Origin: Wenzhouxiangellaceae bacterium
GTDB lineage: Bacteria > Pseudomonadota > Gammaproteobacteria > Xanthomonadales > Wenzhouxiangellaceae
Length of the DNA stretch: 64,000 bases
Assembly (NCBI GenBank): GCA_965227925.1
Contig: CBDDGP010000003.1
Span: forward strand, 869,472 to 933,471
Direction: 5' to 3'
Part shown: piece by piece, positions 1-64,000 of the stretch
Layout of the letters: each line of letters begins with the position of its first letter
Numbering within the stretch: position 1 is the first letter of the stretch
Position numbers and translations under genes: made by a program
Notes under the pieces: generated by a model
Told to the model about the DNA's origin: nothing
The model's database searches: none
The model's input: only the letters and a program-made list of their open reading frames with translations

Positions 1-240
1 GCCGAACACGAAGCCTCCGTTCCGACCCGACGCGCCTTCCCCGGGCTGGCCGGCCTCCAGCACGACGACATCGCGGTGACCTCGTTCGAGCAGACTGTAG
101 GCGGTGCTCAGACCCGCCAGGCCGGCGCCGATCACCGCGATGTCGACCGTCCGATCGGACTCGATCCGGGAGAATCGGCGAGGCTCGATCCGGTCCTGGT
201 ACCAGGTCGGCGCGTGGAATCGGGGCCACTCCATGGCCAT
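1..240 (-). CDS. FAD-dependent oxidoreductase (DadA/DAO-like), N-terminal part only; gene continues past the window start
   Basis: Hand reverse-translation from ATG at 240 gives MAMEWPRFHAPTWYQDRIEPRRFSRIESDRTVDIAVIGAGLAGLSTAYSLLERGHRDVVVLEAGQPGEGASGRNGGFVFG. It contains the Rossmann GxGxxG FAD-binding fingerprint followed by the acidic residue at the end of beta-2. Confidence 0.7.
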   Translation of the reverse strand, partial: MAMEWPRFHAPTWYQDRIEPRRFSRIESDRTVDIAVIGAGLAGLSTAYSLLERGHRDVVVLEAGQPGEGASGRNGGFVFG

Positions 241-388
241 GGCAAGGTCCTCGGTCAGGGCTGCTAGACTTGCCGCCCAGAATACGCGACCGATCGGGCA
301 CGGACTCCACCAAGGTCCGCCGCGTGCTCATGCGAGCGGGAGCCGTGGAACGACAGGTCGCAGGCCGCCTCGAAACGGAGATGCAGGA

Positions 389-1189
389 ATGGGCAAATCC
401 AGCAAGTACGAAGCCAAGATTCCCGACGACAACGGGATCATCCACTACACGGACGACGAGCACGCGATCTGGGCGGAACTCTACGACCGGCAGATCGACA
501 TCATCCAGAACCGCGTCTGCGACCAGTTCTTCAACGGGCTGAAGACGCTGGACCTCCCTTCGGACCGGATTCCCCAGCCGCGGGACGTGTCCGAGGTGCT
601 GCGCGAGCGGACCGGCTGGGAAGTCGCGCCGGTGCCCGCGCTGATCAATTTCGACCGGTTCTTCAAGCTGCTGTCGGAGAAGAAGTTCCCCGCCGCTTCC
701 TTCATTCGCACGCGCGAGGAAATGGAGTACCTGCAGGAACCGGACATCTTCCACGAGATCTTCGGCCACACGGCGATGCTGACCGACGAGGCCTTCGCCA
801 ACTTCACCCATGCCTACGGCAAGGCCGGTGTGCAGGCCAGCAAGGAAGAGCGGGTCTTCCTCGCCCGCCTGTACTGGTTCACGGTCGAATTCGGCCTGCT
901 GGGCACGGACGCCGGAACGCGCATCTACGGCGGCGGGATCGCGTCGTCGCCCGGCGAAACGGTCTACTCGCTGGAAAGCGACGAGCCGATCCGCCGGCCC
1001 TTCGACCCGATCGACGCGCTGCGTACGCCGTACCGGATCGACATCTTCCAGACCGTCTACTACGTTCTCGATTCGATGGACGACCTGTTCGAGCTGGCCG
1101 AAATGGACCTGCTCAAGCTGATCCGCAAGGCCCGCGCCCTGGGCCAGTTCGCACCCACTTTCCCGCCCAAACAGAAGGACGCTGCCTGA
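389..1189 (+). CDS. phhA: phenylalanine 4-hydroxylase
   Basis: In-frame ATG at 389 within ORF 104..1189. MGKSSKYEAKIPDDNGIIHYTDDEHAIWAELYDRQ...PDIFHEIFGHTAML carries the iron-binding HxxxxH motif of aromatic amino acid hydroxylases. It is followed directly by phhB. Confidence 0.92.
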   Translation: MGKSSKYEAKIPDDNGIIHYTDDEHAIWAELYDRQIDIIQNRVCDQFFNGLKTLDLPSDRIPQPRDVSEVLRERTGWEVAPVPALINFDRFFKLLSEKKFPAASFIRTREEMEYLQEPDIFHEIFGHTAMLTDEAFANFTHAYGKAGVQASKEERVFLARLYWFTVEFGLLGTDAGTRIYGGGIASSPGETVYSLESDEPIRRPFDPIDALRTPYRIDIFQTVYYVLDSMDDLFELAEMDLLKLIRKARALGQFAPTFPPKQKDAA

Positions 1190-1191
1190 CC

Positions 1192-1530
1192 ATGAGTGAC
1201 GATCTCCAGGAAAAGAAATGCACGCCGTGCGAAGGCGGCACCCAGCCGCTGGACCGGGAACGGATCGACAAGCTGCTTCCCCAGGTTCCGGGATGGGAGG
1301 TCGGCGAGGACGGCAAGCGGATCGTCCGCCGCTTCGAGTTCAAGGGCTTCTACAAGACCATGGCCTTCATCAATGCGATGGCGTGGGTCGCCAACCGCGA
1401 AGCGCACCACCCGGATTTCGAGGCCGGCTACAACTTCTGTCGCGTGACCTTCCAGACCCATGCGATCGACGGCCTCAGCGAAAACGACTTCATCTGCGCG
1501 GCCAAGCTCAACGCCCTGCTGGATGACTGA
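1192..1530 (+). CDS. phhB: pterin-4-alpha-carbinolamine dehydratase
   Basis: 112-aa ORF starting 2 nt after the phhA stop. ...FKGFYKTMAFINAMAWVANREAHHPDFEAGYNFCRVTFQTHAIDGLSENDF is typical of the PCD/DCoH family. Confidence 0.92.
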   Translation: MSDDLQEKKCTPCEGGTQPLDRERIDKLLPQVPGWEVGEDGKRIVRRFEFKGFYKTMAFINAMAWVANREAHHPDFEAGYNFCRVTFQTHAIDGLSENDFICAAKLNALLDD

Positions 1531-2482
1531 CCCGGCCGAGCGCATCGACCTCGCGGCCGCCGACGCCTCGGCGGCCGCCCGTCTCGAGCAGGCGGTCGAT
1601 GCGGTCAACGGCGTGGTCCTCGGCAAGCCCGAGGCCGTCCGCCTGGCCTTTTCGGCCCTGCTGGCCGGCGGCCACCTCCTGATCGAAGACCTTCCCGGCG
1701 TCGGCAAGACCACGCTGGCGCAGGCGATGGCGATCGTCACCGGTGGAACGTGGCAGCGGATCCAGTTCACCAGCGACCTGCTGCCGGCCGACATCCTCGG
1801 CGTCTCGATCTGGCGCCGGACCGAGGAGGCCTTCGAATTCCGGCCCGGTCCCGTGTTCGCCAACGTGGTCCTGGCCGACGAGATCAATCGAGCAACGCCG
1901 CGCACCCAGAGCGCCCTGCTCGAAGCGATGGCCGAACGCCAGGTCAGCGTCGACGGCCGGACCCACCCGCTGCCACGACCCTTCTTCGTGATCGCGACCC
2001 AGAATCCGCTCGACCTGGTCGGCACCTATCCGCTGCCGGATTCGCAGCTCGACCGGTTCCTTCTCCGGATCGGCCTGGGGTATCCAGAACCCGACGAGGA
2101 ACGCCGATTGCTCCGGGAACCCGACCGGCGCGACCTGCTCGAGGCCCTGCCGACCTGCCTCGACGACAACGACGTTCGCCGGCTGATGGACCGCGCCCGC
2201 GACCTGCACCTGTCGGACCCGGTCGTCGATTACCTCCAGGCGCTGATCCTGGCGACCCGCGAACACCCGTCCCTGCGCGCCGGGCTGTCGCCGCGAGCGA
2301 CCCTGGCCCTGGCCGCCACGGCGCGGGCGCACGCGCTCCTCGACGGCCGGGATCACGTCCTGCCCGATGACGTCAAGCGCGTGTTCCCGGCCCTGGCAAC
2401 GCACCGCGTTCAGGTTCGCGCCGACTCCGAGGCCCCGGCCGATGTCATCACCCGCATCCTCGAGCGTACGCCGGTTCCCTGA
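1523..2482 (+). CDS. MoxR-family AAA+ ATPase
   Basis: ATG at 1523 overlaps the phhB stop. Walker A is EDLPGVGKTTLA and Walker B is VLADEINRA. The C-terminal half is MoxR-like. Confidence 0.9.
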   Translation: MTDPAERIDLAAADASAAARLEQAVDAVNGVVLGKPEAVRLAFSALLAGGHLLIEDLPGVGKTTLAQAMAIVTGGTWQRIQFTSDLLPADILGVSIWRRTEEAFEFRPGPVFANVVLADEINRATPRTQSALLEAMAERQVSVDGRTHPLPRPFFVIATQNPLDLVGTYPLPDSQLDRFLLRIGLGYPEPDEERRLLREPDRRDLLEALPTCLDDNDVRRLMDRARDLHLSDPVVDYLQALILATREHPSLRAGLSPRATLALAATARAHALLDGRDHVLPDDVKRVFPALATHRVQVRADSEAPADVITRILERTPVP

Positions 2483-3431
2483 GGCCGTCCGCCGCCGCTT
2501 CGCGCGCTGGCTGGACGGCGCACTGCGCCGGCGCGGACCGATCGAACCGCCGCTGACCCTGCGCTACCGACAGGTCTTCATCCTGCCGACCGCGTTCGGC
2601 TGGATGATTGCCCTGCTCCTGCACGGCATGCTGCTCGGCAGCCTGAACTTCAACAACAGCATGGGGCTCTTGACCACCTTTCTGCTGGCCTGTCTCGGGC
2701 TGCTGTCGATGCACCTGGCGTTCCGCAACCTGGAACGCGTTCGGGTCGAGGCCGTCCACACCCGGCCCGTGTTCGCCGGCCAGGCGGCCGTCGTTCACGT
2801 CGAGTTGAGCGATACCGCCGATCGTGCGCGGCTGGGCATCGTCTGCCGCCGTCCCGACGGCGCGGCGTCCAGCGGGGTCGATCTCGATGCGAGCGGATCC
2901 GCGCAGGCCGAACTGGAGCTCCCCACCGAGCGCCGCGGCCGGCTTCCCGTGGGTCGGCTGCGCATCCGGACCCGGCAACCGCTCGGCCTGTTCGAAGCCT
3001 GGTCCTGGGTCGAGAGTCGGGCCTCGATCCGCGTCTGGCCGCGACCCGCCGACCGACCGCCCCCGCCCCCGCGCAGCAGCGACGCCCGTCGTTCGACGAG
3101 CCCGGGCGATGAAAGCGACGAATTCCACGGGCTGCGCAACTGGCGCGAAGGCGATCCAGTACACCGGATCGCATGGAAGGCCAGTCAGCGCCATGATCAG
3201 CTGCTGGCGCGGCAGTTCACGCGTCCCGAGCGCGGCCGGATCGTGTTCCGGCTCGACCAGGCGGCGGCCGCGGATCTGGAAGGCCGGTTGTCGGTCCTGT
3301 GTCGATGGATCCTGGACGCCGAACGCGAAGACCTCGAGTACGGCCTCGATCTGGGTACCTGGCGTGCCGCTCCCGACCGCGGCGAAGCTCACCGGGACCG
3401 ATGCCTCGACGCGCTGGCCGACCACGAATGA
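2442..3431 (+). CDS. DUF58 domain protein (MoxR partner)
   Basis: Follows MoxR. Has two N-terminal TM helices and then the DEFHGLRNWREGDPVHRIAWKASQR motif characteristic of DUF58. The start is uncertain; ATG at 2442 was chosen from ORF 2367..3431. Confidence 0.8.
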   Translation: MSSPASSSVRRFPEAVRRRFARWLDGALRRRGPIEPPLTLRYRQVFILPTAFGWMIALLLHGMLLGSLNFNNSMGLLTTFLLACLGLLSMHLAFRNLERVRVEAVHTRPVFAGQAAVVHVELSDTADRARLGIVCRRPDGAASSGVDLDASGSAQAELELPTERRGRLPVGRLRIRTRQPLGLFEAWSWVESRASIRVWPRPADRPPPPPRSSDARRSTSPGDESDEFHGLRNWREGDPVHRIAWKASQRHDQLLARQFTRPERGRIVFRLDQAAAADLEGRLSVLCRWILDAEREDLEYGLDLGTWRAAPDRGEAHRDRCLDALADHE

Positions 3432-5407
3432 CGATCCGACTCGGCGCTTCGACCACCGGCTTCGTGCTGGCCGCGTTCCTGGTCGCGGCCGGCCCGCACC
3501 TGCTGGCGATGCCCGCCTGGCTCGGTGCGTTCGTCCTGATCGCGGCCGCCTGGCGGGGGGCGGCGGAGCTGCGTGGCTGGCGACCGCCCGGCCGCCTGGT
3601 CCGGATCGGTGTGACCTTCCTCGGGCTGGGCCTGGTCATCGCGGCGTACGGTACGCTCTGGGGTCGACGGGCGGCCACGGCGCTGCTGTGCGTGATGCTG
3701 GCGTCGAAGCTGCTGGAGATGTACCGCCTTCGCGACGGACGGATGGTTGCCGCGCTGTCGTTCTTCCTGGTCGCCACCCAGTTCCTGTTCAGCCAACGCC
3801 TGGATCTCGTGATCTGGCTGCTGGTCGCGTGCTGGCTCGCCACGGTCGCGCTGCTGCGCATCCAGCGCGACGAGGATGCGCCCCGCGCCGGTCCGGGACG
3901 GCCCCTCGGCGTTCCAGCGCGCGACATGGTCCGGGGCGCGACCGCGATGATCCTGCTGGCGCTGCCCTTCGCGCTGATCCTGTTCGTGTTGTTTCCGCGC
4001 CTGGCCTCGCCGTTGTGGGGGCTGCCCGAGGAGGCACTGGACGGCCGCACGGGGCTGTCCGACGAGATGTCCGTGGGCGAGATCGCCAGCCTGTTCGAGG
4101 ACGACAGCCCGGCATTCCGGGTCACATTCCAGGGCGAGCGTCCGCCGCGCTCGGAACTGTACTGGCGCGGTCCGGTGCTCTGGCGCTTCGATGGCCGCAC
4201 CTGGACCCGCGTGTTCTACGTCAACCAGGCACCCGAGCGCGTGCCGCAGGTCGGCCCCGGCGCGCTGCGCTACACGGTGCAGATCGAACCCACGGAACGG
4301 CACTGGCTGTTCGCGCTGGACTATCCGGCCCGATGGCCGGACAAGGTGCGGGTCTCGATGGCCTTCGAGATGCGGCGCGACGAACCGCTGACCGGCCTCA
4401 CGCCGTACAGCGTGATCAGCCAGACCGACTTCGTCGATTCGCCCACCCTGTTGCCGCTGTACCGCAACCTGGCGCTGGACCTGCCGGAGGGCAGCAACCC
4501 CCGAACGCGCCAGCGCGCACTCGAGCTCCGGGAACGGTTTCCCGACGACGACGCGGCGCTGATCGACGAGGTCCTGCGCTGGTTCAACGAGGGTCCGTTC
4601 TACTACAGCCTGGACACGGCGCCGCTCGGCCGCCACGGCGCCGACGAGTTCCTGTTCGATCTGCGCACCGGCTACTGCGAGTACTACGCATCGGCCTTCG
4701 CCGTGCTGATGCGCCACGCCGGCATTCCGACCCGGGACGTGACCGGCTACCAGGGCGGCTACTGGCAATCCTCCGACGAATATCTGCTGGTCAGGAACTC
4801 CGACGCGCACGCCTGGACCGAGGTGTGGCTGGAAGGTCGCGGCTGGACGCGGGTCGATCCCACCTCCGCGGTCTCGCCGGCACGCATCCTCGACGGCGCA
4901 CGAAGCGCGCTGCCCGGCGCGGGCGGCTGGTTGAACGCCGACTGGGCGTTCCAGCTGCGGAACCAGTACGACCGCCTGCAGAATCTCTGGAATCGCTGGG
5001 TTCTCGGCTTCGATGCCGAGCGCCAGGAATCGATGCTCCGAACCCTCGGCCTGCAGACGCTGGGCCTGGCCGGCCAGGCGGCCCTGATGGTCGCGGCGAT
5101 TCTCCTGCTTGCGCCGCTGGCCTGGTGGCTGCGCGGTCTGCTCGCCGGGTCCCGGCGCGACCGCGATCCTCTGCGCCTCGCGTGGCGGCGGGTCGAACGC
5201 CGCGTCGGTCGCAAGGGCGCGCCCCGGCGCACCGGCGAAACGGTACGCGAATGGACGCCTCGTGCCGCGCTCTCGATACGGAACCACGCCGAACTGGTCG
5301 ACCTGGCCGGTCGCTACCAGCGCCTGCGCTACGGTTCCGCCCCGGCCGAGAAGGCGACCGGGGACTTCATCGCGCAATGCCGTCGCTGGCGGCCGCGGTT
5401 CCGATAA
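3428..5407 (+). CDS. transglutaminase-like membrane protein (TgpA-like, DUF3488 plus transglutaminase core)
   Basis: The ATGA start/stop overlaps the DUF58 gene. N-terminal half is multi-TM. Cys-His-Asp core is GYCEYYASAF...HAWTEVW...WTRVDPT. Confidence 0.88.
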   Translation: MTIRLGASTTGFVLAAFLVAAGPHLLAMPAWLGAFVLIAAAWRGAAELRGWRPPGRLVRIGVTFLGLGLVIAAYGTLWGRRAATALLCVMLASKLLEMYRLRDGRMVAALSFFLVATQFLFSQRLDLVIWLLVACWLATVALLRIQRDEDAPRAGPGRPLGVPARDMVRGATAMILLALPFALILFVLFPRLASPLWGLPEEALDGRTGLSDEMSVGEIASLFEDDSPAFRVTFQGERPPRSELYWRGPVLWRFDGRTWTRVFYVNQAPERVPQVGPGALRYTVQIEPTERHWLFALDYPARWPDKVRVSMAFEMRRDEPLTGLTPYSVISQTDFVDSPTLLPLYRNLALDLPEGSNPRTRQRALELRERFPDDDAALIDEVLRWFNEGPFYYSLDTAPLGRHGADEFLFDLRTGYCEYYASAFAVLMRHAGIPTRDVTGYQGGYWQSSDEYLLVRNSDAHAWTEVWLEGRGWTRVDPTSAVSPARILDGARSALPGAGGWLNADWAFQLRNQYDRLQNLWNRWVLGFDAERQESMLRTLGLQTLGLAGQAALMVAAILLLAPLAWWLRGLLAGSRRDRDPLRLAWRRVERRVGRKGAPRRTGETVREWTPRAALSIRNHAELVDLAGRYQRLRYGSAPAEKATGDFIAQCRRWRPRFR

Positions 5408-5525
5408 GGAGCCTCGACGACGGTCGACTGCCGCTGCAGCCCCCGGCGACGCTTCGTCGATGAACCCTGCACGGTTTTTCTGTTCCAATGAAGGTGATTG
5501 GACCTTTACGCGAGGAGCACTCCCG

Positions 5526-6149
5526 ATGACCCGAACCGGCCCCGTACCCGCACTCGTCGTCCTGGCCGCGATGCTCGGCCTGGTCGGCTGCGCCAGCATC
5601 CCGGCACCGCTCGAGGGCGAGTTCGCCGAGCGTCCCAGCCCGTCGGAGACCACCCCGAGGCAGGTCGGCGAGACCTTCCGCTGGGGCGGAACGCTGGTCG
5701 AGACCCGGCCGGGCGAGTCGGCGACCTGCCTCGAACTGCTCGCTCGCGAGCTCGATCGAAGCCATCGACCGGTGCAGAGCGATCGTGCCCTGGGCCGCTT
5801 CCGCGCCTGCCACGACGGCTTTCTCGACCCCGAGATCTTCGCGCCGGGCCGCGAAGTCACGGTCATCGGTCGACTCGAGGGATTCGAGAGCGGCAGCGTC
5901 GGCGACTTCGCCTACCGCTTTCCGCAGCTGGACACCCGCTCGGTCTACCTCTGGCCCGAACGCGTCGAGCTCGACGACCGCTACTACCCGCCCTACTACG
6001 GTCCGATCTGGCGCTACCACGCCTGGCCCTACTGGCCGTACTCGGGCCCGTACTGGATCGGCCGGCGATCGCACTTCATCGGCTACCCGATTCGCGGCCA
6101 CCTGCGAGCGACGGTGCCGGCCCCATCGACCCCGCACGCCGAGAACTGA
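5526..6149 (+). CDS. Slp-family outer membrane lipoprotein
   Basis: MTRTGPVPALVVLAAMLGLVGCAS has a signal peptide with a lipobox. Slp-like core is FRWGGTLVE...REVTVIGRL. The C-terminal tail is rich in Tyr/Pro/Trp. Confidence 0.8.
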   Translation: MTRTGPVPALVVLAAMLGLVGCASIPAPLEGEFAERPSPSETTPRQVGETFRWGGTLVETRPGESATCLELLARELDRSHRPVQSDRALGRFRACHDGFLDPEIFAPGREVTVIGRLEGFESGSVGDFAYRFPQLDTRSVYLWPERVELDDRYYPPYYGPIWRYHAWPYWPYSGPYWIGRRSHFIGYPIRGHLRATVPAPSTPHAEN

Positions 6150-6185
6150 CCTGCGCCGGACCGATCGCTGCCTCCGTGCAGCAGG

Positions 6186-6205
6186 CACTGTATTTTGATA
6201 TAGTA
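6186..6205 (+). promoter_or_regulatory. putative LexA operator (SOS box) upstream of lexA
   Basis: CACTGTATTTTGATATAGTA matches the gammaproteobacterial consensus TACTGTATATATATACAGTA at 15/20 positions by hand alignment (CTGT-N8-ATAG). It ends 6 nt upstream of the lexA ATG. Confidence 0.55.
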
Positions 6206-6211
6206 CCGGCC

Positions 6212-6838
6212 ATGAAGCTTTCCCCTCGACAAGCCGAAATCCTCGCGTTCATCCGCGATTCGATCGATCAGGACGGTCTGCCGCCCACGCGCAGCGAGAT
6301 CAACGCCCATTTCGGCTTCAAGTCGCCGAACGCCGCGCAGTCGCACCTCAAGGCACTGGCCGCCAAGGGCGCGATCCGGCTGGATGCACGGACCGCTCGC
6401 GGCATCGTGCCCACCGTCGACGACGAGCCGGCGCCGCTGAACCCCGGAAGCCTGGCCGAGTTGCCGCTGATCGGCCGCGTCGCCGCCGGCGCGCCGCTGC
6501 TGGCCCTGGCCCACCAGGAACGCCGGGTTCCGGTCGACATCTCGCTGTTTCGACCCGCCCCCCACTACCTGCTGCGCGTCCAGGGCGACAGCATGAAGGA
6601 CGCCGGCATTCTCAACGGCGACCTGCTGGCCGTGCATCGCACCCAGTCCGCGCGCGACGGCCAGATCGTGGTTGCCCGGATCGACGATGAAGTGACCGTC
6701 AAGCGTTTCCATCGCGACGGCGCGAGGATCCGGCTGAAGGCGGAAAACGTTGCCTTCGACGACATCGTGGTCGCCGACGAGGGCCAGCGGGAATTCGTGA
6801 TCGAGGGCCTTGCCGTCGGCGTCCTGCGCCGACTCTGA
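6212..6838 (+). CDS. lexA: LexA repressor
   Basis: MKLSPRQAEILAFIRDSIDQDGLPPTRSEINAHFGFKSPNAAQSHLKALAAKGAI is the winged HTH. The cleavage region is VAAGAP and the S24 peptidase motif is GDSM...VTVKRF. Confidence 0.95.
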   Translation: MKLSPRQAEILAFIRDSIDQDGLPPTRSEINAHFGFKSPNAAQSHLKALAAKGAIRLDARTARGIVPTVDDEPAPLNPGSLAELPLIGRVAAGAPLLALAHQERRVPVDISLFRPAPHYLLRVQGDSMKDAGILNGDLLAVHRTQSARDGQIVVARIDDEVTVKRFHRDGARIRLKAENVAFDDIVVADEGQREFVIEGLAVGVLRRL

Positions 6839-6889
6839 CCTCATAGCGCGGCTGGCTCGCTGCCGGTCTCGACGATTCGCGGCAATCCG

Positions 6890-7006
6890 CTGCGATTGTC
6901 TGCTGCGATTGTCTGCTGCGATTGTCTGCTGCGATTGCCTGCTGCGATTGTTTCCTGCAATCGTCCACTGCAACCGTCTGCTGCAGTCGTCTGCTGCAGT
7001 CGGTTG
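6890..7006. repeat. nine tandem copies of a 13-bp unit (CTGCGATTGTCTG and decayed variants)
   Basis: Units are at 6890, 6903, 6916 (identical), 6929, 6942, 6955, 6968, 6981 and 6994, progressively diverged. They lie in the convergent spacer between lexA and the amidase gene. Confidence 0.9.
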
Positions 7007-7021
7007 AACGTTCGAATCCGA

Positions 7022-7795
7022 CTAGTCGATACGGAATCCGTCCCGGTCCGCCAGGAACGGAAGCCGGTCACGAATGCCTCGAACCGACGCCGGGTCGAGC
7101 ACGAAGCCGGAGACCTCCTCGGCCTCCCCCATTTCCAGGAGCGGCTCGCCGAGCGCGTCGAAGGCTCTCGAACTGCCCGGGTAGTCGACCCCCTTGCCAT
7201 CGGTGCCGCTCCGGTTGACCCCGATCACCACGGCCTGGTTCTCGATCGCGCGGGCCTTCAACAGCGTGCGCCACGCGTCGACGCGGGGCGATGGCCAGTT
7301 CGCCGGAAACAGCTGGACGTCGAAGGCGTCGTCGTTCCTGCACCAGACCGGAAACCGCAGGTCGTAGCAGATCTGGAGATCGAAGCGCCAGCCGCGCCAG
7401 CGAACGCGCACGCGGCGGTCGCCCGCGGCGTATCGATCCCCTTCGCCGCCGTAGCCGAACAGGTGGCGCTTGTCGTAGTGCGTCACCGCTCCGCCCGGTG
7501 TGACGAACAGCATGCGGTTGAAGCGCCGCCCGTCTTCGACCACGGCGACGCCGGCGGCAATGGCCGCTCGGCGCTTTCCGGATTCCTCGATCAGCCAGTC
7601 CAAGTCGGCCTTGCCCTGCTCGCGCTCGGCATCGGTGGACAGGTCGCCGAGAAAGCCCGTCGTACACGTTTCCGGCAGCACGTAGAGGTCGGCCGTTGCG
7701 ACGCGATCCATCAGCGTCGACAGGTGCTCGCGATTGGCGGCGCGATCGGCCCAGCGGGTGTCGGGCTGGATCAGTACCGTGTTCAGAGGTTCCAT
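7022..7795 (-). CDS. carbon-nitrogen hydrolase family amidase (YafV / omega-amidase-like)
   Basis: 257 aa. MEPLNTVLIQPDTRWADRAANREHL...LYVLPETCTTGF holds the catalytic Glu, and ICYDLRFP the catalytic Cys of the nitrilase superfamily. Confidence 0.85.
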   Translation of the reverse strand: MEPLNTVLIQPDTRWADRAANREHLSTLMDRVATADLYVLPETCTTGFLGDLSTDAEREQGKADLDWLIEESGKRRAAIAAGVAVVEDGRRFNRMLFVTPGGAVTHYDKRHLFGYGGEGDRYAAGDRRVRVRWRGWRFDLQICYDLRFPVWCRNDDAFDVQLFPANWPSPRVDAWRTLLKARAIENQAVVIGVNRSGTDGKGVDYPGSSRAFDALGEPLLEMGEAEEVSGFVLDPASVRGIRDRLPFLADRDGFRID

Positions 7796-7861
7796 GCGGC
7801 AAGCCTACACGGCCCGGACGGCTGCATGCCAGAATGTCGGATCGCTTCCGGGAGTCCACTG

Positions 7862-8587
7862 ATGATCTATCGCCGCATCGCGTTCGCGGTTTCGCTGCTC
7901 GCCCTCCTGCTTCTGCTCGCCGGCGGACCCGGCTATCGCTTCGGGCTCTGGGACCTGGGCTTCGGCCTGCTCGGCATACTGCGCTACGCGCTCTACCTCG
8001 GCGCGGCCGGTGCGGTGCTCGCGGTGATCGGCTTGCTGGTGCCGAAGATTCGACAACAGGGCGTCGGCCTGCTGATCGTCGCGCTGGTGCTCGGCGTGGC
8101 GGTGGCCCTGGTCCCCGTCGGCGTCCGCCAGACCGCCTCGAGCAAACCGTTCATCCACGACATCACCACCGACCTGGACGACCCGCCCGAGTTCGTCGCC
8201 ATTGCCCCTCTGCGCGCCGACGCGCCGAACCCGGCCGCGTACGGCGGCGACGAGGTGGCCGAGCAGCAGCGCCAGGGCTATCCGGACCTCGGGCCGGCTC
8301 GCTACGATACGTCGATGGCCGAGGTCTTCAACGCCGCGCTCGAGACCGTGGATTCGATGGGCTGGGAGCGCGTCGCCGCCGAGCGCGGGGCGGGCCGGAT
8401 CGAAGCCACCGACACGACGTTCTGGTACGGCTTCGAGGACGACGTCGTGGTCCGAATCCAGCGCGACAGCGGACGGACGCGCGTCGATGTCCGCTCCAAG
8501 TCCCGCGTCGGCGGCAGCGACCTCGGCAAGAATGCACAGCGAATCGAGGCGTTCCTGGCCGAGCTCGACGAACGGCTCGGCGACTGA
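7862..8587 (+). CDS. DUF1499 domain membrane protein
   Basis: ATG at 7862 within ORF 6896..8587. Three N-terminal TM helices are followed by the DUF1499-like tail ...FWYGFEDDVVVRIQ...RVDVRSKSRVGGSDLGKNAQRI. Confidence 0.7.
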   Translation: MIYRRIAFAVSLLALLLLLAGGPGYRFGLWDLGFGLLGILRYALYLGAAGAVLAVIGLLVPKIRQQGVGLLIVALVLGVAVALVPVGVRQTASSKPFIHDITTDLDDPPEFVAIAPLRADAPNPAAYGGDEVAEQQRQGYPDLGPARYDTSMAEVFNAALETVDSMGWERVAAERGAGRIEATDTTFWYGFEDDVVVRIQRDSGRTRVDVRSKSRVGGSDLGKNAQRIEAFLAELDERLGD

Positions 8588-8701
8588 CACACCGAGGCCA
8601 TCGTGGCGGCTGGACGTCGATCTGCAAGCCGCCGTCATCTCCGGGACCGGACCCGAGCCGTCGGGCACCGGCTCGACAACCCCGCTCTGGAGACCGCCCG
8701 A

Positions 8702-11188
8702 ATGACCCAGTCGCTCCCTTCGATGCGCCACCTGCTGATCGGCCCGCTGATCGGCCTGCTGACCAGCGCTGTGCTTGCGCCCTCCGCACTCGCGCAATGG
8801 AACCATCGATACGCGAAGCTCGACGACTTCGGTCACCACGTCTACCTCGAGCAGCACGAGCTGCCGATTCTCGCCCACGGCCCGACCGACCCCGCACCGG
8901 CCCCGGACAGCCGGCGACTGGCCTTCGCGGCGCAGGGCTGGCTCTGGGTCCTCGACCTGGAGACCGGCAACGCGACCCGGGTGACGGACGGGCCGCACGT
9001 CGACGCCCGGCCGCGCTGGTCCCCGGACGGTACCCGGCTGGCCTTCGTCCGCGACCGCGGAGACGATACGTCGATCGTGGTCCTGACGCTCGCCGACGGT
9101 CTGCAGCGCGTGATCGACACGCCCGGCATCGACCTGGACCCCGAGTTCCTGGCAGACGGTCGCGCGCTGATCCATAGCGCGGCGGTCGACGGCAGTCTCG
9201 AGCTGGTCCGCTTCGATCTGGAAACCGGCGAAACGGAAACGCTGACCGACCTCCCGCAGGTGGTGCGCAACGTTCGCCGGCTGGCCGCCGGCAGCGGCAT
9301 CGTCTACCTGCACGGAAACGGCGCACATCGCGTGCTGCGCGAACGCCGGTTCGGCTCCGGGGAGGACCGGATCGCCCATGCCGAAACCCTGACCTATCAC
9401 CTCACGTCCGACGTCCACCCCCGCCAGCGGTTGATCGTCTTCAGCGCGCCGATCGACAACGACTACCACCTGTGGACGATGGATCTCGACGATCCCCGAG
9501 TTCGTCACCGCTTGACGCAAGGGAGTCCGTACGCCACGTCACCGGCGTTCAGTGCCGACGGCGGGCACGTGTACTTCGTCGACCTTGGCGATCGACGCCA
9601 GTTCGGATTGAAGCGCATTGCGACCTACGGGGGCGCGCCCGAACCGGTCGACGTCCGTCGCTGGGACTACGGCACACCGACGGGACGGCTCGCGGTCACG
9701 GTCACCGACGAGAGTGGAGAGCCGGTCACCGCCCGGGTCTCGATCGTCGATCACCGAGGGCACCCGGTCGCATTCCACGAGGACGCGACCTTCTTCGATC
9801 CGCAGACCGGACGGCACTATTTCTATCTGCCCGGAACCACTCGCCTGACCGTACCGACAGGCCGCTACCGCATCGAGGCCGTGCGCGGCCCGCTGACGCC
9901 GCGGGTCGAAACCACCGTGGACGTCACCGAAGCGGGCGTGACGAACGCGAACCTCGCGCTGGACCCGCTCTGGAACGCCCGCGCCGCCGGCTACGTGTCG
10001 GCCGACCACCACGTCCACCTGAACGGCGACGGTCACCACCGCGCCGACCACGACGACGCCTTGCGGGCGATGTCCGGCGAGGACCTGGACCAGCTGGCTC
10101 CCCAATCCTGGAACCGCTGGGAGCGCCGGATCGATGCGGCTCTCCTGGGCTCGGACACGGTTCGCGACGGGCGCGCGGTCCACCAGGCCCAGGAAGTCCG
10201 CTCGCACTTCCACGGCCATATCGGGCTGCTCGGCGTCGATACGCCCTTCGCCCCGTGGTTCTTCGGTCCCAACAATCCGACGCTCGGCGACCCGGACAGG
10301 ACCAACGGCGACGTGATCGCCTTCGCCGAACGCACCGGCGCCTTTGCGACCTACGTCCACCCGATCGGCGATGACCGCGACCCGTTCACCCACCTCGAGG
10401 ATCGACCGATCCCGCTGGAACTGGTCTCCGACGGCGTGCTGGCCGAGCGCATGGGCATCGAGCTGGTCTGCGCGTGGACCAGCCCACTGGGCAATGCGGC
10501 GGTCTGGTACCGGTTGCTGAACATCGGCAAGCCCGTGGCTGCGATGTCGGGCACCGACGGCTGGGTCGATTTCCACCGCACGCCGGCGGTCGGCACCGGG
10601 CGCAACTACCTCCGCGTGCCGGAGAACCAGGCGTCGATCGAGGCCGTGATCGAGGCCGCCGCGGCCGGGCGCGGCTTCGTTTCCACGGGGCCGGCGCTGG
10701 TGTTCGAACTCGACGACGGTGCGCAGCCCGGTGGGGTTACATCCAGCGGTCGTCGGTCCTGGACGGCGACCCTGGCCAGCACGACGGCGATCGACGTCGT
10801 CGAGATCGTCGTCAACGGCGACGTCGTGGAAACCGCAGAGGGCGTCGGCGACGGAGAGACCCGCGAACTGCGCGGAGAGGTCGACCTGCCCGAAGGTGGC
10901 TGGGTCGCCATCCGGGCCTACGCGTCGGAGCTGCAGGACGATGCGTGGCCGACCATGCACGCCCGGCCCTTCGCCCACTCGTCGCCGATCTGGATCGGTC
11001 GGGTCGGCTCGACCGACCCGCAGGTCCGCACGGCCGCCGCGCGGGATCTGTTGCGAGCGGTGGAGACGTCGATTGCTGCGTTCGACGAAGCGTACGGGGA
11101 GGTACCGACGCCGAGGCTGGACGGGCGCCTGGACGACGCGCGGCGGCGCCTCGAAGCGATGATTCCCGTGGAAGAGCCGTCACAGTAG
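8702..11188 (+). CDS. secreted TolB-like beta-propeller protein fused to a CehA/McbA-type (PHP-like) metallohydrolase domain
   Basis: Signal peptide ...AVLAPSALAQ. Repeated PxWSPDGxxLAF-type propeller blades. The later ADHHVHLNGDGHH metal-binding motif and the C-terminal region are typical of the CehA/McbA family. Confidence 0.7.
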   Translation: MTQSLPSMRHLLIGPLIGLLTSAVLAPSALAQWNHRYAKLDDFGHHVYLEQHELPILAHGPTDPAPAPDSRRLAFAAQGWLWVLDLETGNATRVTDGPHVDARPRWSPDGTRLAFVRDRGDDTSIVVLTLADGLQRVIDTPGIDLDPEFLADGRALIHSAAVDGSLELVRFDLETGETETLTDLPQVVRNVRRLAAGSGIVYLHGNGAHRVLRERRFGSGEDRIAHAETLTYHLTSDVHPRQRLIVFSAPIDNDYHLWTMDLDDPRVRHRLTQGSPYATSPAFSADGGHVYFVDLGDRRQFGLKRIATYGGAPEPVDVRRWDYGTPTGRLAVTVTDESGEPVTARVSIVDHRGHPVAFHEDATFFDPQTGRHYFYLPGTTRLTVPTGRYRIEAVRGPLTPRVETTVDVTEAGVTNANLALDPLWNARAAGYVSADHHVHLNGDGHHRADHDDALRAMSGEDLDQLAPQSWNRWERRIDAALLGSDTVRDGRAVHQAQEVRSHFHGHIGLLGVDTPFAPWFFGPNNPTLGDPDRTNGDVIAFAERTGAFATYVHPIGDDRDPFTHLEDRPIPLELVSDGVLAERMGIELVCAWTSPLGNAAVWYRLLNIGKPVAAMSGTDGWVDFHRTPAVGTGRNYLRVPENQASIEAVIEAAAAGRGFVSTGPALVFELDDGAQPGGVTSSGRRSWTATLASTTAIDVVEIVVNGDVVETAEGVGDGETRELRGEVDLPEGGWVAIRAYASELQDDAWPTMHARPFAHSSPIWIGRVGSTDPQVRTAAARDLLRAVETSIAAFDEAYGEVPTPRLDGRLDDARRRLEAMIPVEEPSQ

Positions 11189-11541
11189 GCCTGCATTCCG
11201 GGCTGTCGGCTGTGTGATCGCGAGTTCGCCGCTTTGCGGCTCGGTTCGTCAGGATTCGAACCGCCAGCCCGCTTCGTCATCCTTGAAGCATCTGAACGAG
11301 GCGGGATCTCCTGTTGATGGCGGAGAGGGAGGGATGGACTGCGCGCCTGCGGCGCTTGCCCTCCGCTGCGCTTCGGGTTGCTGCGCCCGCTGCGCGGGCT
11401 TGCATCGAGCTCGCCTTCGGCTCGGTTCGAACCCATTTGCGTTGCTTAGCCTTGTCGCGACCCACGGGGCGTGCATCTTGGGTCGCCTGCCTGCGTTCGT
11501 CCCTCCAGGGTTCGAACCTCCAGCCCGCTTCGCCATCCATG

Positions 11542-11570
11542 AAAAAACCCCGCGCAAGGCGGGGCTTTTT
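11542..11570 (-). terminator. duplicated copy of the tRNA-Ser rho-independent terminator
   Basis: AAAAAACCCCGCGCAAGGCGGGGCTTTTT has stem CCCCGC/GCGGGG with A- and T-runs on either side, so it is bidirectional. Confidence 0.6.
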
Positions 11571-11800
11571 CATGGATGGCGGAGAGGGAGGGATGGACTG
11601 CGCGCCTGCGGCGCTTGCCCTCCGCTGCGCTTCGGGTTGCTGCGCCCGCTGCGCGGGCTTGCATCGAGCTCGCCTTCGGCTCGGTTCGAACCCATTTGCG
11701 TTGCTTAGCCTTGTCGCGACCCACGGGGCGTGCATCTTGAGTCGCCTGCCTGCGTTCGTCCCTCCAGGGTTCGAACCTCCAGCCCGCTTCGACATCCATG

Positions 11801-11829
11801 AAAAACCCCGCGCAAGGCGGGGCTTTTTC
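11801..11829 (-). terminator. rho-independent terminator of tRNA-Ser
   Basis: AAAAACCCCGCGCAAGGCGGGGCTTTTT lies 5 nt downstream of the tRNA CCA end on the minus strand. Confidence 0.75.
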
Positions 11830-11834
11830 ATGGA

Positions 11835-11925
11835 TGGCGGAGAGGGAGGGATTCGAACCCTCGAACCGGGGTTACCGGTTAACGGTTTTCGAGACCGCCG
11901 CATTCGACCACTCTGCCACCTCTCC
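11835..11925 (-). tRNA. tRNA-Ser (anticodon CGA), 91 nt with long variable arm and encoded CCA
   Basis: Reverse complement is GGAGAGGTGGCAGAGTGGTCGAATGCGGCGGTCTCGAAAACCGTTAACCGGTAACCCCGGTTCGAGGGTTCGAATCCCTCCCTCTCCGCCA. Acceptor GGAGAGG pairs with CCTCTCC, the anticodon loop is CTCGAAA, and the T-arm is GAGGG-TTCGAAT-CCCTC. Confidence 0.95.
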
Positions 11926-12261
11926 GAAACTTGAATTGTAGTGATCAGATTGTCCTGATCTGCGGTCCGTTGGACCGCGAGACCGCCGCATGGACTGCGC
12001 AGCTGCGCTGCTTGCCCTCCGCTGGCGCTCCGGGTGGCTTCAACCGCTTCGCGGTCTTCGCATCGAGCTCGCTACGCTCGGTTCGACCACTCTGCCACCT
12101 CTCCGAAACTTGAATTGTAGTGATCAGATCGTCCTGATCTGCGGTCCGTTGGACCGCGAGACCGCCGCATGGACTGCGCAGCTGCCGCTTGTTCTCCGCC
12201 GCTCCGGGTCGCGATTCGCTGGCCGGAATCGAGCGGATGAATCAAGCTCGCCAGTATACCG
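11904..12261. repeat. 179-bp direct duplication covering the tRNA-Ser 5' part, its upstream region and a 91-nt insertion element
   Basis: TCGACCACTCTGCCACCTCTCCGAAACTTGAATTGTAGTGATCAGAT... occurs at 11904 and 12083. The first ~105 nt differ at one position that I can see. The second copy then degenerates. Confidence 0.85.
11935..11940 (-). promoter_or_regulatory. candidate -10 hexamer (TACAAT) for tRNA-Ser; an identical copy lies at 12114..12119 in the upstream duplication
   Basis: The minus strand reads CACTACAATTCAAGTTTC followed by GGAGAGG of the tRNA. No convincing -35 element was seen. Confidence 0.35.
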
Positions 12262-12341
12262 AAGTTGAAACGTTTCGGACACCCCGATGTGGCGGATCGA
12301 GGGTCGTAGAATCCGGGTTCCGGGCCCGGAGGAACGATGGA

Positions 12342-13049
12342 ATGACTGAAGCGCTGTTTGCCGAAGATGCCTACCTGACGCAATGCACGGCGCGGGTTGT
12401 GGAGGCCGGGGCCGAGGGGGTGGTGCTCGACCGGACCGTGTTCTATCCGCTCGGCGGCGGCCAGCCCGGCGACCGCGGCGTGCTCGAATGGGATGATCAT
12501 CAGTTGGCGGTGACGGACACCCGCCGGCGACGCGAGGACGGCGCGATCGTCCACGTTCCGGCCCGGGGCTCCGCTCTGCCGGCGGTGGATACGGAGGTCT
12601 CCGCGCGCATCGACTGGGCGCTGCGGCACCGCCACATGCGGATGCACACCGCATTGCACCTGCTCGGCGCGGTACTCGCCTATCCGGTCACCGGGGGCAA
12701 TATCTCCGCCGAGAAGAGTCGCCTCGATTTCGACATGGCCGATGCCGCCGACAAGGAGGCCGTGACCGCCGAAGTGAACGCCATGATCGAGGAGGCCCAC
12801 CCGGTCGAGTCGCGCTGGATCGACGAGGAGGACCTCGATCCCGGGCTGATCCGGACGATGTCGGTCAAGCCGCCGACCGGGGTCGGCCGGATCCGCCTTC
12901 TCGAGATTCCAGGCATCGATCTGCAGCCCTGCGGCGGGACGCACGTGCGGCGAACCGACGAAATCGGCCGTGTTGCCGTGACCCGGATCGAGAACAAGGG
13001 GCGCCAGAACCGCCGCGTTCACCTGGTTCTCGAAGACAGCGACGACTGA
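12342..13049 (+). CDS. alaX: alanyl-tRNA editing protein (AlaX-type, AlaRS second additional domain)
   Basis: ATG at 12342 preceded by GGAGG. Zinc motifs HTALHLL and CGGTHV are typical of Ala/Thr-tRNA editing domains. Confidence 0.85.
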   Translation: MTEALFAEDAYLTQCTARVVEAGAEGVVLDRTVFYPLGGGQPGDRGVLEWDDHQLAVTDTRRRREDGAIVHVPARGSALPAVDTEVSARIDWALRHRHMRMHTALHLLGAVLAYPVTGGNISAEKSRLDFDMADAADKEAVTAEVNAMIEEAHPVESRWIDEEDLDPGLIRTMSVKPPTGVGRIRLLEIPGIDLQPCGGTHVRRTDEIGRVAVTRIENKGRQNRRVHLVLEDSDD

Positions 13050-13057
13050 CGCGGAAC

Positions 13058-13636
13058 TCAGCCGGCGATCGAGGGGTGGGTGGCGGCGAAGGTCGCGTCC
13101 GCTTCCCAGGCTTCGACCACGCGCTCGAGCGCAGGAAACGAACCGCTGCGAATCCGGTTTCGGAACACGGCCCAGCTCAGGAAGCATGCCAGACGGAGGC
13201 CGTCGTCATCGGCGTGGGGTGCGTCAGTGAACTGACGGTCGAGTTCGACCAGACTGCTTTCGACGCGGTCGCGCTGGCGAGCCAGGTAGGGCACCTCGTC
13301 CGGCCGCAGGCCGTCGCGTTCGAGCAGGAACAGGTTCACGGTCGCATCCATTGCCGTATTGACCATCAGGTAGCGGTCGAACGCCTCCGGGTCGGCCAGA
13401 AAGGTCCGCCCGCCCCGCTCGCGGATCCAGCGCAGGATGCTGCTCGAGTCGGTCAACTGGATCGCTCGATCGCCGCCGCAGTCGTGCTCGAAGAACGGCA
13501 CGCGGCGGGTCGGCGACTGACGAGCGCTGGCCGAATAGTCGGTCTCGACGAATTCGAACGGCTCGCCCTGCTGGATCAGCGCCACGCGACAGTGACGTAC
13601 GTAGGGTGAGGTGTAGCTTCCGTACAGCTTCATCAT
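13058..13636 (-). CDS. glutathione S-transferase family protein
   Basis: MMKLYGSYTSPYVRHCRVALIQQGEPFEFVETD... is the thioredoxin-like N-terminal domain, followed by a helical C-terminal domain. The rest of ORF 13058..14203 is a spurious upstream extension. Confidence 0.8.
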   Translation of the reverse strand: MMKLYGSYTSPYVRHCRVALIQQGEPFEFVETDYSASARQSPTRRVPFFEHDCGGDRAIQLTDSSSILRWIRERGGRTFLADPEAFDRYLMVNTAMDATVNLFLLERDGLRPDEVPYLARQRDRVESSLVELDRQFTDAPHADDDGLRLACFLSWAVFRNRIRSGSFPALERVVEAWEADATFAATHPSIAG

Positions 13637-13721
13637 GGATCTCCGTGAACGGCGAGATCGGCCGGGAGCACGCCGACCGCCGCAGCCACCGCGCGCTGCG
13701 CGCTCAACGCTTCCCCGACCG

Positions 13722-15671
13722 TCATTTCTTCTTGCGCGCCTGCAGCTGCGCCTTCCGCTCGGCCCGGGTCCGCGCGGGTCGCTTCGGCGGAGAGTGCCCG
13801 CTTTCCTTGCGGCGGCCGGCGCGGTCGGCCGATCTGTCGGTCGACTCGCGAACCGCCTTCGAGCCCGCCGCGTTGTCGCGTCTCGGCGCCTTCTTCCTGA
13901 CCCGCTTCGTCTTCGACGGCGCCATCGACCGGTCGCGGCCGGGCTTCCCAGTCGGTCCTGGCCGTCCTGATGCCTCCGGCGCCGACCGTGCGGCCGGGCC
14001 CGGGCGGCCACGATCGAGCGAGATCCGGAGCGCCTGACCGGCCACGCGGACCGTGGCCAGATGGTCGAGCAGCGCCGGCTCGAGATCGGCCGGCAGGTCG
14101 ACCACGCTGAAGGTCGGCTGGATGTCGATCCGGCCGATCCGGCCGGCGTCCAGCCCGGCTTCGTTGGCGATTGCACCGACAATGTTGCCCGGCTTGACCC
14201 CATGGCGCGCGCCCACTTCGATCCGGTAGCCGACCAGGCCGGCGTCCTGGCCGGTCCGGGCGGCCCGGGCCGTGCGCGGCTCTCTCGGTCGGCCGTGTTC
14301 GGCCGGCGGGTCGTCGAAGCTCACCGCGGGTCGATCGACGCCGAGGCGCGGTGCGTCGCCGCGCGCCATCACCGCCAGCGCGGCCGCGACATCGTCGATC
14401 GACGCGTCCAGCGTATCGACCGCTTCGCGCACCATCGCGCGTCCCGCATCGAAGTCGTCGCCGTCCAGCGCCGCCCGGATTCTCTGCTGGAACCGCAGCG
14501 ATCGCTGGGCTTCGACGTCGCCCACGGTCGGCAGGCTCATCGCCTCGATCGGCTGGCGGGTTGCCCGTTCGATCGCCCGCAGCATGCCGCGTTCGCGCGG
14601 CGCGGCGAACAGGATCGCCTCGCCGGAACGCCCGGCGCGTCCGGTCCGGCCGATCCTGTGCACGTAGGCCTCCGTGTCGTACGGAATGTCGTAATTGACC
14701 ACGTGGCTGATCCGCTCGACGTCGAGGCCTCGCGCGGCGACGTCGGTCGCGGCGAGGATGTCGATTTCGCCGCGCTTCAGCCGCTCGACGATCTGCTCGC
14801 GCTGCTTCTGGGGAACATCGCCGTTCAGGGCCGCGGCGGAAAACCCGCGCGCCTCGAGCCGCTGGGCCAGTTGCTCGGTGGCGATCCGAGTGCGCGCGAA
14901 CACGATCATCGCGTCGAACTGTTCGACTTCCAGGATCCGCGTCAGCGCGTCGAGCTTGTGGACGCCGCTGACGACCCAGTAGCGCTGCCGGATATTCGCC
15001 GCCGTGGTCGTGCTCGCACGGATCGTGATGTGCTCGGCGTCGCTCATGTGGCGCTCGGCGATCCGGCGGATCGCGTCGGGCATGGTGGCCGAGAACAGGG
15101 CTTTCTGGCAGCTGGCCGGAATCCGCTCCATGACATCGCGGACGTCGTCGATGAAGCCCATGCGAAGCATCTCGTCAGCTTCATCGAGGACCAGGGTCTG
15201 CACACGGTCGATCTTCAGCGTGCCCTTGCCCAGGTGGTCCATGATCCGGCCCGGCGTGCCGACCACCACGTCGGCGCCCCGGCGCAGCCCGTTGAGCTGC
15301 GGTGCGTAGGCCTGCCCGCCGTAGATCGGCAGGACGTGGAAGCCCTTCAGGCCGCGGGCATAGCTCTGGAACGCCTCGGCGACCTGGATCGCGAGCTCGC
15401 GGGTCGGCGCCAGGACCAGGGCGGACGGGCGAGCCGCCGAGGCGTCGCGCCGCGCCAGGATCGGCAGCGCGAACGCGGCGGTCTTGCCGGTTCCGGTCTG
15501 GGCCTGGCCGAGCACGTCGCGACCGGCCAGCAGGGCTGGAATCGTTGCGGCCTGGATCGGCGACGGCGCTTCGTAGCCCAGATCCGCCAGCGTGCTCAGC
15601 AGCGGTGCGGGAAGGCCCAGGTCGTCGAAGCCCGGTTCGGGGGCGTCGGAATCGGACATGTCGGAATCCAT
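13722..15671 (-). CDS. deaD: DEAD-box ATP-dependent RNA helicase (DeaD/CsdA-like) with basic C-terminal tail
   Basis: Motifs seen: Q-motif [20 protein letters not shown] (VLDEADEML), [14 protein letters not shown] DbpA-like RNA-binding region is followed by an Arg/Lys-rich tail. Confidence 0.93.
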
Positions 15672-15791
15672 GCGGAATTGCCAATGATAGCGGTTCGGAA
15701 CGGCGCCTCGTCCCCGCCGCCCGGAATCGGACCCGATCGAGCGGGTAAACTAGCCCGTTGTTCGCGCATCCCATTCCAAGGCAAGGACCCC

Positions 15792-17399
15792 ATGCCCCGC
15801 ATCGAATCGCAGGTCAATCGGAAGGACCCGGACTTCGTCGACCGCGCCGAGCACCATCGGGCGCTGGCCGCTGACCTGCGCGAGCGGCTCGACCGGACCG
15901 CGCTCGGCGGTCCGGAACGCTCGCGGGACAAGCACGTCGCGCGCGGCAAGCTTCTGCCGCGCGAGCGCGTCCGCACGCTGCTCGATCCGGGGAGCCCGTT
16001 CCTCGAAGTCTCGCCGATGGCCGCCAACGGCCTGTACGACGACGCTGCGCCGGCGGCCGGCGTGGTTGCCGGCATCGGACGAATCCAGGACACCGAATGC
16101 ATGGTCGTGGCCAACGACGCGACGGTCAAGGGCGGCACCTACTACCCGATGACGGTCAAGAAGCACCTGCGGGCCCAGGAGATCGCGCTGGAGAATCACC
16201 TGCCCTGCATCTATCTCGTCGACTCCGGCGGCGCCTTCCTGCCGCTGCAGGACGAGGTCTTCCCGGACAAGGACCACTTCGGCCGGATCTTCTACAACCA
16301 GGCGCGGCTTTCGGCGGCCAACATCCCGCAGATCGCGGTCGTCATGGGCTCCTGCACGGCCGGCGGCGCCTACGTACCGGCGATGTGCGACGAGGCGATC
16401 ATCGTCAAGGAACAGGGAACGATCTTTCTCGGCGGGCCGCCGTTGGTCAAGGCGGCGACCGGTGAGGAGGTCGATGCCGAGACCCTGGGCGGCGCTGACG
16501 TCCACACCCGCCTGTCGGGCGTCGCCGACCACTTCGCCGAGAACGACACGCACGCGCTGGCCATGGCGCGCGACATCGTCGGCCACCTGAATCGCCGCGG
16601 CCCGGACGGGCCGGCCCGGAGGCCGACCGAGCCGCCGGCCTACCCGGCCGACGATCTCTACGGCATCCTGCCCACCGACACCCGCTACCCCTTCGAGGTC
16701 CGCGAGATCATCGCCCGGCTGGTCGACGGGTCGGAATTCAGCGAGTTCAAGGCGCGCTACGGCACCACCCTGGTCTGCGGCTTCGCTCACCTGCACGGCA
16801 TGCCGGTCGGTATCGTCGCCAACAACGGCATCCTGTTTTCCGAATCGGCGCTGAAGGGTGCGCACTTCATCGAGCTTTGCAATCAGCGCGATATCCCGTT
16901 GATCTTCCTGCAGAACATCACCGGCTTCATGGTCGGCAAGAAGTACGAACAGTCCGGCATTGCCCGCGACGGGGCCAAGATGGTCACCGCCGTTGCCTGC
17001 TCGCACGTGCCGAAGTTCACGGTGATCATCGGCGGCTCTTTCGGCGCCGGCAACTACGCCATGTGCGGACGGGCCTACGGAGCGCGGTTTCTCTGGACCT
17101 GGCCGAACGCCCGCATCTCGGTCATGGGCGGTGAGCAGGCCGCCAGCGTGCTGGCCACGGTCAAGCGCGACGGTCTCGAACGCGCCGGAACGGAATGGAG
17201 CGACGAGGAGGAAGAGGCCTTCAAGGCGCCGATCCGCGAGCAGTACGAACACCAGGGCCATCCCTTCTACGCAACGGCCCGTCTGTGGGACGACGGCGTG
17301 ATCGATCCGGCGGATACGCGGCGCGTGCTCGGCCTGGCCCTGGCCGCTTCGCTCAATGCGCCGATCGAGAAGGGACGCTTCGGCGTCTTCCGGATGTAG
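15792..17399 (+). CDS. liuB: methylcrotonyl-CoA carboxylase, carboxyltransferase (beta) subunit
   Basis: ATG at 15792 within ORF 14061..17399. [25 protein letters not shown]...[26 protein letters not shown] is typical of acyl-CoA carboxylase carboxyltransferase domains. The gene lies in liu operon context. Confidence 0.92.
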
Positions 17400-17407
17400 C
17401 GGCCGTC

Positions 17408-18204
17408 ATGCTGAACCACGACATTGACAAACGGGGCGTCGCCACCTTGACGCTCGACCGGGCCGACGTTCACAACGCCTTCAACGCCGAGCTGATCGCT
17501 GCACTGACGCAGCGCTTCGAGCGCCTGGTCGACGCGCCGCCGCGGGTGCTGGTGCTGGCCGGCTCCGGACGGTCGTTCTCGGCCGGCGCCGACCTCGGCT
17601 GGATGCGCGGCATGGCCGAAGCGGGCGAGGACGAGAACCGGGCCGACGCGGAGCGCCTGGCCGCGATGTTCCGCGCGCTGGACGCCCTGCCCTGTCCCGT
17701 GATCGCACGGGTCCACGGCCCGGCCTTCGGCGGCGGCGTGGGCCTGGTCGCCTGCTGCGACATGGCCATCGCGGCTACCGACGCCAGATTCGGTCTGACC
17801 GAGGTCCGTCTCGGACTGATCCCGGCGACGATCGCCCCGTTCGTGCTGGCCCGGATCGGAGCCGCTGCCGCCGCCGCTACTTCCTCACCGGTGAGCGCTT
17901 CGATGCCGCAGAGGCCCGCCGGATCGGCCTGGTCGACGAGGTCGTGGAGCCCGACCGGCTCGACGACGCGCTGGCCGAACGCATCGACGCGCTGCTCGCC
18001 TGCGGTCCGCAGGCGATCGCCGAATGCAAGGCGCTGATCCAGCGCGTGACCGAGTTCGAAGGCGGACTGCAGGAACTCGACGCGATCACGGCCGAATGGA
18101 TCGCCCGGATCCGCGTCTCGCCCGAAGGCCAGGCCGGCCTGCGCGCATTTCTCGAAAAACAACGCCCGGACTGGAGCCGGCGCGACCGGAGCTCCGAGCC
18201 CTGA
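17408..18204 (+). pseudogene. liuC: methylglutaconyl-CoA hydratase (crotonase family), reading frame broken by an apparent 1-nt deletion near 17861-17877
   Basis: The N-terminal 150 aa (frame of ATG 17408) are crotonase-like: LAGSGRSFSAGADLGWM...VHGPAFGGGVGL. The conserved continuation RRYFLTGERFDAAEARRIGLVDEVVEP...GLRAFLEKQRPDW is in the -1 frame and ends at 18204. The span of 797 nt is not a multiple of 3. Confidence 0.75.
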
Positions 18205-18205
18205 C

Positions 18206-20230
18206 ATGACCGACGCCCCCCTGTTCAAACGCATCCTGATCGCCAATCGCGGCGAGATCGCCTGTCGCATCATCGAGAGTTGCCGGCGCCTGGGAATCGC
18301 GACCGTTGCCGTCCATTCCGAGGCCGATCGCGGCGGCCGGCATGTGCGGATGGCCGACCACGCGGTCGAGATCGGGCCGGCCGAAGCGTCGAAGTCGTAT
18401 CTCCGCGCCGAGCGCGTGATCGAGGCCGCGCGCGCAACCGGAGCCGAGGCGGTCCATCCCGGCTACGGCTTCCTGTCGGAGAATGCCGGGTTCGCCCGCG
18501 CGCTGGCCGAGGCCGGAATCGCGCTGGTCGGCCCCCGCCCCGACACGATCGAGGTCATGGGCTCGAAGGCCCGGGCCAAGGCCCTGATGGACGAGGCCGG
18601 CGTGCCGCTGGTCCCCGGCTACCACGGCGACGATCAGTCCGACGCCACGCTGGCCCGCGAGGCCGAGCGGGTCGGCTTTCCGCTGATGCTCAAGGCCGCG
18701 GCCGGCGGCGGCGGCAAAGGCATGCGCGTGGTTCGCTCGGCCGACGAATTCGAGGATGCGCTCGCTGCCGCCCGACGGGAGGCCGCCTCCGCATTCGGCG
18801 ACGAGCGCATGATCCTGGAGCGCTACGTCGAACGACCGCGGCACATCGAGGCGCAGGTGTTCGGCGATACGCACGGCAACGTGGTTCACCTGTTCGAACG
18901 CGATTGCTCCAGCCAGCGCCGCCACCAGAAGGTCATCGAGGAAGCCCCGGCACCAGGCCTCGATCCGGCGCTGCGCGAGGAGCTGCTGGCAGCTGCAGTA
19001 CGCGCCGCGCGCGCCGTCGATTATCTCGGTGCCGGCACGGTCGAGTTCCTGGTCGATGAGCACGGCTTCTACTTTCTCGAGATGAACACCCGGCTGCAGG
19101 TCGAACACCCGGTGACCGAAGCCGTGACCGGTCTGGACCTGGTCGAGTGGCAGCTGCGGGTGGCCGCTGGTCAGCCGCTGCCCCTGGCACAGGACGAGGT
19201 CGAGTGCCGCGGCCACGCCATCGAGGCGAGGATCTATGCCGAGGATGCCGACGCCGGCTTCCTGCCCGATTCCGGCACGGTGCGTGCGTTGGCCTGGCCC
19301 GATGCTCACTGGGCCCGAATCGATCGCGGCATCGACGTCGGCGATGCGGTCAGCGTTCACTACGACCCGATGATCGCGAAGCTGGTCGTTTCCGGCGAGA
19401 ACCGAAGGGTCTGCCGAGCGCGCCTGCTGGAATCGCTGAGCTCGACCCACATCGCCGGCCTGACCACCAACCTCGGCTTCCTGCAGCAGCTGGCCGCAAG
19501 CGACGCATTCCGCGATTCGACGATCGACACCGGCCTGCTCGATCGAGACCTCGATTCGCTGCTCGACGCCGGGGCCAGACCGCCGGCGTCGGTGATCGCG
19601 GCCGCTGCTCTGTCGTTTCTCGATCCGCCTTCGGCATCGGCGAGCGCGTCGGAAAAGCGCCGGCACGCTGCGGCGGCCTCGCCGTGGCAGGCGACCGACG
19701 GTTGGCGCCTCGGCGCACCCGCGCCGGTCTCGCTCGACCTCGAGATCGCGGGCGTTCGGACGATCGTCCACTGCACGCGGCACGACGACGGGATCGTCGA
19801 GCTCGCGATCGACGACGAAACGCTCGAGCTGCGTCGCAGGCGCGTCGAGGACGGCGTGCAATCGATCACCGTCGACGGCCGATCGACCCGGCTGCGGGTG
19901 CACGGCGACCGCATGGTTCGTGAGATTGCCACCCGGTCGCGTCGCTGGAGCGTTCGCCGCCACGACCGCTTCGAAGCCGTCGGTCCCGCAGGCACGGGGT
20001 CCGGTCGCATCGTCGCCCCGATGCCCGGCAAGGTGCTGGCGCTGCGGGTCGCCGAAGGGGAGTCGGTCGAAGAAGGCCGGACCGTGGCGCTGATGGAAGC
20101 GATGAAGATGGAGCTGTCGATCAAGGCCGAAGTCGGCGGAAGAGTCGCTTCGATCTCGGTCGCGGAAGGCGACCTGGTCGAGGCCGACGCGGTCCTGCTC
20201 GAGATCGACACCGACGTCGACACGGGCTGA
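18206..20230 (+). CDS. liuD: methylcrotonyl-CoA carboxylase, biotin carboxylase/BCCP (alpha) subunit
   Basis: 674 aa. The N-terminal half is an ATP-grasp biotin carboxylase (KILIANRGEIACRI...). The C-terminal biotinyl domain carries EAMKME. Confidence 0.93.
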   Translation: MTDAPLFKRILIANRGEIACRIIESCRRLGIATVAVHSEADRGGRHVRMADHAVEIGPAEASKSYLRAERVIEAARATGAEAVHPGYGFLSENAGFARALAEAGIALVGPRPDTIEVMGSKARAKALMDEAGVPLVPGYHGDDQSDATLAREAERVGFPLMLKAAAGGGGKGMRVVRSADEFEDALAAARREAASAFGDERMILERYVERPRHIEAQVFGDTHGNVVHLFERDCSSQRRHQKVIEEAPAPGLDPALREELLAAAVRAARAVDYLGAGTVEFLVDEHGFYFLEMNTRLQVEHPVTEAVTGLDLVEWQLRVAAGQPLPLAQDEVECRGHAIEARIYAEDADAGFLPDSGTVRALAWPDAHWARIDRGIDVGDAVSVHYDPMIAKLVVSGENRRVCRARLLESLSSTHIAGLTTNLGFLQQLAASDAFRDSTIDTGLLDRDLDSLLDAGARPPASVIAAAALSFLDPPSASASASEKRRHAAAASPWQATDGWRLGAPAPVSLDLEIAGVRTIVHCTRHDDGIVELAIDDETLELRRRRVEDGVQSITVDGRSTRLRVHGDRMVREIATRSRRWSVRRHDRFEAVGPAGTGSGRIVAPMPGKVLALRVAEGESVEEGRTVALMEAMKMELSIKAEVGGRVASISVAEGDLVEADAVLLEIDTDVDTG

Positions 20231-20365
20231 GCCCACCCCGGTCTCCCGGACGAAGTCGGGCCGGGGTCTCGAGCGGGCCCACGCCGTAGAGACGCCCTGG
20301 CCGGCCACCGGCGTCGAGCCTGTAGAATGGCGGGCTGTTCAGCGCTCGTCCGGGAACGCTCTTCG

Positions 20366-21271
20366 ATGACCCAGGAATTCGTCAGGATCTGCGAGGTAGG
20401 ACCGCGCGACGGACTGCAGGACGAGTCCCGCTACGTGCCGGTCGAGACCAAGCTCAAGCTGATCCACCGGCTGGCCGAATGCGGCGTGCCGGTGGTCGAG
20501 GCAACCAGTTTCGTCCATCCGCGCTGGGTGCCCCAGCTGGCGGACGCCGACGACCTGATGGCCGGTCTCGAACGCCGGCGCGGGACGCGCTACCCGGTAC
20601 TGGTGCCCAACGAAAAGGGCTACGACCGGGCCCGCGCAGCCGGCGCCGACGAGGTCGCGGTGTTCTCGGCGGCGTCCGAGGCCTTCAATCAGCGCAACAT
20701 CAATTGCAGTATCGACGAGTCCTTCGAGCGCTTCCGACCGGTGCTCGAACGGGCGCGCGAAGACGGCGTCCGGGTCCGCGGCTACATCTCCTGCGTGCTG
20801 GGCTGCCCCTACCAGGGCAACGTGCCGATTTCCGATGTGGTCCGCGTCGCCCAAGCATTGCTCGACGCGGGCTGCGCGGAGATCTCGCTGGGCGACACGA
20901 TCGGCATCGGTACCGCCGGCAAGGCCCGAGCGATGCTGCGCTCGGTCCTGGACTCGGTGCCCGCGGACAAGCTGGCCGTGCACTACCACGACACCTACGG
21001 CCAGGCGATCGCCAACATCCTCGTCTCGCTCGAACTCGGGCTGCGCACCGTCGACTCCTCGGTCGCCGGGATCGGCGGCTGTCCCTACGCCCGCGGCGCG
21101 ACCGGCAACGTGGCCACCGAGGACGTCGTCTACCTGCTCCACGGCCTGGGCATGGACACGGGCATCGATCTCGACGCGCTGGCCGCCGTAGGCCGCTGGA
21201 TCGCCGGCACGCTGGGTCGCCAGGGCAGCCGCGCGGGCACCGCGATCTACAACAAGAATCACGCAGATTGA
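20366..21271 (+). CDS. liuE: hydroxymethylglutaryl-CoA lyase
   Basis: MTQEFVRICEVGPRDGLQDES... carries the HMGL signature. ...VHYHDTYGQAIAN and GGCPYARGATGNVATED are also present. Confidence 0.92.
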   Translation: MTQEFVRICEVGPRDGLQDESRYVPVETKLKLIHRLAECGVPVVEATSFVHPRWVPQLADADDLMAGLERRRGTRYPVLVPNEKGYDRARAAGADEVAVFSAASEAFNQRNINCSIDESFERFRPVLERAREDGVRVRGYISCVLGCPYQGNVPISDVVRVAQALLDAGCAEISLGDTIGIGTAGKARAMLRSVLDSVPADKLAVHYHDTYGQAIANILVSLELGLRTVDSSVAGIGGCPYARGATGNVATEDVVYLLHGLGMDTGIDLDALAAVGRWIAGTLGRQGSRAGTAIYNKNHAD

Positions 21272-21307
21272 CCCCTTTCCCCACCCCCTATTCGAGGAGA
21301 ACTCCAG

Positions 21308-22078
21308 ATGAAGTTTGAAGGCATCCGCGCAATCATTACCGGCGGGGTTTCCGGCCTGGGCTTCGGCGTCGCCGAGTATTTCGTCGCCGGCGGCGCTCAC
21401 GTGGCCCTGTTCGACGTCAATGAAGAGGCCGGCCGGAGCGCCGTCGACACGCTCGGCACCGACAAGGCCCGTTTCACCCGCGTCGACGTGACCGACGAGC
21501 AGGCCGTGGCCGACGCCGTATCCGAAGCCACCGATGCGATGGGCGGTCTGAACGTCGCGATCAGCTGCGCAGGCATCCTCGGCGCCGGCCGCGTTCTCGG
21601 CCGCGAAGCGCCGATGCCGCTGGAACGATTCCGCTCCACCGTGATGGTCAACCTGGTCGGCAGCTTCAACGTGGCCAAGGCCTGCGCCGACCGGATGCAG
21701 CACAACGAAGCCAACGAGGACGGCGAGCGCGGCGTGATCATCAACACCGCCTCGGTCGCCGCCTGGGAAGGCCAGATCGGCCAGGCGGCCTATTCGGCCT
21801 CGAAGGGCGGCGTGGTTGGCATGACGCTGCCGATGGCCCGGGAGTTCACCCGCTTCGGCATTCGTGTCATGACCATCGCCCCGGGCGTGTTCCACACCCC
21901 GATGGTCGACACCATGCCCGAAGAAGTCCAGCAGGCCCTGGCCGACTCGGTGCCGTTCCCGAAGCGCCTCGGCAAGACCGCGGAGTTCGCCGCCCTGTGC
22001 CGGACCATCGTCGAGAACGCCTACTTCAACGGGTCGGCGATCCGGCTCGACGGCGCAATCCGCCTGGAGCCGAAGTAA
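21308..22078 (+). CDS. short-chain dehydrogenase, 3-hydroxyacyl-CoA dehydrogenase type 2-like
   Basis: ITGGVSGLG is the cofactor-binding motif and YSASKGG is the catalytic YxxxK. Overall similarity is to HSD17B10/FadB2-type SDRs. Confidence 0.85.
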   Translation: MKFEGIRAIITGGVSGLGFGVAEYFVAGGAHVALFDVNEEAGRSAVDTLGTDKARFTRVDVTDEQAVADAVSEATDAMGGLNVAISCAGILGAGRVLGREAPMPLERFRSTVMVNLVGSFNVAKACADRMQHNEANEDGERGVIINTASVAAWEGQIGQAAYSASKGGVVGMTLPMAREFTRFGIRVMTIAPGVFHTPMVDTMPEEVQQALADSVPFPKRLGKTAEFAALCRTIVENAYFNGSAIRLDGAIRLEPK

Positions 22079-22482
22079 TGGACACCTTTTCCGAAGTCGC
22101 CGAGCACGTGGAGGCCCACTTCAACGTGGTTCACAAGGAAAAGTTCGTGCTCGGGCTGGAGGTTCCGATCTCGGAATCCCGCCGGCAGAGCGTCTTCCTC
22201 GCCGAATTGAAGGACGACGACGACCGCCGGATCCTTCGCCTGGAAACCACGGTCTGCCCGCTCGGTGAACAGGACCCGGTCAAGGTGCTGCGGGTCAACC
22301 TGCTGCTCCGCGGCGGCTACCTGGCCATCGGCGACATGGAGGGCGTGCCGTTCCTCAAGCTGTGCGACAACCTCCAGGTCCGCCACCTGTCGGCCGCCGC
22401 GCTCAGCGATCGCATCAAGCGGCTCGCCAAGCTCGGCGACGAGATGGAGGAAACCCTGACCCACGGGCACGATTATTTCTGA
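22078..22482 (+). CDS. hypothetical acidic protein, translationally coupled to the SDR gene (TAATG)
   Basis: 134-aa ORF. I recognise no motif. It possibly has a YbjN/secretion-chaperone-like fold, but that is only an impression from its size and charge. Confidence 0.5.
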   Translation: MDTFSEVAEHVEAHFNVVHKEKFVLGLEVPISESRRQSVFLAELKDDDDRRILRLETTVCPLGEQDPVKVLRVNLLLRGGYLAIGDMEGVPFLKLCDNLQVRHLSAAALSDRIKRLAKLGDEMEETLTHGHDYF

Positions 22483-22570
22483 TCGACCGGTACGCGTTAG
22501 TCTCGCGCAGTCATCCTTTCCCAAACCAGGAATCACCGTGCCGGAGCAAAGGCATCGAAGGGAGTAAGCA

Positions 22571-23398
22571 ATGGACGCAGTTATGGAGTATTTGAGCAAC
22601 CTCGACACCGCAACGCTGATCGGCTGGGCCTGGAAGCTGATAGCCGCGCTACTGATCTTCTTCATCGGCCGCATCGTCGCCAAGCTGATCGCCAGCTTCC
22701 TCGCCAAGCTGATGCGCAAGCGCGGCATCGAAGACATGCTGGCCAACTTCCTGAGCGTGGTGCTCTACGCGATCCTTCTGGTCGCCGTGATCATCGCCGC
22801 GATTTCGCAGCTCGGTATCCAGACCACGCCGCTGATCGCCGTGCTGGGTGCGGCGGGGCTGGCGGTCGGCCTAGCCCTGCAGAACTCGCTGGGCAACCTC
22901 GCCGCCGGCGTGATGATCGTGCTGTTCCGGCCATTCACCAAGGGCGATTACGTGGAAGCTGCGGGAACGTCGGGTACGGTCACCGATGTGGGTCTGTTCC
23001 AATCGGTCCTGAACACGCCGGACAACCGACGCGTCATCGTGCCGAACGGTCAGATCACCAGCGAAAACATCACCAATTATTCGGCCTACGACACCCGCCG
23101 CATCGACCTGATCATCGGCGTGGGCTACGGCGACGACCTGAAGGTCGCCCGCAGCACGATCGAGAAGGTCCTGAACGACCACGAGAAGGTTCTCGACGAC
23201 CCGGCTCCGGTCATCTGGGTGATGGAGCTGGGCGATTCGAGCGTGAATTTCGCGGTCCGTCCGTGGGTCCAGGCGCCCGATTACTGGGGCGTCCGCAGCG
23301 AGCTGCTCGAATCGCTCAAGGTCGAACTCGAGACCGCCGGCTGCGAGATTCCGTTTCCGCAGCGCGACGTGCACCTGCACCAGGTCGAAGCCGACTGA
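22571..23398 (+). CDS. mscS: small-conductance mechanosensitive channel (MscS family)
   Basis: 275 aa. Three TM helices include the pore helix AVLGAAGLAVGLALQNSLGNLAAGVMI, followed by the beta-domain GTVTDVGLFQSVLNTPDNRRVIVPNG. Confidence 0.92.
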   Translation: MDAVMEYLSNLDTATLIGWAWKLIAALLIFFIGRIVAKLIASFLAKLMRKRGIEDMLANFLSVVLYAILLVAVIIAAISQLGIQTTPLIAVLGAAGLAVGLALQNSLGNLAAGVMIVLFRPFTKGDYVEAAGTSGTVTDVGLFQSVLNTPDNRRVIVPNGQITSENITNYSAYDTRRIDLIIGVGYGDDLKVARSTIEKVLNDHEKVLDDPAPVIWVMELGDSSVNFAVRPWVQAPDYWGVRSELLESLKVELETAGCEIPFPQRDVHLHQVEAD

Positions 23399-23420
23399 CC
23401 ACAGCCGGCACCCGAATCGC

Positions 23421-23846
23421 TCAGGAAGGGTCGCCCGGCGGCCCCCAGAGCATCCGGTCGAGCGCACGCTCGGGGCTGAACGCCTCGAGATCGATCTTGC
23501 CGTCGACGAACACGACGCCTTCATCCTCCAGCCGCTGCCGCTGCAGGCGATGCGGCGTGGATCCCGGCTTGAAGCTGATTGCACCCTGGGCATTGACGAC
23601 CCGATGCCAGGGCAACTCCAGGCGCTTCGGGGCCCGGCCGAGTGCGCGGCCGACCATACGAGCCCGGCCCGCCAGCCCGGCCAGCCGGGCCACCTCGCCG
23701 TAGTTCAGTACTGACCCTCGCGGAATGCCCGCCACGACCGTCCAGATCCGCTGGAAGCGGTCATCGGCTGCGTTGGTCGTCGTCGAAGTCGTCGAGGTCG
23801 AGGCCACGTCCGCGTGCTGCGCTGAGCGTGCGCGAAAGCATACCAT
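23421..23846 (-). CDS. alkyltransferase-like (ATL) protein, MGMT DNA-binding domain lacking the acceptor cysteine
   Basis: IPRGSVLNYGEVARLAG...LPWHRVV carries Trp in place of Cys of the PCHRV motif, as in ATL proteins. The start is uncertain: ATG at 23846 overlaps trmJ by 86 nt, and an in-frame GTG at 23807 is an alternative. Confidence 0.75.
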   Translation of the reverse strand: MVCFRARSAQHADVASTSTTSTTTNAADDRFQRIWTVVAGIPRGSVLNYGEVARLAGLAGRARMVGRALGRAPKRLELPWHRVVNAQGAISFKPGSTPHRLQRQRLEDEGVVFVDGKIDLEAFSPERALDRMLWGPPGDPS

Positions 23847-24525
23847 TGAGCATGTTCAACTCATCATCGTCGGGGCGCGCGCGCATGAACACCCGGCGCA
23901 GGCGTCGGTGCAGGGTCTCGTCCTGGCCCGGCGTGCTGAACCGGATGACCCGCAGCGTTTCCTCGAGCCGCTGGAAGAACACCTCGAGCCGGTCGGCCGT
24001 CGCCGGGCGGGCTTCCGGTCGCTTCGGCCGGACCGCTTCATCGCGACCGGCGAGGTGGAACTCGTAGGCCATGACCTGCACCGCCTGGGCCAGGTTCAGC
24101 GACGTGTAGTCAGGGCCGGTGGGAATCTGGACCAGCGCATTGCACCGGTCCATCGAAGCATTGTCCAGGCCCGATCGTTCGCAACCGAACAGCACCGCGA
24201 CGGGCCCCGGCTGGAGCAGCGCCTGGCGGGCTGCTTCGCGAGGTTCCAGCATCGGTTGGGCGACGTCGCGCGCCCGGTGGCTGGTGCCGATCACCCAGAC
24301 GCAATCCTCGATGGCCTCGCCCAGGGACCGGTGCACGCCGGCGCGGGCCAGCAGATCATCGGCGCCGGCCGCGAGCGCCGTGGCCTCGGCGTTAGGAAAC
24401 GTGGCCGGTGCGACGAGGCGCAGATCGCCCAGCCCCATGACCTTCATCGCCCGTGCCGCCGAGCCGATGTTGCCGGGGTGCGAAGTGCGCTCGAGCACGA
24501 ATCGGATGGGCGCGAGTCGATCCAT
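23761..24525 (-). CDS. trmJ: tRNA (cytidine/uridine-2'-O-)-methyltransferase TrmJ
   Basis: IRFVLERTSHPGNIGSAARAMKVMG...LFGCERSGL...IPTGPDYTSLNLAQAV is the SpoU/TrmH fold with TrmJ-type spacing. Confidence 0.9.
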   Translation of the reverse strand: MDRLAPIRFVLERTSHPGNIGSAARAMKVMGLGDLRLVAPATFPNAEATALAAGADDLLARAGVHRSLGEAIEDCVWVIGTSHRARDVAQPMLEPREAARQALLQPGPVAVLFGCERSGLDNASMDRCNALVQIPTGPDYTSLNLAQAVQVMAYEFHLAGRDEAVRPKRPEARPATADRLEVFFQRLEETLRVIRFSTPGQDETLHRRLRRVFMRARPDDDELNMLNGMLSRTLSAARGRGLDLDDFDDDQRSR

Positions 24526-24650
24526 CCTCGCAGTCTAGCCGCTCACGCTCGCAGCCAGGCGACGAGAGCCCGCCGACCGGGCCCGGGGCGCGTCGGTCCC
24601 CTGCGGTCTGCTATCCTTGCCGGCTTGCCCTCGATCGAGAACGAGCACCG

Positions 24651-25487
24651 GTGACGAACCCGTTCCTGAACACTGCCATCGAAGCAGCCCACAAGGGCGG
24701 CGACCTGCTGATGAAGTACCGCGACCGGGTCGATTCCATCCCCGTCGAGCGCAAGGCGCGCGGCGACTACGCCAGCGAAATCGATCGTGCCTGCGAAGCG
24801 CTGATCCGCACCGAACTCAAGCGTCGCTACCCGGACCATGCCGTGGTTGGCGAAGAGGACGGCAGGACCGGCGACAGCGAGCACGTCTGGCTGGTCGATC
24901 CGATCGACGGCACCAGCAACTACCTGCGCGGCATCCCGCACTACGCGATCTCGATCGCCCAGGTCGTCAAGGGGCGGGTCGAACACGGCGTGGTCTACGA
25001 TCCGGCGCGCGACGAACTGTTCGCCGCCAGCCGCGGCCAGGGCGCGACGCTGAACAATCGCCGGATCCGCGTTTCCGGGCGCAACACCCTGTCCGGAGCC
25101 GTGCTCGGCGCGGCCTTTCCGTTCCGGTCGCGCCGCCTGCTGCCGGCCTACATGAGCATGTTCGATGCCCTGTTCGACGAGGCCGAGGACATCCGTCGCG
25201 CCGGCGCCGCCTCGCTGGATCTGGCGTACGTCGCCTGCGGCCGTCTCGACGGCTACTGGGAACTCGCGCTCAAGCCGTGGGACATCGCCGCTGGCGCGCT
25301 GCTGGTCCAGGAGGCCGGCGGGGTCGTCATGGACATCGCCGGCGGCGATCGCTGGCTGCAATCGGGCCATGTCCTGGCCGCCCCGTTCAAGCTGATCACT
25401 CCCCTGCGCAAGGCGATCGAGCCGCATTTGACCGAATCTTTGATCGCGCGAACGCGCAGCGCCGATTCGAGCGACGTGCCGTCCTGA
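24651..25487 (+). CDS. suhB: inositol monophosphatase family protein SuhB
   Basis: GTG start at 24651. Motifs seen are VVGEE, WLVDPIDGTSNY and WDIAAG. It is divergent from trmJ, as in many gammaproteobacteria. Confidence 0.9.
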   Translation: MTNPFLNTAIEAAHKGGDLLMKYRDRVDSIPVERKARGDYASEIDRACEALIRTELKRRYPDHAVVGEEDGRTGDSEHVWLVDPIDGTSNYLRGIPHYAISIAQVVKGRVEHGVVYDPARDELFAASRGQGATLNNRRIRVSGRNTLSGAVLGAAFPFRSRRLLPAYMSMFDALFDEAEDIRRAGAASLDLAYVACGRLDGYWELALKPWDIAAGALLVQEAGGVVMDIAGGDRWLQSGHVLAAPFKLITPLRKAIEPHLTESLIARTRSADSSDVPS

Positions 25488-25603
25488 CTGCCTGGACCTC
25501 GTCTAGAGATCGTCGAGAGTTCGTCGAGACGTCGTCACGAGTTCATCGCGATGACGCCACAGGTGCATCGCGAAGTCGTTCATGGCCTCCCCGGCGACGA
25601 GCG

Positions 25604-27331
25604 TCAGCCGTCACCGCCGACGCGCAGCCGGCCGCCGTCCATCCGCCACTCCCGATCCGGTGCCCAGCCGGGGATCCGATCGTGCGACAGGACGATCAGA
25701 GTGCGGCCGGCCAGCCAGGGCTCGATGCCCGCTGCGACCCGGCCCGCGGTCGCTGCATCGAGCCCGGCGAAAGGCTCGTCGAGCACCAGCAGGCCACGCC
25801 GGGTCAGCAGCACCCGCGCGAGTGCCAGGCGCCGCGCCTGGCCGCCGGAAAGACCGGCACCCCGCTCTCCCAGCCAGCTTGCAAGGCCTTGCGGAAGCCC
25901 TCGGGCCCAGGCCGCCAGGTCGACCGCCTCGAGTACTGCGTCGAGACGCGCCGCTGAAGCGTCGGGATCGCCGAGCCGCAGATTGGCCTCGAGCGTATCG
26001 CTGAACAGCATCGGCGCCTGCTCCAGCCTGCCCGTGCGTTGCAACCGGACCGCTTCGTCCTGAAGGAACAGGTTCTCGCCGTCGAGCAGGACCGAGCCGC
26101 TCGACGGTTCGAGCTCACCGGTGATGATCCGGCCGAGCGTGGACTTGCCGCAGCCGCTGTCTCCACCGATGACCACGCGTTCGCCCGGTTCCAGCGCCAG
26201 ATCGACCTCCGTGAGGACGCTGGCCTGGACCGGGCTCCACCGAAACGATACGCCCTCGAGAACGACTTCGGGCGCGGACGAGTCGCGCTTGATCTCGCCG
26301 TCGTTCGCCGAGCCGCCCTGCATTGAGCGGTCCGTCACTCGGCGCACCACCGGCGCGTCGGCGTCGTTCCCCGGCCCGCTCCCCAGCCGTTCGATCCGAC
26401 GCGCGGCTTCGGCGCAGTTGGCGCGCAGGACCCATCCGCCCGGCAATGCTTGCAGCGCTTCGACCAGGCCGAGCATCAGCAGCGCCAGGCCCGCTGCTGC
26501 GGGCCCCGAGAGCCGGTCGGCTCCGACCAGCGCGAGGCCGCCGATCAGGACCGCCCAGAACGCGAGGTAGGCAAGTGCACTGGTCGCAGCCTGGCCCAGG
26601 GCCTCGAGACGTCGCTGCCGTCGTTGGGCCTCGACCTGCCCGACCGCATGATCGGCGACGCGAACGGACCGTTCTGCGGCACGGCCGACGCTGATCAGCT
26701 CGGCCAGGCCGTCGACCCAGCGGGTCATTTCGATGCGCAGGCGCGCGTTGTTCTGCACGATCCGTCGACCCGGCGCCGCGCCAGCGCGCTGCAGCCCCAC
26801 GAGGACCAGGAGTGTGACCAGGGGCAGGACGAGCCCGACGGGCAGCAGCGCAGGGGCCAGCCAGGCCATCGCCGCGATCGCGAACACGACGCCGCCGAGC
26901 GCCCCGACATTGGGAAGAAGCCAGCGCGGCACCAGGAGATCGAGGGTGTCGATATCGCGCGTCAGTCGGGTCAGCAGGTCGCCTTCGGGGACCGACTCGA
27001 GCCAGCGCACGGGCCGGGTCAGCAGGCGCCGGAACACGCGCAATCGCAGCGCTGTGAGGTGGCGCAGCATCGCATCGTGGCCGGCCAGTCGTTCGCCGTA
27101 GCGGGTCACCGTGCGACCCACTGCGGCGGCCCGGATCGCCGCACCCGGCGTGAAGATGTCGATCATGGCCATGGCGGACAGGCCGACCAGCCCGGCGGCG
27201 GTGATCAACCAGCCCGATACCGCAAGCAGGGCCGCCGCGCACCCGGCCCCGAGCACCGCGAGGACCGCGGCCAGCGCGATCCTGCCGCGGACCCGACCGT
27301 CGGCTCGACCGATTCGCCGCAGCGCGCTCAT
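25604..27331 (-). CDS. cydC: thiol reductant ABC exporter subunit CydC
   Basis: A 6-TM domain plus an NBD (GDSGCGKST, LSGGQARRLALAR, VLDEP). Its start overlaps the cydD stop. Confidence 0.88.
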   Translation of the reverse strand: MSALRRIGRADGRVRGRIALAAVLAVLGAGCAAALLAVSGWLITAAGLVGLSAMAMIDIFTPGAAIRAAAVGRTVTRYGERLAGHDAMLRHLTALRLRVFRRLLTRPVRWLESVPEGDLLTRLTRDIDTLDLLVPRWLLPNVGALGGVVFAIAAMAWLAPALLPVGLVLPLVTLLVLVGLQRAGAAPGRRIVQNNARLRIEMTRWVDGLAELISVGRAAERSVRVADHAVGQVEAQRRQRRLEALGQAATSALAYLAFWAVLIGGLALVGADRLSGPAAAGLALLMLGLVEALQALPGGWVLRANCAEAARRIERLGSGPGNDADAPVVRRVTDRSMQGGSANDGEIKRDSSAPEVVLEGVSFRWSPVQASVLTEVDLALEPGERVVIGGDSGCGKSTLGRIITGELEPSSGSVLLDGENLFLQDEAVRLQRTGRLEQAPMLFSDTLEANLRLGDPDASAARLDAVLEAVDLAAWARGLPQGLASWLGERGAGLSGGQARRLALARVLLTRRGLLVLDEPFAGLDAATAGRVAAGIEPWLAGRTLIVLSHDRIPGWAPDREWRMDGGRLRVGGDG

Positions 27332-29067
27332 CCCGCCTGAGCCTCGACCACCCGCCCCTGCTCGACCCGCAGGACGCGATCGGCGCGGTCGATCAATCCG
27401 GCACGGTGGCTGGCAGCGATGACCGTGGCGTCGCGCGCTTCGAGGAGCATCGACAGCGCATCCAGCACCCGTTGTTCGCCGTGCCGGTCCAGGTGCGCGG
27501 TCGGCTCATCGAGCAGCAGCACCGGTCGCGGTCGCAAGAGCGCTCGTGCGAGCGCCACGCGCTGCAGCTGGCCGCCCGACAAGCGCTCCGCCCGATCGCC
27601 GACCGCGCTGTCCAGTCCATCGGGCAGTCGACCCGCGAACTCCATCACGCCGGCGGACTCGGCGATCGCCTCCACCTCGTTCCGGGATGCATCGGCGCAG
27701 CCCAGCGCGATGTTGTCGTACAAGGTGCCGGGGAAGAGCGTCGGCCGCTGACCGAGCCAGGCCACGTGAGCCGACCGCTCGAGCTCGGACCACGGCGCAC
27801 AGTCCTTGCCGTCGATTTCGATCCGGCCGCTCGCGGGATGCAGAAACCCCGCCAGTAGATCGATCAGCGTGCTCTTGCCGCCCCCGCTCGGCCCGGTCAG
27901 CACGATCCGCTCGCCCCGCGCGACGTCCAGATCCAGCCCCTCGAACAGCACCGGCCGGCCAGGATGAGCGAAGGAAACGGCGCGGATCCGGACCGATGCT
28001 GCGCGGGCGGCCGTCCTCGAGCCCCTGGTCGCCGGGGACGGTCGAGCCTCCGGCCCCGGGGCGCTCGACCTGTCTGCGGGAGGGGCGACGGGCGAATCGG
28101 ACCCGATCATCCGCGCGACTTCCGCGACCGCCGCGCGCGCGTCGGCACGGTCGTGCCAGCCCTGCGACAGCGCGCGAAGCGGTGCGAAGAATTCCGGCGC
28201 CAGCAACAGCACGAACAGCCCCCCGGCCAGCGTCAGGTCGGCCGCCGGCCCGAAGTCGAGAAACCCGAGGAGCCCCATCCCGACGTAGATCGCGATCGCG
28301 GCGATGGCTACGGAGGCGAAGAACTCGAGCACCGCCGACGACAGGAACGCAAGCTGGAGAACCCTCATCGACGCCCGGCGCAGTGCGTCGGTCCGTTCGT
28401 CGACCTGATCCTGCGTGGCGCGTTCGGCATCGAAGCGCTTGAGCGTGGCAGCGCCCCGCAGTCGATCCAGGAACCAGCCGCCCAGGCGCCCGAGCGCTTC
28501 GACCTGGGCGCGCGCCCGCGACTCCGCGCCCCACCCGACCAGGACCATGAAGGCCGGAATCAGCGGCGCGCTCAGCAGCAGGAACAAACCGGCAACCCAG
28601 TCGACGGCCAGCACCGCCGCCACGAGCACGATCGGCACGATGGCTGCGGCAAACTGCTGGGGCAGGAACCGGGCGTAGAAGGCGTCGAGCTTCTCGATCT
28701 GGTCGTCGAAAGCGGCCAGCACCCGGCCCGTGGGCGGTGCCTGCGCGGGACCGGAGCGCAGCAACGACTCGAGCAGCCGCCGCCGAAGACCGATGCGAAT
28801 GCCGGCCGAGGCGTCGGCGGCCAGTGCACCGCGAACACCGATCAACGCCGCTCGGAGCAGGAGCACGGCCAGCAAGCCGCCCGCCAGCAGCCATTCCGGC
28901 GTCCGCTTCGCGACGACCACCTCGTGAACGACGGCCGCGATGGCGCCGGCCTGGCCGAGAATCAGCGCGGCCTCGGCGAGGGCCAGGCCGATCATCGACG
29001 GACGCAACCATCCGGGCGCCTGCTCGTTCAGCCAGGCGCCGGTCGGCGCGTCAGTGGTAGCCGGCAC
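27328..29067 (-). CDS. cydD: thiol reductant ABC exporter subunit CydD
   Basis: A TM domain plus an NBD (GPSGGGKST, LSGGQLQRVALAR, LLDEPTAHLD). Its start overlaps the cydB end by 17 nt. Confidence 0.88.
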   Translation of the reverse strand: MPATTDAPTGAWLNEQAPGWLRPSMIGLALAEAALILGQAGAIAAVVHEVVVAKRTPEWLLAGGLLAVLLLRAALIGVRGALAADASAGIRIGLRRRLLESLLRSGPAQAPPTGRVLAAFDDQIEKLDAFYARFLPQQFAAAIVPIVLVAAVLAVDWVAGLFLLLSAPLIPAFMVLVGWGAESRARAQVEALGRLGGWFLDRLRGAATLKRFDAERATQDQVDERTDALRRASMRVLQLAFLSSAVLEFFASVAIAAIAIYVGMGLLGFLDFGPAADLTLAGGLFVLLLAPEFFAPLRALSQGWHDRADARAAVAEVARMIGSDSPVAPPADRSSAPGPEARPSPATRGSRTAARAASVRIRAVSFAHPGRPVLFEGLDLDVARGERIVLTGPSGGGKSTLIDLLAGFLHPASGRIEIDGKDCAPWSELERSAHVAWLGQRPTLFPGTLYDNIALGCADASRNEVEAIAESAGVMEFAGRLPDGLDSAVGDRAERLSGGQLQRVALARALLRPRPVLLLDEPTAHLDRHGEQRVLDALSMLLEARDATVIAASHRAGLIDRADRVLRVEQGRVVEAQAG

Positions 29068-30055
29068 CGTCCCTGACCTTGCCGCGGAACACCCAGTAAT
29101 TGAACGCGGTGTACAGCAGGATGATCGGAATTAGGAACAGCATGCCCAGAAGCAGGAACAGCTGGCTGCCGGGCGCCGAAGCGGCATCCCAGAACGTGTA
29201 GTCCGGCGGTACGGCGTACGGCCACATCGAGATCAGCAGGCCGAGGTAGAACAGCCCGAACAGGAGCATCGATCCAACGAAGGGCACGACATCGCGCCGT
29301 TCACGGATCGCACGCCAGACCCAGAGCGACGCGGCCAGCGTGGCGACCGGGAAGATCCAGAGCCAGGCCACGCCGTCCAGCCACCGCTGCTGGACGAAAT
29401 CCTTGCTGAGCGGCGTCCACAGGCTGACCAGCAGAAAGAAGGCGAACACGGCGATCAGCAACCGCTCGCTGATCCGAAACGCCCAATCCTGGGTGTGTCC
29501 ATCGGTCTTCATCACGGTCCACGTTGCTCCGAGCAACGCATAGCCCGTCACCACGCCGAACCCGGTCATGACCGTGAACGGCGTCAGCCAGTCGAAGGCT
29601 CCACCCGCGTACTGGAAATCGACCACTTCGAAGCCCTGCAGGTAGGCCCCGACCACCGCGCCTTGGGCGAACGAGGCCACGGTCGAGCCGATGCTGAAGG
29701 AGCGATCCCACCATCGGCGGGAACGATCGCTGGACTTGAAGCGGAATTCGAACGCGATGCCGCGGAAGATCAGGCCGGCGACCAGCAGGAAGATGCCGAT
29801 GTACAACGCAGGCAGAAACACCGCATAGACCAGCGGAAAGGCCGCCAGCAGGCCCGCCCCGGCGAGAATCAGCCAGGTCTCGTTGCCGTCCCAGATCGGC
29901 GCGACCGAATTCATCATGCGGTCGCGGGAAAGATCGTCCGGCGCCAGCGGAAACAGGATGCCGACGCCGAGATCGAAACCGTCCATCAAGACGTACATGA
30001 AGATGCCGACGCCGATGATGACGACCCAGATCAGGGTCAGGTCGATGGTTTCCAC
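29051..30055 (-). CDS. cydB: cytochrome d ubiquinol oxidase subunit II
   Basis: 334 aa. METIDLTLIWVVIIGVGIFMYVLMDGFDLGVGILFP... is typical of CydB. It starts 2 nt after the cydA stop. Confidence 0.93.
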   Translation of the reverse strand: METIDLTLIWVVIIGVGIFMYVLMDGFDLGVGILFPLAPDDLSRDRMMNSVAPIWDGNETWLILAGAGLLAAFPLVYAVFLPALYIGIFLLVAGLIFRGIAFEFRFKSSDRSRRWWDRSFSIGSTVASFAQGAVVGAYLQGFEVVDFQYAGGAFDWLTPFTVMTGFGVVTGYALLGATWTVMKTDGHTQDWAFRISERLLIAVFAFFLLVSLWTPLSKDFVQQRWLDGVAWLWIFPVATLAASLWVWRAIRERRDVVPFVGSMLLFGLFYLGLLISMWPYAVPPDYTFWDAASAPGSQLFLLLGMLFLIPIILLYTAFNYWVFRGKVRDGAGYH

Positions 30056-30057
30056 GC

Positions 30058-31464
30058 TCAGGCTCCCTTCGGCACGGCGCCGGTCATGGTCAGCGGATTG
30101 GCCGACAGCGGTCGCTTGGGACGCGCCGATTCATCGTCCTCGGCCTGTTCGATCGGATCGGGCCCGGCCATCACCACGCGCCCGAGGTAGTAGAGCCCGG
30201 CGCCGAACACGACCGCATAGACCGCAACGTATCCGAGCAAGGTGGCCAGCGCCATCCCGCCGGTCAGCGAGGGCGTGATCGCCTCATCCACCCGCATCAT
30301 CCCGTAGACCACCCAGGGCTGCCGACCGATCTCGGTGGTGAACCACCCGGCCAGGACAGCCACGAACGGCAGCGGTCCGACCATGGACAGCACCCTGAGG
30401 AGGCGCGGCGACTCGAACAATCGCCCGCGCAGCAGCTGGGTCGCCGATGCCCAGGACAGCAGGATGAACAGGATCCCGAGGCCGACCATGACGCGGAAGC
30501 TCCAGAACACCGGTCCGACCGGGGGCCGATCCTCCGCCGGCACCGATTTCAGTCCCTGGACCTCGCCGTCCAGCGAATGCGTCAGGATCAGGCTGCCGAG
30601 GTTGGGGATCGCGACTTCGAAGTGGTTGTCCTCGGCGTCGGCATCCGGGATCGCGAACAGGATCAGCGGGGCCCCCCGCTGTGTTTCCCAGTGGCCCTCC
30701 ATGGCGGCAACCTTCATCGGCTGGTATTCGAAGGTGTTCAAGCCGTGCAGGTCGCCGACGAACATCTGCAGCGGCGTGGCCACGGCCAGCATCGCGACGG
30801 TCATCTTCAGGGCCATCCGACTCGATCTCGGGTTTCGGCCGCGGACCATGTACCAGGCGCTGACGGCGGCCACGACCAGGCCGCCGGTGATGAAGGACGC
30901 CAGGGCCATGTGCGCGAATCGGTAGGGAAGAGACGGATTGAAGATCGCCTCCAGCCAGGAGGTGACCTGGAATCGGCCATCGATCAGCTCCACGCCGGCC
31001 GGCGTATGGAACCAGCTATTGGTCGAAAGGATCCAGAATGAGGAGATGAACGTACCCAGCGCCACCATGCAGGCGGCCAGCAGGTGCAACCCGGGCGGCA
31101 CGCGGTCCCGACCGAACAGCAGCACCCCGAGGAAGGTCGCTTCGAGGAAGAACGCGGTGACGACCTCGTAGCTCAGCGTCGGACCGAGGAAATTCGCCGC
31201 CGCCAGCGAGAACTGCGACCAGTTGGTCCCGAACTGGAACGCCATGACGATGCCCGACACGACACCCATGCCGAACACGACGGCGAAGATCTTGATCCAG
31301 AACTGGGAGAGCTTCTCACGCACCGGGTCGGGCCGTCGGAAATTCAGCGCTTCGAGCAGCGCGATCCACGCGGCCAGGCCGATCGTGAAGACCGGGAAGA
31401 TGGCGTGAAAGGAAACCACGAACGCGAACTGGATTCGCGACAGAAGGACCGGATCGAGCTCCAT
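30058..31464 (-). CDS. cydA: cytochrome bd ubiquinol oxidase subunit I
   Basis: 468 aa. MELDPVLLSRIQFAFVVSFHAIFPVFTIGLA... is followed by a Q-loop region and ...GWFTTEIGRQPWVVYG. Confidence 0.93.
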   Translation of the reverse strand: MELDPVLLSRIQFAFVVSFHAIFPVFTIGLAAWIALLEALNFRRPDPVREKLSQFWIKIFAVVFGMGVVSGIVMAFQFGTNWSQFSLAAANFLGPTLSYEVVTAFFLEATFLGVLLFGRDRVPPGLHLLAACMVALGTFISSFWILSTNSWFHTPAGVELIDGRFQVTSWLEAIFNPSLPYRFAHMALASFITGGLVVAAVSAWYMVRGRNPRSSRMALKMTVAMLAVATPLQMFVGDLHGLNTFEYQPMKVAAMEGHWETQRGAPLILFAIPDADAEDNHFEVAIPNLGSLILTHSLDGEVQGLKSVPAEDRPPVGPVFWSFRVMVGLGILFILLSWASATQLLRGRLFESPRLLRVLSMVGPLPFVAVLAGWFTTEIGRQPWVVYGMMRVDEAITPSLTGGMALATLLGYVAVYAVVFGAGLYYLGRVVMAGPDPIEQAEDDESARPKRPLSANPLTMTGAVPKGA

Positions 31465-31490
31465 CGAAGTTCTCCGAAAGCCACTGTTAC

Positions 31491-31496
31491 ATTATA
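31491..31496 (-). promoter_or_regulatory. candidate -10 hexamer (TATAAT) upstream of cydA, inside an imperfect palindrome GTTACATTATAAC
   Basis: The minus strand reads ...CAGTTATAATGTAACAGTGGCTTTCGGAGAACTTCGATG. No clear -35 element was seen. Confidence 0.3.
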
Positions 31497-31805
31497 ACTG
31501 TTCCGACAGGTGCAGAGCGTCGGTCCGATCGCCTGCGGACGGGTCGGATCGGGCGGCCGGGAACGCTCTGCAATGCCCGCTAACAGTAGCATCCCGGCGT
31601 CGTCGCGGTGCCAATGTCGAGCGCAGGAATCGCACTTTGCCGCGCCGAACCGCGGGAGCCCGGAATCGGCTAAAATAGTCGGCTGAATCGAGCCCGGTGC
31701 GGACCGGTCCGGACCCGGCTCGGCTCGCTCATCCCTACCGGTCTCGGGGGCCGGTGTTGTCGCCGTCGATTCGCGCCGAAAGAAGTGCGAAGCCTGGAGG
31801 ATTGA

Positions 31806-32909
31806 ATGAATCTTTTCGAAACCATCCATACGACCCAGCACGAACAGGTCGTGTTCTGCCACAACAAGGATGCCGGCCTGAAAGGCATCATCGCGATCCA
31901 CAACACGACGCTCGGTCCGGCGCTCGGCGGGCTGCGGATGTGGCCCTACGCGACCGAGCAGGAAGCGCTCGACGACGTTCTGCGCCTGTCGCGCGGGATG
32001 ACCTACAAGGCCGCGGTCGCCGGCCTGAACCTCGGCGGCGGCAAGTCCGTGCTGATCGGCGATCCGCGAACCGACAAGTCCGAAGCGCTGTTCCGCGCCT
32101 TCGGGCGCTTCATCGACTCGCTCAACGGTCGCTACATCACGGCCGAGGACGTCGGCATCGACGTCAACGACATGGAGTATGTGTTCCAGGAGACCGACAA
32201 CTGCGTCGGCGTCCACCAGGTCCACGGCGGGTCAGGTGACCCGTCGCCGTTCACCGCGTTCGGCACGCTGCAGGGCATTCGTGCCAGCCTCCAGCACAAG
32301 TTCGGCAACGAGGACGTCGGCAATTTCTCCTACGCGGTCCAGGGTGTCGGCCACGTCGGCTTCGAGCTGGTCAAGCTGCTGCGCAACGAAGGCGCCAAGG
32401 TGTTCGTGACCGACATCAACGACGAAGCCGTCCAGGCCTGCGTCGACCTCGGATGCGAGGCCGTCGGGCTGGACGAGATCTACGATGTAGACGCCGATGT
32501 GTTCTGCCCCACCGCGCTGGGCGCGATCGTCAACGAACAGACCATTCCTCGATTCAAGTTCAAGATCGTCTGCGGCGCAGCCAACAACCAGCTCGCCACC
32601 GACGAATGCGGCAACGAGCTGGCCAGTCGCGGAATCCTCTACGCCCCGGACTATGCCGTCAACGCCGGTGGCCTGATGAACGTCTCGATCGAGTTCGAGG
32701 GCTACAACCGTGAGCGCGCCAAGCGCATGATGCGTACGATCTACTACAACGTGTCGAAGATCTTCCAGATCGCGGATCGCGACGGTATTCCCACCTGGAA
32801 GGCGGCCGATCGCATGGCCGAGGAACGGGTCGCGACCATCGGCAAGCTCAAGCTGCCGTTCATGGGTCGGGCGCATCGCTTCCCGGGCCGCGAGCGCGGC
32901 AACCACTGA
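31806..32909 (+). CDS. ldh: leucine dehydrogenase (Glu/Leu/Phe/Val dehydrogenase family)
   Basis: GIIAIHNTTLGPALGGLRMWPY...GMTYKAAVAGLNLGGGKSVL includes the catalytic Lys region. The size of 367 aa is typical of Leu/Val dehydrogenases. Confidence 0.88.
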   Translation: MNLFETIHTTQHEQVVFCHNKDAGLKGIIAIHNTTLGPALGGLRMWPYATEQEALDDVLRLSRGMTYKAAVAGLNLGGGKSVLIGDPRTDKSEALFRAFGRFIDSLNGRYITAEDVGIDVNDMEYVFQETDNCVGVHQVHGGSGDPSPFTAFGTLQGIRASLQHKFGNEDVGNFSYAVQGVGHVGFELVKLLRNEGAKVFVTDINDEAVQACVDLGCEAVGLDEIYDVDADVFCPTALGAIVNEQTIPRFKFKIVCGAANNQLATDECGNELASRGILYAPDYAVNAGGLMNVSIEFEGYNRERAKRMMRTIYYNVSKIFQIADRDGIPTWKAADRMAEERVATIGKLKLPFMGRAHRFPGRERGNH

Positions 32910-33035
32910 CCGGGATGCCGGTGCCGCGGCCTTCCGCGGCGCCCTCCCCGCTCGGCCTCCGCGCGATCGTGCGGACGCCCAAATTCCCGGGCCGCGCCAG
33001 GGCGTGCGGTTCGCCAGACCCGGAGACTCCGTGCC

Positions 33036-34184
33036 ATGAAGCTGTCCGAAGACCTCGAACTCCTGCGTGAATCCGTACGACGCTTCGCCGAAGACACGAT
33101 TGCGCCGCGCGCCGCCGAGATCGACGCATCCAACGAGTTCCCGCAGGATCTGTGGTCGGACCTCGGCGAAATGGGTCTGCTCGGCATCACGGTGCCCGAT
33201 TCGTTGGGCGGATCCGACATGGGCTACCTCGCCCATCTGGTTGCGATGGAGGAAATCTCGCGCGCCTCGGCCTCGGTCGGTCTGTCCTACGGCGCACACT
33301 CCAATCTCTGCCTGGACAACCTGTACCGGAACGGCAACGACGAGCAGCGCGCCCGGTTCGTGCCGAAGCTGGTCACCGGAGAGTTCAAGGGCGCGCTGGC
33401 GATGTCCGAGCCGGGCGCGGGCTCGGACGTGGTCGGTTCGATGACCTGTCGGGCCGAGAAGCGCGGCGAAGCATGGGTCGCCAACGGCTCCAAGATGTGG
33501 ATCACCAACGGCCCGGAAGCCGACGTGGTGCTGGTCTACATGCGCACCGCCGCCAAGGATGCCGGATCGCGCTGCATGACCGCCTTCCTGGTCGAGAAGG
33601 ACATGCCGGGCTTCCGCAAGGCGCAGAAGCTCGACAAGCTCGGCATGCGGGGCTCGAACACCTGCGAACTGGTATTCGAAGACTGCGAGATTCCGCCCGA
33701 GAACGTCCTCGGCGAGGTCAACGCAGGCGTGAAGATCCTGATGTCCGGCCTGAACTCGGAGCGACTGGTGCTTTCGGGCGGTCCGATCGGAATCATGCAG
33801 GCCTGCATGGACAACGTGCTGCCCTACGTGCGGGAGCGGAAGCAATTCGAACGCCGCCTCGGCGATTTCGGCCTGATGCAGGCCAAGATCGGCGACATGT
33901 ACACCGCGCTGCAGTCCTCGCGCGGCTTCGCCTACCAGCTCGGCGCGGCCTACGATGCCGGAGAGCGCTCGCGCATCGACGCCGCCAGCTGTCTGCTGCA
34001 CGCCTCGCGAAGCGCGGTCGAGGTCGCCCTGGAGGCCATCCAGGCACTCGGCGGCAACGGCTACATCAACGAGTACCCCACCGGTCGCCTGCTGCGCGAC
34101 GCCAAGCTCTACGACATCGGCGCCGGAACCAACGAAATCCGGCGCATGCTGATCGGCCGCGAACTGGTCCAGGAACGCGGCTGA
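33036..34184 (+). CDS. ivd: isovaleryl-CoA dehydrogenase
   Basis: 382 aa. ...[15 protein letters not shown]...[14 protein letters not shown]...[32 protein letters not shown] is an acyl-CoA dehydrogenase fold with IVD-type residues. Confidence 0.9.
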
Positions 34185-34281
34185 AGCCGCTCGGCCGAGC
34201 CGGCAGAACACGGCCGGCACGGTCCTCGGAACGTTTCACGTTCTGGGGTACGCTACGCCCTCTTCCGTCCGGGTTGCCTGC

Positions 34282-36111
34282 ATGACCTTCGAAATTGCAT
34301 TGGTGTTCGTGATCATCGGCTGCGCGCTCTACCTGTTCGCCACGGAGAAGCTCCCGGTGGACGTGACCGCGCTGGCGATCCTGGTCACGGTCATGGCGAT
34401 CCCGGTGCTGTTCCATTCCGAATGGCTGGTGGCACGGGGCGTCGACCTCGAAGCGGCATTCCCTACCGTTTCCGAGAGCCTGTCCGGCTTGTCCAGCACG
34501 GCTACGGTCACCGTGCTGTGCATGTTCATCCTTTCCGGCGGCATCCAGCGCTCGGGCCTCGTTCACCTGCTCGGCCGCAGGCTGTTCCCGATGGTCGGAA
34601 CCTCGGAGATTCGCCAGATGATCGTGATCGGCGTGCTGGTCGGCGTAGTCTCGGGGTTCATCAACAACACCGCTGCGGTGGCGATCGCCATTCCGCTCGT
34701 GCTCGATATGGCCAAGCGGTCCAACCTGCGGGCCTCGAGGGTACTGATTCCGGTCAGCTTCTTCGGCATGCTCGGCGGCACCCTCACCCTGATCGGTACG
34801 TCGACCAACATCCTCGCCTCGGCGATCCTGGCCGAGGAGCCGGGGGTCGAGCGCCAGCTCGGCATGTTCGAGTTCACCCATGTCGGGCTGATCGTCCTGG
34901 TGACCGGGCTGATCTACTTCCTGACCCTGGGCCGCTGGCTGTTGCCCAATCGCGATGCACGTCCGGTCAACGAGCAGGACGAGGAGACCTTCGTCATCGA
35001 ACTCGGGGTCCCCAGCGGCAGCCCGCTGGTCGACAAGACCCTCGACGAGGCCAAGTTCGAGACCGCGACCGGCGTCGAGGTGATGAAGCTCACCCGCGAA
35101 GAAAAGACCTGGATCAAGCGCGCACGCTCCACAGCGATCAGCGCCGGCGATATCGTCCTGGCTCGGGCCACGATCCGCCAGATCATGGACCTGATCAAGG
35201 AAGACATGGTCGACGTGCTGTCGGACTTCGGCGACACGCGCAAGGCGCGTCCGGACGGCCAGCTGGTGCCGATCCTGCTGCGGAACCGGGGCCTGTTCAA
35301 TGGACGCACCGCCCGGGCGGTCGACTTCTGGAAGCGGTACCAGGGCCGATTGATCGGCCTGGATACGCGGTCGATCCGTTCACGCCGGATGGCCCAGGAA
35401 AAACTGCACGTCGGCGAGATCGCGTTGCTCGAGATCTCGAAGACCGCCCTGGCCCGGCTGCTCCGCAATTCGGACGTGGTCGTGCTCGACGAGTACGAGG
35501 ACGACTTCGAAACGCGCAAGATGCTGATCGCCGGGGGCATCGTCGCCGCCGTGATCCTTCTTGCGGCACTGACGCCGCTGCCGATCGTGCTGACGGCCAT
35601 CGGCGGCGTGATCGCGATGGTGGCGACCGGCACCATCGCCAAGCAGGACATGTACGACGATGTGTCCTGGGACGTGATCTTCCTGCTCGCCGGGATCATT
35701 CCGCTCGGCATCGCGATGACCAAGTCCGGCGCCGCGGGCTGGGTGAGCTCGCTGCTCGCCGGGTACGCTGCGGGCTGGGACCCGATCTACGTGGTCATGG
35801 CGCTGTATGCGGTCACGACACTGTTGACCAGCATTCTCAGCAACAACGCGTCCGTGGTCATCCTGGTACCGGTTGCGATCGCTCTCGGCGAGATGCTCCA
35901 GCTCAACCCCATTCCGCTGACCATTGCCGTGATGTTCGCGGCGTCGAACAGTTTCCTGACGCCGGTCGGCTACCAGACCAACACCATGATCTTCGGGACG
36001 GGCGTATTGCGCTTCTCCGACTTTCCCAAGGTCGGCGCCCCGCTGAATCTGATCCTGATGGTGGTGACCAGCTACGCCGTGACCTGGTTCTGGCCGCTCC
36101 AGGTGACCTGA
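34282..36111 (+). CDS. SLC13/DASS-family permease with two central TrkA-C (RCK-C) domains
   Basis: 609 aa. The N- and C-terminal multi-TM halves carry hairpin motifs (FINNTAAVAIAIPL, LSNNASVVILVP). The ~200-aa cytoplasmic insert resembles tandem TrkA-C domains. Confidence 0.8.
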   Translation: MTFEIALVFVIIGCALYLFATEKLPVDVTALAILVTVMAIPVLFHSEWLVARGVDLEAAFPTVSESLSGLSSTATVTVLCMFILSGGIQRSGLVHLLGRRLFPMVGTSEIRQMIVIGVLVGVVSGFINNTAAVAIAIPLVLDMAKRSNLRASRVLIPVSFFGMLGGTLTLIGTSTNILASAILAEEPGVERQLGMFEFTHVGLIVLVTGLIYFLTLGRWLLPNRDARPVNEQDEETFVIELGVPSGSPLVDKTLDEAKFETATGVEVMKLTREEKTWIKRARSTAISAGDIVLARATIRQIMDLIKEDMVDVLSDFGDTRKARPDGQLVPILLRNRGLFNGRTARAVDFWKRYQGRLIGLDTRSIRSRRMAQEKLHVGEIALLEISKTALARLLRNSDVVVLDEYEDDFETRKMLIAGGIVAAVILLAALTPLPIVLTAIGGVIAMVATGTIAKQDMYDDVSWDVIFLLAGIIPLGIAMTKSGAAGWVSSLLAGYAAGWDPIYVVMALYAVTTLLTSILSNNASVVILVPVAIALGEMLQLNPIPLTIAVMFAASNSFLTPVGYQTNTMIFGTGVLRFSDFPKVGAPLNLILMVVTSYAVTWFWPLQVT

Positions 36112-36200
36112 CGGGACCCGGACCGAGCGCGGTCCGGACACGGCCCGGAGTCGAACCTGCGATAATGGCGGACTGACTTTTCGCAACGGATTCTGCTCCC

Positions 36201-37370
36201 ATGACCGACTCCATCGTCATCGTGGCCGCGCGCCGCACCGCCATCGGCTCGTTCCAGGGCCAGTTCGCCCCCGTCTCCGCGCCGCAACTCGGAAGCGCCG
36301 CCATCCGCGCCGCTGTCCGTGATGCCGGCATCGCAGGCCAGGACGTGACCGAAGTACTGATGGGCTGCGTACTTCCGGCCGGCGTCGGCCAGGCTCCGGC
36401 GCGCCAGGCGGCGCTCGGCGCCGACCTCCCCATCTCGGTCGGCTGCACGACCCTGAACAAGGTCTGCGGCTCCGGCATGAAGGCGGTGATGCAGGGCCAC
36501 GACGCTCTCGTCGCCGGCTCGTCCGAGGTCGTGGTCGCCGGCGGCATGGAGTCGATGACCAATGCGCCGTACCTGGTCAAGCGCGGGCTGCGGATGGGCC
36601 ACGACCAGCTCCTCGACCACATGTTCTTCGACGGCCTGCAGAACCCCTACGACGGCAAGATGATGGGCCAGTTCGGCGAACAGTGCGCGGCGAAGTACGA
36701 TTTCACCCGCGAGCAGCAGGATGCCTTCTCGCGCGCCTCGGCCGAGCGGGCCCAGGGCGCGATCGAATCGGGTGCCTTTGAGGGTGAGATCGCGCCGGTG
36801 ACCGTACGCACGCGAAAGGGGGAGGCCGAAATTGCCACGGACGAGGAACCGGGCCGGATCGCCCTCGACAAGATCGAGAAGCTTCGCCCTGCGTTCGCCA
36901 AGGACGGCACGATCACCGCGGCCAGCTCGTCGAAGATCTCCGACGGTGCCGCGGCCCTGGTGCTGATGCGCGCGGATGAGGCCGAACGACGCGGCACCGC
37001 ACCGCTGGCGCGGATCGTCGCCCATGCCACGCATTCGCAAGAGCCCGAGTGGTTCACTACGGCACCGATCGGTGCGTTGAAGAAGGTGCTCGAAAAGGCC
37101 GGCTGGAGCGCCGGCGACGTCGACCTGTTCGAAATCAACGAAGCCTTCGCCACCGTGACCATGGCCGCCATGAAGGAATTGGACCTTCCGCCCGACAAGG
37201 TCAACGTCAACGGCGGCGCCTGCGCGCTCGGACACCCGATCGGCGCCAGCGGCGCCCGGCTCATCGTGACCCTGATCCACGCCCTGAAGGCGCGCGGCGG
37301 CAAGCGGGGCGTCGCCTCCTTGTGCATCGGCGGCGGCGAAGCCACCGCGATCGCCGTCGAGCTGCCCTGA
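36201..37370 (+). CDS. acetyl-CoA C-acetyltransferase (thiolase II)
   Basis: 389 aa. Active-site Cys is in LNKVCGSGMKAV. NVNGGACALGHPIGASGARL and CIGGGEA are also present. Confidence 0.92.
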   Translation: MTDSIVIVAARRTAIGSFQGQFAPVSAPQLGSAAIRAAVRDAGIAGQDVTEVLMGCVLPAGVGQAPARQAALGADLPISVGCTTLNKVCGSGMKAVMQGHDALVAGSSEVVVAGGMESMTNAPYLVKRGLRMGHDQLLDHMFFDGLQNPYDGKMMGQFGEQCAAKYDFTREQQDAFSRASAERAQGAIESGAFEGEIAPVTVRTRKGEAEIATDEEPGRIALDKIEKLRPAFAKDGTITAASSSKISDGAAALVLMRADEAERRGTAPLARIVAHATHSQEPEWFTTAPIGALKKVLEKAGWSAGDVDLFEINEAFATVTMAAMKELDLPPDKVNVNGGACALGHPIGASGARLIVTLIHALKARGGKRGVASLCIGGGEATAIAVELP

Positions 37371-37468
37371 ACGCGCTCGGGCGGGCACCGACCCGCCCGT
37401 CCTCGCGCGGCCTGCACGCATCCGTGCGGCCGGTGTAGGCTGGACGCGACCTGGCTGGAGAGTCCGCG

Positions 37469-38680
37469 ATGTTCCGAATCTCGATCCGACCAGGACCGCT
37501 CCTGGCGTTCCCGGGCCTGGTTGCCGTTGCGTTGGCGTCGATCGCATTGGCGTCACCCGTCCTTGCGTCGACCGACGCCGACTATGTCCCGGATCGCGGC
37601 GATTGGGCACGCGCCGACCCCGACGCCTCCGGTTTCGATCCACGTCGCCTCGAAGCCGCGGTCGCGTGGATTCGCGCGCGTGCCGTGACCGAGCCGGCGA
37701 ACCTCGAACAGGTTTTGCTGGACACCTACACGGAGCGCGAACCGGACTACCGAGTCCTCGGGCCGACGGCGCCCCGCCGGAGCGACAGTGGGATCATCCT
37801 GCGCGGCGGCCGGATCGTGCGCGAATGGGGCGACGTGCATCGGGTCGACATGACCTTCAGCGTGGTCAAGAGCTATCTCGCGACCATCGTGGCGCTGGCG
37901 CTCGCGGATGGACGGATCGCGGGTCTCGACGCGCCCGTCGGCGAAAGCGTACACGGACCCTGGTTCGAGGGCGAACGCCACGCCGCGATCACCTGGCGGC
38001 ACCTCCTCAACCAGACCTCCGACTGGTCCGGCACGCTGTGGGAGGTCCCGGACTGGGCCGATCGGCCCGAAGGTGACGATCCAGCGCGCTGGCCGGATCG
38101 CGAACTCCACGCCCCCGGGGCCCGATTCAAGTACAACGATGTTCGCGTCAACCTGGCCGCACTGGCGGCGCTGCAGGTCCTGCGTCGACCGTTGCCCGAA
38201 GTGCTGCGGGAACGCATCATGGACCCGATCGGTGCCTCGCCGACCTGGCGGTGGCACGGCTACGAGAATTCCTGGATCGAGCTCGACGGTCTGCGCATGC
38301 AGTCGGTTTCGGGCGGCGGCCACTTCGGCGGCGGCCTGTTCATATCGACCCGGGACCACGCCCGCTTCGGCCTGCTGATGCTGCGCCGGGGGCTCTGGGG
38401 CGACACACGCCTTCTGCCCGATGACTGGTTCGACGCGATCCGCGAACCGACGCCGGCCCGACCCGACTACGGCCTGATGTGGTGGCTGAACACCGACCGG
38501 GAACGACTGCCCGCCGCTCCCGACTCGGCCTACTGGGCAGCAGGATTCGGCGGCAACTACATCTACGTCGACGAGTGTCACGATCTGCTCGTGGTGCTGC
38601 GCTGGATTCCGGAACTGGAAGGCAGCATCGAACGGATACTCGACGCCCTGGCGCCGAGCGCACGCTGCGAGGCCGACTGA
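37469..38680 (+). CDS. secreted serine hydrolase, beta-lactamase/transpeptidase-like family
   Basis: Has a signal peptide and an SxxK motif in FSVVKSY. Similarity to class C beta-lactamase/esterase families is judged from motifs only. Confidence 0.65.
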   Translation: MFRISIRPGPLLAFPGLVAVALASIALASPVLASTDADYVPDRGDWARADPDASGFDPRRLEAAVAWIRARAVTEPANLEQVLLDTYTEREPDYRVLGPTAPRRSDSGIILRGGRIVREWGDVHRVDMTFSVVKSYLATIVALALADGRIAGLDAPVGESVHGPWFEGERHAAITWRHLLNQTSDWSGTLWEVPDWADRPEGDDPARWPDRELHAPGARFKYNDVRVNLAALAALQVLRRPLPEVLRERIMDPIGASPTWRWHGYENSWIELDGLRMQSVSGGGHFGGGLFISTRDHARFGLLMLRRGLWGDTRLLPDDWFDAIREPTPARPDYGLMWWLNTDRERLPAAPDSAYWAAGFGGNYIYVDECHDLLVVLRWIPELEGSIERILDALAPSARCEAD

Positions 38681-39090
38681 TGCACGCATTGACGCTCGCC
38701 ATCGAAACCCACGGACGTGGACTGATCGACATCACCTCGCACGTGGCTTCTGCAATCGCCGACAGCGGCGTGCAGACGGGCCTGTGCCATGTCTTCATCC
38801 TGCACACCTCGGCATCCTTGCTGATCACCGAGAACGCCGACCCCGACGTTCTGCGGGATCTCGAAACCGTGTTCGCCGGTCTCGCGCCGGACGGCGACCC
38901 GAGGTACCGCCATACCGCCGAAGGCCCCGACGACATGTCGGCCCACGTGCGATCCGCGCTCACCGACACGTCGCTGACCCTGCCGGTCCGCGAAGGCCGA
39001 CCGCAGCTGGGGACCTGGCAGGGAATCTTCCTGTGGGAACATCGGACCCGACCGCACACGCGAACCCTCTCGGTCACGATCTCCGGTTGA
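38680..39090 (+). CDS. yjbQ: YjbQ/UPF0047 family protein (secondary thiamine-phosphate synthase-like)
   Basis: The ATG overlaps the preceding stop (TGATG). ...GLCHVFILHTSASLLITENADPDV...MSAHVRSALT...GTWQGIFLWEHR is typical of the UPF0047 family. Confidence 0.88.
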   Translation: MHALTLAIETHGRGLIDITSHVASAIADSGVQTGLCHVFILHTSASLLITENADPDVLRDLETVFAGLAPDGDPRYRHTAEGPDDMSAHVRSALTDTSLTLPVREGRPQLGTWQGIFLWEHRTRPHTRTLSVTISG

Positions 39091-39211
39091 CTTGCACCGG
39101 GCTTTTCGGGCAAGTTGTCGGACTTGATCGGCGACCCGCTCGATTCCTGCCGGCCGGCAGACCGAGCGAAACCCGACACCCAGAAAACCATCATTTCATC
39201 GGGGATTGTTC

Positions 39212-40798
<1,587 letters not shown>

Positions 40799-40878
40799 TC
40801 GAAGGACCCGACTGCATGCATCGATCGGGCCGCCGCCCGATCACGGACACGGCCCCGCCCCGCGGGGCCGTTGTCGTT

Positions 40879-42081
40879 TCAGCGCCGGGCCGTAGCCGAC
40901 CGGGCGCTGGCTGCGCGCGACCAGACCCGCAATGCGAGCAGCTGGACCGGTACCAGCGCGACCAGCAGGTCGAGGTTCCACTGGCTTCCCGGCAGCAGTT
41001 TCAGTAGCGGCGCGGCCAGAATGCCGGCGAGGGTCAGGCCGGCCACGACGCGCTCGAGGCGCCCGCCGCGTGCCGGCCACAGCAGCACCATCAACGGGTT
41101 GAGCAACAGCAGATTCTCGTTGGCTGCGGTCACCGCGTGCGACGTGGCCAGCCACAGGTACAGCAGCAGGCCGCCGGCCAGCGCATTGAACGCCAGCCAG
41201 ATGCGCCAACCGATCAGCCTCGCGGTACGACGCCGTGCCACCAGGAAGGGCAGGAGCAGTAGGATCGACGCCCCGCACAACAGGCCCAGCGCGGGGCCCC
41301 AGGCGAAGGACGGCGTGTTCGCCGGTAGGGGCCGCGACGATTCGTGCAACATCCGGTCGTCGATCACCAGCGAGCGGCGTCCGCCCCGGCCATCATCGAT
41401 CTGAAGGGCCGCGATCTCGCGCGCGACCACCTCGGGCAGGAACATCTCTTCCCAGACCGTCCTCGGCCGATCCACCGGTCGCCCCAGCGCGGCCTGGATG
41501 CCGAGATACAGCGCCGGATCCGGTCGGATCAGGCGACGGGTGTGCTGGCGCAGGTCCAGCCGCGCCGGCGCCGACTCGGTCGCCTCGCGCAGCGCCCCGT
41601 CGAGCGCGAAATCCAGCGCGTCCCGAATGCGGGTCGAGCAGTTGTTGAAGTAGTAGTCGTAGGCGAAATTGCGGGTGTCCGGCTGGACCCGCTGCTCGAG
41701 CCAGTCGGTCAACCTGCGAATGGTACGGTCATCGAAATCCAGCAACTGGGCCCGGACCGATCGGTCGCGCCACTGGTAGTAGGCCAGTTCCTCCACCGGA
41801 TCGCGGTCGACGGCGTAGTAGACGAGGTCACCCTGGAGATAGTCGAACACGAACCCCGGGGTGTCGAAATCGAAGAAACCGAAGTTGTAGACCTTGTCGA
41901 TCCCGCGTTCGGGATCACGGATCCACAGCGCGTTGTGGCCGAACCGTTCCTCGATGCGATCCGCGGTTCCGTACGTCATCAGCCACGCATCGGCTGCGGA
42001 GGCTGAGGGCGAGATCACCAGACCTGTCGGCAAGGGCAACAGGAACAGCAGCAGGCGCGTCACGGAGCGAACGGCGGACAT
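40879..42081 (-). CDS. DUF4105 domain protein (N-terminal secreted domain plus C-terminal TM region)
   Basis: Signal peptide, then ...FGHNALWIRDPERGIDKVYNFGFFDFDTPGFVFDYLQG...YDYYFNNCSTRIRD is characteristic of DUF4105. Confidence 0.7.
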   Translation of the reverse strand: MSAVRSVTRLLLFLLPLPTGLVISPSASAADAWLMTYGTADRIEERFGHNALWIRDPERGIDKVYNFGFFDFDTPGFVFDYLQGDLVYYAVDRDPVEELAYYQWRDRSVRAQLLDFDDRTIRRLTDWLEQRVQPDTRNFAYDYYFNNCSTRIRDALDFALDGALREATESAPARLDLRQHTRRLIRPDPALYLGIQAALGRPVDRPRTVWEEMFLPEVVAREIAALQIDDGRGGRRSLVIDDRMLHESSRPLPANTPSFAWGPALGLLCGASILLLLPFLVARRRTARLIGWRIWLAFNALAGGLLLYLWLATSHAVTAANENLLLLNPLMVLLWPARGGRLERVVAGLTLAGILAAPLLKLLPGSQWNLDLLVALVPVQLLALRVWSRAASARSATARR

Positions 42082-42153
42082 GGGCGACAGGTTCCGGAAT
42101 TCCGGCGCGCAGCATAGCAGCCGCCCGAAGACCGGGCGGCTGGACCCGATCGC

Positions 42154-45100
42154 TCAGGGCGTCTTGACCGGCGGCGCGGGGCGCGGCGGCGCGCCGGGCG
42201 GTTCCATCGCCACCCGTTCGAGCAGATATTCGATCGCGATCTCGAGCTGACGGTCGCGGCCGGCAATCACGCTGGCCGGGTCGTTGTCGACCTTGATGTC
42301 CGGCGCCACGCCCTCGCCTTCGATCACGTATTCGCCCTCGGTGTTCAGGAAACCGAACTCCGGCACGTTGACCGAGCCGCCGTCGATCAGCGGTCCGTGG
42401 TTGGTGATGCCGACCACACCGCCCCACGAACGCTTGCCGATCAGCGGCCCCAGGCCGGCGTTGCGGAACTGGTAGGGGAAGATATCGCCGTCGGAGGCCG
42501 AATTCTCGTTCAGCAGGGCCACGAGATGGCCTCGGAAGGCCTGGTACGGGTAGTTGGTCGCCTCGGGCATGGTGCGCGAATAGCCCAGCGACAGCGGCTT
42601 GCGCGCCAGCCGCTCGATGATCATCTGGGAGACATTACCGCCGCCGTTGCCGCGCACGTCGATGACCAGGCCATCCCGGTCGATCTGGCCGTAGTACCAC
42701 TTGATGAACTCTCGAATGCCGTCCGGACCCATGTCGGGCAGGTGCAGGTAGCCGAGTCGGCCATCGCTGGCGGCCTCCACCTGCGCCTTGTTCGCGCGGA
42801 CCCAGTCGAGATAGTGGAGCGGCTGCTCATCATCGATCGGCCGCACCAGCACGTCGCGTGCTTCACGACCGTTCGCCCGTTCCGAGACCGTCAGCGCCAG
42901 CGCGCCGCTGCCCTTGCCGGTCAGCAGGCGATACGGATTGATGTTCGCCGTCAGCGGCTGACCGTTGATGGCCAGCAGGTAGTCGCCCGGGTTGATTTCG
43001 ACTCCGGCCTCGGTCAGCGGTGCGCGGTAGCGCGCTTCGTCGTTCTGCCCGTCGAAGATCTCCGAAATCCGGTAGCGATCACCGTCCAGCGTCAGGCGGG
43101 CACCGAGCAGGGCAACCTGCGGCCGATCCGGAAGACCGAGATCGCCGCCGGAGACGTAGGCATGAGAGACGTTCAACTCGGCGATCATTTCGCCCAGCAG
43201 GTCGTTGAGGTCGCCGCGGTGCGCGACGTGCGGCAGCAGGGCACGATAGCGCTGGCCGAGCGCCTCCCAGTCGTAGCCGTGCATGTTCTCGACGTAGAAG
43301 AAGTCGCGGAATCGGCGCCAGACCTCCTCGAAGGCCGTGTCCCACTCGGCCGCCGGGTCGATTTCGGCGAAGAGTCCGGACCGGTCCACGGTCTCGGCAT
43401 CCTTGCCGTTCTTCACCGGACGGACCTGCCAATCGCTGCCATGGCGCGTCATCACGACCTTGCGATCGGCGCTGATGTCGCCGCCGGACAGGCCTTCAAC
43501 GAACGTGGAGGTTTTCTGGTCCTCGAAATCGAAGCGCTTCAGGCGCGGCGCCTCGGCCCAGGAACGGCCGTAGTAGAAGGGATCGAATTCGACCAGCAGC
43601 AGCGCACCGTCCACGGACCAGACGTCGCCGTAGTTCGAGGCCTCGACCGGCACGCGGATCACGCGTTCTGCGAGCCCGTCGAAATCGATGACGACATCGC
43701 CATCGTCGCCGTTCCCATCGTCGTCCTCATCGTCCTTCGCGCCCTTGTCCCGTCCCTCGTCATCGGCAAGAATGCCGGCGTCGCTGGGATCTTCGGGCGC
43801 GAAGGGATTGGCCGCATCGTCGGTCAACGCATAGGCCAGTACGCCGGTCACCCGATTGGTCGCGAAATTCCACTCGCGGCCGGAAATCTGCGGCGCGAAC
43901 TCGCGGTCGGCCAGGAAGAACAGGTGTACTCCATCGGGCGAGAACACCGGCTGGTACTCGGAGTAGAGTCCTTCGCTCAACTGGTGGGTGGCGCCGTCGC
44001 GAACGTCGTGCACGTAGAGCGCCCGGAGCTGGTTCGACTGGGTCAGGCTGAAGGCCAGGTAGCGTCCCGAAGGCGACCACTCGTAATCCCGGTTGCGCCA
44101 GGCCGGATCGCGTCCGGCCTCCACCGGATCGCCGCCGTCGACCGCCTGCACCCAGATCCGGCCCAGGTGATCGGAATAGGCGATCCGCTCGCCGTCGGGC
44201 GAGAACTTCGGCGCGTAGAGCCGCACCCGATCGGGCCCGTCCAGCCGGCGCGGCGTTTCGCTTCCATCGGCGGCGCCGATCCAGACGCCTTCCTCGCCAC
44301 CGGAATCCGAAACCCAGGCGATGGTGTTGCCGTCCGGGGCCCAGGCCGGCTCGCGATCGTGCGCGTCGGACGACCGGGTCACGGCCCGGGTCACGCCCTG
44401 CTCGACCGGCGTGTTGAACAGGTCACCGCGGGCGTAGAACAGCACGCGTTCCCCGGTCGGGCTCAGTACCGCATCGCCGACCTGATCGGCGACCGACTCG
44501 CTGCGCACGCGTCGATTCACGCCGTCGTCGGGCACCCGGATACTCAGCCGCCGGTCGTCGCCGGTTCGCACATCGACGATTTGCAGCGCGCCGCCGAGGG
44601 AGTACACGATGCGCCCGGAACCATCGTCGGCCGGCCAGCGCACGTCCCAGTCCGTATGCTCGGTCACGGCCGAGACCGAGTCGGAGTCCGGATCGATTCG
44701 ATACAGGTTCAGCGTGCCCGAGGAAACGCGGTCGGACGCGAAATAGCCGGAGCCGTCGATCCACATCGGATCGCGATCGGTCCCCGGATCGTCGGTCAGG
44801 CGGCGCGCCTCGCCGTTGTCCAGGTCGAACATCCAGAGATCCTGCGCCCAGCCGCCCTCGTAGCGTTTCCAGGTCCGGAAATCCCGGGCCAGGGGCGTGT
44901 AGAAAAGAGCATCCTCGCCGGCGTAGACACCGGACCCGGCCTGCGGCATCGGCAGGGCCTGCGGCAGTCCGCCCTCGACCGGAGCGACGAACAGCTGGCC
45001 TTCGGACGAATCGCGCGCATCGCGCAGCGAGCGGAACAGGACGCCGCTTCCGTCCGGCGTCCATCCGTGCACCTGGTGGTCGTAGCCCCAGCGCGGCGGC

Positions 45101-45456
45101 AGAGGACCGGACGCCGGGTACCAGGTCAGCTGGCGCGGTTCGCCGCCGGCCGCGGGCATCACGTAGACCTGCTCGTCCCCGCCATACTGGCCGGTGAACG
45201 CGATCCAGTCGCCGTCGGGCGAGAAATGGGCGAACAGCTCCAGGCCGGGATGACTGGTCAGGCGGCGCGCCGTACCGCCCTGGTCCGATGCGGTCCACAG
45301 ATCGCCTCCGTGGGTGAACACCACACGGTCACCGTGGAGGTCGGGGTAACGCAGCAGCAGGGTCTCGTCCTGGGCCCACGCCGGAAGCGACGAGGCGGCG
45401 AGAACGACGTGCGCGACCATCAGGAGCGGCGCGAGCGAACGAATCGATGACGTCAT
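42154..45456 (-). CDS. tricorn-like periplasmic protease (TolB-type propellers, PDZ, S41 peptidase domain)
   Basis: ATG at 45456 preceded by GGAG, with a signal peptide. YPDLHGDRVVFTHGGDLW is the N-terminal signature of tricorn protease homologs. The C-terminus has PDZ and S41 regions (...NENSASDGDIFPYQFR...GKRSWGGVVG). Confidence 0.85.
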   Translation of the reverse strand: MTSSIRSLAPLLMVAHVVLAASSLPAWAQDETLLLRYPDLHGDRVVFTHGGDLWTASDQGGTARRLTSHPGLELFAHFSPDGDWIAFTGQYGGDEQVYVMPAAGGEPRQLTWYPASGPLPPRWGYDHQVHGWTPDGSGVLFRSLRDARDSSEGQLFVAPVEGGLPQALPMPQAGSGVYAGEDALFYTPLARDFRTWKRYEGGWAQDLWMFDLDNGEARRLTDDPGTDRDPMWIDGSGYFASDRVSSGTLNLYRIDPDSDSVSAVTEHTDWDVRWPADDGSGRIVYSLGGALQIVDVRTGDDRRLSIRVPDDGVNRRVRSESVADQVGDAVLSPTGERVLFYARGDLFNTPVEQGVTRAVTRSSDAHDREPAWAPDGNTIAWVSDSGGEEGVWIGAADGSETPRRLDGPDRVRLYAPKFSPDGERIAYSDHLGRIWVQAVDGGDPVEAGRDPAWRNRDYEWSPSGRYLAFSLTQSNQLRALYVHDVRDGATHQLSEGLYSEYQPVFSPDGVHLFFLADREFAPQISGREWNFATNRVTGVLAYALTDDAANPFAPEDPSDAGILADDEGRDKGAKDDEDDDGNGDDGDVVIDFDGLAERVIRVPVEASNYGDVWSVDGALLLVEFDPFYYGRSWAEAPRLKRFDFEDQKTSTFVEGLSGGDISADRKVVMTRHGSDWQVRPVKNGKDAETVDRSGLFAEIDPAAEWDTAFEEVWRRFRDFFYVENMHGYDWEALGQRYRALLPHVAHRGDLNDLLGEMIAELNVSHAYVSGGDLGLPDRPQVALLGARLTLDGDRYRISEIFDGQNDEARYRAPLTEAGVEINPGDYLLAINGQPLTANINPYRLLTGKGSGALALTVSERANGREARDVLVRPIDDEQPLHYLDWVRANKAQVEAASDGRLGYLHLPDMGPDGIREFIKWYYGQIDRDGLVIDVRGNGGGNVSQMIIERLARKPLSLGYSRTMPEATNYPYQAFRGHLVALLNENSASDGDIFPYQFRNAGLGPLIGKRSWGGVVGITNHGPLIDGGSVNVPEFGFLNTEGEYVIEGEGVAPDIKVDNDPASVIAGRDRQLEIAIEYLLERVAMEPPGAPPRPAPPVKTP

Positions 45457-45656
45457 GGGTTTCTCCGATCGTGTATGCGCGGTCGGGATCCGGTTTCGAC
45501 TCCCGACGGGGCGCTTCGTGAGCATCGATTGTAGGCAGCCGGGGCCGAGGCGGCATGTGTCGTTGGTCCTGCACCACGCGGGGCAAGCTTGAAGTGTGCC
45601 CCCGAGTCGCAGTAGGATTTCCCCAGGCCCGCGACGAATCCATCCGGAGAACCGTC

Positions 45657-46349
45657 ATGCGCACGCTGCCTTTCCTTCTCGCCGCCGCAGTCGCAATGGC
45701 GACACTCGGCCTGGCGCCCCCCCTCGCTGCCGCTGATCTCGAGCGGCCGGGGAATTCCTTCTACGCCTACGACGAGCACACGCCGAGCAGCCGCCTGCTG
45801 GCCGAAGCCCAGCGCGCCTACCGAGCGCGGATGTTCGCGCTCTCGCTAGACAACTACAAGGCGGCCTCGCGCTGGTCGGACAAGTTCGCCCAGTACAACG
45901 TCGGCATCATGCACCTGCGAGGCGAAGGAACGGACTACGATCCGCTGCGGGGCTGGGCCTGGCTTCAGCTATCGGCCGAACGCGGCTACCCGCAGTTCGT
46001 CGAGGCCGCGGATTCGCTCTGGGACCTGTTCGATGCCGGCGAGCGCGAGCGCGCCCGAACGATCCTCGAAACGGAGCTCGAACCGGTCTACGGCGACGAC
46101 GCGACCTTCGAACGCACGGCCCGCGAGATGCGGTTCCGCCGACGCGATGCAACGGGAACGCGCACCGGTTCGCTCGCCATGATGCAGATGCTCCGGGTGA
46201 TCGACTCGAGCGGTTTCCCACGCGCCGGCACCGAGTTCTACGATCCCGAAAAATGGGATTTCCGCAATATCGTGGAGTACGAAACCCGTTTGATGCATGC
46301 GATCCATGGCGGCACCGTCGAACTCCGGGAGCTCGAACTCGACGACTGA
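45657..46349 (+). CDS. secreted Sel1-like repeat protein, paralog A
   Basis: Signal peptide MRTLPFLLAAAVAMATLGLAPPLAAA. The Sel1-like segment is KFAQYNVGIMHLRGEGTDYDPLRGWAWLQLSAERGYP. The C-terminus is EKWDFRNIV...VELRELELDD. Confidence 0.7.
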   Translation: MRTLPFLLAAAVAMATLGLAPPLAAADLERPGNSFYAYDEHTPSSRLLAEAQRAYRARMFALSLDNYKAASRWSDKFAQYNVGIMHLRGEGTDYDPLRGWAWLQLSAERGYPQFVEAADSLWDLFDAGERERARTILETELEPVYGDDATFERTAREMRFRRRDATGTRTGSLAMMQMLRVIDSSGFPRAGTEFYDPEKWDFRNIVEYETRLMHAIHGGTVELRELELDD

Positions 46350-46395
46350 GGTCCGCTGATCGCAATCTCGGAAGACGCTGTAAGGAGGAGTCGAA

Positions 46396-47088
46396 ATGCC
46401 CGAACGCCCCTATCGTGTTCTGGTCGCCGCCGCCTTCACCACGGTTGTCCTGACCTTCTCCGCGCAGGCGCAGGGGCCCGATCCGTCGGCGCTGAGCCTG
46501 GCGGAGCACACGCCCGGCAGCCGACTGATGGCGCTGGCCAGCCGGTCCTACCAGGCCGGTCACTACTGGTCGGCCTACACCAAGTACAGGGAGGCTGCGC
46601 GCTGGGCCGACAAGTTCGCCCAGTTCAACCTCGGCGTGATGCACCTGAAGGGCCAGGGGACCGAGTACGACCCAGCGCGCGCTCTTGCGTGGTTCCAGCT
46701 GTCCGCAGAGCGCGACTATCCCATGATGGTTGCGATGGTGGACGATCTCGAAGCGCTCCTGAACGAGCAAGCGATCGAGCGCGCCACGAGCATTCGAATC
46801 GAAGAGCTGGAGCCGATCTTCGGCGATGCCTACGCGGTCGAGCGAACGCACAGGAGAATGCGAAGAGAGCGTCGATTTGCCGCCGGCACCCGTGTCGGTT
46901 ACATCGGCATGATGCGAGTGATCGGGCGAGACGGCATCTCGCGCGATGGCTACGACTTCTTCGCCCGGGAAAAGTGGGATTTCCGCAATATCGTGGACAT
47001 GGAAACGCAGTACATGATGAATCTCGGCAACGAGCGCGTCGAGTTGCGTGAACTCGAGCTCGACGACACGCCGGCCGACCCCGACTGA
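46396..47088 (+). CDS. secreted Sel1-like repeat protein, paralog B
   Basis: Collinear with paralog A: KFAQFNLGVMHLKGQGTEYDPARALAWFQLSAERDYP and EKWDFRNIV...VELRELELDD. Has a signal peptide ending AQAQG. Confidence 0.7.
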   Translation: MPERPYRVLVAAAFTTVVLTFSAQAQGPDPSALSLAEHTPGSRLMALASRSYQAGHYWSAYTKYREAARWADKFAQFNLGVMHLKGQGTEYDPARALAWFQLSAERDYPMMVAMVDDLEALLNEQAIERATSIRIEELEPIFGDAYAVERTHRRMRRERRFAAGTRVGYIGMMRVIGRDGISRDGYDFFAREKWDFRNIVDMETQYMMNLGNERVELRELELDDTPADPD

Positions 47089-47094
47089 CGGCGG

Positions 47095-47122
47095 AACCGG
47101 GGGCGGTCGGCCGCCCCCGGTT
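47095..47122. terminator. perfect 12-bp-stem hairpin between convergent genes (candidate bidirectional terminator)
   Basis: AACCGGGGGCGG-TCGG-CCGCCCCCGGTT lies 6 nt after the stop of paralog B and 62 nt after the stop of the S8 protease gene. Confidence 0.6.
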
Positions 47123-47184
47123 CACGGAGCTGAACGCCCGGAAGCCGAGCCTCGGAGGCTCGGCTCCCGACCACGGACAACGCG

Positions 47185-50100
47185 CTACGGGCTCTCGAAC
47201 CCGTCGATGAAGATTTCCTCGGCGAGGCCCCCGCAGGCCTCCACCCGCAGGTCGTCGATCGTCCAGCCGGCCCGTCCACCGACCGTTCCGTCGGTCCCGA
47301 CCCGGAACCGGAGCTGGATCGTCTGGTCGGCGTACGCGGAAAGATCCACCACGTAGTCATCCCAGTCGCGGGGGTCCCCGCACCACGCCTCCATGCCGGC
47401 CAGCGGGTTGGGTCCGCTGGCGAAGTCGTTGACCGTGCCGTCATGCGATCGATGCAGGACCGCCGAGCCGTTGAGGTCGGTCCAGCTTGCTCCGCCGTCG
47501 GTCGAAATCTCGAGCACGCCGGCGTCCCAGCAGGCGCCGCTGGCGTCCTCGAGTTCCTGGTGGTTCCAGAATCGAAGCGTGAGCGGCAGCTGGTCGGAGC
47601 CCGGCAGCGCGATCGGCGGCGAGACCAGGCGCTGGTCGCTGATCGAGTCCAGGTTCTCGGCGTTCCAGGCGAACGCGCCACCGTGAACGTTGGCGCCCGA
47701 TTGCTGCCAGGTGTTCTGGATCGAGCCCGCGCCCGGCGTCCAGCCGTTGGTGCCGGATTCCATGTCGTCGGACCAGACCTCGAGCGTCGCGGACCCGATC
47801 GGGCAGTCGCCCGGCTCCGGCTGCGTATTGAAGCTGAAGGTGGCGGACTCCGCGCTGCCGCAGGCATTGTCGACGGTGACCCGCCAGTAGTAGAAGGTCG
47901 ACGAATCCAGCGTCAGTTCCACCGAGGTCTCGCGCGTGGTGATGTCGTGAACCACGGTCGAAAACCCGGGATCGGTGGCCACCTCGAGGCGGTAATCGAG
48001 ACCCTGGGCGACCGTGGTCCATTCGAAGGTCTGCACCGCGAGCGTGTTCACTGCGCCATCGGCCGGCGAGACCAGCGGCGGCGCCGGCGGCACGGCGTCG
48101 AAGGTATTCAGCACCAGCGGCAGGGACTTGGTCCCGGTCGTCGAGGTGCCTTCGACCGCAGCTGATGTGGTTCCCGGTGCGGTGCTCGCACCGAAGGCGA
48201 CCGTCAGCGTCGACGTGCCGGACGGGGTCACCGGGTTGATGTCGAAGCTCCCCGTGACGCCGGCGGGCAGACCGGTCGCGCTCAGCGACACCGGGTCGTC
48301 GAAACCGAGCAGGCTGTCGATGGCCACGGCCACGTCCTGGCTGTCGGGAACGCAGGCCATGAGCTCCGCAGGGTCCAGAAGCATGCTGAAGTCCGGCGCG
48401 TCGAGGCAGTTCTGGCAGACCAGCGCGAAGTGCTGCGCAGTGGTCACGCCAGGCTGATCGAGCAGCACGCTGCCGGCGATGTTGAACGCATCCACGGTGA
48501 TCGTGGCCGAGGTGCCCGGCGCGGCCAGCGTGACCTGCTCGATGTTGTTGAGCCGGTCGGCGGCGCCACCGGGCTGGGAGAATCCGCCCGAGAAGTTGTT
48601 GCCCAGGTAGGTCTGGCCGCCGCTGACCACCGTCAGGTCGAGGTCGTTGACCATGGCCGGGTTGGCGCCGACCGCGCCGGGCGCGTCGGACCAGACCAGC
48701 GTGACCTTCAACGGCTGTGCAGGATCGACGACGCCGACCACGAGCTCGTAGGACTCGCCCGAGGCGGTGAACAGCTCGGACTGGTCCCGGAACTCGAAGC
48801 TCAGGCCGTCGTCGACCAGGGTCGACAGGTCGATCCGACCCCAGCCCGAATCGTTGTTCGGCGGCGGCGTCGGGCCGACCGGCACAGCGGAGTTGATCAG
48901 CAGGGCCTTGCCCATCGCCGGGCTTGGATCGACCGCGAACTGGTCGCGCCACCATTCGGTCAGCAGGACCAGGGCCCCGGACGCGTGCGGCGCCGCCATC
49001 GAGGTTCCGGTGCACAAGGAGTATTCGCCGTTCGTGTTGGCGATCGACGAGGCGCACTGGGAGGCGTTGGCGCGGCGGGTCGAACTGACCGACTGGCCGG
49101 GCGCGGCAATCGTCGGCAGCCAGCGATTGTCGACCGCCGGTCCGCGGCTGGACGAACCGTAGATCGCATCCACGTCGCCCGAGACCCGGAAGGTCTGGGT
49201 GCCGCCGGTGACCACGACGTTCTTGGCTTCCTTCGGCGCGGTGACGCCGGAGCCGCCGGAGTTGCCGGCCGAGAACACGACCATGAACGGGTCGAGCACC
49301 GACGGCGTGTCGAAGTTGCCGTCCAGCACCATCAGGTCGTAGGTCCGCTCGGTGGCCTGGTAGCCGTGCTGGGTGCCCTCACCCGAGGTCCAGGAATTGT
49401 TCGAACCCACCGCGCCGCCCAGCAGCGCGTCCCGACTCAGAACCTGCCAACCGCCGGCCGGCGGCCAGCTGTTCTGCGACCCGCAGATCGGGTTCTGGGC
49501 AAAGATGCTGGCGCCCGGCGCCATGCCGTGGCCGTAGAGGAACCCGTTGGAATCCACGAACCCGGCGGTCCCGTCGCCGGCCCAGATGCCGGTCACGTGC
49601 GTGCCGTGTCCGCCCGACGTCGGATCGTCGCCCGGGTTGGCCTCGCTGCAGCCCGGATAGTTGATGCCGCCGACGATCCGACTGTTGTAGTCGCCGTGGG
49701 CATACCAGACGCCGGTATCGGTGGTCGCCCAGGTCACGCCGCTGCCGTCGAGGCCAACCGACACGAGCCATGAGGGATACCCGGGAAAGGGGATGTTGCT
49801 TGCATCCAGGTTGTCGGCCAGGACCTGGGCCGCACTTTCATCCTCGAGCTCCGGTTCCGGGCTGAGGTAGCTCAAGGCGACGACCTGCGGGATTGCGGCC
49901 AGGGCCGGCAGAGAAGCGGCCGGGGTCTCGATCACGGCGTTGTAGAGCCGGCGATCCGGTTGCGCCGGCCACGCGTCCAGCACGCGCACGCCGCCCAGCC
50001 GGGCGAGTTCGTCGACCACGGCCGACGCGTCGCCCGAGTTGTAGAAGTGGACATTGACGTTGCGGATCCGATCTCCGCGGGCCTTCAGCGAAGGCTGCGT

Positions 50101-50712
50101 CTTCAGCGTGGTCGGCAGCTCGACGGCGGCGCGGACGAACGGGAGCTCGTCGGCCGCCTGGCGCGAGGCCGGGGTCGCCCAGGCCAGGAAGGCCAAGCCG
50201 GGAAGCGGCTGGAACACGTCCAGCCCGGCCCGACCCAGTTCCTCGAGATCGCTTGCCAGCGCCGGGCCACGCAGCTGCACGATCGTCAGCCCTTGGCCGC
50301 CCGGCGTTCTCGTGCCGGCGCTCGCGGCGAGCTCGAGCGGGTCGAAGGAGGCTCCGTGCAGACCCACCCGATAGGGCGAATCGATCCGTTCGCCGGCCCC
50401 GTCGAACGGTGACGGGCCGCGCCCGTCCTCGATCACGATCCAGCGGTAGCCGCCGTAATCCCGCGACCACGAGGCCTGTTCGAGCGCGGACTGCGAAACG
50501 GGTTGCTCGCCGTCCACGCGCCAGGCGCTCTCTGCGGCCGCAAGCGAGCCGGCCGCGGCGAGGCCGGCCAGGAGGCTCGTGCAGACGACGGACTGGAGCG
50601 TCGATCGACAAGTGGACCGAAAGGTGAATCGAAGGATCGATCGGACCGTCGACCGAAGAGTCGACAGGACGGAGGGGTCGCGCAATGGGCGCGCCGGACC
50701 AATAGAACGCAT
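47185..50712 (-). CDS. large secreted subtilisin-like (S8) serine protease with C-terminal Ig/FN3-like and MAM/choice-of-anchor-like domains
   Basis: Catalytic triad context is WATTDTGVW (Asp), SGGHGTHVTG (His) and CTGTSMAAPHASG (Ser). ATG at 50712 is preceded by AGGGAG. The alternative ATG at 50787 would add 25 aa. Confidence 0.85.
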   Translation of the reverse strand: MRSIGPARPLRDPSVLSTLRSTVRSILRFTFRSTCRSTLQSVVCTSLLAGLAAAGSLAAAESAWRVDGEQPVSQSALEQASWSRDYGGYRWIVIEDGRGPSPFDGAGERIDSPYRVGLHGASFDPLELAASAGTRTPGGQGLTIVQLRGPALASDLEELGRAGLDVFQPLPGLAFLAWATPASRQAADELPFVRAAVELPTTLKTQPSLKARGDRIRNVNVHFYNSGDASAVVDELARLGGVRVLDAWPAQPDRRLYNAVIETPAASLPALAAIPQVVALSYLSPEPELEDESAAQVLADNLDASNIPFPGYPSWLVSVGLDGSGVTWATTDTGVWYAHGDYNSRIVGGINYPGCSEANPGDDPTSGGHGTHVTGIWAGDGTAGFVDSNGFLYGHGMAPGASIFAQNPICGSQNSWPPAGGWQVLSRDALLGGAVGSNNSWTSGEGTQHGYQATERTYDLMVLDGNFDTPSVLDPFMVVFSAGNSGGSGVTAPKEAKNVVVTGGTQTFRVSGDVDAIYGSSSRGPAVDNRWLPTIAAPGQSVSSTRRANASQCASSIANTNGEYSLCTGTSMAAPHASGALVLLTEWWRDQFAVDPSPAMGKALLINSAVPVGPTPPPNNDSGWGRIDLSTLVDDGLSFEFRDQSELFTASGESYELVVGVVDPAQPLKVTLVWSDAPGAVGANPAMVNDLDLTVVSGGQTYLGNNFSGGFSQPGGAADRLNNIEQVTLAAPGTSATITVDAFNIAGSVLLDQPGVTTAQHFALVCQNCLDAPDFSMLLDPAELMACVPDSQDVAVAIDSLLGFDDPVSLSATGLPAGVTGSFDINPVTPSGTSTLTVAFGASTAPGTTSAAVEGTSTTGTKSLPLVLNTFDAVPPAPPLVSPADGAVNTLAVQTFEWTTVAQGLDYRLEVATDPGFSTVVHDITTRETSVELTLDSSTFYYWRVTVDNACGSAESATFSFNTQPEPGDCPIGSATLEVWSDDMESGTNGWTPGAGSIQNTWQQSGANVHGGAFAWNAENLDSISDQRLVSPPIALPGSDQLPLTLRFWNHQELEDASGACWDAGVLEISTDGGASWTDLNGSAVLHRSHDGTVNDFASGPNPLAGMEAWCGDPRDWDDYVVDLSAYADQTIQLRFRVGTDGTVGGRAGWTIDDLRVEACGGLAEEIFIDGFESP

Positions 50713-50818
50713 CGGAGAACTCCCTGTACGAAAACGGGCCGCACTGCGCGGCCCGTTGAAAGTACCCGATGGCCTGCCGGACGGCAAGCGCCGAGGGTCC
50801 GATTCGCTTCCGATCCGG

Positions 50819-53464
<2,646 letters not shown>

Positions 53465-53629
53465 GCGATCGCAATCTGGAATGGGCCGGAGGAATAGCGT
53501 TCAAACCAATGTTCTTATTAGTTTTTATCAGATCGATTCGACGTGCAACACGAGCCGCAATGCGAGCACGAATCCGACCTGCAACAACCCTGTAATTCTA
53601 CCACGCCAGGGGCTCCCGACGCACTCCGT

Positions 53630-54655
53630 TCACGCGCTGTCGACCAGCGCCCGAATCCGGCCCTCGTAGGGCGGTTCCAGCACGCCCCGTTCGGTCACGA
53701 TGCAATCGATCAGCTCGGCCGGCGTGACGTCGAACACGGGGTTCCAGGCGTCGATGCCCGGCGGCGGCGCGTCGATGCCCGCCGCACGCCAGATCTCGCT
53801 CGCCTCGCGCTGCTCGATCTCGATCCCGGCGCCATCTCGCGTATCCGCATCCAGCGTGGACACGGGGGCAACCACCATCATCCGCGCGCCGAAGCGCCGG
53901 GCCAGTACCGCCAGCATCAACGTCCCGACCTTGTTCGCCACGTCCCCGGTGCCCGTGATGCGGTCCGCGCCGGTAATCACCCAGTCCACGCGCTCCCGCT
54001 GCATCAGGCCGGCTGCGGCGCCTTCCACGAGGACTTCGGCCGGGACGCCCTCGCGCGCCAGCTCCCAGGCGGTCAAGCGCAGCCCCTGCAACCACGGCCG
54101 GGTCTCGCAGGCCAGGACGCGCGCCAGCCGCTCCTCGCGCCAGGCCCGCACGATGACGCCGAGCGCCGTGCCCGTTCCGCCGGTCGCCAGCGAACCCGTA
54201 TTACAGTGGGTCAACACGGTCGACCCCGCTTCGATCCGTTGCGCACCGTGCTTCGCCATGGATTCGTTGGCCGAGCGATCCTCGTCGTGGAGGCGGATCG
54301 CTTCGGCAAGGAGCTTCTCCACCGCCGCACCGGGGGCCGCGTCGCTCACGCGGCGCATCCGGTCCACCGCCCAGGCCAGGTTGACCGCCGTCGGGCGAGC
54401 CGCGACCAGGTCCTCCAGGTCGGCCAGCCACGCCGCGCGATCGTCGCCGCGATCCCGCGCGGCCAGGACGCAGGCATAGGCGGCGGTGATACCGATCGCC
54501 GGCGCTCCGCGCACCACGAGGTCGCGGATCGCGGCGGTCGCGTCGGCCACCGATGCGATCGGCAGCCAGCGCTCCTCTGTCGGCAGAAGGCGCTGGTCGA
54601 GCAATTCGAGACGGTCGTTCTGGAAACGGATGGATTCGACGCGGGAAGCACTCAT
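53630..54655 (-). CDS. mtnA: S-methyl-5-thioribose-1-phosphate isomerase
   Basis: 341 aa. ...LELLDQRLLP...IRDLVVRGAPAIGITAAY...THCNTGSLAT...GADRITGTGDVANKVGT is typical of the eIF-2B/MtnA family. Confidence 0.9.
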   Translation of the reverse strand: MSASRVESIRFQNDRLELLDQRLLPTEERWLPIASVADATAAIRDLVVRGAPAIGITAAYACVLAARDRGDDRAAWLADLEDLVAARPTAVNLAWAVDRMRRVSDAAPGAAVEKLLAEAIRLHDEDRSANESMAKHGAQRIEAGSTVLTHCNTGSLATGGTGTALGVIVRAWREERLARVLACETRPWLQGLRLTAWELAREGVPAEVLVEGAAAGLMQRERVDWVITGADRITGTGDVANKVGTLMLAVLARRFGARMMVVAPVSTLDADTRDGAGIEIEQREASEIWRAAGIDAPPPGIDAWNPVFDVTPAELIDCIVTERGVLEPPYEGRIRALVDSA

Positions 54656-54760
54656 GACGGCAGTGTATCGTCCCGCGTCGACCGAGGTGCCCGGCCGACG
54701 GCGCAGACGCGCGGATCGGGTATCATTCCGCCGTCATCTTCGATCGAGGAACCGCCCCGG

Positions 54761-55372
54761 ATGAATGCACTCCAGAACTCACTTGCCGTCGTCTCGCTCG
54801 TCCTTGCTGCCTTCGCCCCGGTCGTTTCGGCCCAGGACGACGCGGCAGCGGAGAACCCGTTCATGAAGGAGCGCCCCACCGTCGTGCTGCACACGTCGAT
54901 GGGAGCGATCACGCTGGAACTCTACGAGGACGAGGCTCCGATCTCGGTCGAGAATTTTCTCGAGTACGCTCGGTCGGGTCACTACGACGGCACGATCTTT
55001 CACCGGGTCATCCGCAATTTCATGATCCAGGGTGGCGGCTTCGACCCCGACTTCAACCAGAAGCCCACCGGCGAGCCGATCACCAACGAGGCCGACAACG
55101 GCCTGACCAACAAGCGCGGCTCGGTGGCAATGGCGCGCACCGGCATGCCGCACTCGGCCAATGCCCAGTTCTTCATCAACACGGTCGACAACCCGTCGCT
55201 GGATCATCGTGGCACCCAGTCGGGTCGCACCTGGGGCTACGCGGTGTTCGGCCAGGTGACCGACGGCATGGAGGTGGTCGACGCGATCCGCTCGGTCGAA
55301 ACGACCAGCCGCCCGCCCTACTCCGACGTGCCGGTCGAACCGGTGATCATCGAACGCGTCGAGATCGAGTGA
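54761..55372 (+). CDS. ppiA: periplasmic peptidyl-prolyl cis-trans isomerase (cyclophilin type)
   Basis: Signal peptide, then ...HYDGTIFHRVIRNFMIQGGGF...GSVAMARTGMPHSANAQFFIN is the cyclophilin signature. Confidence 0.92.
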   Translation: MNALQNSLAVVSLVLAAFAPVVSAQDDAAAENPFMKERPTVVLHTSMGAITLELYEDEAPISVENFLEYARSGHYDGTIFHRVIRNFMIQGGGFDPDFNQKPTGEPITNEADNGLTNKRGSVAMARTGMPHSANAQFFINTVDNPSLDHRGTQSGRTWGYAVFGQVTDGMEVVDAIRSVETTSRPPYSDVPVEPVIIERVEIE

Positions 55373-55394
55373 CCCGGCTGCGCCGACCGACGCC

Positions 55395-56147
55395 TTGAGC
55401 GACCTGTCGCCCGACACCCTGATCATTTCCGACCTGCACCTGCAGGCCGATCGGCCGGACATCACCGAGCAGTTTCTCGATTTCCTGGGTCATCGCGCGC
55501 GTCGCGCCCGGCGACTGCTGATTCTCGGCGACCTGTTCGAAGTCTGGGTCGGCGACGACGCGGCCGGCGAGTTCGAACACCGGATCGCATCGGCACTGGC
55601 GGACACGGCGACCGCCGGTGTCGAGATCGCCTTCCTGGCGGGAAATCGCGACTTTCTGCTCGGCGACGACTACTGCCGGATCGCAGGCATGACCCGACTC
55701 GAGGAGCCCGTACGCCTGGACCTCGCCGGTTCCTCCTGCCTGCTGCTGCACGGGGACACGCTGTGCACCGACGATATCGACTACCAACGATTCCGGGCAA
55801 GGGTGCGCGACCCGGCCTGGCAGCGCAGGCAGCTCGCCCGACCGGCCTGGCTACGCAGGGCCCTGGCCCGCGTGTACCGCTGGGTCAGCCGTCACCGCAC
55901 CCGGCGCGCGAAGCCGGAGATCATGGACGTCAACGAGGCTGCCGTGCTGGAGCTGTTCGAACGCACCGGGGTCGATCGGATCATCCACGGCCACACGCAC
56001 CGACCGGGTGTGCATCGTTACCGGATCGACGATGGAGACAACACGCGAACGGTGGAGCGGATGGTGCTCGGCGACTGGTTCGACCACGGCAGCGTGATCG
56101 CAGTCTCCGGCGGCTCGATCGAACTGGTCGAGATGCCGCGAGCCTGA
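55395..56147 (+). CDS. lpxH: UDP-2,3-diacylglucosamine diphosphatase
   Basis: TTG start. TLIISDLHL...LILGDLFEVWVGDD...AGNRDFLLG...LLHGDTLCTDD...HGHTHRP is the calcineurin-like metallophosphoesterase motif set of LpxH. Confidence 0.9.
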   Translation: MSDLSPDTLIISDLHLQADRPDITEQFLDFLGHRARRARRLLILGDLFEVWVGDDAAGEFEHRIASALADTATAGVEIAFLAGNRDFLLGDDYCRIAGMTRLEEPVRLDLAGSSCLLLHGDTLCTDDIDYQRFRARVRDPAWQRRQLARPAWLRRALARVYRWVSRHRTRRAKPEIMDVNEAAVLELFERTGVDRIIHGHTHRPGVHRYRIDDGDNTRTVERMVLGDWFDHGSVIAVSGGSIELVEMPRA

Positions 56148-56168
56148 GGCCGCGGCACGGTCAAGCGG

Positions 56169-57137
56169 TCAGTCCCAGCCCTCGGGATGACCGTCGATCG
56201 GCTTGTAGCCGCCCTCGACGCCCTTGGTGACGATCGCGACCGCGTTGTGCGGGTGCAGGCTCTCGAAGTGGCGGCAGCGCGCCCAGAAGTCGGTGATCCG
56301 GTCGTGGCCGTCCAGCGCGCCCTGCACGCGGCGGCCGGCGTCTTCGCAGAACATCAGGTTCTGGCCGTTCAGGCGAGCGAACTCCTGCTCGTCCTCCCGC
56401 TTGACCGCCGTCTGGACCGGCGTCTTCAACGCGCCTTCGAGCGTGTCGATCAGCTCATCGAACGGAAAGGCCTGGAAGCCGGGTTCGAAGCGCACCCGGA
56501 CATCGGCGATCGAGCGCTGGCTGTGCGGCGTCGCCATGATGCCATTCTCGCTTCCCAGCCAGTTCAGCACCTCGTCGCGGTCCAGTGACCGGCCGGCGTC
56601 GAAGTCCTTTTCGAACTGCTGCTGGATCAACTGCCGCGCAAGCGCCGCCGAGCACGGGCAGGTGCTCGAGTAGGTCACCTCGAAGGCCACTTCGACATCG
56701 AACTGGCGGCCATCGAGCGTCGCGATGATGCTGAAGGGGTACGACCGCCAGCCAGCGTTGTCGCTGGCCAGCGCCGGCCGACGAACCTGGTAGTCGAAGT
56801 CGATGCGGACCATCGCGCGCGTACTCAGGTCGGCGTGCGACTCGAGAAAGTCGCGCAGCAGGTGATGCAGCGACATCGGGGTCACGCTGTGCTCGGCCAG
56901 CGCCCGATCGAGGTGAAGATACAGGCGCGACATGTGGATGCCGCGCACTTCCGGACGGGCCAGGTTGACGAACGCGCTGACCCTGGCCGGGCAGCGGATA
57001 TCTCCGGCACCGTCGGCCGACAGACGGATCGGGATCTCGATCTCGTTCATGCCGACCCAATCGAGGGCGCCCGCAGCCTGGGTGTTCGGCTGCGAGGCGA
57101 TGTCCGGCATCGAAACGACCTGTGACTTGCTCTTCAT
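56169..57137 (-). CDS. folE2: GTP cyclohydrolase I type 2 (FolE2)
   Basis: ATG at 57137 within ORF 56169..57416. ...VRGIHMSRL...VTYSSTCPCSAALAR...FCEDAGR is typical of FolE2/MptA. Confidence 0.88.
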   Translation of the reverse strand: MKSKSQVVSMPDIASQPNTQAAGALDWVGMNEIEIPIRLSADGAGDIRCPARVSAFVNLARPEVRGIHMSRLYLHLDRALAEHSVTPMSLHHLLRDFLESHADLSTRAMVRIDFDYQVRRPALASDNAGWRSYPFSIIATLDGRQFDVEVAFEVTYSSTCPCSAALARQLIQQQFEKDFDAGRSLDRDEVLNWLGSENGIMATPHSQRSIADVRVRFEPGFQAFPFDELIDTLEGALKTPVQTAVKREDEQEFARLNGQNLMFCEDAGRRVQGALDGHDRITDFWARCRHFESLHPHNAVAIVTKGVEGGYKPIDGHPEGWD

Positions 57138-57286
57138 GTCTACGATCCTGGTTGATCCAAGGGCACGGCCGACCGCCGTAAGACCGCGAGTATGGCGACG
57201 CCCGATCAACGTCAGGTGAGCCTGGGGAGGGTCGATTTCAACCCGTCCCGGCGCGCGGTCCGGGGATCGACCGGCGCGAGAGAAAA

Positions 57287-57331
57287 TGGTCGGAGCGGGG
57301 AGATTCGAACTCCCGACCCCCACAACCCCAT
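57287..57331 (-). repeat. displaced 3' half of tRNA-Pro (45 nt identical to 59144..59188), the distal att-type direct repeat of the islet
   Basis: TGGTCGGAGCGGGGAGATTCGAACTCCCGACCCCCACAACCCCAT is identical at both positions. It spans from the first anticodon-loop nucleotide to the CCA end. Identity breaks immediately 5' of this span. Confidence 0.9.
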
Positions 57332-57465
57332 CATGGCGCCCGATTAGACGTAACGCACTGATAATTAAAGGCTTTAATCTCCAGCTGACCGCCCAATACC
57401 GTGCAATTCCGTACATTGAGGATCAATAACTTACATCGCGATATGCTACCGGATTTCCGACCGCT

Positions 57466-58005
57466 CTATTCTCCATTTTGCAGTGTCATCGAGCTCTGAA
57501 TTGAAAATTCGCCGGGGGGCTTGATTCTTAAAAGCCCATGCTCACACCGAATCTTCCCGTCTAGATCGAGCAACCTGGCTTTGTTCTCACTCCGATTTCG
57601 GCTAGTGACCTTCGCGATACCGTCAGTTGTTACGAGGGTATCGCAGCCGGTTGATACGGCAGTCTGCACAACCACAGCATCAAAAGGGGTCAGCATGTGC
57701 CTCTGAGCCAGCAGTGCAGCTTCCTTGCATAGCTTCGTGTGGGCAGGTTGTTTGTAGAAAATGCTTCGATCAAAAAAACTGCTGAAGGCTTCATTTTGTT
57801 GTTCTCGATCAACAACTTGTGACTCGATTTCTCTCAAATACAAGCATTCTGCAATTACTACGGTTGGAAGAACTATCTGAATTTCGCCGTTCTCCGCGGA
57901 GTCAATAATCGTCTGAACGTGTTGAGCTACGGGCTGCCTTTTGGAAATCACATCCAAAATGACGCAAGTATCCAAGCACACGTTTTGTCGACTCTCAACC
58001 GCCAC
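57466..58005 (-). CDS. PIN-domain (VapC-like) putative ribonuclease with ~50-aa C-terminal extension
   Basis: 179 aa, GTG start preceded by AAGG. The four acidic PIN positions are recognisable: VCLDTCVILD, VVIAECLYL, TPFDAVVVQTAV and LVTTDG. It overlaps the upstream gene by 11 nt. Confidence 0.8.
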   Translation of the reverse strand: MAVESRQNVCLDTCVILDVISKRQPVAQHVQTIIDSAENGEIQIVLPTVVIAECLYLREIESQVVDREQQNEAFSSFFDRSIFYKQPAHTKLCKEAALLAQRHMLTPFDAVVVQTAVSTGCDTLVTTDGIAKVTSRNRSENKARLLDLDGKIRCEHGLLRIKPPGEFSIQSSMTLQNGE

Positions 58006-58780
58006 GCAATCGCCTTATGAGCTCCTGCGGGTCCACATCACCCGCAATGCGGAAATCCATCGCCTGCATCTCAGCTAGTGTTGGAAGCTGATCATCACTC
58101 GGTATGGGTTCCCAGCTTTCCACGGTCATTGAAACCGGGGTCCCATTTCGAGCATATTTGGCTTCTCCGAATACACGAATCCTCGATTTGATCAGAGAAC
58201 CCAACTCTTCGGCTTCGTCGGGATCGAAATAGCAGACGGTGGCCCGCGACTTCTGCACCGGTGTGTAGATTCCGAATTCGCTCTTGCTCCCGTGAACGTT
58301 AATCCTTTCGAGACTCCCTTCAAGTTCAGTGCGCTCATGCACAAACTCCGGCCCGAGGGCCAAGTCGATGTGCTCGATCAAGGAAGGGCCAATGTAGAAG
58401 AAACTACCGCTGGAATTCTTAATCCCGATTCGGTCGATCTTTTTGCAGGTAGTGGAGGCGACAGTTCGAATATTAGCGAGGCACCTCTCGGTGAAATGCC
58501 TTGGAGCGACACCGCCCGTTGAGATTGTTTCTACCCCGGAAATGAACGCTGAAACGATACTTGGATTCGTCGCTCCCTCCCGACCAATCCCTTCAAAGTC
58601 GGTAAAACTCGGATTGACTCGCTTAAGGTCACCAACTACCCAATCAACAGACTCGCCTCCATCTGATAGCTCTCTGTCCAATTCACGCAGGGCGACCAGG
58701 GTATGGCGCAGTACAGTCAGAAAAGAAGAGGCGTCAATCAATCCTCCCTTTCCTTCGATTTTCAGAGTCAGTTTCTCCAT
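57995..58780 (-). CDS. hypothetical 261-aa protein, upstream partner of the PIN gene (candidate antitoxin/sensor); no domain recognised
   Basis: ATG preceded by GAGG. Codon usage and G+C match the PIN gene rather than the host. It is far larger than a classical VapB. The sequence begins MEKLTLKIEGKGGLIDASSFLTVLRHTLVALRELDRELS... and ends ...DVDPQELIRRLRGG. Confidence 0.7.
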   Translation of the reverse strand: MEKLTLKIEGKGGLIDASSFLTVLRHTLVALRELDRELSDGGESVDWVVGDLKRVNPSFTDFEGIGREGATNPSIVSAFISGVETISTGGVAPRHFTERCLANIRTVASTTCKKIDRIGIKNSSGSFFYIGPSLIEHIDLALGPEFVHERTELEGSLERINVHGSKSEFGIYTPVQKSRATVCYFDPDEAEELGSLIKSRIRVFGEAKYARNGTPVSMTVESWEPIPSDDQLPTLAEMQAMDFRIAGDVDPQELIRRLRGG

Positions 58781-59077
58781 CTGACCCTCACCGGCCTTAT
58801 CGGGAAATTAGCGCTCTGCAGCGAACAGCACCTGCGCAGACCGTAGAACCTCAGGCACACCCCACAAGCTGCGCAATGCAGCTCGGATGAGCCGAATTTG
58901 ACTGTACCACTTCCGTCTCTCAGCACGCTAGAGCCGGTCTATCGCCCCGCCACTCAAACAAATCGATTGCGAAAACTAGGGTAGCCCGCCAAACCACACT
59001 GCCCCGGCCACAGCGACGCACGGCGCACTCCAATTCGGCCAATTTTTCAGCCAAAATGAAACGCACCACAAAATATT

Positions 59078-59105
59078 TTCTACCTGATTTCTACCGCATT
59101 CTACC
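59078..59105. repeat. three helically phased direct repeats TTCTACC (59078, 59089, 59099) next to the tRNA-proximal islet end
   Basis: The plus strand reads TTCTACCTGATTTCTACCGCATTCTACC. Spacings are 11 and 10 bp. The array ends 38 nt from the tRNA-Pro CCA end. Confidence 0.6.
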
Positions 59106-59143
59106 GGCCCGAGGACCGGGCCGGTACAAGTGCTTGATTTAAT

Positions 59144-59220
59144 TGGTCGGAGCGGGGAGATTCGAACTCCCGACCCCCACAACCCCATTGTGGTGCGCTA
59201 CCAGGCTGCGCTACGCTCCG
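59144..59220 (-). tRNA. tRNA-Pro (anticodon GGG), 77 nt with encoded CCA
   Basis: Reverse complement is CGGAGCGTAGCGCAGCCTGGTAGCGCACCACAATGGGGTTGTGGGGGTCGGGAGTTCGAATCTCCCCGCTCCGACCA. It folds into a perfect cloverleaf with anticodon loop ATGGGGT. Confidence 0.95.
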
Positions 59221-59317
59221 ACCGGAAACTGCGGGGTCGATCTGGATTGTCGATCCGACCGGTCGAGGCGACCTGTCGATTCAGAGAAACGATTATACCG
59301 GCTGGGTGCCGGTCGCG

Positions 59318-59674
59318 TCAGCGGCGAAGTACCTGAAGGACCTCTTCGAGCTCGCTACGCACCTGCCGCACCAGCTGCTGGCTGCGCGAGACGTCCGACT
59401 GGGCCGCTTCGCCCTCGAGACGCTGGCGAGCACCGAGGATCGTGAATCCCTGCTCGTGGAGCAGGCTGCGGATCTGGCGGATCATGATCACGTCGTGGCG
59501 CTGGTAGTAGCGCCGGTTTCCGCGTCGCTTGACCGGCTTGAGCTGCGGGAATTCCTGCTCCCAGTACCGCAGCACGTGCGGCTTGACCGCGCACAGCTCG
59601 CTGACTTCGCCGATGGTGAAGTACCGTTTCGCCGGGATCGGCGGCAGCTCCTGATTACTCCCCGGATCCAGCAT
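59318..59674 (-). CDS. MerR-family transcriptional regulator (the conserved small MerR gene downstream of ihfA)
   Basis: [45 protein letters not shown] is a MerR HTH. It overlaps the ihfA end by 20 nt. Confidence 0.88.
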
Positions 59675-59954
59675 AGGCCTCCACCCTTCCGCGCAGTTTC
59701 TGTCCCGGTTTGAACGTCACGACACGGCGCGCCGAGATCGGAATCTCTTCGCCGGTCTTCGGGTTCCGTCCGGGTCGCTGGCGCTTGTCGCGCAACTGGA
59801 AATTACCGAAGCCCGACAACTTCACGTTGTCGCCGGCCTCGAGGGCATCCCGTATGGCTTCGAACCAGGCATCGACGAACTCCTTTGCCTCGCGCTTGTT
59901 CAGCCCCACTTCCTCGAACAGACTGTTGGCCAGGTCGGCCTTGGTCAATGCCAT
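59655..59954 (-). CDS. ihfA: integration host factor subunit alpha
   Basis: [87 protein letters not shown] is canonical IHF-alpha. Confidence 0.96.
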
Positions 59955-59957
59955 TGC

Positions 59958-62360
59958 TTACCCTCTCAGCATCACTCCACACGCTTCGTTCAGGGTCTTG
60001 ACCACCCCGTCGACGACACGATCTGCGTCGGCATCGGTAAGGGTGCGCGAAACATCGCGAAGAATCAAGCCTATAGCGATCCCTTTGAAGCCCGATTCTA
60101 TCCCCTTTCCGCTGTATGTGTCGAATATCCTGCATTCGGCCATCAGCGGACCGCCGGCCGAGCGGACCGCGGAGACGAGCTCGGCCGCCGACAACGTGTC
60201 CGGGACCGCCAGCGCCAGATCGCGTCGAACCGAAGGAAACCGCGACAATCCGGCGTACTCCGGGAGCTCGCGCCGCTCGAGCGGCCCGAGGTCGATTTCG
60301 GCGACGAACAGCGGAAGATCCAGCTCGAACGCTTCGCCCAGCGCCGGGTGCAGCTGGCCCATCCAGCCCACCTCGCGGCCGTCGAGCTCGATCACCGCGC
60401 ACTGGCCCGGGTGGAGCCAGGACCGACTGGCCGATGCGGCAGTCAGTGAGCCGTGGGCGTGCCCGGCCAGCGTGAACAGCTGTTCGACCTCACCCTTCAG
60501 ATCGAAAAAATCCACCGCGCGACGCTCCGTGTTCCAGGCCTCCGGCAGCACGTCTCCGGCCATCGCCAGGCCCAGGCGGCGGGTTTCGGCAAACGCCTCA
60601 CCGCCGTCGCCGCCCCGCCCCGCCTCGAACACGTGGCCGGTCTCGTACAGACGCAGCCGGCGAAGCTGGTGACGCAGGTTGGAGGACGCGGTATCGAGCA
60701 GACCCGGCAGGAGACTGGTTCGCAGCACCGCCATGTCCCGGCTCAGGGGGTTGGCCAGCGGCTGGGCGCGCTCGGCCAGGCCGAGCCGCTCCAGCGAGGC
60801 CTGCGGCACGAAGCTCCAGGTGATGATCTCGCGGAACCCCCGGGCCTGCAGCGAAAGATCGAGGACAGCCAAAGGCGTCGAGCGTTCGCTGGCGACCGCG
60901 GCGCGCAGCCGGCCGCCGGGCGCACGGGTCGGCAGGCGATCGTAGCCCACCACGCGCGCGATCTCCTCGATCAGGTCGACTTCGATCTCCAGGTCGCGGC
61001 GCCGCGACGGAGCCCGCACGGAGATCCGCTCTCCGTCGACTTCGCCGTCGACCTGCATGCCGAGGCGCCGAAGCACGTCGAGCATCTCGTCGCGCTCCAG
61101 GGCCGAGCCGAGCAGGCGATTGACCCGCTCCGGCCGAAACTCGATGGTCGACCGGGCCGAACGATGCGCATCCGATCGAACGTCGATGGTCGGACCGGGC
61201 TCGCCGCCGGCGATATCGACGATCAGCGCGGTCGCCCGCTCGAGCGCGACGGCCTGGAGTTCCGGATCGACGCCGCGCTCGAAGCGGTGCGAGGAGTCCG
61301 TCGCCAGCCCGAAGCGGCGCGCCTTGCCGGTGATCACGGCCGGGTTGAACCAGGCCGACTCGAGCAGGATGTCGCGCGTCGAACCGGTCACGGCGCTGGC
61401 CGCGCCGCCCATGATGCCGGCCAGCGCCACAGGACCGGCGTGGTCTGCGATGACCAGCAGGTCGGGATCGAGGTCGATCCGCTGCTCGTTCAGAAGCTCC
61501 AGCGTTTCACCCTGCTTCGCACGGCGCACCCGGATTCCGTCGTCCAGGCGATCCAGATCGAAGGCGTGCATCGGCTGCCCGAGCTCGAGCAACACGTAGT
61601 TGGTCACGTCGACGATCGGGCCGAGGCTGCGGATTCCGCAGCGCTCGAGGCGCTGGACCATCCATGGCGGCGTCTGCGCGCCCGAATCGATGCCTTCGAT
61701 GACCCGCCCGACGTAGCGCGGGCAGGCCGCAGGGTCGTCCAGGGCAATCGGAACTTCGCGCCGTCCAGCGGCGGCCACCGGCTCCAGCGGGGGCGGAGTC
61801 AACTCGGCATCGTCCAGCGCGGCCAGTTCGTGGGCGATTCCGCGAATCGACAGGCAATCGGCCCGGTTGGGCGTGAGATCCAGCTCGATGACATGATCCG
61901 GCAGGCCCAGCGCATCGGCCAGCGGCCGCCCCGGCGACAGGTTCTCGGCCAGTTCGAGCAGCCCCGACGCATCCTCGCCAAGGCCCAGCTCGGGCGCCGA
62001 GCACAGCATGCCCGACGAGGCCACGCCGCGCAGTTTCGCGGCCTTGATCTTCATGCCGTTGGGCAACCGGCTGCCGATCGTTGCAACCGGTGCGACCAGC
62101 CCCTCTCGCGCATTCGGCGCGCCGCAGACGATCTCCAGGGGTTCGTCGGCTCCGACGTCGACCGTGCAGACCCGCAGACGGTCGGCATCCGGGTGCGGCG
62201 TGCAGGCCGTGATCCGGCCGACCACCACCCCGTCGAGCCCGTCGCCGAGCCGGACGAGATCGTCGACCTCGAGCCCGGCTCCGGTCAGGCGCTCGGCGGC
62301 CTGCTCGGCCGTCCGATCGGTCCGGACCCAGTCGCTGAGCCATTCATAACTGAAACGCAT
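59958..62360 (-). CDS. pheT: phenylalanine--tRNA ligase beta subunit
   Basis: 800 aa. MRFSYEWLSDWV... is the tRNA-binding domain, followed by B3/4, B5 and FDX-ACB domains. The gene is downstream of pheS. Confidence 0.96.
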   Translation of the reverse strand: MRFSYEWLSDWVRTDRTAEQAAERLTGAGLEVDDLVRLGDGLDGVVVGRITACTPHPDADRLRVCTVDVGADEPLEIVCGAPNAREGLVAPVATIGSRLPNGMKIKAAKLRGVASSGMLCSAPELGLGEDASGLLELAENLSPGRPLADALGLPDHVIELDLTPNRADCLSIRGIAHELAALDDAELTPPPLEPVAAAGRREVPIALDDPAACPRYVGRVIEGIDSGAQTPPWMVQRLERCGIRSLGPIVDVTNYVLLELGQPMHAFDLDRLDDGIRVRRAKQGETLELLNEQRIDLDPDLLVIADHAGPVALAGIMGGAASAVTGSTRDILLESAWFNPAVITGKARRFGLATDSSHRFERGVDPELQAVALERATALIVDIAGGEPGPTIDVRSDAHRSARSTIEFRPERVNRLLGSALERDEMLDVLRRLGMQVDGEVDGERISVRAPSRRRDLEIEVDLIEEIARVVGYDRLPTRAPGGRLRAAVASERSTPLAVLDLSLQARGFREIITWSFVPQASLERLGLAERAQPLANPLSRDMAVLRTSLLPGLLDTASSNLRHQLRRLRLYETGHVFEAGRGGDGGEAFAETRRLGLAMAGDVLPEAWNTERRAVDFFDLKGEVEQLFTLAGHAHGSLTAASASRSWLHPGQCAVIELDGREVGWMGQLHPALGEAFELDLPLFVAEIDLGPLERRELPEYAGLSRFPSVRRDLALAVPDTLSAAELVSAVRSAGGPLMAECRIFDTYSGKGIESGFKGIAIGLILRDVSRTLTDADADRVVDGVVKTLNEACGVMLRG

Positions 62361-62399
62361 GGAAACGTCTCCAGGATTCGGAGTTCGAGCCCGCCCCGC

Positions 62400-63422
<1,023 letters not shown>

Positions 63423-63779
63423 TCAGGACAGCTGAGCCTGTGCTTTCTCGGCCAGGGTCTTGAATGCGACCTTGTCGTTGACGGCCAGTTCGGCCAGCAT
63501 CTTGCGGTCGATCTCGATCTCGGCCCGCTTCAGCCCGTTGATGAACCGGCTGTAGGACAGACCGTGCTCGCGAGCGGCGGCGTTGATGCGCTGGATCCAC
63601 AGCGAGCGGAAATCACGCTTGCGCTGACGGCGATCGCGGTACGCGTACTGACCGGCCTTGATGACCGCCTGCTTGGCGACGCGAAAGACCTTGCGACGTG
63701 CGCCGTAATATCCCTTTGCACGGCTCAGGACCTTGCGGTGACGGCGGCGTGCGACCACTCCACGTTTTACTCGTGCCAT
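63423..63779 (-). CDS. rplT: 50S ribosomal protein L20
   Basis: [70 protein letters not shown]... Confidence 0.97.
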
Positions 63780-63791
63780 GTCTCGTTCTCC

Positions 63792-63989
63792 TTAGAGCTT
63801 CGGAAGCATCTTGCGAATGGCCTTTTCATCGGCCTTCGCGACCAACGACGTCGAGCGCAGGCGACGCTTGCGCTTGGTATCCTTCTTGGTCAGGATGTGG
63901 CTGTGGAAGGCGTGCTTGCGCTTGATGCGCCCGCTGCCGGTCTTGCGGAAACGCTTGGCGGCGCCCCGGTTGGATTTCATCTTGGGCAT
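63792..63989 (-). CDS. rpmI: 50S ribosomal protein L35
   Basis: [45 protein letters not shown]... The ATG at 63989 lies 6 nt downstream of AGGAG. The TTG at 63995 in the ORF track is an unlikely start. Confidence 0.95.
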
Positions 63990-64000
63990 GTGCAACTCCT

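What the first reader, a model, noticed from the sequence alone, without database searches (positions are those of the whole stretch)
11197..12261. A 91-nt GC-rich element sits at the same AT|TCGA junction inside T-loop-like and D-loop-like tRNA-Ser fragments (four full-length copies, one of them decayed, plus one remnant)
What the sequence shows (plus strand):
- The real tRNA reads ...GGGAGGGAT|TCGAACCC (T-loop) and ...GACCGCCGCAT|TCGACCAC (D-loop).
- In the flanking pseudo-copies the same flanks are split by 91 nt.
- Copies at 11336..11426 and 11595..11685 (essentially identical to each other) lie between GGGAGGGAT and TCGAACCC.
- The copy at 11992..12082 has the same length and clearly related sequence, starting GGACTGCGC and ending GCATCGAGCTCGC...GCTCGGT. 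It lies between GACCGCCGCAT and TCGACCACTCTGCC.
- A decayed copy starts at 12171, and a 3' remnant lies at about 11197-11246.
- Removing the element restores 26 nt (T side) or 37 nt (D side) of contiguous tRNA sequence.
- The element has internal hairpins (for example GCCCGC-GCA-GCGGGC on the tRNA strand) but no terminal inverted repeats that I can see.

Inference: it could be one of the following.
- A small non-autonomous insertion element with a TCGA|AT target preference.
- An intron-like relic.
- A REP-type element that seeds the local rearrangements.
Basis: seen in the sequence. Interest (0 to 1): 0.62.

Follow-up and report, generated by a model that had tools for sequence, protein, structure and literature searches.

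The report
Tiny hairpin element targeting tRNA loops
The 91-nt insert is one copy of an apparently undescribed family of very small hairpin-forming DNA elements, shared by Wenzhouxiangella-type gammaproteobacteria and many Bacteroidota. Next to tRNA genes they sit at one exact point in the T-loop or D-loop of spare, truncated tRNA gene copies.

Summary
Around tRNA-Ser(CGA) (11835-11925, minus strand) lie two identical 91-nt copies, one 83-84% identical copy, one truncated copy and one remnant. Each sits between ...AT and TCGA... of a T-loop-like or D-loop-like tRNA fragment.

It is not a local accident. The conserved 3' end of the element occurs in more than 100 public loci.
- In Wenzhouxiangellaceae, all 63 true copies abut a T-loop site (TCGAAC), a D-loop site (TCGACC or TCAACC) or another element, always in one orientation.
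- Near-identical variants (91-94%) sit at non-homologous sites: Arg versus Ser genes, T-loop versus D-loop.

The element is a chain of small GC hairpins ending in GAGCTC-hairpin-TCGGT. Loop and mismatch statistics show that the tRNA-sense strand is the one that folds.

Interrupted tRNA copies are always truncated and lie next to an intact gene. In Bacteroidota, orientation relative to neighbouring genes is random.

Best reading: a non-autonomous, site-specific, strand-specific insertion element, REP- or IS200/IS605-derivative-like. It survives only in redundant tRNA copies. Its enzyme was not found.

An intron reading is not supported. No Rfam family or paper matches. Unresolved: the mobilising mechanism, the direct repeats flanking Bacteroidota copies, and whether transcripts of the upstream copy matter.

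The parts
11835..11925 (-). Intact tRNA-Ser(CGA). Its T-loop reads GGGTTCGA|ATCCC and its D-loop GGTCGA|ATGCGG; both carry the target motif and are uninterrupted.
   Evidence: ARAGORN; Rfam tRNA, 60.3 bits
11336..11426 (-). Element copy E1 (91 nt) in a T-loop-like site. The folding strand is the tRNA-sense (minus) strand.
11595..11685 (-). Element copy E2, 100% identical to E1, in the second 259-bp unit.
11992..12082 (-). Element copy E3 (91 nt, 83-84% identical to E1) in a D-loop-like site of an upstream pseudo-copy. An exact 93-nt match is present in metatranscriptome contigs.
12171..12261 (-). E4, the outermost, truncated and decayed copy at the edge of the upstream array. The first 15 nt equal E3 and the end module is broken (..AAGCTCGCC|AGTATACCG).
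   Evidence: a similar outermost piece is seen by eye in L001
11197..11246 (-). Remnant copy with variant end module GAGTTC-GCCGCTTTGCGGC-TCGGT (11222-11245), followed directly by an inverted pseudo 3' end.
11318..11335 (-). Copy of the last 18 nt of the tRNA (positions 59-76). This is the long arm of downstream unit 1; a second copy lies at 11577-11594.
   Evidence: family D4
11427..11434 (-). 8-nt short arm TCGAACCC (tRNA positions 51-58); a second copy lies at 11686-11693.
11506..11543 (+). Inverted (plus-strand) pseudo T-arm plus acceptor end, CAGGGTTCGAACCTCCAGCCCGCTTCGCCA. Further copies lie at 11250-11287 and 11765-11802. Together with the terminator it forms a long palindrome with the tRNA 3' end.
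   Evidence: D3, I1-I4
11548..11564 (.). Terminator-like hairpin CCCCGCGCAAGGCGGGG with A/T runs on both sides, so it looks bidirectional by eye. It is duplicated with each unit; the second copy (11806-11822) serves the real tRNA.
   Evidence: plus-strand match only
12083..12170 (-). Upstream pseudo-copy unit S2. It holds the tRNA 5' 22 nt (12083-12104), a duplicated 52-nt upstream region with a TACAAT -10-like box (12105-12156), and tRNA positions 23-36 (12157-12170). Together with the first 15 nt of the adjoining element it is 99% identical over 104 nt to 11903-12006.
   Evidence: D2, D5
11978..11991 (-). 14-nt piece ATGCGGCGGTCTCG (tRNA 23-36, tRNA sense) that follows E3, then hairpin CGGTCCAACGGACCG. 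The junction TCTCG|CGG resembles the 3'-truncation junction of full-length upstream copies in L030.

Best explanation
The 91-nt sequence is one member of a family of very small (about 28-130 nt) non-autonomous insertion elements. Each is a chain of short GC-rich hairpins ending in a conserved module, GAGCTC-[small hairpin]-TCGGT.

Read on the tRNA-sense strand, the element starts (A)CCGA-hairpin-GAGCTC immediately 3' of ..TCGA. The interrupted tRNA sequence resumes with AT... That places the element between positions 58/59 of the T-loop and at the equivalent ..GGTCGA|AT.. point of the D-loop. Orientation is always the same, there are no terminal inverted repeats, and there is no target duplication beyond a 1-2-nt ambiguity.

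Because hitting an essential tRNA gene would be lethal, copies persist only in redundant, truncated tRNA gene copies beside an intact gene. These are:
- upstream copies that keep the promoter and the 5' part of the tRNA;
- downstream copies that keep the 3' end and the terminator.

These units then expand by unequal recombination or template switching, giving the window's 259-bp and 179-bp arrays.

Shown: the family exists, its exact junctions and orientation, the same subfamily at non-homologous sites, strand-asymmetric hairpins, and the truncated-copy geometry.

Inferred:
- mobility through single-stranded DNA of the tRNA-sense strand (which is also the likely lagging-strand template), catalysed in trans by an enzyme not yet identified, most plausibly an HUH/Y1 transposase of the IS200/IS605 or RAYT kind;
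- a causal link between the element and the adjacent duplications.
For: - Recurrence. The exact 21-mer CTCGCCTTCGGCTCGGTTCGA is in 41 loci, mostly Wenzhouxiangellaceae plus Bacteroidota. Almost all lie inside T-loop-like (GGAT|..|TCGAAC) or D-loop-like (GCAT|..|TCGACC) tRNA sequence beside an intact tRNA: Ser (four anticodons), Arg, Gln, Glu or Tyr.
- Specificity. In 36 Wenzhouxiangellaceae sequences (303,580 nt: 35 fetched loci plus the window), 55 modules are followed by TCGA, 4 by the D-loop variant TCAACC and 4 by another element. The remaining regex hits end in ..GGC inside coding sequence.
- Occupancy. Apart from three hits that read as chance matches in unrelated sequence (L012 6360, L020 1258, L140 2422), every extra copy of a tRNA 3' arm in these loci is preceded by an element end. 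The only 'empty' ones are other intact tRNA genes, one inverted pseudo end in L111 and the att-type tRNA-Pro repeat in the window.
- Movement between sites. L036 (Arg-CCG T-loop) versus L018 (Ser-GCT T-loop) are 94% identical. L035 (T-loop) versus L027 (D-loop) are 91% identical. Window E1 (T) versus E3 (D) are 83% identical.
- Head-to-tail tandem elements occur in L003, L025, L030 and L033.
- Structure is kept while sequence varies. There are 56 distinct hairpins just 5' of GAGCTC, with 383 of 420 pairs Watson-Crick.
- Strand asymmetry. 65 of 109 distinct triloops are GNA on the tRNA-sense strand, against 2 on the other strand. 22 of 37 non-Watson-Crick pairs are G.A/A.G on the tRNA-sense strand.
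- DNA level. In Bacteroidota, orientation relative to flanking genes is random (26/20 and 27/21). There is no Rfam family.
- Geometry. The arm facing the intact gene is short: about 5-11 nt in downstream copies and about 7-14 nt in upstream copies (read). The other arm runs to the natural gene end.
- GC skew is negative on the plus strand across the whole window, which fits the tRNA-sense strand being the lagging-strand template.
Against: - No transposase is associated with the element. There is no recurrent neighbouring protein in 102 loci.
- The single Y1_Tnp gene found near a copy (L107) has its own, different inverted flanking repeats.
- No orthologous empty or filled site pair was found, so mobility is inferred from distribution only.
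- In Bacteroidota the non-tRNA copies are flanked by 7-10-nt direct repeats within short tandem arrays. IS200/IS605-type insertion does not predict this.
- The left and right hairpins are not alike in the long forms.
- About half the copies begin with G rather than T after ..GGAT, so a simple TT or AA crossover does not fit all copies.
- Exact conservation of about 20 nt across two phyla is unusual for REP-like repeats.
- An exact E3 sequence is present in RNA libraries, so an RNA-level role is not excluded.
- The intact tRNA-Pro in the window and its 45-nt att-type repeat both carry GAT|TCGAAC but have no element.
Confidence: 0.5

Rival explanations
1. RNA-level element. The sequence acts in the tRNA-sense transcript, as an intron-like or extra-arm insertion at the two places of the tRNA elbow that tolerate extra nucleotides (T-loop 59/60 and the variable part of the D-loop). 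Alternatively, the chimeric pseudo-tRNA transcripts have a function of their own, such as a decoy, a processing signal or a regulator.
For: - The folding strand is the tRNA-sense strand, and its tetraloops include GNRA types.
- Both insertion points are the length-variable spots of the tRNA fold (established tRNA knowledge).
- Upstream copies keep a duplicated TACAAT promoter region.
- In two of four RNA libraries, an exact 93-nt E3 contig plus the adjoining pseudo-5' piece is present (depth about 19). Unique DNA 12118-12340 has zero depth in all four, and the other flank has about 0-11.
- The arrangement downstream of tRNA-Tyr is kept in two Bacteroidota MAGs whose spacers no longer align.
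Against: - All interrupted copies lack part of the acceptor or the whole 5' half, so they cannot yield a tRNA.
- Downstream copies lie behind terminators, and the E1/E2 bodies are absent from the same RNA libraries.
- In Bacteroidota the element is intergenic with random orientation relative to genes.
- There is no Rfam ribozyme or intron match.
- Bacteria are not known to have the splicing endonuclease (own knowledge).
- The contigs carry no strand information, and DNA carry-over is not fully excluded.
Confidence: 0.15
2. Recombinase scar or mini-integrative element. The tRNA fragments are attL/attR-type repeats left by elements that integrate into tRNA genes. The 91 nt would then be a minimal integrated remnant, or a mini-circle moved by a tyrosine or serine recombinase whose crossover lies in TTCGAAT (a TT/AA dinucleotide).
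For: - T-loops are classic integrase crossover sites, and 3' tRNA fragments downstream of tRNA genes are typical att remnants (own knowledge).
- About half of the copies can be written with the same TT (AA) at both junctions.
- The window does contain a real att-type duplication: a 45-nt tRNA-Pro 3' repeat at 57289-57333, with a 1.8-kb lower-GC insert.
Against: - That true att repeat looks quite different: a clean 45-nt repeat, foreign genes between the copies, and no element.
- No integrase recurs near the element.
- The junction sequences do not share a 6-8-bp overlap as tyrosine recombinases require. The G-starting subfamily also breaks the TT rule.
- Upstream copies that duplicate the promoter and the 5' half are not what 3'-end integrases produce.
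- The strong strand asymmetry of the hairpins is not expected for a double-stranded DNA recombination site.
Confidence: 0.12
3. Not mobile. The hairpin chain is filler created and spread by replication template switching at the quasi-palindromic T-arm (GGTTCGAACC) and terminator, then propagated by local duplication and gene conversion among tRNA loci.
For: - Downstream units have a direct-inverted-direct layout with junctions at palindromes.
- Snap-back-like fillers occur at junctions, for example CGGTCC next to GGACCG in L027.
- The window arrays are 99-100% identical tandem units.
Against: - This cannot explain the same about 20-nt module, and whole subfamilies, in unrelated tRNA genes and in two phyla.
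- It cannot explain the many non-tRNA intergenic copies in Bacteroidota.
- It cannot explain the conserved module with covarying hairpins.
Confidence: 0.08

Closest known systems
IS200/IS605-family derivatives (palindrome-associated transposable elements, PATEs) moved by Y1 HUH transposases through single-stranded DNA
   Same: No terminal inverted repeats and no target duplication at the tRNA sites. Insertion is immediately 3' of a short specific motif next to one particular end, with strict orientation. There are hairpins near the ends, head-to-tail tandems, and hairpin features on one strand only, which here is the likely lagging-strand template.
   Different: No parent IS or tnpA sharing these ends was found. 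The hairpin starts only about 5 nt from the junction. Left and right hairpins differ in the long forms. Bacteroidota copies are flanked by 7-10-nt direct repeats. The target lies inside tRNA loops.
REP/BIME (REPIN) elements with RAYT transposases
   Same: Short GC-rich extragenic palindromes, many copies per genome, non-coding, and linked to local rearrangements.
   Different: No GTAG-like conserved head, no inverted REP pairs, and no RAYT gene flanked by copies. The end module is conserved exactly across two phyla. Site-specific insertion into tRNA loop sequence is not a REP trait.
Archaeal non-canonical tRNA introns (bulge-helix-bulge introns at D-loop and T-loop positions such as 59/60), proposed to transpose between tRNA genes
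   Same: Related short insertions occur at T-loop and D-loop positions of different tRNA genes. Their sequence similarity across sites suggests movement.
   Different: The hosts here are bacteria, which have no known splicing endonuclease. The interrupted copies are truncated pseudogenes next to intact genes. The same element also lies in ordinary intergenic DNA.
Rickettsia palindromic elements and yeast mitochondrial GC clusters
   Same: Selfish small palindromic GC-rich elements that insert into structurally tolerant spots, including RNA genes, with 0-3-nt target repeats and an unknown enzyme.
   Different: Unrelated sequence and hosts. Those elements are not specific for one tRNA loop motif.
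Integrase att remnants at tRNA genes
   Same: Partial direct copies of the tRNA 3' end lie downstream of the gene.
   Different: The element sits inside the fragment at a fixed nucleotide. Upstream 5' duplicates also occur. There is no integrase. The window's own tRNA-Pro att repeat serves as a contrasting example.

Membership tests
IS200/IS605-derived PATE | No terminal inverted repeats | tested here: met
   The ends GGACTGCGC... and ...GCTCGGT are not inverted repeats.
IS200/IS605-derived PATE | No target-site duplication; insertion 3' of a fixed 4-5-nt motif; one orientation | tested here: inconclusive
   Met at tRNA sites: 59 of 59 follow TCGA or TCAA in a fixed orientation, with only 1-2 nt of ambiguity. 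Bacteroidota non-tRNA copies, however, show 7-10-nt flanking direct repeats.
IS200/IS605-derived PATE | Subterminal hairpins recognised on one (top) strand | tested here: met
   Hairpins lie near both ends. GNA triloops are 65 versus 2, and G.A mismatches fall on the tRNA-sense strand. Recognition by a protein was not tested.
IS200/IS605-derived PATE | Ends shared with a full-length IS that encodes TnpA (Y1_Tnp) | tested here: not met
   There is no recurrent protein in 102 loci. The one Y1_Tnp gene (L107, PF01797, 1.4e-29) has different flanking repeats. Only 8-kb windows were searched, not whole genomes.
REP / RAYT | Conserved 5' GTAG-type tetranucleotide plus one imperfect palindrome, often in inverted pairs | tested here: not met
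   The element is a chain of 2-5 hairpins with a GAGCTC..TCGGT module. Tandem copies are head-to-tail.
REP / RAYT | RAYT gene flanked by the repeats | tested here: not met
   (limited to the fetched loci)
MITE of a DDE transposon | Terminal inverted repeats and a fixed-length target duplication | tested here: not met
   There are no inverted ends. There is no duplication at T- or D-loop sites.
tRNA intron (archaeal BHB type or bacterial group I) | Interrupts an otherwise complete gene, so that removal gives a functional tRNA | tested here: not met
   Interrupted copies lack the acceptor 3' end (upstream type) or everything 5' of position about 49 (downstream type). An intact paralogue is adjacent.
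tRNA intron (archaeal BHB type or bacterial group I) | Bulge-helix-bulge motif or group I core at the junctions | not tested
   No Rfam intron or ribozyme hit over the element in the window at E<=10 or in 16 other loci at gathering thresholds. A dedicated BHB search was not run.
Integrase att remnant | Direct repeats of a tRNA segment bracketing foreign DNA, with an integrase gene | tested here: not met
   No integrase is nearby, and only 34-170 nt lie between the repeats. Contrast the tRNA-Pro repeat at 57289-57333.

The most novel reading that the evidence does not exclude
A horizontally spread, cross-phylum family of the smallest known site-specific mobile elements (from about 28 nt upward) homes to the two 'elbow' loops of tRNA genes. 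It would be a bacterial counterpart of the mobile non-canonical tRNA introns of archaea. It would use either an unrecognised single-stranded-DNA enzyme or an RNA-level step. The promoter-bearing chimeric pseudo-tRNAs would be expressed and do something, for example act as decoys or processing substrates. The element would also drive the birth of tRNA gene duplications.
Probability: 0.2. Interest if true: 0.85.

Novelty: new variant of a known kind. Interest (0 to 1): 0.68.

Why it matters
If this is right, it would be an insertion element whose target is a specific nucleotide position in the most conserved loops of tRNA genes. It is small enough (28-130 nt) to test what the minimal requirements for site-specific insertion are.

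It would also explain a class of odd tRNA-flanking repeat arrays and contig breaks in Wenzhouxiangella and Bacteroidota assemblies. It would flag a source of false or split tRNA predictions.

The sharing of an identical module between co-occurring soda-lake Gammaproteobacteria and Bacteroidales points to cross-phylum transfer of the element and its unknown enzyme.

It also gives a tractable bacterial system for the long-standing question of how insertions at T-loop and D-loop positions of tRNA genes arise.

Tried and rejected
- Rfam over the locus at E<=10, and over 16 other loci at gathering thresholds, gave only tRNA hits. The weak sub-threshold hits (sX4, microRNAs) cover the tRNA and terminator, not the element.
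- Full-text search for the module sequence and for related concepts found nothing relevant. One further search was rejected for its syntax.
- The module has no exact match in viral contigs, and E1 plus flanks has no match in plasmids.
- Single-sequence folding of the 91-mers is no better than shuffles on either strand (z from -1.8 to +0.7). Structural support therefore comes from comparing copies, not from energy.
- All-against-all clustering of 1493 ORFs from 102 loci found only syntenic housekeeping genes: EF-Tu, IMPDH, AlaX-like and a Xer-like gene in the tuf cluster.
- A phmmer search with an IS200 TnpA sequence written from memory found one Y1_Tnp gene (L107). It has other flanking repeats, so I judged it coincidental.
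- My first regex census was mis-specified and was discarded.
- DNA runs of related strains show variant contigs at the locus, but Logan contigs were too fragmented to read as empty or filled alleles.
- Ideas considered and dropped: restriction-site (TaqI or BstBI) cut-and-fill, Helitron or IS91-type A|T or GTTC targeting, a PBS-like reverse-transcription stop at position 58, and a plus-strand tRNA-like gene. Each failed on one junction or another.
Full report
**1. The observation**

The region between a PD40-repeat protein gene (8603-11188) and an AlaX-like editing protein gene (12342-13049) holds one real tRNA-Ser(CGA) at 11835-11925 on the minus strand.
- E1 (11336-11426) and E2 (11595-11685) are identical.
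- E3 (11992-12082) has the same length and is 83-84% identical.
- E1 and E2 split the tRNA T-loop sequence GGGAT|TCGAACCC. E3 splits the D-loop sequence CGCAT|TCGACCAC.
- E4 (12171-12261) shares 15 nt with E3, then decays and ends inside its terminal module.
- The remnant at 11197-11246 carries a variant module.
- The copies are embedded in tandem units of 259 bp (downstream of the tRNA) and 179 bp (upstream) that are 99-100% identical.
- There is no further copy in the window.

**2. It is a family, not a local accident**

A scan of one genome per species with an E1/E3-specific pattern found an orthologous locus, L001. It has the same architecture but shorter elements.

The conserved end plus flank (CTCGCCTTCGGCTCGGTTCGA) is present in 41 loci. 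These are mainly Wenzhouxiangella and Wenzhouxiangellaceae isolates and MAGs, plus some Bacteroidota. In almost every case the left flank is ..GGAT or ..GCAT and the right flank is TCGAAC.. or TCGACC... That is the reverse complement of a tRNA T-loop or D-loop. An intact tRNA of the same kind lies next to it.

GC-rich Actinomycetota and similar hits lie in coding sequence and are not followed by TT, so they are chance. Dozens of Bacteroidales, Rikenellaceae, Lentimicrobiaceae and Microscilla hits are true intergenic repeats.

A looser census covered 36 Wenzhouxiangellaceae sequences (35 fetched loci plus the window):
- 55 modules were followed by TCGA;
- 4 were followed by the D-loop variant TCAACC;
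- 4 were followed by another element;
- everything else was coding-sequence noise.

**3. Anatomy**

The truly conserved part is GAGCTC-[small hairpin]-TCGGT. The common GCCTTCGGC is only the most frequent hairpin; other copies have ACCGCGC-TGC-GCGCGGT, GC-TAC-GC and so on.

Upstream of the module lie one to four further GC hairpins, giving classes of about 28-30, 40-44, 69-84 and 91-92 nt. The hairpin next to GAGCTC exists in 56 distinct sequences with 383 of 420 Watson-Crick pairs. The structure is therefore kept while the sequence changes.

The structure is strand-specific:
- 65 of 109 distinct triloops read GNA on the tRNA-sense strand, against 2 on the other strand;
- 22 of 37 non-canonical pairs are G.A/A.G on the tRNA-sense strand.

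Single-sequence folding energies are unremarkable.

**4. Evidence for movement**

- Element variants group by subfamily rather than by site. An Arg-CCG T-loop copy (L036) is 94% identical to a Ser-GCT T-loop copy in another species (L018). A T-loop copy (L035) is 91% identical to a D-loop copy (L027).
- Orthologous sites carry different size classes: window versus L001, and L012 versus L015.
- Elements occur head-to-tail.
- I did not find an orthologous empty site. Mobility is therefore inferred from distribution, not seen directly.

**5. DNA or RNA?**

In Bacteroidota the element is intergenic, and its orientation relative to the neighbouring genes is random. It matches no Rfam family. This favours a DNA-level repeat.

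Metatranscriptomes from saline lakes do contain an exact 93-nt contig of E3 plus the adjoining pseudo-5' fragment. Unique DNA to the right has zero depth. The bodies of E1 and E2, which lie behind terminators, are absent. The promoter-bearing upstream copy is therefore probably transcribed. Strand and ends cannot be read from contigs.

**6. Why always beside an intact gene?**

Interrupted copies fall into two classes.
- Upstream copies keep the duplicated promoter region and the 5' part. The element sits in the T-loop, the D-loop or both. These copies are cut off 7-14 nt after the T-loop site and followed by a GC hairpin.
- Downstream copies keep the 3' end and terminator but only 5-11 nt on the 5' side.

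The short arm always faces the intact gene. Downstream units in Wenzhouxiangellaceae also contain an inverted pseudo 3' end between the short arm and the terminator. This gives a direct-inverted-direct layout with junctions at palindromes.

I read these as redundant copies made by tandem or snap-back duplication, in which an otherwise lethal insertion can persist. Whether the hairpin chain provokes the duplications is an inference.

The window's 14-nt piece after E3 looks like a secondary deletion between GGTCTCG and CCTCTCG, as judged against L030.

**7. A control in the same window**

tRNA-Pro (59144-59220) has a GAT|TCGAAC T-loop and no array. A clean 45-nt copy of its 3' part lies at 57289-57333, with 1.8 kb of lower-GC DNA and two ORFs in between. 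This is an ordinary att-type duplication, it carries no element, and no integrase-sized ORF lies between the two repeats. The Ser arrays are therefore not ordinary att scars, and not every spare T-loop is occupied.

**8. Mechanism**

The following features fit single-stranded-DNA transposition of the IS200/IS605 or REP kind better than the alternatives:
- no inverted ends;
- no duplication at tRNA sites;
- a fixed motif 5' of one end;
- a fixed orientation;
- one-strand hairpins;
- head-to-tail tandems;
- the tRNA-sense strand being the likely lagging-strand template (negative plus-strand GC skew).

Against this reading:
- no enzyme was found;
- Bacteroidota copies have 7-10-nt flanking direct repeats inside short tandem arrays;
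- the module is identical across two phyla.

I put 0.5 on the site-specific DNA-element reading as a whole, and less on the HUH detail.

**9. Novelty**

I found no family in Rfam, no paper containing the sequence, and no relevant literature. I classify this as a new variant of a known kind (small palindromic non-autonomous elements) with an unusual target.

Noticed in passing
window 57289-57333 and 59144-59220: A 45-nt direct repeat of the tRNA-Pro(GGG) 3' part brackets about 1.8 kb of lower-GC DNA with two ORFs (179 aa at 57466-58005 and 261 aa at 57995-58780). It looks like a small integrated island or its remnant. No integrase-sized ORF lies between the repeats, and it carries no hairpin element.
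   Followed up: partly
Bacteroidota loci, e.g. L043 (rc) ~5951, L050 1606, L061, L086 6948, L093 7181, L117 2201: The 28-30-nt unit (GGCTTCGCC GAGCTC GCCTTCGGC TCGG) sits between 7-10-nt direct repeats such as TTCGGATT, TTCAGGGTTT and TTGCGGATT. It often lies inside short T-rich tandem arrays, e.g. (ACCGTTT)n and (TTTCAGGG)n. Whether these are target duplications, footprints or pre-existing microsatellites is unexplained.
   Followed up: partly
L126 1538-2070 (Planctomycetota MAG): Five copies of the same 19-mer GAGCTCGCCTTCGGCTCGG lie within a 136-bp tandem repeat. They are not followed by TT and have no tRNA context. This may be an unrelated repeat that shares the hairpin by chance.
   Followed up: no
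L107 7131-7591: An IS200-like Y1 transposase gene (PF01797, E=1.4e-29) is flanked by its own inverted REP-like sequences (AGCCCGTAGGAC.. / ..GTCCTTTGGAC). A hairpin-element copy lies 200 nt downstream on the same strand.
   Followed up: partly
L001 4317-4383: A run of N (masked stretch) sits inside the orthologous upstream array, so one unit of that array cannot be read.
   Followed up: no
L012 225-300, L015 3207-3282: ARAGORN calls a second tRNA-Arg(CCG) that borrows part of the element as its 3' end. Interrupted pseudo-copies can therefore be mis-annotated as tRNA genes.
   Followed up: no
many Wenzhouxiangella loci (e.g. L005, L008, L013, L014, L028, L033): Element copies lie within about 100-400 nt of the start of the 8-kb stored pieces that begin at the contig's first base (L005, L008, L013, L014, L028, L033, L034), which suggests that these arrays break short-read assemblies.
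   Followed up: no
window 12342-13049: The gene next to the tRNA-Ser array encodes an AlaX-like free-standing editing domain (tRNA-synt_2c C-terminal part plus tRNA_SAD). The same neighbour is present at the orthologous loci L001, L002, L010, L014, L026, L027 and L030.
   Followed up: partly
window 11771-11935 (minus strand): A sub-threshold Rfam match to Xanthomonas sRNA sX4 (30 bits, against a gathering score of 70) spans the tRNA and its terminator. It probably reflects only the tRNA-like content of that model.
   Followed up: no

Follow-up and report, generated by a model that had tools for sequence, protein, structure and literature searches.

Judged from its sequence and from the corresponding loci of related bacteria, the islet that lies between tRNA-Pro(GGG) and folE2 in this genome is shown to be a site-specific insertion with exact boundaries. 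It is probably foreign DNA that was brought into the tRNA gene by a tyrosine integrase and was afterwards reduced by deletion to an integrase-less, CIME-like remnant, and what is new here is that an attP-type layout has been retained at both of its ends. That integrase was probably one with an arm-binding domain, like those of P4 or lambda, and a helper could possibly still mobilise the islet; the islet is unable to move alone, since genes for integration, excision, replication and transfer are all missing from it. Throughout, the window is the whole 64-kb stretch of DNA that was analysed, and other loci are numbered with the prefix L.

Comparison of the window with itself confirmed what a sequence-only reading of the stretch had described, namely that a 45-nt segment is present twice without a single difference and that, in the tRNA sense, it runs from the first base of the seven-nucleotide anticodon loop (A-T-GGG-G-T) to the CCA end of tRNA-Pro (Table 1). 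These are the only two matches to the att core in the window, even when up to three mismatches are allowed, and none would be expected by chance. ARAGORN and Rfam found a single intact tRNA-Pro(GGG), and neither program called a tRNA at the displaced copy, which has the same minus-strand sense as the gene itself; a tRNA at one end and its fragment at the other, as looked for by Islander, are both present. Similarity extends on the element side for 8 nt past the repeat (57332-57339 against 59189-59196), with 5 of the 8 positions identical and all mismatches transitions, and the first of these octamers is an imperfect copy of the anticodon-stem 5' arm. The sequence between the core copies is also as had been reported, consisting of a two-gene PIN module, encoded by two overlapping minus-strand ORFs, and 363 bp and 134 bp of non-coding DNA (given earlier as about 360 and 130 bp). 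Anticodon-centred att sites are a common class, accounting for 2083 of 3919 Islander islands (PMC4383910). Excision of the islet core by core would yield a circle of 1857 bp, with a predicted attP junction composed of 57340..57332, the core and 59143..59100, and a predicted attB composed of the tRNA 5' half, the core and TTTTCTCTCGCG. Elsewhere in the window a tRNA-Ser locus contains 259-nt units bounded by tRNA fragments.

Table 1. Features of the islet and its borders, in the order in which they are met from the tRNA towards folE2
Feature	Position	Strand	Basis or remark
Intact tRNA-Pro(GGG) gene	59144..59220	-	ARAGORN; Rfam 59.5 bits; identical to the tRNA of the relatives' empty sites
Make-up of the tRNA	59144..59220	-	5' part host DNA; 3' 45 nt regenerated att core, attL side
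Att core copy 1, anticodon loop to CCA, within the functional tRNA	59144..59188	-	exact 45-nt repeat
Whole inserted islet, 1812 bp	57332..59143	-	repeats, relatives' empty sites, composition
IHF-consensus site AATCAAGCACTTG (WATCAANNNNTTR), first P'-arm feature	59127..59139	-	4 nt past CCA, preceded by ATTA
Hairpin, G+C-rich, CCGGCCCG-GTCCT-CGGGCCGG	59104..59124	-	read from the sequence; no T-run after it
Three direct GGTAGAA repeats, putative arm-type integrase sites (like P'1-P'3)	59078..59105	-	spaced 10 and 11 nt
ORF A, 261 aa, presumed antitoxin-like partner of PIN	57995..58780	-	overlap with PIN gene
PIN-domain nuclease, 179 aa	57466..58005	-	PF01850 E = 6e-10; PF13470 E = 3e-8
GGTAGCA (CCGGTAGCA), one-mismatch arm repeat, candidate P-arm site	57444..57450	-	113-119 nt ahead of displaced core
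IHF-like site GATCAATAACTTA, inverted, P arm	57421..57433	+	12/13 to consensus; relaxed scan
Palindrome ATTAAAG-C-CTTTAAT, A/T-rich tract	57364..57378	.	immediately upstream of P-arm IHF site
IHF-consensus site TATCAGTGCGTTA (WATCARNNNNTTR)	57351..57363	-	20-32 nt ahead of displaced core
Anticodon-stem 5' arm copy, GCGCCATG against GCACCACA, expected core-type half-site	57332..57339	-	5/8 identical
Att core copy 2, displaced original tRNA 3' part, attR side	57287..57331	-	exact repeat; host flank follows
Original host spacer between tRNA-Pro and folE2, 149 nt	57138..57286	-	matches relatives' spacer

The most direct evidence for insertion comes from seven congeneric loci (L004, L005, L007-L011) in which ihfA, merR and a single tRNA-Pro are followed by folE2 with no insert and no tRNA fragment, and whose flanks are 84-87% identical to those of the window at the nucleotide level. 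The gap between tRNA-Pro and folE2 is 149 nt in L005 and L007-L011 and 174 nt in L004; an empty site with folE2 about 150 nt past the tRNA was what the earlier reading had predicted, and the tests it had proposed, as far as they were run, all agreed with its predictions. Window positions 57200-57339 are 87-89% identical to the relatives across 141-143 nt, and the displaced core leads into the same host spacer as follows the tRNA in those genomes, so that the uninterrupted site sought by Islander is also available. Because the relatives are empty and the displaced copy is followed by host flank, the islet is a site-specific insertion and not the product of an ancestral second tRNA, a possibility that had been raised and is excluded by relatives with one tRNA and no fragment; the same two observations support the proposal that the structure is the footprint of a tyrosine integrase that displaced the original 3' half. 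The empty-site genomes belong to species other than that of the window host, and for this reason no date of insertion is obtainable from them. The tRNA-Pro site is an insertion hot spot: on a TARA scaffold from a relative (L006) the corresponding tRNA holds 5.5 kb or more of inserted DNA that, like the islet, begins with ATTAAATCA directly after CCA. A further locus, L046, has the ATTAAATCA motif and a terminator after the tRNA, 279 nt ahead of folE2, and was considered as a more decayed scar, but no conclusion was drawn as its spacer fails to align with that of the empty sites.

The composition of the islet is foreign. Its G+C content is 0.510, compared with 0.676 for the rest of the window, which bears out an earlier impression gained from a few lines of sequence, and it is the 1812-bp stretch of lowest G+C in the window, the next lowest being 0.631. 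GC3 is 0.50-0.55 in the islet genes and 0.84-0.89 in folE2, merR and pheT. The perfect repeats had been taken to suggest either a recent event or continued mobilisation. Recency is in keeping with the unameliorated G+C, which is a better argument for it than the repeat, since a few percent of divergence would often leave 45 nt intact; continued mobilisation has found no support.

Both ends of the islet carry motifs of the kind that make up an attP, at which IHF and an integrase would be expected to bind. In P4- and lambda-type attP sites the core is flanked by IHF sites and arm sites, the arm-type repeats being bound by the N-terminal domain of the integrase. The islet resembles such sites in having IHF-consensus sequences either side of the core and a P' arm with three direct repeats at helical spacing, and an integrase with an Arm-DNA-bind_3 domain is found beside the core in a related locus, L027; it differs in that its P arm has one imperfect arm-type candidate and in that binding is deduced from motifs. 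The exact WATCAANNNNTTR occurs once in 64 kb, at the P' position, and WATCARNNNNTTR sites occur only twice, each on the element side of a core copy; a relaxed scan placed an IHF-consensus site at the same offset (-31) in L048. The hairpin lies where a tRNA terminator hairpin is found in the related Wenzhouxiangella inserts with which it was aligned (L006, L023, L040, L046 and L051). The GGTAGAA repeats, which read TTCTACC on the plus strand at 59078, 59089 and 59099, begin at offsets of +37, +47 and +58 and together span 37-65 nt past CCA; seven copies of the heptamer are present in the window, with 1.4 expected, and three are clustered at the P' arm. About 0.1 copies of GGTAGCA would be expected by chance in the 134-nt P arm, by estimate, and this candidate would carry little weight alone.

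The same arrangement is widespread. A genome scan found 34 other loci with the junction tRNA-Pro-CCA-ATTAAATCA(N4)TTR, distributed among Alpha-, Beta- and Gammaproteobacteria and one planctomycete. When the window, L006 and the loci from the genome scan were taken together (36 segments), the IHF motif was present at the same position in 33, and 17 had element-specific direct repeats of 8-11 nt with matching offset (+36 to +60) and spacing, compared with 1.8% of shuffles. A P4-type integrase is encoded in L027; the protein, of 419 aa, has Arm-DNA-bind_3, Phage_int_M and Phage_integrase domains and ends 48 nt before a partial copy of the core. Seven of the eight partial core copies have no integrase upstream, and L033 is a 5.96-kb islet between direct repeats that has none either; decay is common in this tRNA-Pro att family.

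The earlier statement that the islet lacks any recombinase gene or recognisable remnant of one has held up. Neither islet ORF contains an integrase domain, peptides from the non-coding parts have no Pfam match, no trace of the 3' end of an integrase gene is seen in the 134-nt P arm, and a tblastn search of the whole window with the P4-type integrase of a related element returned nothing at E <= 10. An integrase gene within the interval, which Islander also looks for, is therefore missing, the interval holding ORF A and PIN only. No helper integrase was found in the searches made. No collection searched yielded the islet a second time, or its genes at more than 59% protein identity, the closest PIN homologue being 59% identical, with no tRNA fragment in the 467 nt past its stop codon, and the closest relative of ORF A 35% identical. 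Public assemblies yielded no record of the exact ORF A, PIN and FolE2 sequences of the window. Viral contigs gave no match to the attL junction, the attR junction or the displaced tRNA core, and a metagenome scan for displaced cores gave one match (L053), which is at the start of its contig, so that no P arm is visible. Triple GGTAGAA repeats in 16 viral contigs were considered as a cognate attP and rejected, as all of them are iteron-like arrays and none has a tRNA-like core close by.

The cargo is a gene pair with an 11-nt overlap between the end of ORF A and the start of the PIN gene. Alignment with three homologues shows D12, E53, D109 and D128 of the PIN protein to be invariant, and with these four catalytic acidic residues the nuclease would be catalytically intact. 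ORF A has no match in Pfam, NCBIfam, PADLOC or PHROGs, neither protein matches a PADLOC-DB 2.0 defence family at E <= 1, no NCBIfam VapB/VapC model reaches its cut-off for the pair, and a tblastn search of the PLSDB plasmids with ORF A gave no match. The ORF A family nevertheless comprises 1106 representative clusters at E <= 1e-3. An AF2 model of ORF A (pLDDT 93) predicts an alpha/beta region at the N-terminus, followed by an OB-fold at residues 146-226 or so and, at about 232-261, a conserved C-terminal tail of lower confidence; the modelled OB-fold resembles those of Stn1, the LysRS anticodon-binding domain and SSB, whilst a PDB sequence search with the family profile returned only noise. 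Comparison of gene order shows the pairing with PIN to be conserved in the loci sampled. A PIN gene recorded by Pfam overlaps the end of the ORF A homologue in L016/L017 and in L018 (weakly in the latter), and in L001 a PIN-confirmed homologue, P0003, follows and overlaps the ORF A C-terminus; in L002 a cut-off ORF of 40 aa overlapping the end of ORF A is a candidate partner only, and L014/L015, where ORF A has no partner, is the sole exception among the other loci with data. The sampling of these neighbourhoods is thin, since a word-indexed protein search returned only 6 family members even when a 61-sequence profile was used. A promoter and terminator scan of the islet gave neither a sigma-70 match on the minus strand nor a canonical terminator, and the operon may be transcribed by read-through from the tRNA promoter.

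The gene pair may be a toxin-antitoxin-type addiction module, for which the conserved overlapping pairing gives indirect support. It is like the VapBC type II systems in its operon of two overlapping genes, of which PIN is the second, in having a putative toxin with all four acidic residues and in residing, in the islet, on horizontally acquired DNA. It differs in its upstream partner, a 261-aa protein of an undescribed family with a predicted OB-fold in the place of a small antitoxin; VapBC antitoxins are of 70-100 aa and of the AbrB, RHH, PHD or HTH type, and no classical VapB resembles ORF A.

It is envisaged that the ancestor was a larger element of this att family, an island or a prophage, whose tyrosine integrase inserted it into the tRNA-Pro(GGG) gene at the anticodon-loop att site; that it brought a new tRNA 3' part, from anticodon loop to CCA; and that the original 3' part, now displaced 1857 bp downstream, came to abut the old tRNA-folE2 spacer. 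The interior, including int, would later have been deleted, leaving at attL the tRNA and a P' arm with its IHF site, hairpin and three 7-nt arm-type repeats, inside the islet the two-gene operon of ORF A and PIN, co-directional with the tRNA, and at the attR side the 134-nt P arm with an IHF site and the displaced core. The PIN pair, acting as an addiction module, may have preserved the segment through decay, the loss of a non-replicating excised circle being counter-selected, and such a role would explain the survival of this part of the element. We infer both the type of the integrase and the deletion history, the latter from base rates, since the searches turned up no full-length relative that shares its arm repeats or its cargo, the architecture of the family and a P4-type integrase being seen in distant members only. 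One observation sits awkwardly with this account: the integrase gene of L027 ends 48 nt from the core, whereas the 134-nt P arm holds no int 3' end, and a simple internal deletion would require that int was removed cleanly or was located elsewhere in the ancestor.

A CIME is defined as a decayed ICE or IME derivative that retains attL and attR (Guedon et al. 2017, PMC5704250), and such elements are catalogued in ICEberg 2.0 (PMC6323972). At the level of sequence the islet agrees with that definition in being bounded by both recombination sites and in lacking integration and transfer genes; like a CIME it occupies a tRNA 3' part that is also used by other elements, and for its movement it would presumably depend on an element that provides the integrase. 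Most described CIMEs belong to ICE families of Firmicutes and are several kb or longer; the islet differs in being 1.8 kb, in lying in a gammaproteobacterium, probably a Wenzhouxiangella, and in having a PIN gene pair as its sole cargo. The suggestion that it is CIME-like or the residue of a larger island stands as regards the two att sites and the missing integrase, but the parent element was not found. The islet also agrees with the tDNA genomic islands of Islander class A, those with an anticodon-centred attP in the Williams 2002 sublocation scheme (PMC4383910), in its regenerated tRNA, its 3' fragment in direct orientation, its identity block from anticodon loop to CCA, its foreign composition and the empty site in relatives; it differs in that an integrase is required inside the island, and pipelines of this sort would miss it.

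The complete-looking arms are fitted equally well by a second explanation, in which the islet is an active minimal element, consisting of a complete attP and an addiction module, that is moved in trans by a cognate arm-binding integrase and an excisionase encoded elsewhere in the genome or on a co-resident island or phage. The IHF-consensus sites on both arms, the three P' arm-type repeats at the canonical positions of the family, the perfect core copies and the unameliorated composition are all as it would have them, as is the want of any integrase remnant, which is what would be seen if no integrase had ever been carried, and the same tRNA is occupied by another element in L006. A lambda attP is about 240 bp, and the 134 and 363 nt of arm DNA would suffice for one of that size. 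Against this, the viral, genome and metagenome collections contain no second islet or junction and no such arm repeats by a tRNA-like core, the relatives of the two genes are as distant as given above, with no tRNA fragment after the closest PIN homologue, there is no integrase within the 64-kb window, and the P arm has its one imperfect candidate. Nor would the L006 element serve as helper, since its arm repeats (GTGTCACCA) are unlike GGTAGAA and its integrase would not be cognate. Movement in trans is on balance an unlikely explanation. The bolder form of the idea, that the islet is a minimal selfish cassette and not debris, made of a full attP with core, two IHF sites and arm-type sites and of a new kind of PIN/OB-fold addiction module, and hitch-hikes between genomes on the arm-binding integrases of the tRNA-Pro family, is more doubtful again; if true, it would be an integrase-less analogue, for tRNA-type att sites, of the integron cassettes.

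It is very improbable that the structure is an assembly artefact in which a small circular or foreign molecule carrying a tRNA-Pro 3' half was threaded into the contig through the 45-nt core. The foreign composition would be accounted for, and a Logan contig of the same strain (L003, 100% over 1281 nt) ends in the tRNA at 59194, and so leaves the junction unconfirmed, with contigs L012 and L053 also breaking at the anticodon-loop boundary; but breaks at a conserved tRNA sequence are to be expected in metagenome graphs anyway, the window lies within a contig of about 1.15 Mb in which reads longer than 45 nt would resolve both junctions, and the layout is exactly that which integration yields, with element DNA after the tRNA and host DNA after the fragment. 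Hardly credible at all is the proposal that the 45-nt copy was left by an ancestral second tRNA-Pro or a local tandem duplication and that the two genes are native, for although duplication can produce direct repeats, and has occurred locally in tandem at the tRNA-Ser locus, the seven related genomes have neither fragment nor genes before folE2, the fragment begins precisely with the anticodon loop, the G+C content of the DNA in between is 51% compared with 68% and its GC3 is correspondingly low, and the CCA of the intact tRNA is followed by element-type DNA (ATTAAATCA and onwards) common to inserts in other genomes.

As a decayed remnant, the islet is a small and tidy case of a known kind of mobile element and not a new kind. 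Such structures are skipped by island finders that require an integrase, such as Islander, even though they mark real horizontal transfer, and integrase-less islets keep usable att sites that are able to capture or accompany later elements. The case is unusually clean, with its exact boundaries, seven empty-site relatives and full attP-like layout around a PIN pair alone, and this makes it a convenient substrate for asking whether integrase-less islets are mobilised in trans and whether modules of the toxin-antitoxin type decide which fragments of an island persist. Two by-products may outvalue the islet itself. One is the junction signature, CCA-ATTAAATCA-N4-TTR with repeats of 8-11 nt at +36 to +60, by which a widespread family of tRNA-Pro elements can be recognised, and the other is the ORF A family, with more than 1100 clusters of proteins of about 260 aa that have a predicted OB-fold and no Pfam model and that are habitually paired with PIN nucleases.

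Foreign DNA has entered this genome through recombination inside the anticodon loop of a tRNA-Pro(GGG) gene, and the element rebuilt the tRNA and pushed its original 3' part away. Comparison of the window with itself showed that the two copies of a 45-nt core are identical at 45 of 45 positions, and no further match to it was found in the window at up to three mismatches (chance expectation 0). In the sense of the tRNA, the repeat takes in the whole seven-base anticodon loop (A T GGG G T), from its first base, and continues as far as CCA. Beyond the distal, displaced copy the likeness extends eight bases into the element (5/8 identical, the mismatches all transitions), so that the 5' arm of the anticodon stem is copied there imperfectly. 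The 1812 bp between the copies, here called the islet, contain ORF A (261 aa), the PIN gene ORF B (179 aa) and 363 + 134 bp of non-coding DNA. Islet G+C is 0.510 against 0.676 for the remaining window, the lowest value among all 1812-bp stretches, and GC3 is 0.50-0.55 in its genes against 0.84-0.89 in folE2, merR and pheT. A previous sequence-only reading was accurate in all its factual statements on the repeat, the tRNA boundaries, the 1812-bp interval, the two genes and the lower G+C.

Features of the islet, its ends and the tRNA-Ser locus
Feature	Position	Strand	Basis or remark
Distal core copy (attR side, P arm)	57287-57331		window self-comparison
Proximal core copy (attL side, P' arm)	59144-59188		window self-comparison
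Intact tRNA-Pro(GGG)	59144-59220	-	single one found by ARAGORN and Rfam
ORF A	57995-58780	-	ORF finding; overlaps ORF B
ORF B (PIN)	57466-58005	-	ORF finding; overlaps ORF A
Candidate IHF site AATCAAGCACTTG, P' side	59139-59127	-	match to IHF consensus; junction region 59127-59143
G+C hairpin	59124-59104	-	read from sequence
GGTAGAA, three putative arm-type repeats	59105-59099, 59095-59089, 59084-59078	-	motif scan
Candidate IHF site TATCAGTGCGTTA	57363-57351	-	20-32 nt ahead of distal core
GGTAGCA, one mismatch to arm repeat	57450-57444	-	113-119 nt ahead of distal core; weak alone
tRNA-Ser(CGA)	11835-11925	-	locus 11250-12185

Loci of relatives were retrieved by exact-protein look-up with the IhfA of the window. 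Seven (L004, which is GCA_019800895.1, L005 and L007-L011) have pheT-ihfA-merR, a single tRNA-Pro(GGG) and then folE2, with neither a tRNA fragment nor a gene between tRNA-Pro and folE2. The distance from CCA to folE2 is 149 nt (174 nt in L004), in exact agreement with the earlier prediction of folE2 about 150 nt after the tRNA at an empty site. Alignment showed that the distal copy in the window is followed by host spacer (TTTTCTCTCGCGCCGG...) common to the relatives, and that the DNA after the intact tRNA, beginning ATTAAATCAAGCACTTG, is unrelated to their spacer. The single tRNA of the empty sites, with no fragment and no intervening genes, and the host spacer behind the distal copy exclude an ancestral second tRNA as the source of the repeat. 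Flank identity between these relatives and the window is 84-87%, which places them in the same genus but in different species; loci with this tRNA in a genome scan were labelled Wenzhouxiangella or Wenzhouxiangellaceae. Since the empty sites belong to other species, only the unameliorated composition sets a bound on when the insertion happened. An independently obtained contig of this strain (L003) ends inside the tRNA, and the islet junctions therefore rest on this one assembly. At the distal boundary (57286-57287) the window has one C fewer, with CCA-TTTTCTCTC in the displaced copy and CCA-C-TTTTCTCTC in L004-L011. Three independent metagenome contigs break no more than a few bases from the edge of the anticodon loop (the end of L003, equivalent to window 59194, the end of L012, equivalent to 59189, and the start of L053), which may point to a heterogeneous population at the att site or simply to graph breaks at conserved tRNA sequence.

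Elements have integrated into the tRNA-Pro(GGG) gene elsewhere in the genus too. In an eighth relative (L006; ENA ERZ28654022, TARA scaffold_89) the same tRNA carries an insert at least 5.5 kb long (L006:6773-12300), encoding two Nu1-type HTH proteins and a ClpP-like protease, with no integrase found within the 5.5 kb. It opens with the same nine bases as the islet, CCA followed by ATTAAATCA, and its arm repeats are GTGTCACCA. In other Wenzhouxiangella species (L046:2073-2352, L040:3510-6699, L023 and L051) the ATTAAATCA motif and a terminator hairpin follow tRNA-Pro, with folE2 starting 279 nt downstream in L046 and separated from the tRNA in L040 by about 3.2 kb that includes a 387-aa ORF. 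No displaced tRNA fragment was detected in these four, and they may be older inserts that have lost the distal end.

The junction of C[CG]CCGCTCCGACCA with ATTAAATC was scanned across genomes, one per species, and gave 34 loci (L019-L052) in Hyphomicrobiaceae and other Alphaproteobacteria, Wenzhouxiangella, Pelistega and one planctomycete. All have tRNA-Pro (GGG or CGG), or its 3' part from the anticodon loop, followed by ATTAAATCA-N4-TT(A/G), so that the arrangement, from tRNA-Pro CCA onwards, spans Alpha-, Beta- and Gammaproteobacteria and a planctomycete in these 34 species-representative genomes. The consensus for IHF is WATCARNNNNTTR with an A/T tract before it, and the motif fits this, tract included. 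In just under half of the segments from the window, L006 and the scan (17/36), direct repeats of 8-11 nt, specific to the element, lie at +36 to +60 and are spaced 10-12 nt apart, a layout present in 1.8% of shuffled controls and one that would be expected of arm-type sites for the N-terminal domain of lambda/P4-type integrases. Eight loci have only the 3' part of the tRNA ahead of the motif, which is how attP-like or tandem-array junctions should look. One of the scan loci (L027) encodes a 419-aa protein with Arm-DNA-bind_3, Phage_int_M and Phage_integrase domains, ending 48 nt ahead of a partial tRNA copy. The junction seems to mark a single, very widespread family of integrative elements that target tRNA-Pro. 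GGTAGAA arrays with a period of 10-11 nt were also seen in 16 IMG/VR viral contigs (L054-L069); these are iteron-like and no tRNA-like core adjoins any of them.

The arms of the islet carry the motifs of this family, and its two ends together resemble a full attP that has been split. TATCAGTGCGTTA is the sole match to WATCARNNNNTTR in the 64-kb window besides the P' site, and scan locus L048 has its own match to the IHF consensus at this offset. With arm motifs at both ends, core-by-core excision would give an 1857-bp circle of two genes and an apparently full attP. The islet itself is without an integrase, and the earlier statement that it holds no recombinase gene or remnant has stood up to domain searches, in which ORF A had no match in Pfam, NCBIfam, PADLOC or PHROGs, to searches with peptides translated from the non-coding DNA, which gave no matches, and to tblastn of the P4-type integrase of a related element against the whole window, which gave nothing at E <= 10. 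No second islet copy, full-length parent or helper integrase was found in genome, viral and metagenome collections, and tblastn of ORF A against PLSDB plasmids gave no match.

Empty sites, foreign composition, the lack of an integrase and the retained att arms all support the initial interpretation of a CIME-like element or integrase-less residue at a tRNA. It is rather unlikely that the islet is an actively trans-mobilised cassette of attP plus addiction module, since the base rates of decay in the tRNA-Pro att family favour a remnant. Among the scanned loci an integrase adjoins 1/8 partial tRNA copies. A 5.96-kb islet (L033:150-6137) lies between tRNA-Pro(CGG) and a fragment spanning anticodon loop to CCA, with SnoaL, two SDR and two LysR genes and no integrase. 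The contig is titled Leptospira interrogans LS0056 NODE_9 and its tRNA is identical to those of Hyphomicrobiaceae loci, so it may be contamination or a recent transfer. In the window itself, tRNA-Ser(CGA) is followed by two tandem 259-nt units, mutually 99% identical, each opening with the same terminator hairpin and closing with a copy of the final 18 nt of the tRNA (ATCCCTCCCTCTCCGCCA). A 104-nt block (the first 23 nt of the tRNA and upstream DNA) is doubled at 11903-12006 and 12082-12185, a motif some 100 nt long (CGAACCGAGC...GAGCTCGATGC...GCGCAGTCCAT) occurs three times, and the locus has no ORF and no integrase; the units look like tiny tandem att-flanked remnants, or a local tandem duplication.

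The islet is most probably a very small and clean remnant or CIME of a kind already known, lacking an integrase, flanked by att sites in a tRNA gene and carrying a toxin-antitoxin-like module. An arm-binding integrase of P4/lambda type, using IHF, would have inserted a larger element, and deletion of its interior would have left the present 1.8 kb; the PIN pair may have aided its persistence, and a cognate integrase entering the cell might still excise the islet or carry it along. So understood, it fits the CIME of the literature (PMC5704250), and its att class, the anticodon-centred one, is common (PMC4383910; 10.1101/2020.11.02.365908). Pipelines of the Islander type demand an integrase (PMC4383910) and the islet would consequently go unlisted.

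The PIN protein matches PF01850 and PF13470, and its acidic residues D12, E53, D109 and D128 are invariant in an alignment with three homologues. A word-indexed search gave almost no close relatives of ORF A, and exhaustive HMMER gave 1106 representative clusters (50% identity) at E <= 1e-3, the members nearly all 250-275 aa and alignable end to end; the family has no Pfam model and no solved structure. A confident AlphaFold2 model from this family alignment (pLDDT 93) has an alpha/beta region at the N terminus, an OB-fold spanning roughly residues 146-226 and a conserved C-terminal tail of lower confidence. There was no whole-protein Foldseek match in the PDB; the OB-fold alone matched nucleic-acid-binding OB domains (Stn1, the anticodon-binding domain of lysyl-tRNA synthetase, RPA, SSB and ExoVII), and three uncharacterised phage proteins resemble ORF A with TM 0.41-0.47. 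Among the other loci with data, an ORF A homologue followed by an overlapping PIN gene is the usual arrangement, and sometimes the homologue is solitary. Pfam PIN was found in the gene overlapping the homologue's end in L016/L017 and, weakly, L018; a PIN-confirmed homologue comes after its end in L001, an overlapping ORF is cut off at 40 aa in L002, and the homologue is solitary, adjoining groES-groEL, in L014/L015. The gene arrangement is that of type II toxin-antitoxin pairs; ORF A, however, is not a classical VapB. The role of the PIN pair would be addiction or stabilisation. Both the widespread tRNA-Pro junction signature and the ORF A family, a large and undescribed group of OB-fold partners of PIN nucleases, merit separate study.

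Follow-up and report, generated by a model that had tools for sequence, protein, structure and literature searches.

Two overlapping genes on the minus strand, placed by themselves on a small islet of foreign composition at a proline tRNA gene, raise the question of what kind of genetic system they form. The downstream gene encodes a PIN-domain nuclease and the upstream gene a larger protein, hereafter the partner, which has the place of an antitoxin. The window is the whole 64-kb stretch of DNA that was analysed, and the features of the locus are collected in Table 1. The pair is most likely a VapBC-like toxin-antitoxin or abortive-infection/phage-defence module, toxicity, neutralisation and defence being properties that we infer, and on balance we favour a toxin-antitoxin module of VapBC-like type, mobile and made up of two genes, whose partner is of a new kind.

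Table 1. Features of the tRNA-Pro islet (window positions) and predicted parts of the partner (residues).
Feature	Position	Strand	Remarks
Islet	57340..59140		1,801 bp; G+C 0.51; two genes only
tRNA-Pro (anticodon GGG)	59144..59220	-	Integration target; ARAGORN; Rfam 59.5 bits
Second tRNA-Pro 3′ copy	57284..57339		Far islet boundary; exact core 57287-57331
Three GGTAGAA repeats	59078..59105	-	Within islet, beside tRNA
Leader	58781..59143	-	363 bp, non-coding, from tRNA to partner gene
Partner gene	57995..58780	-	ATG start; 261 aa
PIN-domain nuclease gene	57466..58005	-	GTG start; 179 aa
Overlap of the two genes	57995..58005	-	11 nt; partner stop TGA 57997-57995, PIN start GTG 58005-58003
Partner N-terminal alpha/beta domain	residues 1-142		AF2 model
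Partner OB-fold	residues 146-226		AF2 model; beta-beta-beta-alpha-beta-beta
Partner C-terminal tail	residues 227-261		AF2 model, less confident; ends ...QELIRRLRGG

The tRNA-Pro site lies between folE2 and a MerR-family gene. The islet stands out by its composition. Its G+C content of 0.51 lies about 8 SD under the window mean (0.678 +/- 0.02, with a minimum of 0.63 among the 552 other 1.8-kb windows), and GC3 is 0.50-0.55 in the pair compared to 0.77-0.84 in five flanking genes, in agreement with the low G+C that the initial annotation had ascribed to both genes. The islet is bounded by a direct repeat of 56 nt (copies at 57284-57339 and 59141-59196) with an exact core of 45 nt (57287-57331, identical to 59144-59188), which spans the 3′ part of tRNA-Pro(GGG) from the first base of the anticodon loop to the CCA end. 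The three GGTAGAA repeats read TTCTACC on the plus strand, at 59078, 59089 and 59099 with a spacing of 10-11 bp, and the heptamer has only seven copies in the whole window with both orientations counted; by their sequence they look like integrase arm-type sites. Between the direct repeats no ORF longer than 70 aa was found besides the pair, and none of the size of an integrase. The pair is therefore the sole cargo of the islet, and the earlier proposal of a foreign islet carrying these two genes only is borne out by repeat, composition and gene content alike.

Of the features of a tRNA-integrated genomic island, the locus has direct repeats of the tRNA 3′ end flanking DNA of foreign composition and lacks the integrase within the element. 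The islet resembles the tRNA islands of tyrosine integrases in the block of identity from anticodon loop to 3′ end, in its foreign composition and in the arm-type-like heptamers beside the tRNA, but it differs from them in having neither an integrase nor an excisionase gene and in measuring only 1.8 kb. It is probably the remnant of an integrative island. The leader carries GGTGAGGG, a Shine-Dalgarno sequence ahead of the partner ATG. A scan of the islet pair gave no consensus sigma-70 promoter and no terminator, no operator-like palindrome stands out upstream of the partner gene, and the islet DNA including the leader had no match among phage or plasmid DNA.

Both ORFs and the 11-nt overlap given in the initial annotation were confirmed. 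The GTG of the PIN gene is the earliest possible start in its frame and has AAGG 7 nt upstream, and a PIN homologue of 59% identity (P0003) has an N-terminus of equal length. As judged from this arrangement, the overlap may serve as a translational-coupling junction. The nuclease matches Pfam PF01850 (E=6.4e-10) and PIN_3 (E=2.7e-8), and the solved structure nearest to it is the VapC 7by2_B (E=7.6e-4). Its acidic tetrad D12, E53, D109 and D128, located within the four motifs in which acidic PIN positions had been recognised initially, is invariant in seven partner-linked PINs; with a PIN domain and a conserved acidic tetrad the protein has the make-up of a VapBC-type toxin. The accompanying claim of a tail of about 50 residues that classical VapC toxins lack stood in part. 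There are 51 residues C-terminal of D128, but part of this segment is the motif L..l.G.i....L.I..P, which is conserved across the partner-linked PINs (165-202 aa) and which we take to be the normal last strand of the PIN fold. If so, what is specific to the PIN of this window would be roughly an insert of ~9 aa and a short tail.

The partner has no match in Pfam, NCBIfam, PHROG, PADLOC or PDB sequence searches, the PDB sequence-profile search returning noise only. No RHH, AbrB, Phd/YefM or HTH domain was found by Pfam or NCBIfam at E<=1, and the partner is without the N-terminal DNA-binding domain of these types that VapBC antitoxins have. The absence of a recognisable motif of this kind in the initial annotation thereby extends to the DNA-binding families of Pfam, NCBIfam, PHROGs, PADLOC and PDB sequence, and the profile searches gave no match to a characterised, unrelated family, which had been named as a possible objection. 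A word-indexed homologue search yielded only two matches, or six with a profile, and the family emerged only by an exhaustive HMMER search, in which it comprises 1,106 clusters at 50% identity. All source names retrieved read "hypothetical protein", and a search of the literature on PIN and OB-fold with antitoxin or defence gave no description of the partner/PIN pair.

The commonest shared words of the family fall in the C-terminal tail, and so does its most conserved motif, ITGGxDxxEYVRRLRD (here ...DVDPQELIRRLRGG); in broad family alignments there is no conserved stretch of 7-10 residues. In all 13 pairs compared the tail is acidic, and one partner (L005) is PIN-linked, yet without the RRLRD motif. 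A comparison of whole-protein pI was uninformative because several metagenomic partner ORFs are over-extended at their 5′ end. The nearly invariant residues of the family are all present in the 261-aa protein.

A single-sequence AF2 model of the partner (pLDDT 40) was replaced by an alignment-based model with a pLDDT of 93.3 overall and of 77-55 over the last ~25 residues. Its central OB-fold is matched by Foldseek to Stn1, LysRS, AspRS, RPA and ExoVII (probability 1.0, E=2.9e-4 to 4e-3). The modelled five-stranded barrel (pLDDT 93) is superposable on members of PF01336 (tRNA_anti-codon), whereas the sequence of the 261-aa protein gives no match to this family above the gathering score and one of 62 relatives reaches E=6.7e-4. 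Residues 146-226 accordingly share their fold with Stn1/RPA32, the class IIb aminoacyl-tRNA synthetases and the ExoVII large subunit, and differ from these proteins in being flanked by an unrelated domain on the N-terminal side and by a PIN-linked tail on the other. The model suggests an OB-fold of the nucleic-acid-binding type, and the three-part architecture fits the early suggestion of a role for the partner beyond that of a simple DNA-binding antitoxin. Full-length structural matches were obtained to three phage proteins in BFVD, A0A8S5T657, Q6NE06 (Leptospira phage LE1) and A0A8S5QA00 (DUF6575), over 263-302 columns with E from 5.6e-10 to 1.9e-8 and TM of 0.42-0.47; they differ from the partner in that identity is 10-11% and two of the three are ~100 aa longer.

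Several family assignments of the partner were rejected. An RHH reading of its N-terminus is ruled out by the model, in which a strand, one long helix and a beta-hairpin take the place of strand-helix-helix. Identity as a classical VapB was dismissed on the absence of RHH, AbrB, Phd and HTH matches and on the alpha/beta plus OB-fold model. The partner was not assigned to DUF6575 either, there being no Pfam match at E<=1 and one BFVD structural match as the sole link.

The partner gene is followed by an overlapping PIN gene in the window and at every related locus examined, with no exception in about 24 independent loci (L001-L022, L027-L031 and one JGI contig). This is the order of VapBC, in which the antitoxin gene lies directly upstream of the toxin gene, co-oriented and adjacent or overlapping. 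An apparent exception at L003/L004 was due to an opposite-strand ORF of the gene caller, and the PIN ORF of L003 had been missed. Thirteen of the loci were retrieved with the C-terminal motif (the alignment subset sharing EYVRRLRD), and a bias of the census towards PIN-linked members is therefore possible. The two proteins co-diversify, since their pairwise identity matrices are correlated (r=0.64, Mantel p ~2e-4, 13 pairs). The conservation of the pairing in other genomes, on which the first proposal had been made to depend, is borne out by the loci examined. The PIN is truncated in L011 and the partner genes are split in L007 and L020, which is decay typical of toxin-antitoxin loci.

The pair moves horizontally, being found on the tRNA islet, in a P. 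aeruginosa phage, in an IS1595-family transposon and on an integrase-bearing element. In Pseudomonas phage vB_PaeS_AV001 it shares the strand of an S24-peptidase repressor and lies directly downstream of it. Identical copies, as judged by exact identity of the proteins, are present in four IMG/VR contigs and in more than 1,000 P. aeruginosa contigs. This site behind a CI-type repressor is presumably that of a lysogen-expressed moron. An IS1595 transposase is encoded directly upstream of the pair in L007, L016, L030/31 and the JGI contig, and in L016 terminal inverted repeats of 37 nt enclose transposase, partner and PIN. Elsewhere the pair adjoins the integrase of a small integrase/terminase/AAA_25 element or, in L018, stands beside a methylase-Mrr fusion and an IS1 transposase, while most chromosomal loci have housekeeping neighbours. 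The location in defence islands that had been envisaged was not borne out, the contexts being prophage, IS1595 transposon, integrase element or ordinary chromosome rather than classic defence islands. Hosts of the partner family belong to Gammaproteobacteria, Armatimonadota, Chloroflexota, Actinomycetota and Planctomycetota. The family was found in only one of 50,697 phage records and by tblastn in none of 72,556 plasmids; classical plasmid addiction is therefore not its usual niche.

The likeness to VapBC and FitAB consists in a single-domain PIN with a four-acid site, an upstream overlapping partner gene and a mobile two-gene unit, to which may be added the less ordered C-terminal tail of the modelled partner, which could occlude the active site. 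The differences are a 261-aa partner of alpha/beta plus OB-fold architecture without sequence similarity to any VapB, and a PIN that is distant from solved VapCs (the nearest being the one named above) and 30-60 aa longer. Several points count against a VapBC-like reading: the partner is without the DNA-binding folds that define VapB antitoxins, and no operator-like palindrome is apparent upstream of its gene; with 261 aa and two folded domains it is not obviously labile; the plasmids searched lack the family; and L005, although PIN-linked, is without the RRLRD motif.

In the toxin-antitoxin module that we favour, translational coupling would have both proteins made in fixed proportion, and the partner would bind the PIN directly and so keep it inactive, using for this its flexible, acidic C-terminus with the conserved motif. 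For binding and neutralisation the support is indirect and consists of the co-diversification of the two proteins and of the conserved tail, which is modelled with low confidence. The conserved tail arginine may reach into the acidic PIN active site, as an arginine does in FitA-FitB. The N-terminal domain and the OB-fold would replace the usual DNA-binding domain, with nucleic-acid binding serving autoregulation or the sensing of a trigger. Should the partner disappear, be degraded or be drawn away, as when the element is lost or a phage infects, the PIN would cleave RNA, probably tRNA or rRNA like other VapC toxins, and growth would be arrested. In this genome the addictive pair would be the remainder of a tRNA-Pro integrative element that has decayed.

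Overlapping with this explanation is a dedicated abortive-infection or superinfection-exclusion system, which differs in that defence is the selected function and the OB-fold the receptor of the trigger. The N-terminal domain and OB-fold core of the partner would then sense a phage-made ligand, e.g. ssDNA, a replication intermediate or an SSB-like protein, upon which the PIN is released or activated and translation shut down. We regard this as possible but the less likely of the two, and the evidence is divided. The placement directly after the Peptidase_S24 repressor of a temperate P. aeruginosa phage, on the same strand, argues for it, as do the neighbouring integrase of the integrase/terminase/AAA_25 element and the methylase-Mrr fusion with IS1 transposase at L018; housekeeping neighbours instead of defence islands at most chromosomal loci, and the single occurrence among the phage records, argue against it. 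The full-length structural matches to uncharacterised phage proteins also speak for defence, one of the three carrying DUF6575, which has been reported as a domain of a defence system from E. coli (PMC9519451); the supplements of Vassallo et al. do not state which system carries DUF6575. PADLOC further holds PDC-M32, a two-gene, prophage-borne phage-defence candidate (PMC12429752). Nine of 62 partner relatives match PDC-M32A marginally and partially (best E=1.5e-5), over a region that includes the OB-fold and is confined to the core (profile positions 103-264 of 375). This suggests that the core is common to both, whereas the ends that bind the effector can be exchanged; both systems consist of two genes. 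PDC-M32A differs from the partner, however, by its ~375 positions with different ends, the 261-aa protein itself has no PADLOC match at E<=1, and PDC-M32B is matched by none of the 17 partner-linked PINs compared. Membership of the pair in PDC-M32 was consequently rejected, neither component being recognised. A rather doubtful extension of these relationships would make the partner family a modular nucleic-acid-sensing regulator, in which the N-terminal domain and OB-fold core bind a specific RNA or ssDNA and the PDC-M32A- and DUF6575-like relatives have the same sensor core. Candidate ligands would be a tRNA or an intermediate of phage replication or packaging, and it may be their binding, not proteolysis, that activates the PIN or guides it to the substrate, while the distant relatives may wire the core through other C-terminal adaptors to other effectors.

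A further reading, which we consider improbable, sees a two-subunit ribonuclease, with the partner as positive specificity subunit and the complex as the active enzyme, its anticodon-binding-type OB-fold bringing RNA such as a tRNA anticodon loop to the PIN site. The OB-fold is indeed closest to the anticodon-binding domain of LysRS/AspRS and to the ssDNA-binding Stn1/RPA; in RNases such as Rrp44/Dis3 a PIN domain acts together with OB/S1-type domains, the anticodon loop of tRNAs is a common cleavage site of VapC toxins, and strict co-occurrence and co-diversification fit an obligate heterodimer equally well. Gene order and overlap, on the other hand, follow the antitoxin-then-toxin convention, and the patchy, mobile-element-borne distribution with rapid divergence (~25% mean identity) is unlike that of housekeeping RNases. 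The loci with truncated PIN or split partner also weigh against such an enzyme, and so do the conserved OB-fold residues, which by comparison with the PF01336 consensus we take to form the structural core and not an obvious surface for RNA binding. Least probable is an inert relic, i.e. a non-functional leftover of a decayed island kept by chance. The minimal islet without integrase, in which no consensus promoter or terminator was found, would suit a relic; both ORFs, however, are intact and not shortened in comparison with the family, none of the catalytic residues or of the nearly invariant partner residues is missing, and the coupling junction is preserved.

If the toxin-antitoxin reading is true, the family would be a widespread class of PIN-toxin partners, counting over 1,100 clusters (50% identity) and reaching at least five bacterial phyla, and it is neither named nor described in the family libraries, source names or literature searched. 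Its architecture departs from the usual short antitoxin composed of a DNA-binding domain and a tail, in that its predicted core is a folded OB domain of the kind by which tRNA anticodons or ssDNA are recognised. This architecture therefore raises the testable question of whether a protein in the antitoxin position is a ligand-sensing switch or a substrate adaptor of a PIN RNase. As a passenger of an IS1595-family transposon, the pair illustrates one route by which such modules spread. The P. aeruginosa phage module, found with identical protein sequences on over 1,000 sequenced contigs of this species, offers a tractable model, and since P. aeruginosa carries the same module, assays of toxicity, neutralisation and phage exclusion are straightforward. 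Should the doubtful modular-sensor reading hold, it would define a new superfamily of promiscuous sensors/antitoxins on the lines of Panacea (PanA).

The PIN-domain nuclease gene and the partner gene upstream of it were recovered as two minus-strand reading frames at coordinates identical to those of the initial annotation, with the partner stop codon (TGA, 57997-57995) falling within the first PIN codons to give the 11-nt overlap. GTG 58005 is the earliest start available to the PIN gene and has AAGG 7 nt upstream; P0003, a 59%-identical homologue of the PIN protein, is equally long at its N-terminus, and there is a 14-nt overlap between the P0003 gene and the gene preceding it. The leader ahead of the partner gene contains two copies of the heptamer CTGCGCA (58832 and 58869, 37 bp apart, 58832-58875), one copy sitting inside the short palindrome AGCTGC-n5-GCAGCT; judged by sequence these could constitute an operator, though they are no more than chance allows.

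Features of the tRNA-Pro islet and of the predicted partner structure
Feature	Position	Strand	Detail
Partner ORF	57995..58780	-	ATG start, 261 aa
PIN ORF	57466..58005	-	GTG start, 179 aa
tRNA-Pro(GGG)	59144..59220	-	
Direct repeat	57284-57339 and 59141-59196		56 nt
N-terminal alpha/beta domain	partner residues 1-142		AlphaFold2
Beta-beta-beta-alpha-beta-beta barrel	partner residues 146-226		AlphaFold2
Tail, two short helices	partner residues 227-261		AlphaFold2; confidence down to 77-55

The downstream protein is a PIN domain (Pfam PF01850, E=6.4e-10; PIN_3, E=2.7e-8), and the four acidic positions named initially correspond to D12, E53, D109 and D128, invariant in all seven aligned PINs downstream of partner homologues. 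The additional C-terminal tail of ~50 aa that had also been proposed stands only in part: the motif L..l.G.i....L.I..P after D128 is common to the same seven proteins (165-202 aa) and is taken to be the normal last-strand region of the PIN fold, leaving an insert of ~9 aa and an end of ~12 aa as extras of the window protein. The closest solved relative in a profile search is VapC 7by2_B, at only E=7.6e-4, and NCBIfam gave only a sub-threshold VapC match, so the substrate is not inferable by homology.

The partner has no match in Pfam, NCBIfam, PADLOC, PHROGs or PDB sequences, in agreement with the earlier remark that it shows no recognisable HTH, RHH, AbrB or Phd motif. A word-indexed search found one relative, and an exhaustive HMMER search returned 1,106 representative clusters at E<=1e-3 (312 at E<=1e-10), with members nearly all of 250-280 aa and aligned end to end; every source name retrieved for the family was "hypothetical protein". 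Its structure was modelled from a 62-sequence family alignment (A1) with pLDDT 93.3 and pTM 0.79. In Foldseek searches against the PDB the model matched OB-folds only, all at probability 1.0, including Stn1 (E=2.9e-4), many LysRS/AspRS anticodon-binding domains, RPA, ExoVII and PolC, and one family member matches PF01336 directly. The most widely shared family words, VRRLRD, EYVRRL and IDITGG, lie in the C-terminal tail, which in the window partner ends in ...DVDPQELIRRLRGG, with R259 nearly invariant in A1. Among viral models, three uncharacterised phage proteins match the partner over its full length (E 5.6e-10 to 1.9e-8, TM 0.42-0.47), and one of these carries DUF6575, which is among the new defence-system domains listed for E. 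coli (PMC9519451).

Conservation of the pairing in other genomes was borne out by the gene-neighbourhood census, in which the partner preceded a PIN gene in every locus fetched, about 24 independent loci with no exception, 13 of them retrieved via the C-terminal motif with a possible bias. In L001 the partner C-terminus lies upstream of the 59%-identical PIN, in L002 a PIN-like N-terminus follows the partner, and called PIN genes adjoin it in L005/6, L007, L008 and a JGI contig. L003/4 was ruled out as an exception by an uncalled 165-aa PIN ORF overlapping the partner stop by 11 nt. The pair was further found in four species-representative MAGs (Armatimonadota, Dehalococcoidia, Thermoleophilaceae and Phycisphaerales), in nine metagenome loci and in three further divergent members, two of them without the EYVRRLRD motif. 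The matrices of pairwise identity for the partners and for the PINs are correlated (r=0.64, Mantel p ~2e-4, 13 full-length pairs), indicating that the two genes evolve as a unit. In L007 (2762-3556) and L020 (191-1166) two ORFs take the place of a single partner gene next to an intact PIN, and in L011 (8710-9078) an intact partner stands beside a PIN cut short at 122 aa. Either genuine pseudogenes or assembly errors could explain these signs of decay. Were the two splits genuine, the fragment with OB-fold and tail might be enough for neutralisation.

The initial description of the pair as low in G+C and the only cargo of a foreign islet was upheld. The exact core of the flanking repeat is 45 nt (57287-57331 = 59144-59188) and spans the first anticodon-loop base to the CCA terminus of tRNA-Pro; such an identity block from anticodon loop to 3' end is typical of tyrosine-integrase elements targeting the anticodon loop. 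G+C is 0.51 in the 1,801-bp stretch that the repeats enclose versus a mean of 0.678 +/- 0.02 (minimum 0.63) in the other 1.8-kb windows of the 64 kb (n=552), and GC3 is 0.50-0.55 for the pair versus 0.77-0.84 for folE2, lpxH, a MerR-family gene, ihfA and pheT. An ORF scan found no integrase-sized ORF between the repeats, and we interpret the islet as what is left of an integrative element, with the gene pair as its sole surviving cargo. Just within the islet, adjoining tRNA-Pro, three GGTAGAA heptamers (TTCTACC on the plus strand at 59078, 59089 and 59099; 59078-59105) are spaced 10-11 bp apart, out of seven in the whole window, and look like putative integrase arm-type sites left after integrase loss. 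A G+C-rich hairpin without a T run (59104-59124, CCGGCCCG-AGGAC-CGGGCCGG) lies ~20 nt 3' of the tRNA-Pro end and may be a tRNA terminator, a processing signal or part of an attachment-site arm. On the other side, the mechanical folE2 ORF (56169-57416, minus strand, 415 aa) extends across the displaced tRNA fragment 57284-57339, and its Pfam GCHY-1 match begins only at residue 103; the true start is probably further downstream, e.g. ATG 57137 (MKSKSQVV...).

Mobility of the pair is also evident elsewhere. In Pseudomonas aeruginosa phage vB_PaeS_AV001 it follows a Peptidase_S24 repressor on the same strand, and proteins of identical sequence are encoded on four IMG/VR contigs and on over 1,000 P. 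aeruginosa contigs. The phage PIN gene (L009 5785-6318; PQ349086.1 35987-36520) is annotated "repressor protein"; its product has the acidic tetrad and matches a profile of partner-linked PINs at E=1.4e-51, and that label is probably wrong. In L016 (98-3229), terminal inverted repeats of 37 nt (98-134 and 3193-3229, 86% complementary) flank partner and PIN together with an IS1595-family transposase and two small minus-strand ORFs, and the pair is here a passenger of an IS1595-family transposon; L007, L030/L031 and the JGI contig likewise have an IS1595 transposase immediately upstream of the pair. In L027/L028 the pair belongs to a small integrase/terminase/AAA_25 element, where it adjoins the integrase. 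The 24.4-kb ENA contig concerned, ctg299507_1x_c, contains one ~10.5-kb unit twice (integrase, partner and PIN, AAA_25, HTH_17 and a terminase-like gene), which points to a small phage- or satellite-like element assembled as a concatemer or a circle. The remaining loci have housekeeping neighbours. The partner family was found in none of 72,556 plasmids and in one of 50,697 phage records.

The closest functional analogue of the pair is VapBC/FitAB, from whose antitoxins the partner differs by the absence of their defining DNA-binding domain (Pfam, NCBIfam and the AlphaFold2 model). The PADLOC candidate PDC-M32A matches nine of 62 partner relatives weakly (best E=1.5e-5) and only in its core, profile positions about 103-264 of 375; identity with PDC-M32 was rejected since the window partner has no PDC-M32A match and none of 17 partner-linked PINs matches PDC-M32B, and a distant core may be shared, as far as sequence comparison can tell. 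The literature search yielded no account of a PIN toxin that has an OB-fold partner.

An intact PIN active site, an obligate, overlapping and co-diversifying upstream partner, its OB-fold and horizontal mobility are established, and we consider a toxin-antitoxin function reasonably probable. The partner would then neutralise the PIN, binding it directly via the conserved C-terminal tail, while OB-fold and N-terminal domain would confer nucleic-acid binding for autoregulation or sensing of a trigger. Once freed, the PIN would cleave RNA and arrest growth, and an addictive or protective effect could keep the module at the tRNA-Pro site. A sensor-type defence system is a more specific proposal that overlaps with the toxin-antitoxin reading, and we hold it to be rather unlikely. 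An obligate two-subunit RNase, with the partner as positive specificity factor, appears quite improbable; an inert relic is more improbable still. The initial interpretation as a toxin-antitoxin or defence module still stands as a candidate.

New partner families of PIN toxins turn up regularly. The present candidate, in which a PIN toxin is paired with a widespread and uncharacterised partner family containing an OB-fold, is noteworthy in that this family is large, structurally distinctive and unnamed in the sources searched, and the module is directly testable in P. aeruginosa.
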